A stretch of 20,000 nucleotides of DNA from positions 107,028-127,027 of the IMG/VR virus record IMGVR_UViG_3300030380_005539. One strand, 5' to 3'. A program made the position numbers and the translations under genes. The stretch is from an uncultured virus (IMG/VR IMGVR_UViG_3300030380_005539). Its lineage: Duplodnaviria > Heunggongvirae > Uroviricota > Caudoviricetes. The notes under the pieces are model-generated. The model did not search any database, was not told the origin of the DNA, and worked only from the letters and a program-made list of their open reading frames with translations. Below are positions 1-20,000 of the stretch, piece after piece; position 1 is the first letter of the stretch, and each line of letters opens with the position of its first letter.

Positions 1-2
1 AA

Positions 3-767
3 AGAGCATATTCATTTGATTGGGACGATAATATTTTATTTATGCCCACTAAAATTTATTTAGAGAAAAAGGTAGGTGATGGATGGATACCTGTTTTAGT
101 AGGTACTGAAGAATTTAGAGAAATTAGGAATAGAGTTGGTAAAGATTATAGATATGAAAAAGATGACTTATATTATGCGTTTAAAGATTTCAGAGATTAT
201 GACGCATTTATAAGAGACACAAAAGAAGCATTAAGAAAAAAATCTTTTGGTCCCAGTTTTGATAAATTTAAAGAAGCATTATTATATGGTAATGACTTCT
301 CTATAATAACTGCTAGAGGAAACCCACCTAAAGCAATTAAAGATGGTATAAAAGTGATAATTGACACTCTTTTCACTGAAGAACAAAAAGAAAAAATGTT
401 ATCTAACTTACATGGTACATCTATAGAACAATATCTAAACTTACAGGACTACTATCCTGTGACTTCTGACGAGTTTGTAGAAGAATTTGATACTGATGTA
501 AGTGTAACAAACCCAGAAGTCGGTAAAATGATTGCATTAAAGACTTTTGTAGATAGAGTAGTTAGTGCAGTTAAAGAAATGAAAGATAATCCAGAATATA
601 ATGGTATGAGTATAGGTTTTAGTGATGATGATTTAGGTAATATTGAGAGTGCGGAGAAGTACATTGAGGAGAAATTAAAAAAATTATATCCTGATGTTAA
701 ATTTTTAGTATATGATACATCTGATCCTGATAACCCTAAAAAGAAACGAATAATAATTAAAAAATAG
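3..767 (+). CDS. HAD-superfamily phosphatase-like protein, 5'-partial (true start lies upstream of the window)
   Basis: Frame is open upstream of the listed ATG at 42 and reads RAYSFDWDDNILFM (HAD motif I, DxD). Also ITARG (motif II), a candidate motif III Lys (EVGKMIAL) and IGFSDDD (motif IV). Stop TAG at 765-767. Confidence 0.75.
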   Translation, partial: RAYSFDWDDNILFMPTKIYLEKKVGDGWIPVLVGTEEFREIRNRVGKDYRYEKDDLYYAFKDFRDYDAFIRDTKEALRKKSFGPSFDKFKEALLYGNDFSIITARGNPPKAIKDGIKVIIDTLFTEEQKEKMLSNLHGTSIEQYLNLQDYYPVTSDEFVEEFDTDVSVTNPEVGKMIALKTFVDRVVSAVKEMKDNPEYNGMSIGFSDDDLGNIESAEKYIEEKLKKLYPDVKFLVYDTSDPDNPKKKRIIIKK

Positions 768-786
768 AATTTTATTTAATTACTAA

Positions 787-801
787 ATATTTATTAATAA
801 A
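787..801 (+). promoter_or_regulatory. Putative phage late-promoter motif ATATTTATTAATAAA
   Basis: Intergenic; identical 15-mer at 1740-1754; the core ATATTTAT recurs upstream of seven genes. Confidence 0.65.
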
Positions 802-835
802 TGGTGAAATAAACCATATTTTAAAATACAAAGTA

Positions 836-1246
836 ATGAGAATTAAAAAAAACGATAAAGTAATTAAGTTAACTGAAAATGACTTAAAAAGAATTGTAAA
901 AAGAGTATTAACAGAACAAAATTATGATTATGAATATATAGAAAATCTAGATGACGCAAAAAAACTATATAAATTAATACTAGATGCGATGGGAGTGTTT
1001 ATGGATGATGAGGCGATTATTGAAGCTGCGTTTATGGCATTCGATAAAAATCCCGATTTATATTATGAAGCGAATGAAATCTTTAAAAATGATAATGATT
1101 ATCTTGCTGGAGATAGTTTTAAAGGGTCAGTCATGTTTGATGGAGCAGACAGTTTATTACATATGGTTAAATTAAAAATGGATACAAATAAAATATATCA
1201 TAAAAAATCTATTGCGCGTATAGCTCATGAAAATAATTTTAAATAA
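836..1246 (+). CDS. Leader-bearing hypothetical protein, possible degenerate annexin-like repeat
   Basis: 136 aa; leader KVIKLTENDLKRIVKRVLTEQ; segment DAKKLYKLILDAMGVFMDDEAIIEAAF resembles the annexin repeat start. Confidence 0.8.
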   Translation: MRIKKNDKVIKLTENDLKRIVKRVLTEQNYDYEYIENLDDAKKLYKLILDAMGVFMDDEAIIEAAFMAFDKNPDLYYEANEIFKNDNDYLAGDSFKGSVMFDGADSLLHMVKLKMDTNKIYHKKSIARIAHENNFK

Positions 1247-1257
1247 AAAAGACTAAA

Positions 1258-1701
1258 ATGGAAAAGAATATAAATAACGAAATTGAAAGAATGAAATCAT
1301 TATTTAATGAGGAAAGACTTTACGGTAATATAGAAAATGGTAAAGAAAATTTAAATGAAGGTTTAAAGTCTACATTAAAAGGTATTGGTGGAATGTTTAG
1401 AGGTACTGGATATAGTTATACTAAATATGCTTATGAATTATCTGGTGCGTTAAAAGAACTTAATGAAGAATTAGAAGAAACTATTAATGAGGTTGAAAAA
1501 ATAATAGATAAATCAAATGAATCTAAAATGAGTAATGACGCATATGATAGATTAACTCTTCATGTGGGAGATGCGATAGATACGTATAAAATGGCTATTG
1601 AGACTAATGAGATTATTATAGAAGATTTAGATTTTTCTGTTAGTTCTAATAGAGAAGACGAAAGGGCACAAGATAACCCTACTTCACAATTAGAAAGATA
1701 A
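1258..1701 (+). CDS. Leader-bearing acidic coiled-coil hypothetical protein
   Basis: 147 aa; first 24 aa are 20/24 identical to those of ORF 5482; LNE/G site, then an amphipathic helix and a heptad-like acidic region (LKELNEELEETINEVEKII). Confidence 0.85.
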   Translation: MEKNINNEIERMKSLFNEERLYGNIENGKENLNEGLKSTLKGIGGMFRGTGYSYTKYAYELSGALKELNEELEETINEVEKIIDKSNESKMSNDAYDRLTLHVGDAIDTYKMAIETNEIIIEDLDFSVSSNREDERAQDNPTSQLER

Positions 1702-1739
1702 TAAAAAACATTAAAGATTTAGTTTTTTTTAAATTTTAG

Positions 1740-1754
1740 ATATTTATTAATAAA
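1740..1754 (+). promoter_or_regulatory. Putative late-promoter motif upstream of the tail tube gene
   Basis: ATATTTATTAATAAA, identical to 787-801; core ends 38 nt before ATG 1786. Confidence 0.65.
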
Positions 1755-1785
1755 GAATAAAAAACAACGATAAAAAAAAGAAATT

Positions 1786-2274
1786 ATGGCAGATTTATTA
1801 ATGAGAATGCCGGTTCCTTATGAACCATTAAGAAAGAATAGATGGATTCTTAGATTTCCTGATGATTTAGGTATTCAAGAATGGTGGATTTCTACTGCAA
1901 GTAGACCTAAATACACTAGTGATGAAGTATCAATACCATTTTTAAATACTGAGACGTATGTTATCGGTAGATTTAGATGGGAAACAATCTCTGTTACATT
2001 TAGAGATCCAATTGGTCCTTCTGCAACACAAGCATTAATGGAATGGGTAAGATTACACTCTGAATCTGTAACTGGTAGACAAGGATACGCAGCAGGATAC
2101 AAAAAGAATGTAGAATTAGAAATGTTAGATCCAACAGGTGTAGTAGTACAAAAATGGATTTTAGAAGGTACTCAATTAAATGACGCTGATTTTGGTGGTT
2201 TAGATTATAGTTCTTCTGACTTAGCAGACATTACATGTACATTAAGGTTTGATAGAGCAATTAACGTATTCTAA
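1786..2274 (+). CDS. Tail tube protein (T4 gp19-like)
   Basis: 162 aa; YEPLRKNRWILRF, RPK..EVSIPFLN..YVIGRFRWETISVTFRDP, LMEWV, YKKNVELEMLDPTGVVVQKWILEG, GGLDYSS..ITCTLRFD follow the gp19/contractile tube pattern; followed by a strong terminator. Confidence 0.92.
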   Translation: MADLLMRMPVPYEPLRKNRWILRFPDDLGIQEWWISTASRPKYTSDEVSIPFLNTETYVIGRFRWETISVTFRDPIGPSATQALMEWVRLHSESVTGRQGYAAGYKKNVELEMLDPTGVVVQKWILEGTQLNDADFGGLDYSSSDLADITCTLRFDRAINVF

Positions 2275-2297
2275 ATCAAATTAACATATATAATATT

Positions 2298-2323
2298 AAA
2301 AGTCGCATAAAGCGACTTTTTCT
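2298..2323 (+). terminator. Rho-independent terminator after the tail tube gene
   Basis: Stem AAAAGTCGC (2298-2306), loop ATAAA, stem GCGACTTTT (2312-2320), continuing T-rich (TTTTTCT). Confidence 0.85.
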
Positions 2324-2332
2324 ATGCTTTTA

Positions 2333-2348
2333 AATATTTATATAAAAA
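2333..2348 (+). promoter_or_regulatory. Putative late-promoter motif AATATTTATATAAAAA
   Basis: Directly after the terminator and before ATG 2359; identical 16-mer at 9972-9987. Confidence 0.7.
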
Positions 2349-2358
2349 CTCTATTAGA

Positions 2359-5300
2359 ATGAAAATTATAATTTCCGAAACACAGTATAAAAAAGTTTTT
2401 GATAATGATTTTTTAATTATTAGTGAACAAGAAGTAGATGGAATATCTGGTGCGGCTATCTCAACTCCAAAGTTGGGAAGTGGATGGATTCAAAATAGTA
2501 CTGCACCAGGAAAAATTAATTATGGTATTAACGAGTTAAATACCTATGTCGCATGTAGACCAAAGGGGAATATAGTTGCAGGAATACCTGGTCCAGATTG
2601 GGACTGGTGTAAAGCTAGACAATATGGTGATCCTCATATGGGTGCAGTAACTTATGAATATAACGGAAAAATGGTAACCATTAAAGATTTTAATAGTAGA
2701 GCGGAAGATGATGGAAGATATTCTTATGATGTTGGGGGAAATATTCTTTCTTCTACATATGATGTACTATTAAACCCTAAAAGTGAAAAAAATATTATAA
2801 ACAACGCTATTGGGACATATAATAGTGTTTATAGTAGTTGGAATAGGTTACGAAAACTAGGTAATTGGGACGGTTTAGCATGTAATTTACTCACATTTAG
2901 TAATTCTAAAAGTAAATTAGAAGAAGTATTTAATAATCCTTATAGTAGTGGAATAGGTATTGGTAATACCAATTTATTGTGGCCAGGTGACTTAATAAAA
3001 GAATATTTTAAATTAAAAACAGTTGTTGAAGAAGATATTTTGAGTATTTGGGGTCAAGAAGCATTTAAAAAGGAACAAATAGAATTAGGTGAAAGGTATA
3101 AATTATCCCTAAAAAGGTGGAAAGAAGATTATAAAAAATGGAAACAACAATTCGGTGAGAAATATAATACCATACAAAACTCCATTAATGATATCATAAA
3201 TAGTAAAAATAATGCTTTTGCAATAGAAGATTATAGAAATAATTCATGGAGAGATCAAGACAGTAATGATCCATCTAAGTACAGACCTAATTATGTTAAT
3301 AATTTACTAACTAACAATACTTACCAAAGTGATTTAGAAAATGATCCTAAACCAGTTGATTGGTATGCATTACTTAAAGAATTAGAATCACAAATAGGTG
3401 AAATTAAATTACCTAGAAAGTTAACTAAAAAAGAACCTATACAGAAATTCCAAAATTGGTTAGACAAAAATTACCCAACTCAGTGGACTACAACAGGTAA
3501 ACCTTTAAATAAAAAAACACCGGGTTATGGAACATTTGGGCCACAAACTACTAAAGCGTGGAAAAAATATGGACCGGTTTATTATTATCAATTAAATGGT
3601 AAAATTAAACCGCCACCAGTAAAACCTAAAGAACCAGAAATAAGAGATTTAGCACAAAGAAATATGGGTGAAAAAAGTAATTTAGAACAAATGATTGAAA
3701 CTTATTTACATATTATAGACGCCTCAGCAAGTCATAATGAAAGGTTTGAGAGTCAAAGTGCGAGTAAATATAAAGAATATTGTAGTAAACCCGTAGGAGA
3801 TTTTAGAAACCCATCAGATGGTAAAGTAAGATGGAATCCAAATAGTAGGAACACCTGGAAAACGGACTGGTTTGATGAATATGGACGCCCAAAACAAGTG
3901 GTTGCCGAATCAAAAAAACATAAAATAGATGAACAAATAATAGTAGTCCCACCTGTACCTTATTATGATGTTGAAAAATCATTCGATTATAAAGATAATG
4001 ATAAAAATACTTTTAATCTTGTGTGTAGTCAAAAGAATCTAGGTGGTGTATGGTGGTACAGTGGAGGTAAAAATTTAGGAACTTGTGGTTGTGTTAATAA
4101 CCCAACTAATTCATTTAAATTAAATGGATCAACTATTAATATGTCTAAAATTGTTGAGTATAGTGCGGTAGAGAATGATGTACGAAGTTTATGGGAAAAA
4201 ACTTCTGATTGGGCTAGTAAGTGTGTAGGTGATTGGCATTGTATTGCAGATGTAGCATCTATTGCAGTATTATTTATACCCGTACCAGGATTAAATGTGG
4301 CATTATCTGCTGCGATTGATGGTGTGAGTGCTGCTGGGTATGTAATTGAACAAGATGAGGGTTGGGAATTAAATGCGGGATTAACTTTAGTAGGTGCATT
4401 GTTTAGTGGAGCAGAAGCGATGAAATTTACAAATAAAGCATTAAAAGGTGGTTTAAAGAATGTAAAATGGACTAAAGCTTTAGGTGAAATAACAACGGAG
4501 TTAAATGATAAAGCATTTAAGAATACACTTGAGGGTATGACTAAATCAGAAGCGGCGGATGTATGGAGTAAAAAATTAAGAGATTTAGTTTCAGAATATT
4601 CATCTAAGGAAATAAAACAATTATCTGATGTGATAGACGCTTTTCAAAAAATGCCAAATAAAGCGGTAGACGGTTTGGAAAAAATAATGAGAAGTATGAA
4701 AAACTTAACTCCAAAAGAAAAAGAAATTTTACAACAGTTAACAAAAAAAGGAGTTAAAAAAGATAAACTTAAACCATTTCTAGATGATTTAATAAAGGTA
4801 GATTATGACATTAAAAAAGTTATAAAAAAATATATACCTAAGTTTAGTAATAAAGAAGCTTTAATACAAGCAACTTTATTTGGGTTAGTACAAGGTTATG
4901 GAGAAGAAATTGGTAAGGCATTAAGTAAAGGTTTTGACGCATTAAAAAAGTTTACAGGTTACGATATAGATAATAAACTTACTTCTAAAGAAGATATTAA
5001 TAAAAAAGACGCTTCTTCATTAGCGATAAAACAAAAAATAGAAGATTTAGCTAGTTATTATTTATTAGCACATATGATAGATATTGAAACTAGAATAGGT
5101 GTAGGTAATTTACTAAGTAAATATGATATTAAAGTAGAAAAAAATGTAAGAGATATAGTATTTAATGGGATGGAAAGTATAATAGGTAAAGTTATTTTAG
5201 AAAAAACAGGTAAATGGTTGAGAGAAATAACAGATACTGCCACTCAAATGGAAAAGGAAGGTAAACCTACAGAAGAAATTAAAACTTTTATTATAACAAA

Positions 5301-5451
5301 ATATGATGAAATATTAGAATTATTAGAAAATGCCCCCGAACAAGATAAATTAAAAGAGTTAGAAAAAAACTTAGAAATAGAAAATAATAAAAACGAAGAA
5401 TTTAGTGAGGCAGATAAAGAAAATGCCAAACATTGGGGTATTGAATTGTAA
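2359..5451 (+). CDS. Large leader-bearing multidomain protein (PG-binding-like domain, Cys motif, pre-toxin-like hydrophobic hairpin, helical C-terminus)
   Basis: 1030 aa; leader MKIIISETQY..IISEQ; FQNWLDKNYP..GYGTFGPQTTKAWKKYG (about 3448-3573); HCIADVASIAVLFIPVPGLNVALSAAIDGVSAAGY..NAGLTLVGAL (about 4231-4410). Confidence 0.85.
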   Translation: MKIIISETQYKKVFDNDFLIISEQEVDGISGAAISTPKLGSGWIQNSTAPGKINYGINELNTYVACRPKGNIVAGIPGPDWDWCKARQYGDPHMGAVTYEYNGKMVTIKDFNSRAEDDGRYSYDVGGNILSSTYDVLLNPKSEKNIINNAIGTYNSVYSSWNRLRKLGNWDGLACNLLTFSNSKSKLEEVFNNPYSSGIGIGNTNLLWPGDLIKEYFKLKTVVEEDILSIWGQEAFKKEQIELGERYKLSLKRWKEDYKKWKQQFGEKYNTIQNSINDIINSKNNAFAIEDYRNNSWRDQDSNDPSKYRPNYVNNLLTNNTYQSDLENDPKPVDWYALLKELESQIGEIKLPRKLTKKEPIQKFQNWLDKNYPTQWTTTGKPLNKKTPGYGTFGPQTTKAWKKYGPVYYYQLNGKIKPPPVKPKEPEIRDLAQRNMGEKSNLEQMIETYLHIIDASASHNERFESQSASKYKEYCSKPVGDFRNPSDGKVRWNPNSRNTWKTDWFDEYGRPKQVVAESKKHKIDEQIIVVPPVPYYDVEKSFDYKDNDKNTFNLVCSQKNLGGVWWYSGGKNLGTCGCVNNPTNSFKLNGSTINMSKIVEYSAVENDVRSLWEKTSDWASKCVGDWHCIADVASIAVLFIPVPGLNVALSAAIDGVSAAGYVIEQDEGWELNAGLTLVGALFSGAEAMKFTNKALKGGLKNVKWTKALGEITTELNDKAFKNTLEGMTKSEAADVWSKKLRDLVSEYSSKEIKQLSDVIDAFQKMPNKAVDGLEKIMRSMKNLTPKEKEILQQLTKKGVKKDKLKPFLDDLIKVDYDIKKVIKKYIPKFSNKEALIQATLFGLVQGYGEEIGKALSKGFDALKKFTGYDIDNKLTSKEDINKKDASSLAIKQKIEDLASYYLLAHMIDIETRIGVGNLLSKYDIKVEKNVRDIVFNGMESIIGKVILEKTGKWLREITDTATQMEKEGKPTEEIKTFIITKYDEILELLENAPEQDKLKELEKNLEIENNKNEEFSEADKENAKHWGIEL

Positions 5452-5469
5452 ACATTATATAATATAGTT

Positions 5470-5481
5470 ATATTTATTAAT
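5470..5481 (+). promoter_or_regulatory. Putative late-promoter motif ATATTTATTAAT abutting the start codon
   Basis: Core ATATTTAT at 5470-5477; ATG at 5482. Confidence 0.6.
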
Positions 5482-6363
5482 ATGGAGAAAAAAATTAATG
5501 AGGAAATTGAACGAATTAAAAGTCTTTTTACTGAAGAGAGACTTTATGGTAATTTAGTTAAGGAACAAGTTACCAATCCCGATTCTAATGGTGATTTTGT
5601 AATAGATACCACAGAATTTACTGCATCTGGTAATGACATAACTGCAGATGAGGCTAAATTATTCGTTAATGCCTATCATACCGCAAACCCAACTAGAAAC
5701 ACTGAAGTAGGACATTGTATTAATCAATCAGTAATTCAAATGATGATTAAAAAATTTCCTAGATTGGTGGAAAGTCCTATGAATTATGGAGTAACAAGTT
5801 TAGGGGGTAAATGTTACCTATACTCCAACAATAGAGGTACAATTAGTTATCCAGCACAAATAACTAAATTAGAATTTTGGCAAAATGATTGGATTACTTT
5901 TTATGTAACTCTTAAGACACCTATTGATTTATCAACTGAAGATAGTTATAAAAAAACATTCAATAAAAATTGGAGTAATACTAAAGCGGTAACTCCCGGC
6001 ACAATAGAAATGAGGGTAAAACTCAATGAGACTGCTAACCGAACAGAAAAGATAAAATATTTACAATATAAAGCACCTATAACTAACTTAGGTACTACTG
6101 CTACTACATCAACATACGGTCAAATAACTTTTATGAATTTTTATGATGAAAGTGGTAACAAAAAAACTATTCAGTCATTAATTGATAAAATTGATGAATC
6201 AAGTGTATACGGTGGATGGATGGCCGGTGATGGTACAGGTAGTACATATCAATATGATCCTGATGGTGTAGATATGGATGGTTTATTACAAGATACAAAT
6301 ACTACAAATTTAACTGTTAGTGGAGGAGATATTAAAGAAATGGTAGTTAACTTAATTAGATAA
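5482..6363 (+). CDS. Leader-bearing hypothetical protein (Thr/Asp-rich; EF-hand-like loop)
   Basis: 293 aa; leader MEKKINEEIERIKSLFTEERLYGNLVKEQ; DSNGDFVIDTTE loop at 5581-5616. Confidence 0.85.
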   Translation: MEKKINEEIERIKSLFTEERLYGNLVKEQVTNPDSNGDFVIDTTEFTASGNDITADEAKLFVNAYHTANPTRNTEVGHCINQSVIQMMIKKFPRLVESPMNYGVTSLGGKCYLYSNNRGTISYPAQITKLEFWQNDWITFYVTLKTPIDLSTEDSYKKTFNKNWSNTKAVTPGTIEMRVKLNETANRTEKIKYLQYKAPITNLGTTATTSTYGQITFMNFYDESGNKKTIQSLIDKIDESSVYGGWMAGDGTGSTYQYDPDGVDMDGLLQDTNTTNLTVSGGDIKEMVVNLIR

Positions 6364-6372
6364 TAGAAAAAG

Positions 6373-8976
6373 ATGAAAAAAAAATTAATTTATTTAGATA
6401 AGAAAAAGTTTAACCTTATGTTAGAAAGGATGGATAATAGAGTTAATTATGACGAATCCATAAATTTGAAGAAAAAAATTTTAATTACTGAAGGTGAAGG
6501 TGGTATTGGAAAAATAATTAGAGGTTTCCTTAATAGTGGTAAATTTGTTGCAGATGAAGTAGCGGTTGTTGCAAGAGCACTAAGTGGAGATGTTGACGAA
6601 TTAAAAAAATTATTAAGAAGATTAGATGATGACCCACAGGGTTTTAAGGTTAGTTTAAATAACTCATTAGTAGATTTAGGTGTTAGTGCAAGTGCATTAA
6701 AAGGATTAGAGAATTTTATAGATAATGTACGTATAGTTGAGAAATCAAAACCTGAAGATGTTTATACAAATTTATTTTATAATTTATCTAAAGATGGTAA
6801 AACTGTAGATGAAGCAGTTAAAGAAATTGATAAGTTATGGGATGATATGCCAGAAGTTTTGAAAAGAAAAACAAATGATATTGATTTCCCATTACAAGCA
6901 ACCGATGATATAAGAATAAATATAATAAAAAATAGGGTTGGTATGAGTCCTAAATTACCAATGAATATTAGAATTAAGATTGGTGATGATATTGCTAAAC
7001 AAGCAACAAAAGGTTTGAAAAAACTTCAATTAGATGAGATGCTAAAAGGTGTTGAACTTAAAAGCCCAATTAGTGAGTATGTGGTATTAACTAATAAAAC
7101 TAGTGGTAATCATATAATAGTACATAAAAATAATGTTGGTGGTTTTGTGAATAAGTTTGAAATTGTCGGAAGTAATAAGTTTGAGATAAGTGATGGTGTA
7201 AGTTTTAGAGGTAAAGATGGTGATACTATAGTAGTAATGGATGATCTTAACTTTAAATCAGGTTTAAGTGAGGAAGAGTTAGCCATATTAAAAAATGAGT
7301 TAAAAGGTGCTAATTCTATGGAGAAAACGGAAGAATTACTTGCAGAAATAATAAAGAATCAAAGATTAAATGAAAGAGCAATTGCAAAAGTTAAAAGAAA
7401 TAAATATTGGGTTTATTCAATAGTAGGTATAGAATGGGCTTTAGAAGCATTGATACAAACTATTTCTTGTATAACTAAGGAAGATGGTGAATTAAGACGT
7501 GTAAGGAAAGATAAAATGGAACAATTTTTAGATATGGAGTATGACATGGAAACAAATCCTAATACAAAATATACTGAAAAAGATTTACTTCAGTTTACTG
7601 AACCGGTGGATTTTTTGGATTGTTTTAGGACTTTTATGAATACAGATTTAGTTGATGTAACTGACAGATATGATCCTAAAGGTTATTTTGAACATTATTT
7701 CCCCTTACCTTTATGGGGTGTAGGATCTTCAATTATAGATTATTTATTTACATTTAGTGTTGATTTACAGAGGTTACTAGGTGTGATTGATGCTAAACTG
7801 AAATCTACTATTAAACAACAAGTAAATAAACTACTAAAAAATAAAAATTTGGTTGAGATATTAAATCACAAGTGCGAATATACTAAAGAAGAAGCTTTTA
7901 ATCTGATTAAAAATGAGGGTGGGGATAATAATGAATCAGTTAAGGATTTATCAAAAATTTTAAATGTTATAGGTGTAGATGGTGAGTTTAAAAATAATTT
8001 AGTACAAAATATACTTAGTGGAAATGAAGCGTTAGCATTAACAAAAAAGGAAGTTGATGATATGAAAGATGGTGCAACTAAGGATATTAATGTTAACGTA
8101 GATGTTTCAGGATGGGATGGAATAAAAAATGGAAAGGGTATTGATTTAGCTTCTAAATTAATAAGAAAATGTCAAGCCACAAAGGCAGAATTAATTATTA
8201 CATTATTGAACGCGGCAGGAGAAAATGAAGTTGAGAGAAAATTAAATGATTTAATATTATTTACTGATGGTTCTGTATCTAAAGATGAAATAAAAACTAT
8301 GGCTAAAGATATAGGTAAGGGTAAACAAATCGATTTGGGAAGTAAATTTACAGTTTCAAATGGTAAGAAAAACACAGAAGAAGGTATTAATTTAATGGGT
8401 TTTGCAATGAATTACGGTACACAGAGAAAAACAGATATTGAAGGACCTACTGTAGCAAGAAAATATTTTCAAGACGTAAATAAGTTGGCTAGTGATGAAT
8501 TTATAGATAAACAATTTAATGCGTTAGTAGATTATATGAAAAATGATGTGTCAGATGACAATGTAGATTCTACAACTACTCGAAATTTAGATTTAGGAGT
8601 TGTAATAAATTTTGATTTAACTTTACCTGATTATAAATGGCAAAGTATCTTAAACAATAAAAGTGTAGAGGAGGGTTGTAATATTATGAAAGCAACTATG
8701 TATAATTTTGCTGCAAAAAGTAAATTTAAACCCTTTATTAGTATGTTAAGTCCCGATAATGAAGGTGAATTGTATACAAAACATGAAGATGTAAATGGTA
8801 ATCCTTCATTTCAATTTATTATAACCGATGAAACACTTACTGAATTAGCTAAATTACCTGTTAAAGGTTGGTGTGATAAAGTTACTGCTAATGGTGAAAG
8901 AAAAGGTAAGACAAAAAGTGACTGTACTTCCGAATTAATAGAATTCGCCAAAACTTTACCTTGCTACGTAGAGTAA
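6373..8976 (+). CDS. Large leader-bearing, mostly helical hypothetical protein with central hydrophobic segments
   Basis: 867 aa; leader ends KKILITE/G; hydrophobic stretches YWVYSIVGIEWALEALIQTISCI and YFPLPLWGVGSSIIDYLFTFSV; starts 9 nt after the previous stop. Confidence 0.85.
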   Translation: MKKKLIYLDKKKFNLMLERMDNRVNYDESINLKKKILITEGEGGIGKIIRGFLNSGKFVADEVAVVARALSGDVDELKKLLRRLDDDPQGFKVSLNNSLVDLGVSASALKGLENFIDNVRIVEKSKPEDVYTNLFYNLSKDGKTVDEAVKEIDKLWDDMPEVLKRKTNDIDFPLQATDDIRINIIKNRVGMSPKLPMNIRIKIGDDIAKQATKGLKKLQLDEMLKGVELKSPISEYVVLTNKTSGNHIIVHKNNVGGFVNKFEIVGSNKFEISDGVSFRGKDGDTIVVMDDLNFKSGLSEEELAILKNELKGANSMEKTEELLAEIIKNQRLNERAIAKVKRNKYWVYSIVGIEWALEALIQTISCITKEDGELRRVRKDKMEQFLDMEYDMETNPNTKYTEKDLLQFTEPVDFLDCFRTFMNTDLVDVTDRYDPKGYFEHYFPLPLWGVGSSIIDYLFTFSVDLQRLLGVIDAKLKSTIKQQVNKLLKNKNLVEILNHKCEYTKEEAFNLIKNEGGDNNESVKDLSKILNVIGVDGEFKNNLVQNILSGNEALALTKKEVDDMKDGATKDINVNVDVSGWDGIKNGKGIDLASKLIRKCQATKAELIITLLNAAGENEVERKLNDLILFTDGSVSKDEIKTMAKDIGKGKQIDLGSKFTVSNGKKNTEEGINLMGFAMNYGTQRKTDIEGPTVARKYFQDVNKLASDEFIDKQFNALVDYMKNDVSDDNVDSTTTRNLDLGVVINFDLTLPDYKWQSILNNKSVEEGCNIMKATMYNFAAKSKFKPFISMLSPDNEGELYTKHEDVNGNPSFQFIITDETLTELAKLPVKGWCDKVTANGERKGKTKSDCTSELIEFAKTLPCYVE

Positions 8977-8992
8977 AAAAAATCAACATTTA

Positions 8993-9000
8993 ATATTTAT
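8993..9000 (+). promoter_or_regulatory. Putative late-promoter motif ATATTTAT
   Basis: Intergenic, 39 nt before ATG 9040. Confidence 0.6.
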
Positions 9001-9039
9001 TTAATAGAATAATAGATTAAATTAATAAAAAAATGTTTT

Positions 9040-9825
9040 ATGGAGCAAAATATACAAAATTCTTTAGATCCTAATTATGTACCTGAAGATTTAAGAACAC
9101 CTTTCGATGTGTTAGATTTACCATCACAGGGATTATTATACGATAATAAATTAAAACAAGTTAAAGTAGAATATTTAACTGCAATGGATGAAAATATTCT
9201 TAGTTCACCTAATTTGAGTGCAAAACCAGATGTGATGATTGATTTACTTATTAAAAGAAAGGTAAAAGATTTAAATATGGATGTTAGTGAATTGTTAGAA
9301 GGAGATAGAATGGCTATTCTAATATTTTTACGTTCTACCGCTTTTGGTGAGAAATATACCCAATTAGTTTGGGATGAAAATAGTGGTGATTATGTAGAAG
9401 GTGAGATAGATTTAAGTCAGTTAAAACAAAAAAAATTAATGATTAAACCAGATGTTAATGGTGAGATAGATTTTAAATTACCTAAATCTGGAAAATTAAT
9501 TAAGTTTAAATTTTTAACATCTAAAGAAGAACAAGAAATTGATATTGCAGACAAAAGTCAGATGAAAAGAAGTAAAGAAAAAGTTTCTCAAAAAATAACA
9601 CTTAGGTTGGAGAAATGTGTTACCGAAATTGATGGTGAGAGAGATAAAATAATAATTTCAAATATCTTAAAAAAGATACCACTTATTGATTCTAGATCAT
9701 TACGAAAGTATATTGATGATAATGAACCAGGTATTGATTTTAATACAAACGCACGGATTCAGGGGGGAGAATCCGTTAGTTGCTTTCTTAGATTCGGACC
9801 GAATTTTTTATGGCCTAAACTCTGA
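9040..9825 (+). CDS. Baseplate hub / tail assembly chaperone (T4 gp26-like)
   Basis: 261 aa; LDLPSQGLLY..VEYLTAMDENIL, LLEGDRMAILIFLRSTAFGEKY, FKLPKSGKLIKFKFLT, DSRSLRKYIDDNEPGIDF and C-terminal NFLWP match the gp26-like pattern; lies between tube and tape measure. Confidence 0.8.
   Translation: MEQNIQNSLDPNYVPEDLRTPFDVLDLPSQGLLYDNKLKQVKVEYLTAMDENILSSPNLSAKPDVMIDLLIKRKVKDLNMDVSELLEGDRMAILIFLRSTAFGEKYTQLVWDENSGDYVEGEIDLSQLKQKKLMIKPDVNGEIDFKLPKSGKLIKFKFLTSKEEQEIDIADKSQMKRSKEKVSQKITLRLEKCVTEIDGERDKIIISNILKKIPLIDSRSLRKYIDDNEPGIDFNTNARIQGGESVSCFLRFGPNFLWPKL
9753..9811 (+). other. Putative programmed frameshift cassette (two hairpins plus T6 slippery run)
   Basis: ACGGATTC-AGGGGGGA-GAATCCGT perfect 8-bp stem (9753-9776); ATTCGG-A-CCGAAT inverted repeat (9792-9804); AAT TTT TTA with T run at 9804-9809; the +1 frame is open to 9958. 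Confidence 0.6.
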
Positions 9826-9958
9826 ATACCTACTACACTTACATAAAGAAATATCTTATTTAGTAAAAACAGGTCAGTTTTCATATAGTGATATAATGAT
9901 AATGCCTACTTATAGTAGAAGAATATTTATTGGTAATCTTACTAAGAAAGAAGAATAA
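9809..9958 (+). CDS. gp51-like tail chaperone C-terminal module, probably expressed as a frameshift extension of 9040-9825
   Basis: +1 frame reads YGLNSEYLLHLHKEISYLVKTGQFSYSDIMIMPTYSRRIFIGNL, matching the gp51/gpT-like pattern (FSYSD..MP..R..F). No ATG precedes this part; the ORF track starts it at a TTG (9686) inside the upstream gene. Confidence 0.7.
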   Translation, partial: YGLNSEYLLHLHKEISYLVKTGQFSYSDIMIMPTYSRRIFIGNLTKKEE

Positions 9959-9971
9959 TTTAATTTTTCTT

Positions 9972-9987
9972 AATATTTATATAAAAA
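9972..9987 (+). promoter_or_regulatory. Putative late-promoter motif AATATTTATATAAAAA
   Basis: Identical to 2333-2348; ends 7 nt before ATG 9995. Confidence 0.7.
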
Positions 9988-9994
9988 TCGCACT

Positions 9995-11200
9995 ATGAAA
10001 AATATTGAATATTTTAATAATATTATTAAAGAAGTTATTATTGATATAGATAACTTAATAGTTGAGCAGAGTGTTAGTGTTTCTGGTTATGATGCTTTAG
10101 GTGATAGAAGTGTTAGTGATGCTGATAAAATTCAAACTATTATAGATGTTCAAAATCAAAAACCACCACAAAATCCTATAAAAATAGAAGAAATTTATAA
10201 AGATATGTCTAATGGGAAATGGCCGGATGGGTTTCCTAGTCAATCTGAATTGGAACAACATTTTCAAAATACTACAAATACTACCTATACTATTGAAGAT
10301 GGTAAATATAAAGGTAAACAACTTACTTCAGGTGTTTATGATGCTTTAAGAATCAGTAGAGGTATAAAAAGTGCTAAGTCTAGAGTAAGGTCAGGACAAA
10401 AAAAGAAAGGTAAAGGACATGCTTCTGTGTGTTATTGTGTTAGATTTGCCAGACAATTTTTAACTGATCCAGATGATCTTGTAGAGGAAGAGAATAAATG
10501 TCCACAAGGAAATAAAAGCGCATGTATGAAAAAATGGGAAGATGATTTAAACGCGTGGTTGCCAGCACAAAATGAATATACTAAAAATTTAACTGAAGAA
10601 TATAGACTAGATTGTATTTCAAGATATAAAAATGAAATGTTTGATTTAGATACTAGAAATTTATACGTTCATAATAATCCTAATATAACCAATACTCCTT
10701 ATTGTGAAAAATGGGATAATGATATTAAAGACCTTTTTGATGGTATAGAATCAGATCTTTCAGGTTTACTAAGTAAATTTTTTAGGGTAAAAAATCAAAA
10801 ACAATTAAAAGTTAACGCTAATAAAGGTTCTGTTTCTGATAAATTAATAGTTTATAGTAATATAACAATAAAATATGAAAATAGACCTACGGATTATAAT
10901 GATAGTGGTGCAGGAGTTCCTCCTAGAGAAAATAACACCACTTTCCCTACTTGTGTAGCTAATTCAAGTAATATTAAAAAAGGTGATGAGGTTAAATATG
11001 AGGTAATGACTGCAAGTCCATTAAATAAAGGTAAAACCGTGCAATTAAAAGATCCTGATGGAAAATATTTATTAATTACTTTTTCTAGTACAGAAAGAGG
11101 TGAGAACCAAAATGGGAATTTAAAATTTTGCGATTCCAATGGTAAACCCGTATGTTCACAAATAGGTTGGAATGGTAAGATAACAAGACTAGAAATGTAA
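9995..11200 (+). CDS. Leader-bearing Cys-rich hypothetical protein
   Basis: 401 aa; leader ..IIKEVIIDIDNLIVEQ; nine Cys (e.g. VCYC, CPQGNKSAC, FCDSNGKPVC); basic patch KSAKSRVRSGQKKKGKG. Confidence 0.85.
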   Translation: MKNIEYFNNIIKEVIIDIDNLIVEQSVSVSGYDALGDRSVSDADKIQTIIDVQNQKPPQNPIKIEEIYKDMSNGKWPDGFPSQSELEQHFQNTTNTTYTIEDGKYKGKQLTSGVYDALRISRGIKSAKSRVRSGQKKKGKGHASVCYCVRFARQFLTDPDDLVEEENKCPQGNKSACMKKWEDDLNAWLPAQNEYTKNLTEEYRLDCISRYKNEMFDLDTRNLYVHNNPNITNTPYCEKWDNDIKDLFDGIESDLSGLLSKFFRVKNQKQLKVNANKGSVSDKLIVYSNITIKYENRPTDYNDSGAGVPPRENNTTFPTCVANSSNIKKGDEVKYEVMTASPLNKGKTVQLKDPDGKYLLITFSSTERGENQNGNLKFCDSNGKPVCSQIGWNGKITRLEM

Positions 11201-11206
11201 TGAACT

Positions 11207-13123
11207 ATGGCAGGAGAATTCACACCAGGTAGTGATGATTGGTTTAAAGAAAAACTAAAAAATCAAAAAGAATTAATTCGTGAAAGTAAAAATTGGCGAG
11301 ACAGTTTAGATGGTATTAGTAGAGATGAACGTAAGGCAGAATTAGAGGGTATAAAACAAAAAAAGGAAGCTTTAAGTAAACTTACTCTTGAAACTGAGGA
11401 ACAAAAAAAAAATGCAGAAGAACTACTTAAGATTTATGAAAAACAAGAAAAAATATATAAATCTCAATACGAAGTTACTGGTAGAATTACACAAGAAGTT
11501 AAGGTTACGTATAGACAATTTCAAAACTTTTTAACCACTAGTGCCGATCAATATAATTACGCACAAAAAATTGCCAAAGAATATTTAATGGTTTCTAGAA
11601 ATATTGGTGCAGGTGCAGCACATCAAGAAAGATTAACTAGAACATTTAAAGATACTTTACCAGAAGTTGAACAAATGGGTGGTAGTATGGAAGATATTAC
11701 TAATATGATGGAAACTATGGCAGATGAATCAGGTAGAATGAAAATTTTAGATAATGAAGATGTCATTAACATTGAAAAAATATCTAGAGGTGTTAATTTA
11801 AGTGCTTCTGAAACTGCAAAAATGGCAGAAATGTTTGACTTAATGGGTATTTCTACAAACGCAATGACTAAAGGATTAGAAGATGTTTTTAAAGAATCTC
11901 AAAAATTAGGGTTAAATGCATCAAAAGTAGTAAAACAACTATCAAGTAATATGAAATCTATCCAATCATATTCATTTGCTAGTGGTGTAAGAGGTATGAC
12001 TGAAATGGCTAAACAAGCGGTTAAAATGAGGATTGATGTTTCTGATGTATTACAAATGGCAGATAAATTCTATCAACCAGAAGCGGCGATTGAAGCAGCA
12101 GCTAACTTACAGATGTTGGGTGGAGATATAGCAAAAGCATTTGGTGATCCTTTTGAGACTATGTATATGGCTCGTAATAAACCAGAAGAATTAGCGAATA
12201 AATTGGAAGACATGACTAAAAACATGTTACAATTTAACGAAGAAAGTGGTAGATACGAATTACCCGCAGAAGCTAGAATGCAATTAAAAGCGGCAGGTGA
12301 TCAATTGGGTATCAATACAGAGAAAATGGTTGAAATGGCTAGACAATCTAGTAAAATTAACGACCTTAAAATGAAGTTTACGGCTATTGGTGATAATGAA
12401 ATGAAAGAAAACTTAGCATCTTTAGCTAAATTTTCAGAAGAAAAAGGAGAATTTGTTATCCAACACAACGGTGAAGAATTAGGATTAGATGAAGTTAACG
12501 AATCTATGGTTGATGAGATAATGGAAGCTAATGCAAATGAAGGTAAAACAGATAGTGATTTATTTAAAAATATTGCAATAAACACTCAAACTATGAGTGA
12601 ACAATTGCAGAGTTTAAAAGAAAGTGGTAAAGCTGCAATTGCAGGTGGTACAGATTTATATGAGATAACTGCAGAAAATATGAAAAAGACTTTAGTAACA
12701 CCTATGAAAAATACTATGGATGTTGCCGTAAAACAATTTCAAGAAGCGTTTAAACCAGGTGCTTTATTTGAATCAGATGAATGGACTAATGCTACTAATG
12801 AATTTGGAGAAACTATGGGTAAAATGGGTGATGAATTAAATGATTTCATTAATAATTTACCAAAAATACCAACAAATACCGGTCCCGGTAACACCAACAA
12901 TACAGGTGACCCTAATAGCGGTCCAGGTAATACAGGAAATCCTACTGCGTCAGTAACTAAAAATCAAAATATTAATTTAGATGTTGCAATAAATGGGTCT
13001 GGAACATTTACACCTGCACAACTGCAAATGATTCAGGATGAAATTACACGAAAAATTGTGAATGGGATAGAAATAAAAACAGATGGAACTGATATTGAGG
13101 TAGTAATTAATAATATAACTTAA
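11207..13123 (+). CDS. Tail tape measure protein
   Basis: 638 aa; long Ala/Met/Glu/Lys-rich helical sequence with N-terminal coiled coil; GMTEMAKQAVKMR, AAIEAAANLQMLGG, GDPF; sits downstream of the chaperone and upstream of baseplate genes. Confidence 0.8.
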   Translation: MAGEFTPGSDDWFKEKLKNQKELIRESKNWRDSLDGISRDERKAELEGIKQKKEALSKLTLETEEQKKNAEELLKIYEKQEKIYKSQYEVTGRITQEVKVTYRQFQNFLTTSADQYNYAQKIAKEYLMVSRNIGAGAAHQERLTRTFKDTLPEVEQMGGSMEDITNMMETMADESGRMKILDNEDVINIEKISRGVNLSASETAKMAEMFDLMGISTNAMTKGLEDVFKESQKLGLNASKVVKQLSSNMKSIQSYSFASGVRGMTEMAKQAVKMRIDVSDVLQMADKFYQPEAAIEAAANLQMLGGDIAKAFGDPFETMYMARNKPEELANKLEDMTKNMLQFNEESGRYELPAEARMQLKAAGDQLGINTEKMVEMARQSSKINDLKMKFTAIGDNEMKENLASLAKFSEEKGEFVIQHNGEELGLDEVNESMVDEIMEANANEGKTDSDLFKNIAINTQTMSEQLQSLKESGKAAIAGGTDLYEITAENMKKTLVTPMKNTMDVAVKQFQEAFKPGALFESDEWTNATNEFGETMGKMGDELNDFINNLPKIPTNTGPGNTNNTGDPNSGPGNTGNPTASVTKNQNINLDVAINGSGTFTPAQLQMIQDEITRKIVNGIEIKTDGTDIEVVINNIT

Positions 13124-13142
13124 AAAAAATTTGTTTCTACTA

Positions 13143-13173
13143 TTGACTTTTTAAAATTATTTTCTTATATTTG
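13143..13173 (+). promoter_or_regulatory. Host-sigma-type promoter
   Basis: TTGACT (13143-13148), 17 nt, TATATT (13166-13171). The same bases fit the Bacteroidota consensus TTG-N20-TAnnTTTG (TATATTTG, 13166-13173). Confidence 0.6.
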
Positions 13174-13298
13174 ACCAGAAATAGACCTTAAAAATTATAA
13201 ATAATTATTAAAACTAGAATAAATATAATAAATAAACTAGTAATAATCTATTAATTATATATAATATATAATTTTATCTCCTGAAATTTAGCCTTTAA

Positions 13299-13306
13299 AT
13301 ATTTAT
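13299..13306 (+). promoter_or_regulatory. Putative late-promoter motif ATATTTAT
   Basis: 15 nt before ATG 13322; a second copy (13316-13323) overlaps the ATG. Confidence 0.6.
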
Positions 13307-13321
13307 ATATAAAGAATATTT

Positions 13322-16300
13322 ATGTCAGGCATTTTAAATCAAACATTATATACTACTAATTTTGGTGTGTTAAGCACTGAAGATTTACGAGATATATTAT
13401 TAAGTAAAAATTTACCTCCACCAACTAATAGAACTTTAGTTGAAGGGGGTTTAACCTCTAAACTTGATGATATAGGTAATATTGTAAAAGTACCTGTTAA
13501 TGGTGTACAAAGTGAAAATACTGTTATTTCTTATAACGAAGATGAAAATATCATTACGGAAGGAGAAAATTTCAGAGACACTCAAAACGTAAATAATAAC
13601 AGATATATTCCGCCGACAGATGGTTATGAGGAATTTAGTGTTGTAATACCTTCTGAACCTTATTTCGATTCTTCAGTGAAAGATAGAATTCCATACCCTT
13701 TATTTTCTAATACTGAAAGTTTTACTTTATTAAGTAGAGGAGATTCTCCTTATGTTACTTTTCCATTTGATGTTATAGACAAAATGTCAACACTAAATTA
13801 TAACAATGAATCATCTTTAGGTATTATAGGTGCTGGAGAATTAAAAACTAACGTTATTAGTAAAGTTTCTCAAATACAAAATAAAATGTCTAGTGATTTA
13901 ATTAAATTTGCTATAACATATTTTCAACCACCTGAAGATGAAGCAACTGATTTTGAAGATAGAATGAGAGGAGAACCTTCAAACGGAGGAATTCTACCTG
14001 ATGAATCGATAGGTTGGCAAGAATATAATAGACAATTAAAAAGTAATAAAGGGGGTAAGAGTAATGATAAAAATCAGAGTTCTCCTGTTATATCTACAGA
14101 ACAAAGAAGTAATTCTTTAATTAGTAATACAGGTATCAATCAAACAACGTTTTTATTTAATGCTTTAGGTTTAAATTTATATGTACCAAATTATACAGAC
14201 AGAAGATTATCATCAACATCTGATGGTGGTACATCTAGTAGATATTATATAGGTAGTGAAAGAACTACTAATAGAGGTAGTAAAATAATGACTACTTTTA
14301 CTTCTGAAGATTTTAATGGTGCAGATGGTATTAATTCAGAACAAGTAGGACAGACTACAGTTGGTAGGAATTATTATTGGGAATTTAAAGATAGTAATAA
14401 TTTTAATAATAAAACTTTATTATCGGAGACACAAAATTTAGTAAATAACTTTTCTGATGATGTGTACATAGATCAAACTAAAAAGTTTTTTAAAGATAGA
14501 GTAAAAGGTAGATTAATTAGTAGAGGTAATGCTATAAGTAGTGAATCTTTTGAATCTGCAATTAAAAACGGTAAATTTTGTAGGGTATGGACACCAAATA
14601 ATCCTTATAAATATAGTAATGCAATTAGAAAAAGTGGTTTATTTAGTTCAGATAGTAAAAATAAACCAGGTTTTTCTGTTACATCTGATAATGCATCTTT
14701 AAGTGTATTACAAAGTAACGGTTTTCCTAAGACACATTCTACAGAAATAGATAGAACAACATCTTTTAAAAAGTATATGTTATCTATTGAAAATTTAGCG
14801 TGGGCAGATAATTTAGCAGATTTAACATTAGATGAAATTGGACCTGGCGATCCATTAAGTAGAAATAAAGGTAGAATTATGTGGTTTCCTCCATATGATT
14901 TAGGATTTGATGAGAATATGAGTGCCAATTGGACTAAAACAGATTTTATAGGTAGAGGTGAACCTGTATATACATATAATAATTCTACTCGTAGCGGACA
15001 GTTAAAATTTAAGGTATTGGTTGACCACCCTAAAGTAATAAATGCATATAGAGGTAGAAGAACAAATGAAATAGAAAGATTTTTTGCTGGTTGTATATCA
15101 CCACAAGAGTTTTTAGATTTATTAGATAATAGCCAAGGTGTTAGTCAAAATACTAAAAACGAAATAGAAAAAAAATTAAATATACAAAAACAACAATCTA
15201 CTGCGTCTAACTATAGTGCTAGTGAAAAATACGTATTAAAATTTGATAAAAATAGTGACACAGGTGTAAGTATCGATGCGGCATCTATAACAGAATTTTT
15301 AAATATTCAAAAAAATAGTGATAAAACAGTAAAAATTAATATCAATGGTTTTGCATCTAAAGATGAAACTAATGCAACTACGTTGGCTAGTAAAAGGGCT
15401 ACTGACATCAAAGCACAAGTAGAATCGGTAGTAAACTCAATAAGTAATGTAAATTCTACTACTGTTGTAAAATCTAGTGTTATTGACATAAGTGGTGATG
15501 AGAATAGTAGGAGAGTAGACATTAAAATAAGTTATGATGCGGTTAATGATAATACCGCACAACACCAACAAACTGATATGAATAGTAATTTAGTTTCTCT
15601 ACCTTTAGATTCACAAATAGTAGATAATTTAAGAATTGATGAAACAAGATATTTTGATTTCATAGGGGAGGAATATCCTGAGTATTTTGAAACTATTTCA
15701 GAAAAAATTAAATATTTTCATCCAGGATTCCACTCAACTACGCCAGAAGGTTTAAACACAAGATTAACATTTTTACAACAATGTTTAAGACAGGGACCTA
15801 GTATATATGATAAAGCTAACTCTACTGGTATAAAAGCGCAAAACTTAGCTTTTGGTAGACCACCTATATGTATTTTAAGAATAGGTGATTACATTAACAC
15901 TAAAATCACAATTAATAGTTTAAGTATTACTTATGCTACTGGTAATTCACCTCAGTGGGATTTAAATCCAGAAGGTATAGGTGTACAACCAATGATGGCA
16001 GATGTTACATTATCTATTGATATTATAGGTGGGCAATCCTTACAAGGACCTATTAGTAGATTACAAAACGCATTATCATTTAATTACTATGCAAATACAG
16101 AAATGTATGAAAGAAGAAGTGATAAATTAGAAGTTGAAGCATTTATAGGTGCTAGAATAATTGATGGTAGAAATAGTCTATTTAGCGAATTATTACCGGG
16201 TATTGCAAATATAGGTCAAAAAATAAAATTAATAGGAGACTCACCTAATGCTAGTCTTAAACAAGAAGTACCTCTAAATCAGGCATCACAGAATACTGGT

Positions 16301-16786
16301 GAGTCACAACCTACAATACCATCTAATAGTATTGAAATAAATATTAATCCTAATGGACAAAATGTAATAGTGGAAACACTTATAAATTCAATATTAACAC
16401 CATTACCAAACCCCATAAATGTAGTTATAACTGATAGTGGTAGTGATATAGTACATATAGATGAAGTATTCACTAGTAAAAGTAATACTATAGAACTAAG
16501 TAACATACCAATATTTAGTATTGCTTTTAGTCAATCTCAAGATATTGTAGACTTTAATGGCGATATACTAGATTTACAAGCGGAATATGATTCATTATCA
16601 AACACAAGTGCATATAACATAAATAGAAAAAGTCAAATACAAACAGAGATACAAAATATAGAAAACAGTATAGATGAATTAAAAGAATCTATAATTAGTG
16701 TTAGTATAAGTGTATCATATGAAAACGATGGAGAAGAACTTCAACGTAATCAAACATTTACTATTTCAGATAATAAATTATTATAA
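13322..16786 (+). CDS. Large baseplate / tail-tube initiator-like protein with inserted OmpA-like domain
   Basis: 1154 aa; FPPYDLGFDENMSANW..IGRGEPVYTYNNSTRSGQLKF (about 14870-15030) and RPPICILRIGD..INSLSITY..WDL..QPMMADVTLSIDIIG (about 15857-16040) resemble two halves of a tube-initiator fold. ININGFAS..LASKRA..RRVDIKI lies between them. Confidence 0.65.
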   Translation: MSGILNQTLYTTNFGVLSTEDLRDILLSKNLPPPTNRTLVEGGLTSKLDDIGNIVKVPVNGVQSENTVISYNEDENIITEGENFRDTQNVNNNRYIPPTDGYEEFSVVIPSEPYFDSSVKDRIPYPLFSNTESFTLLSRGDSPYVTFPFDVIDKMSTLNYNNESSLGIIGAGELKTNVISKVSQIQNKMSSDLIKFAITYFQPPEDEATDFEDRMRGEPSNGGILPDESIGWQEYNRQLKSNKGGKSNDKNQSSPVISTEQRSNSLISNTGINQTTFLFNALGLNLYVPNYTDRRLSSTSDGGTSSRYYIGSERTTNRGSKIMTTFTSEDFNGADGINSEQVGQTTVGRNYYWEFKDSNNFNNKTLLSETQNLVNNFSDDVYIDQTKKFFKDRVKGRLISRGNAISSESFESAIKNGKFCRVWTPNNPYKYSNAIRKSGLFSSDSKNKPGFSVTSDNASLSVLQSNGFPKTHSTEIDRTTSFKKYMLSIENLAWADNLADLTLDEIGPGDPLSRNKGRIMWFPPYDLGFDENMSANWTKTDFIGRGEPVYTYNNSTRSGQLKFKVLVDHPKVINAYRGRRTNEIERFFAGCISPQEFLDLLDNSQGVSQNTKNEIEKKLNIQKQQSTASNYSASEKYVLKFDKNSDTGVSIDAASITEFLNIQKNSDKTVKININGFASKDETNATTLASKRATDIKAQVESVVNSISNVNSTTVVKSSVIDISGDENSRRVDIKISYDAVNDNTAQHQQTDMNSNLVSLPLDSQIVDNLRIDETRYFDFIGEEYPEYFETISEKIKYFHPGFHSTTPEGLNTRLTFLQQCLRQGPSIYDKANSTGIKAQNLAFGRPPICILRIGDYINTKITINSLSITYATGNSPQWDLNPEGIGVQPMMADVTLSIDIIGGQSLQGPISRLQNALSFNYYANTEMYERRSDKLEVEAFIGARIIDGRNSLFSELLPGIANIGQKIKLIGDSPNASLKQEVPLNQASQNTGESQPTIPSNSIEININPNGQNVIVETLINSILTPLPNPINVVITDSGSDIVHIDEVFTSKSNTIELSNIPIFSIAFSQSQDIVDFNGDILDLQAEYDSLSNTSAYNINRKSQIQTEIQNIENSIDELKESIISVSISVSYENDGEELQRNQTFTISDNKLL

Positions 16787-16791
16787 GTATT

Positions 16792-17118
16792 ATGAGTACA
16801 GAATATTATAACCGATATCAAAAATTCAACTTTAATGGTAAATACACACCGTTACCATTTATAAAAATAGAGCCTAAATCTAGTGATAAATCAGTTTTAT
16901 ATAGACAAACTCAAAGTAGAATGGACAAATTAAGTCAAGAATATTATGGAAACCCTTATCACGGTTGGTTAATTATGTTAGCTAATCCACAGTATGGGGG
17001 GGTAGAAGAGTCAATACCAAATAATGAAATAATAAGAATACCTTTTCCGTTTAAAGACAGTTTACAACAATATATTTCTGAAGTACAAAAATATCAGAAA
17101 TTAAACGGAACGGGTTAA
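16792..17118 (+). CDS. LysM-like baseplate wedge protein (T4 gp53 / P2 gpX-like)
   Basis: 108 aa; SRMDKLSQEYYGNPYHGWLIMLANP..IPNNEIIRIP matches the gp53/gpX LysM pattern (RLD.LA..YYG....W.I..AN....IRIP). Confidence 0.8.
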   Translation: MSTEYYNRYQKFNFNGKYTPLPFIKIEPKSSDKSVLYRQTQSRMDKLSQEYYGNPYHGWLIMLANPQYGGVEESIPNNEIIRIPFPFKDSLQQYISEVQKYQKLNGTG

Positions 17119-17128
17119 ATTTTAAGTT

Positions 17129-20000
17129 ATGGGAGAAGAAGAAAAAGATGTTGAGGTTAAACAAGTTGGTGCGGGTTTAATGTTAGTAGATCCTAACCCT
17201 TCAGGTAGAAATGTTTTACCTGCAGAAGACATGTTTATTTATATTAGTTTGACTGCGGAAGAACGTAATAGGGGGGTGGCAACTATTGGTGAAAATGAAA
17301 ATGAGTTTGAAGAGAGTAGATTTGGTATTATTGAATTTGTATCAACAGAAGTAAAATACAATCAAGCTGGTGAACCACAAAAAAATATAATGGGAGATGT
17401 CAAATCTTATGCAACTACAAGTTATACTAATATTGGGGGTATTCAAAACAGTTTAGGTAGTGGATTACTAGAAGGTTTCGGTATAACATCTATTAACATA
17501 AAATACAATACTAGTTTAATACCACAAGTAGACATTGATTTTACAGATGTAAGGGGTAGTGGGCTATTTGATGTTATAGAACAAGATAATAGAAAATCAC
17601 CATATAGTATATTTTTTAAAATGCCTTATCCTATTTTTAATTTGACTGTAAAGGGATATTTTGGTAAACCTGTATCATATTGTTTAAATTTGGTTAACTG
17701 GACATCAAAATTCGATGCTGGAACTGGTAATTTTAATATTTCCGCAAATTTTTTAGGGTTTCAACAAGCATTTCTTGCAGATATTACAATAGGAGATATA
17801 ATTGGTACACTTAATACAGAAATAGGATTAAAAAATTTAACTGAGTTACCACTCACAGTTGGGACAATTAAAAATGGAACAAGTGATGGAACTCAAACAA
17901 TAGATACACCTTCATTAGATGATTTTGTGAAACAATTAAGTAAATTACAGATAGACTTAGAAGAATTAAAAATAGAAAATACTAAATATAAAGAACTACA
18001 AATATTAAATACACAGGAGAAAAAAGTAGAAGAAATATTAAGCTTTATTGGTAGTCCAATACCAAAAGCAAACATCGATACTTATAAGGACAAAACTAGT
18101 GCACCACCTTACTTATCACAATTAAATTCACCAAATACAACAAATACAAGTGGAATTAAATCAGTAAATTTAACTTTAGGTGAAAATTATTTATCTATAA
18201 GAGATTTATTATTTGTTAAGTCTACAATGATTCCATCATTAAACTTATATATGAATGATTTAAATAATCTTATTACAGACTATGTTAATTTTTATGGTGA
18301 AAATAAAAGTAGTCTTAGTAATAATGATAATATCGCTAAAGGAGTATTAGGTGGATCAGCAACGAAAAATACAGAGTACTGGAGATTTTCCGAAAATACA
18401 GATGGTGAAAACGTAAATTACGATGAGTTTACATTAAATTTTGGATCCGGTGCTGGTCAAAGTGGTTTCTTTTCTCCTTCAGAATTAAATAATATTAATA
18501 ATCAAATTGATTTTTTTATAGATTTTGAAATTTCTAAAAAAGGACAATTAACTTTACTTGAATTTATTGATGAAATAAGGCGTGAAGATAGTATATTAAC
18601 TAAAAATAATCCAAGCGAATATGATGAAGCTAATAATAACTTTGATGTATCTCAAATTGTTATAAACGACTATTCTAAAGACACTAATAATAATGAGCCT
18701 GGTAACTTAAATAGTGGTTTTGGTAACGCTACACCTGGAATAATATTAGACTTTAGGGCAATCAGAATGATGGTGAATGATATGTTAATTAATATTCGTA
18801 AATCAAAAAAGAAAAAAGAGGAAAAATTAGTAGAAGAATTAAATAATTCTTTATCGGAAAGATTAGGGTATAAACCTACAATAGGTACAGTATTTCAGAT
18901 ACTATGTAATAATGCACAAGCTTTTTTAATGACAATATTTGATATTGGTTATTCTGCAGAAAGGAAGAACAAAAAAAGACAAAAAGCATTAGAGTCTGCT
19001 GGTGTCACCAGTGATTTACAATTAAAAGAAGAATTTGATTTTAAAAGTCAAACAATATATGCGTTTCCTTCTTTGTTTGTTAAACAAGATGGAGGTTTTG
19101 TAGAAAAATTTATAGGATCAAAAGAAATATTTAAACCTGAAGATACGGATGCTAGAACTGCTTTTCCTGAAATTAAATTTATTGAAAATTTAATTGAAGC
19201 TTTATTAAAAGAAGAAAAAAGTTTATTAGGTATTACTAAACAAGTTAATAAAGCTAAGGGTAGTAGTAGTGGTAATGATACAGATAACTGGATACCAATA
19301 AATCCAATAGACTGTGAAAAAAATCCGTTTTATTTGTTAAATGTTGCACAAACAAAAACCGCAGAAGGAAAAGATGTTTTATATGAAAAATTTATAAAAG
19401 CTTTAGTAGATAGATTTGTAATATTAAAATATTATTCAACCGCAACAGGAGATTTTGGTACTATGAGTAAATATGCTACTTGGGATGGAATTTGGGCTAA
19501 AATATCCTTTATTGATAAAGAAAGTAAAGATACTATTTACCAAATTTTAAATCAATTTTTAAAAGACAATCCATTAAATTTAACAGATAATACTAATAAA
19601 ATAACTAAAATTGTTAACGAAAGAATAAAAGAATTAAATAGTGTCGAATACCAACAAAGTAATGATGAGGACACCATTTATAAGATAGATAATCCAAAAA
19701 TGAGTAAACTTATTTTAGGTAATAGTATCAAAGGTAAAAAAATAATTAGAAATAAGGTAAATTTAACGGAAGAACAAAATATTGAAAATGTTAAAGAAGT
19801 TTTTGATAAGTCAGTAATTGATAGTAGTGTTGTTAAATATACGCAATGGATTAATTATATTGCTAATCGTAATTTATCTTATACATGTTGGTTAGAAAAA
19901 CAAAGTAAATTATTATTAAAAAAAGCAGGTAAAGAAGGTAGTCTAACTTTTTCACTAAAAAGTGATATTACATTAATTGATGGGGGAATCAATCCTGCAG
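17129..20000 (+). CDS. Very large baseplate hub-like protein, 3'-partial (>=957 aa)
   Basis: ATG at 17129, 10 nt after the previous stop (MGEEEKDVEVKQVGAGLMLVDPNP). No stop in the stretches I translated (first ~630 nt and the last lines), and its absence from the ORF track fits a frame with no stop in the window. FGITSINIKYNTSLIPQVDIDFTDVRG..FNLTVKGYFGK..FNISANFLG is a beta-rich gp27/gpD-like start; position after the LysM gene fits a hub. Confidence 0.7.
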   Translation, partial: MGEEEKDVEVKQVGAGLMLVDPNPSGRNVLPAEDMFIYISLTAEERNRGVATIGENENEFEESRFGIIEFVSTEVKYNQAGEPQKNIMGDVKSYATTSYTNIGGIQNSLGSGLLEGFGITSINIKYNTSLIPQVDIDFTDVRGSGLFDVIEQDNRKSPYSIFFKMPYPIFNLTVKGYFGKPVSYCLNLVNWTSKFDAGTGNFNISANFLGFQQAFLADITIGDIIGTLNTEIGLKNLTELPLTVGTIKNGTSDGTQTIDTPSLDDFVKQLSKLQIDLEELKIENTKYKELQILNTQEKKVEEILSFIGSPIPKANIDTYKDKTSAPPYLSQLNSPNTTNTSGIKSVNLTLGENYLSIRDLLFVKSTMIPSLNLYMNDLNNLITDYVNFYGENKSSLSNNDNIAKGVLGGSATKNTEYWRFSENTDGENVNYDEFTLNFGSGAGQSGFFSPSELNNINNQIDFFIDFEISKKGQLTLLEFIDEIRREDSILTKNNPSEYDEANNNFDVSQIVINDYSKDTNNNEPGNLNSGFGNATPGIILDFRAIRMMVNDMLINIRKSKKKKEEKLVEELNNSLSERLGYKPTIGTVFQILCNNAQAFLMTIFDIGYSAERKNKKRQKALESAGVTSDLQLKEEFDFKSQTIYAFPSLFVKQDGGFVEKFIGSKEIFKPEDTDARTAFPEIKFIENLIEALLKEEKSLLGITKQVNKAKGSSSGNDTDNWIPINPIDCEKNPFYLLNVAQTKTAEGKDVLYEKFIKALVDRFVILKYYSTATGDFGTMSKYATWDGIWAKISFIDKESKDTIYQILNQFLKDNPLNLTDNTNKITKIVNERIKELNSVEYQQSNDEDTIYKIDNPKMSKLILGNSIKGKKIIRNKVNLTEEQNIENVKEVFDKSVIDSSVVKYTQWINYIANRNLSYTCWLEKQSKLLLKKAGKEGSLTFSLKSDITLIDGGINPA

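What the first reader, a model, noticed from the sequence alone, without database searches (positions are those of the whole stretch)
1258..5565. Same 24-aa leader on two unrelated proteins, conserved as peptide rather than DNA
Seen: MEKNINNEIERMKSLFNEERLYGN (1258) and MEKKINEEIERIKSLFTEERLYGN (5482) are 20/24 identical, and similarity stops right after the leader. Nine of the 20 identical residues use different codons, including Ser TCA vs AGT, Arg AGA vs CGA and Leu TTA vs CTT. Inference: an old duplication held by purifying selection on the peptide, i.e. a portable functional address tag rather than a recent DNA repeat or an RNA element.
Basis: seen in the sequence. Interest (0 to 1): 0.7.

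Follow-up and report, generated by a model that had tools for sequence, protein, structure and literature searches.

The report
Portable leader peptide on phage proteins
Two unrelated proteins of an uncultured ocean phage start with the same strongly conserved 24-residue peptide, one of several swappable tags that probably load proteins into the virus particle and are then cut off, as phage T4 does, though this is untested.

Summary
The genes at 1258 and 5482 share 20 of 24 N-terminal residues, and 9 identical residues use different codons (7.1 expected at synonymous saturation; dN/dS about 0.05). The rest of the two proteins is unrelated (BLASTP E 0.33; helical hairpin versus alpha/beta model).

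The window is the tail module of a 127-kb fragment of an uncultured marine T4-superfamily phage, probably about 330 kb and probably infecting Bacteroidota. It encodes a T4-type portal, an S77 prohead protease and a gp23-type capsid protein.

The leader is portable:
- A profile finds 385 protein clusters among 1.84 billion, almost always at the N-terminus.
- These carry about 46 payload architectures.
- It was found almost only in viral contigs.
- Orthologues of the 147-aa payload carry a different leader class in other phages, joined at an invariant hydrophobic-x-Glu|Gly junction.
- About 23 of 119 genes in this contig carry such leaders.
- They share a promoter-like motif with the structural genes.

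Best reading (about 0.5): a T4-like capsid-targeting propeptide removed by the S77 protease. Cleavage and packaging are inferred, not shown.

It has no sequence similarity to the T4 tag. This scan has noted comparable leader systems on other DNA.

The parts
1258..1329 (+). Leader A (24 aa) of the 147-aa gene (1258-1701)
   Evidence: The AF2 model shows helix 2-15, a break, then helix 18-21, all at low pLDDT.
1330..1359 (+). Variable linker ending in L-N-E. Putative cut after Glu34, before Gly35.
   Evidence: Alignment A2: E34 and G35 are invariant in 9/9 orthologues. L, I or V sits three residues before the junction, whichever leader class is present. The linker is disordered in the model.
1360..1701 (+). 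Payload of the 147-aa protein: conserved GLKSTLKGIGG... segment and a helical hairpin. Function unknown.
   Evidence: H54-88 and H93-128 at pLDDT above 90. No usable Atlas hit.
5482..5553 (+). Leader A (24 aa) of the 293-aa gene (5482-6363)
   Evidence: In alignment A3, 10 of the 12 invariant columns lie in the leader.
5554..5565 (+). L-V-K-E: the family-wide L-[VI]-(x)-E end of the leader and putative protease site
   Evidence: 184 of 203 leader-A proteins have [LIVMC]-x-E ending within 5 residues after YGN; 88/95 against a 6.75% background.
5566..6363 (+). Payload of the 293-aa protein: disordered stretch, then an alpha/beta domain with no known relative
   Evidence: pLDDT 80-95 from about residue 75. 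Foldseek against PDB gives nothing at E<=1e-3. Atlas gives nothing usable.
836..916 (+). Leader class B (MRIKKNDKVIKLTENDLKRIVKRVLTE) on the 136-aa gene (836-1246)
   Evidence: The same class sits on orthologues of the 147-aa payload in L009-L015.
2359..2409 (+). Leader class E (MKIIISETQYKKVFDND) on the 1030-aa gene (2359-5451)
   Evidence: In 8 of 80 other viral loci, homologues of this gene are fused in frame to the downstream leader-A gene.
787..795 (+). Promoter-like motif ATATTTAT[AT] upstream of the leader-B gene
2334..2342 (+). Promoter-like motif ATATTTAT[AT] upstream of the 1030-aa gene
5470..5478 (+). Promoter-like motif ATATTTAT[AT], 12 nt upstream of the 293-aa gene
   Evidence: The same motif lies upstream of the tube gene (1740-1748), and of the terminase, portal, protease and sheath genes elsewhere in the genome.
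6373..8976 (+). 867-aa gene with a conserved N-terminus (MKKKLIYLDKKKFNLMLERMD...). Possibly a further leader class; uncertain.
   Evidence: similar N-termini on the syntenic genes of L004 and L006. Not analysed further.

Best explanation
The 24-residue peptide is the core of a portable N-terminal leader (class A). Its consensus is M-K-K-N-[LI]-N-E-E-I-x-R-[IM]-K-S-L-F-T-E-E-R-L-Y-G-N-L-[VI]-(x)-E.

It most likely works like the capsid targeting sequence of phage T4 internal proteins. A short helix-break-helix docks the newly made protein onto the scaffolding core of the assembling prohead. A flexible linker follows. The phage's own T4-type (S77) prohead protease then cuts after a Glu in a hydrophobic-x-Glu motif. 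This frees the mature payload inside the head, to be ejected with the DNA.

Classes A and B are interchangeable on one payload, so they probably lead to the same place.

Shown:
- The leader exists, is under strong purifying selection, is portable and is almost always N-terminal.
- The phage has the T4 head machinery.
- The junction motif is conserved.
- Leader genes share a promoter-like motif with the structural genes.

Inferred: binding to the prohead core, cleavage, packaging and ejection.
For: 1. **Selection on the peptide.** dN/dS is about 0.05 with synonymous sites saturated. In the 293-aa family, 10 of the 12 invariant columns lie in the leader, while payload identity falls to 20%.

2. 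**Portability.**
- 95 leader-A proteins of 161-513 aa.
- 385 representative clusters at E<=1e-3 among 1.84 billion proteins.
- The first motif lies within the first 26 residues in 203 of 210 motif-bearing proteins.
- 46 payload clusters among 169 proteins.
- At least 115 confirmed viral loci, against 1 weak partial hit in genomes of 185,579 prokaryote species.

3. **Leader swap.** Nine syntenic orthologues of the 147-aa payload carry leader A (4) or leader B (5). They join at an invariant E|G with L, I or V at P3.

4. **T4 head machinery in the same genome.** Portal_T4 scores 3e-77, Peptidase_S77 1.6e-25 and Gp23 2e-72. S77 is also present in 5 of 10 related or leader-A contigs, all of them fragments 12-78% complete.

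5. **Known T4 precedent.** T4 gp21 cuts after Glu in L/I-X-E. T4 loads unrelated internal proteins through a shared N-terminal CTS (passages read in PMC9026906 and PMC3012670).

6. **Cleavage-type motifs flank the leader.**
- [LIVMC]-x-E ends within 5 residues after YGN in 184/203 proteins.
- [LIVM]-x-E lies before the core in 189/203.
- 88/95 have the downstream motif against a 6.75% background.
- The capsid protein keeps L-L-T-E-A about 10 residues before the position that aligns with T4 gp23's F-L-T-E-A.

7. **Structure.** In both AF2 models the leader is a detached low-confidence helix-break-helix followed by a disordered linker.

8. **Shared promoter-like motif.** ATATTTAT[AT] lies within 80 nt upstream of 12/23 leader genes and 10/16 structural genes, against 5/46 minus-strand genes. 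No leader or structural gene has the Bacteroidota-type TAnnTTTG.

9. **Payload types.** Of 58 leader-A proteins scanned, 7 carry PG_binding_1 and 4 carry MORN repeats. The 1030-aa neighbour has a long hydrophobic segment. This fits proteins that leave the virion into the envelope.

10. **A free N-terminus is not required.** In 8 of 80 loci the leader lies about 840 residues inside a fused ORF and is fully conserved. This fits a binding-and-cleavage module.
Against: - No proteomic, cleavage or packaging data exist for any phage with this leader. None of 50,697 deposited phage records has it.
- The cleavage motif is only three residues long. [LI]-x-E is generally enriched in the first 35 residues of genes on both strands of this AT-rich genome: 24.9 and 22.4 per 1000 against 13.9 genome-wide. 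Its mere presence is therefore weak evidence.
- Payloads are not depleted of the motif. The scaffold-like protein is only mildly enriched (15 observed, 9.7 expected).
- The leader has no sequence similarity to the T4 CTS or other T4 propeptides (scores 11-23, noise level). It is about 2.5 times longer.
- The two genes of the finding lie in the tail module, between sheath, tube and baseplate hub, not beside the head genes.
- About one gene in five of the contig carries some leader, including a HAD-like enzyme. That is many for capsid cargo.
- S77 was not found in 5 of 10 contigs (all incomplete).
- Residues R-L-Y-G-N beyond the internal F-T-E-E are nearly invariant. A simple 'tag then cut' model does not predict this.
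Confidence: 0.5

Rival explanations
1. The leader is a virion-assembly or cargo tag for the tail, not the head. It would load or anchor proteins in the tube lumen or baseplate of this contractile-tailed phage. This would resemble the N-terminal packing signals of extracellular contractile injection systems, possibly helped by an AAA+ unfoldase. (The comparison to those systems is recalled, not from a call.)
For: Both genes of the finding, and the leader-B and leader-E genes beside them, lie between the sheath, tube and baseplate-hub genes. This synteny is kept in relatives. The phage encodes an 831-aa ClpB/ClpC-type double AAA+ ATPase and an Hsp20. PG-binding payloads would suit tail-tip delivery.
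Against: Most leader genes of the contig are elsewhere. Many lie just upstream of the terminase-portal-protease block. The Clp-type ATPase was found in only 1 of 5 other large leader-A contigs, and not in the one that is 78% complete. The hydrophobic-x-Glu junction and the S77 protease have no role in this model. T4 also interleaves head and tail genes.
Confidence: 0.15
2. The leader is a docking helix for a common cytoplasmic partner that has nothing to do with the particle. Candidates are a chaperone, a host factor or another leader protein (hetero-oligomerisation). It would not be removed.
For: The leader is an amphipathic helix-break-helix with near-invariant R, K, F, Y, G and N positions. 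Conservation extends past the putative internal Glu sites. The leader also works as an internal segment in fused ORFs. One leader-class-E protein looks like a HAD enzyme.
Against: Leader genes share the promoter-like motif and strand of the structural genes. PG-binding payloads have no signal peptide, so they need a route out of the cytoplasm. The invariant hydrophobic-x-E|G junction is kept across two leader classes. The leader is restricted to viral contigs that, where long enough, carry S77.
Confidence: 0.15
3. The shared sequence is kept at the nucleic-acid level: a recent duplication, a recombination cassette for gene shuffling, or a translation-initiation or RNA element.
For: The leader begins at the start codon. 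In one case it sits 12 nt behind a promoter-like motif. In T4 the ipII and ipIII leaders are 30/30 identical in DNA, so recent DNA exchange does occur in the known system.
Against: DNA identity is 55/72 against 20/24 in protein. Nine synonymous codon changes are seen where saturation predicts 7.1. pS is 0.74 against pN 0.14. Flanks are only 35-36% identical. Fused ORFs keep the peptide far from any start codon.
Confidence: 0.02

Closest known systems
Capsid targeting sequence (CTS) of phage T4 internal proteins IPI, IPII, IPIII (and the propeptides of Alt, gp24, gp67, gp68), removed by prohead protease gp21
   Same: - A short N-terminal peptide is shared by otherwise unrelated, fast-evolving proteins.
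- The phage has the T4-type portal, S77 protease and gp23-type capsid protein.
- The leader is followed by a hydrophobic-x-Glu motif like the L/I-X-E cut by gp21 (PMC9026906 passages).
- The genes are dispersed in the genome, as the T4 ip genes are.
   Different: - No sequence similarity.
- 24-28 residues with a helix-break-helix, against 10 residues in T4.
- Near-invariant over hundreds of protein clusters, whereas the T4 CTS tolerates many substitutions (PMC9026906 passage).
- Several leader classes (A, B, and probably C-E) co-exist and swap on one payload.
- Synonymous sites are saturated here, while T4 ipII and ipIII are 30/30 identical in DNA.
- Payloads reach about 1000 aa and include PG-binding domains.
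- The leader also occurs inside fused ORFs.
- Nothing has been tested at the bench.
Propeptides of head and inner-body proteins of giant phages (phiKZ, 201phi2-1, SPN3US) cut by gp21-like proteases
   Same: A large phage with a diverged gp21-type protease and many candidate processed virion proteins. Cleavage there is after Glu in a three-residue motif, with several sites per propeptide (PMC9026906 passages). Here the leader core is flanked by two such motifs.
   Different: As far as the passages read say, those propeptides are not one shared, nearly invariant peptide. Their motif is S/A-X-E. This lineage is T4-like in portal and capsid protein and unrelated to phiKZ.
Cargo-loading peptides of encapsulins, and N-terminal packing signals of extracellular contractile injection systems (both recalled, not from a call)
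   Same: A short portable peptide is enough to address diverse cargo to the inside of a phage-derived protein shell or tube.
   Different: Encapsulin peptides are mostly C-terminal and are not removed. The injection-system signals are long, disordered and poorly conserved. No homology was tested here.

Membership tests
T4-type capsid targeting sequence / gp21-removed propeptide | The same short peptide sits at the N-terminus of otherwise unrelated proteins | tested here: met
   (payloads E 0.33). (different folds). (203 of 210 have the motif within the first 26 residues). (46 payload clusters among 169).
T4-type capsid targeting sequence / gp21-removed propeptide | The phage encodes a gp21-type (Peptidase_S77) prohead protease with a T4-type portal and capsid protein | tested here: met
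   PF03420 1.6e-25, PF07230 3e-77, PF07068 2e-72. S77 is also in 5 of 10 related fragments.
T4-type capsid targeting sequence / gp21-removed propeptide | The leader ends in the protease's L/I-X-E site at the boundary with the mature protein | tested here: inconclusive
   The motif is present and fixed in position (184/203; 88/95 against 6.75%; invariant E|G junction). It is only three residues long, and it is generally enriched at N-termini in this genome. The protease's actual specificity is unknown.
T4-type capsid targeting sequence / gp21-removed propeptide | The leader is removed in mature virions | not testable with these tools
   No cultured phage carries the leader. No proteome is available.
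T4-type capsid targeting sequence / gp21-removed propeptide | The leader is necessary and sufficient to load a protein into the prohead core | not testable with these tools
   This needs fusion and packaging experiments.
T4-type capsid targeting sequence / gp21-removed propeptide | Sequence relatedness to the T4 CTS (MKTYQEFIAE, as printed) | tested here: not met
   local alignment scores of 11-23 against the ipI, ipII, ipIII, alt, gp24, gp67, gp68 and gp23 N-termini, which is noise level. The leader is therefore an analogue, not a homologue, of the T4 tag.
T4-type capsid targeting sequence / gp21-removed propeptide | Expressed together with the head genes (late) | tested here: inconclusive
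   A shared promoter-like motif lies upstream of 12/23 leader genes and 10/16 structural genes. There are no expression data.
Contractile-injection-system cargo packing signal (recalled) | A dedicated AAA+ loader co-occurs with the tagged cargo | tested here: not met
   The Clp-type ATPase of this contig was found in 1 of 5 other large leader-A contigs. All are fragments, so this is weak.

The most novel reading that the evidence does not exclude
An uncultured lineage of roughly 330-kb marine phages runs a multi-class, interchangeable address-tag system. At least two, and perhaps five, leader classes would send about a fifth of the encoded proteins into the particle for co-injection. The cargo would include peptidoglycan-binding, membrane-spanning and enzyme-like proteins. 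The same peptide would also serve as a cleavable internal linker in polyprotein-like fused genes. That would make it a phage counterpart of a secretion-system signal code, and a ready-made universal cargo tag.
Probability: 0.3. Interest if true: 0.8.

Novelty: new variant of a known kind. Interest (0 to 1): 0.6.

Why it matters
If the reading is right, a large and abundant group of uncultured ocean phages packs dozens of fast-changing proteins into its particles through a few short, nearly invariant tags.

- **Annotation.** The tags would give a simple sequence handle for picking out the injected-protein repertoire from metagenomes. That repertoire is likely to include anti-defence and envelope-breaching factors, and almost all of these genes are otherwise unannotatable.
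- **Evolution.** It would show that T4's capsid-targeting principle has been reinvented with unrelated, longer and far more constrained peptides, which can be exchanged between payloads.
- **Engineering.** A 25-residue natural tag with a built-in release site is of interest for loading foreign proteins into phage capsids.

Tried and rejected
- **Complex prediction.** The leader (alignment A1) was folded with the scaffold-like 500-aa protein and the S77 protease. The result was 'no answer' (score 0.00, controls not run). It counts neither for nor against binding.
- **Fold and feature searches on the payloads.** Foldseek against PDB gave nothing at E<=1e-3 for the 293-aa model. The ESM Atlas gave no usable feature hit for either payload. 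phmmer of the HAD-like 272-aa protein against PDB gave nothing.
- **Family scans.** PHROGs and Pfam on the window proteins named only tail parts.
- **Cultured relatives.**
  - DNA of window 1000-7000 gave no match in the phage collection.
  - tblastn gave none for the 293-aa protein.
  - tblastn gave none for leader A.
  - tblastn gave none for leader B.
- **Payload-only search for leader swaps in the 293-aa family**. It found only 5 close homologues, all with leader A.
- **Leader-B word search**. It found only 5 proteins, so the breadth of class B rests on the loci.
- **Literature.** Five motif strings were searched and no paper holds them.
- **Motif depletion or enrichment test**. It did not separate cargo from scaffold convincingly, and it showed that the motif is common at all N-termini.
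- **Rejected readings.** Chance, a DNA or RNA element, a signal peptide (the leader is highly charged), and a signal that needs a free N-terminus.
Full report
**Observation.** The ORFs at 1258-1701 (147 aa) and 5482-6363 (293 aa) each begin at the first ATG after an upstream stop.
- They share 20 of their first 24 residues.
- DNA identity over the 72 bases is 55/72.
Independent draws from this genome's codon usage would give 7.1.
- A Nei-Gojobori count gives pS 0.74, pN 0.14 and dN/dS about 0.05.
- Ungapped DNA identity is 35% upstream and 36% downstream.
- Beyond the leader the two proteins give BLASTP E 0.33.
- In the metric the pair scores 99. The best non-paralogous pair among 5886 control comparisons of residues 36-65 scored 44.

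**What the window is.** The window is the last 20 kb of a 127,027-base viral contig of 29.7% G+C. PHROGs and Pfam name a tail tube (1786-2274), a baseplate hub (9040-9825) and a gp53-like wedge protein (16792-17118) in the window.

Elsewhere in the contig they name a tail sheath, large terminase, T4-type portal (PF07230, 3e-77), Peptidase_S77 prohead protease (PF03420, 1.6e-25), gp23-type capsid protein (PF07068, 2e-72), DNA polymerase, a ClpB/ClpC-like ATPase and Hsp20.

The closest deposited capsid proteins match only over the C-terminal 40% or so of the query:
- an uncultured-phage record, 43.3% identical;
- Microcystis phage Mel-JY01, 42.9% identical;
- Flavobacterium phage 'immuto', 41.7% identical.

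CheckV estimates for related contigs imply a full genome of about 330 kb: 198 kb at 60%, 146 kb at 44% and 254 kb at 78%. Bacteroidota-type TAnnTTTG elements stand before the polymerase and methylase genes, and two secreted proteins have signal peptides of a kind I recall as typical of Bacteroidota (that resemblance is recalled, not from a call). Both point to a Bacteroidota host.

**The leader is one of several.**
- In the contig, N-terminal residues 2-31 give 40 pairs scoring 40 or more among 5886 pairs, against 4 for residues 36-65.
- Using that clustering and reading the N-termini, I assigned 23 of 119 called genes to leader classes. All are on the plus strand.
  - Class A: the finding's peptide and looser relatives.
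  - Class B: MKIKKNGKVI-LTESDLKRIVKRVLTE.
  - Class D: MK-LI-KILKEE.
  - Class E: MKIKLTESQLKRVL-E.
  - One possible class F.
- Related contigs add class C: MGRIEKQKR-IIEEANKRLLGE.

This assignment is partly by eye and the looser members are uncertain.

**Portability of class A.**
- A word-indexed search with residues 1-40 of the 293-aa protein returned 95 proteins of 161-513 aa. In all 95 the LYGN element ends at residue 21-38.
- A profile of eight leaders from the window and loci (A1) was run over 1.84 billion representatives. It found 385 proteins at E<=1e-3 and 49 at E<=1e-10.
- Of the 212 proteins then in hand, 210 carry the core motif. In 203 of these it lies within the first 26 residues.
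- The family consensus is M-K-K-N-[LI]-N-E-E-I-x-R-[IM]-K-S-L-F-T-E-E-R-L-Y-G-N-L-[VI]-(x)-E. The Arg is present in 203/203.
- I took the 169 proteins whose payload is at least 100 aa and removed the leader plus 8 residues. At E<=1e-5 and 50% coverage they fall into 46 clusters (38 at 30% coverage, 53 at 70%).
- Looser single linkage at E<=1e-3 gives 30 clusters with one of 105 members. Most similarities start at the beginning of the payload. Many payloads therefore share a further N-proximal module, and diversity is smaller than the raw cluster count suggests.
- Of 58 leader-A proteins scanned against Pfam, 7 carry PG_binding_1, 4 carry MORN repeats (one protein has both) and 48 carry nothing.
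- One genome for each of 185,579 prokaryote species gave a single weak partial match.
- 50,697 deposited phage records gave no match for leader A or B.
- No paper in the library holds any of five motif strings.

**Leader swap.** Orthologues of the 147-aa protein lie in the same place, after the HAD-like gene and before the tube gene, in related contigs. In the nine-sequence alignment A2, four carry leader A and five carry leader B.
- From Glu34-Gly35 onward the payload is conserved, with 51 invariant columns.
- The junction always reads L, I or V, then any residue, then E|G.
- Both classes co-exist in single contigs; L012, for example, has B on this payload and A on another.

The classes are therefore interchangeable on a payload, which suggests a common destination.

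**Internal leaders.** In 8 of the 80 viral loci the leader-A gene is fused in frame behind a homologue of the window's 1030-aa protein (E from 3e-37 to 4e-24).
- The fully conserved leader then lies about 720-840 residues inside an open frame. A Met is retained before it.
- Four long database proteins show the same pattern, and two carry tandem leaders.

The leader therefore does not need a free N-terminus. Separate internal initiation cannot be excluded.

**Structure.**
- AF2 with alignment A3 modelled the 293-aa protein at mean pLDDT 76.3. A3 holds the window protein, 16 of the 18 cluster members and two loci. P0001 was left out as near-identical and P0004 as truncated. The model shows leader helices 2-15 and 18-23 at low confidence. 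Low-confidence short helices and coil follow (residues 16-31 and 50-73 are below pLDDT 50). An alpha/beta domain then runs at pLDDT 80-95.
- AF2 with A2 modelled the 147-aa protein at mean pLDDT 67.3. It shows the same helix-break-helix, disorder at 22-34, and a confident helical hairpin.
- The folds differ, so the proteins are not paralogues.
- In A3, 10 of the 12 invariant columns lie in the leader, while payload identity to the window protein falls to 20%.

**Mechanism.** T4 loads unrelated internal proteins through a shared 10-residue N-terminal capsid targeting sequence. Its gp21 protease cuts after Glu in L/I-X-E (passages read in PMC9026906; passages in PMC3012670). This phage has the same protease family, portal and capsid protein.
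- The class-A leader is flanked by such motifs. [LIVM]-x-E lies before the core in 189/203 proteins. [LIVMC]-x-E ends within five residues after YGN in 184/203. In the earlier set, 88/95 have the downstream motif against 236/3496 (6.75%) of random payload hexamers.
- The capsid protein's N-terminal region aligns with the T4 gp23 propeptide region. It contains L-L-T-E-A about 10 residues before the position that aligns with T4's F-L-T-E-A. That T4 is cut there is recalled, not from a call.
- The motif ATATTTAT[AT] lies within 80 nt upstream of 12/23 leader genes, 10/16 structural genes, 10/34 other plus-strand genes and 5/46 minus-strand genes. TAnnTTTG lies upstream of 0/23, 0/16 and 9/80.
- S77 is present in 3 of 5 related contigs and 2 of 5 further large leader-A contigs. 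All are fragments 12-78% complete.

I therefore read the leader as a capsid-targeting propeptide that the S77 protease removes. Binding, cleavage, packaging and ejection are all inferred.

**Evidence against.**
- [LI]-x-E is enriched in the first 35 residues of genes on both strands (24.9 and 22.4 per 1000, against 13.9 overall). Payloads are not depleted of it. The scaffold-like protein is only mildly enriched, with 15 observed and 9.7 expected.
- The leader shows no similarity to any T4 propeptide (scores 11-23).
- In T4 the ipII and ipIII leaders are 30/30 identical in DNA, unlike the saturated copies here.
- The finding's genes lie in the tail module.
- One gene in five is many for capsid cargo.
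- One class-E protein looks like a HAD enzyme by its motifs (no Pfam or PDB hit).
- The near-invariance of R-L-Y-G-N is not explained.

A tail-lumen or baseplate address is a live rival. Its possible AAA+ loader, the Clp-type ATPase, was found in only 1 of 5 other large leader-A contigs.

**Comparison and novelty.** Functionally the closest known system is the T4 CTS with gp21. By sequence this leader is not a member of that family. The differences are:
- its length;
- its extreme conservation;
- several interchangeable classes;
- internal occurrences;
- its breadth across hundreds of clusters in uncultured viral contigs.

This scan has reported comparable shared-leader systems with the same reading in other uncultured phages. 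One of those was later marked 'part of it fell', with no details given. I reached the CTS idea before reading them and did not test their claims. I rate this a new variant of a known kind, of moderate to high interest. Confidence in the capsid-targeting mechanism is about 0.5.

Noticed in passing
genome 40338-41840 (L020:2168-3667), outside the window: The 500-aa scaffold-position protein between the protease and the capsid protein is extremely acidic. It carries about five tandem copies of a YGGNKGDESRSHRDYMEEG unit.
   Followed up: no
genome 19342-21837 (minus strand) and 22874-23338: The phage encodes an 831-aa ClpB/ClpC-like ATPase with Clp_N, two AAA modules, a UVR motif and ClpB_D2-small, plus an Hsp20. 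A 67%-identical copy is in 1 of 5 other large leader-A contigs.
   Followed up: partly
window 3-767 (gene starts 51 nt before the window): A 272-aa protein with a class-E leader is followed directly by HAD-like motifs (FDWDDN, SIITAR, GFSDDD). It is conserved between the sheath and tube genes in relatives. It has no Pfam or PDB sequence hit.
   Followed up: partly
window 2359-5451: The 1030-aa class-E protein has a long hydrophobic, Gly/Ala-rich stretch around residues 640-700. Its homologue in other phages is fused to the leader-A gene. It may be an envelope-spanning ejection protein.
   Followed up: partly
whole genome, intergenic: There are two promoter-like classes. ATATTTAT[AT] stands before structural and leader genes. 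Bacteroidota-type TAnnTTTG stands before the DNA polymerase and methylase genes. Both point to early and late programmes and a Bacteroidota host.
   Followed up: partly
genome 16449-17177 and 18650-19282 (minus strand): Two secreted proteins start with nearly the same signal peptide (MKKLITLLLV...SYSQ / SYTQ). I recall this kind of signal peptide as typical of Bacteroidota. One is DUF2927.
   Followed up: no
proteins P0103 and P0114: Some long metagenomic proteins carry two class-A leaders in tandem: a looser copy at the N-terminus and a canonical one at residues 38-61 or 104-128.
   Followed up: no
genome 51-64 kb, minus strand: A cluster of glycosyltransferase and nucleotide-sugar epimerase genes. 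The epimerase is split around a run of N at 55486-55495.
   Followed up: no
L024, L107 (phage T4): In T4 the first ten codons of ipII and ipIII are identical in DNA (30/30). This contrasts with the synonymously saturated leaders here.
   Followed up: yes
window 6373-8976: The N-terminus of the 867-aa protein is conserved on the syntenic genes of relatives. It may be a sixth leader class.
   Followed up: no
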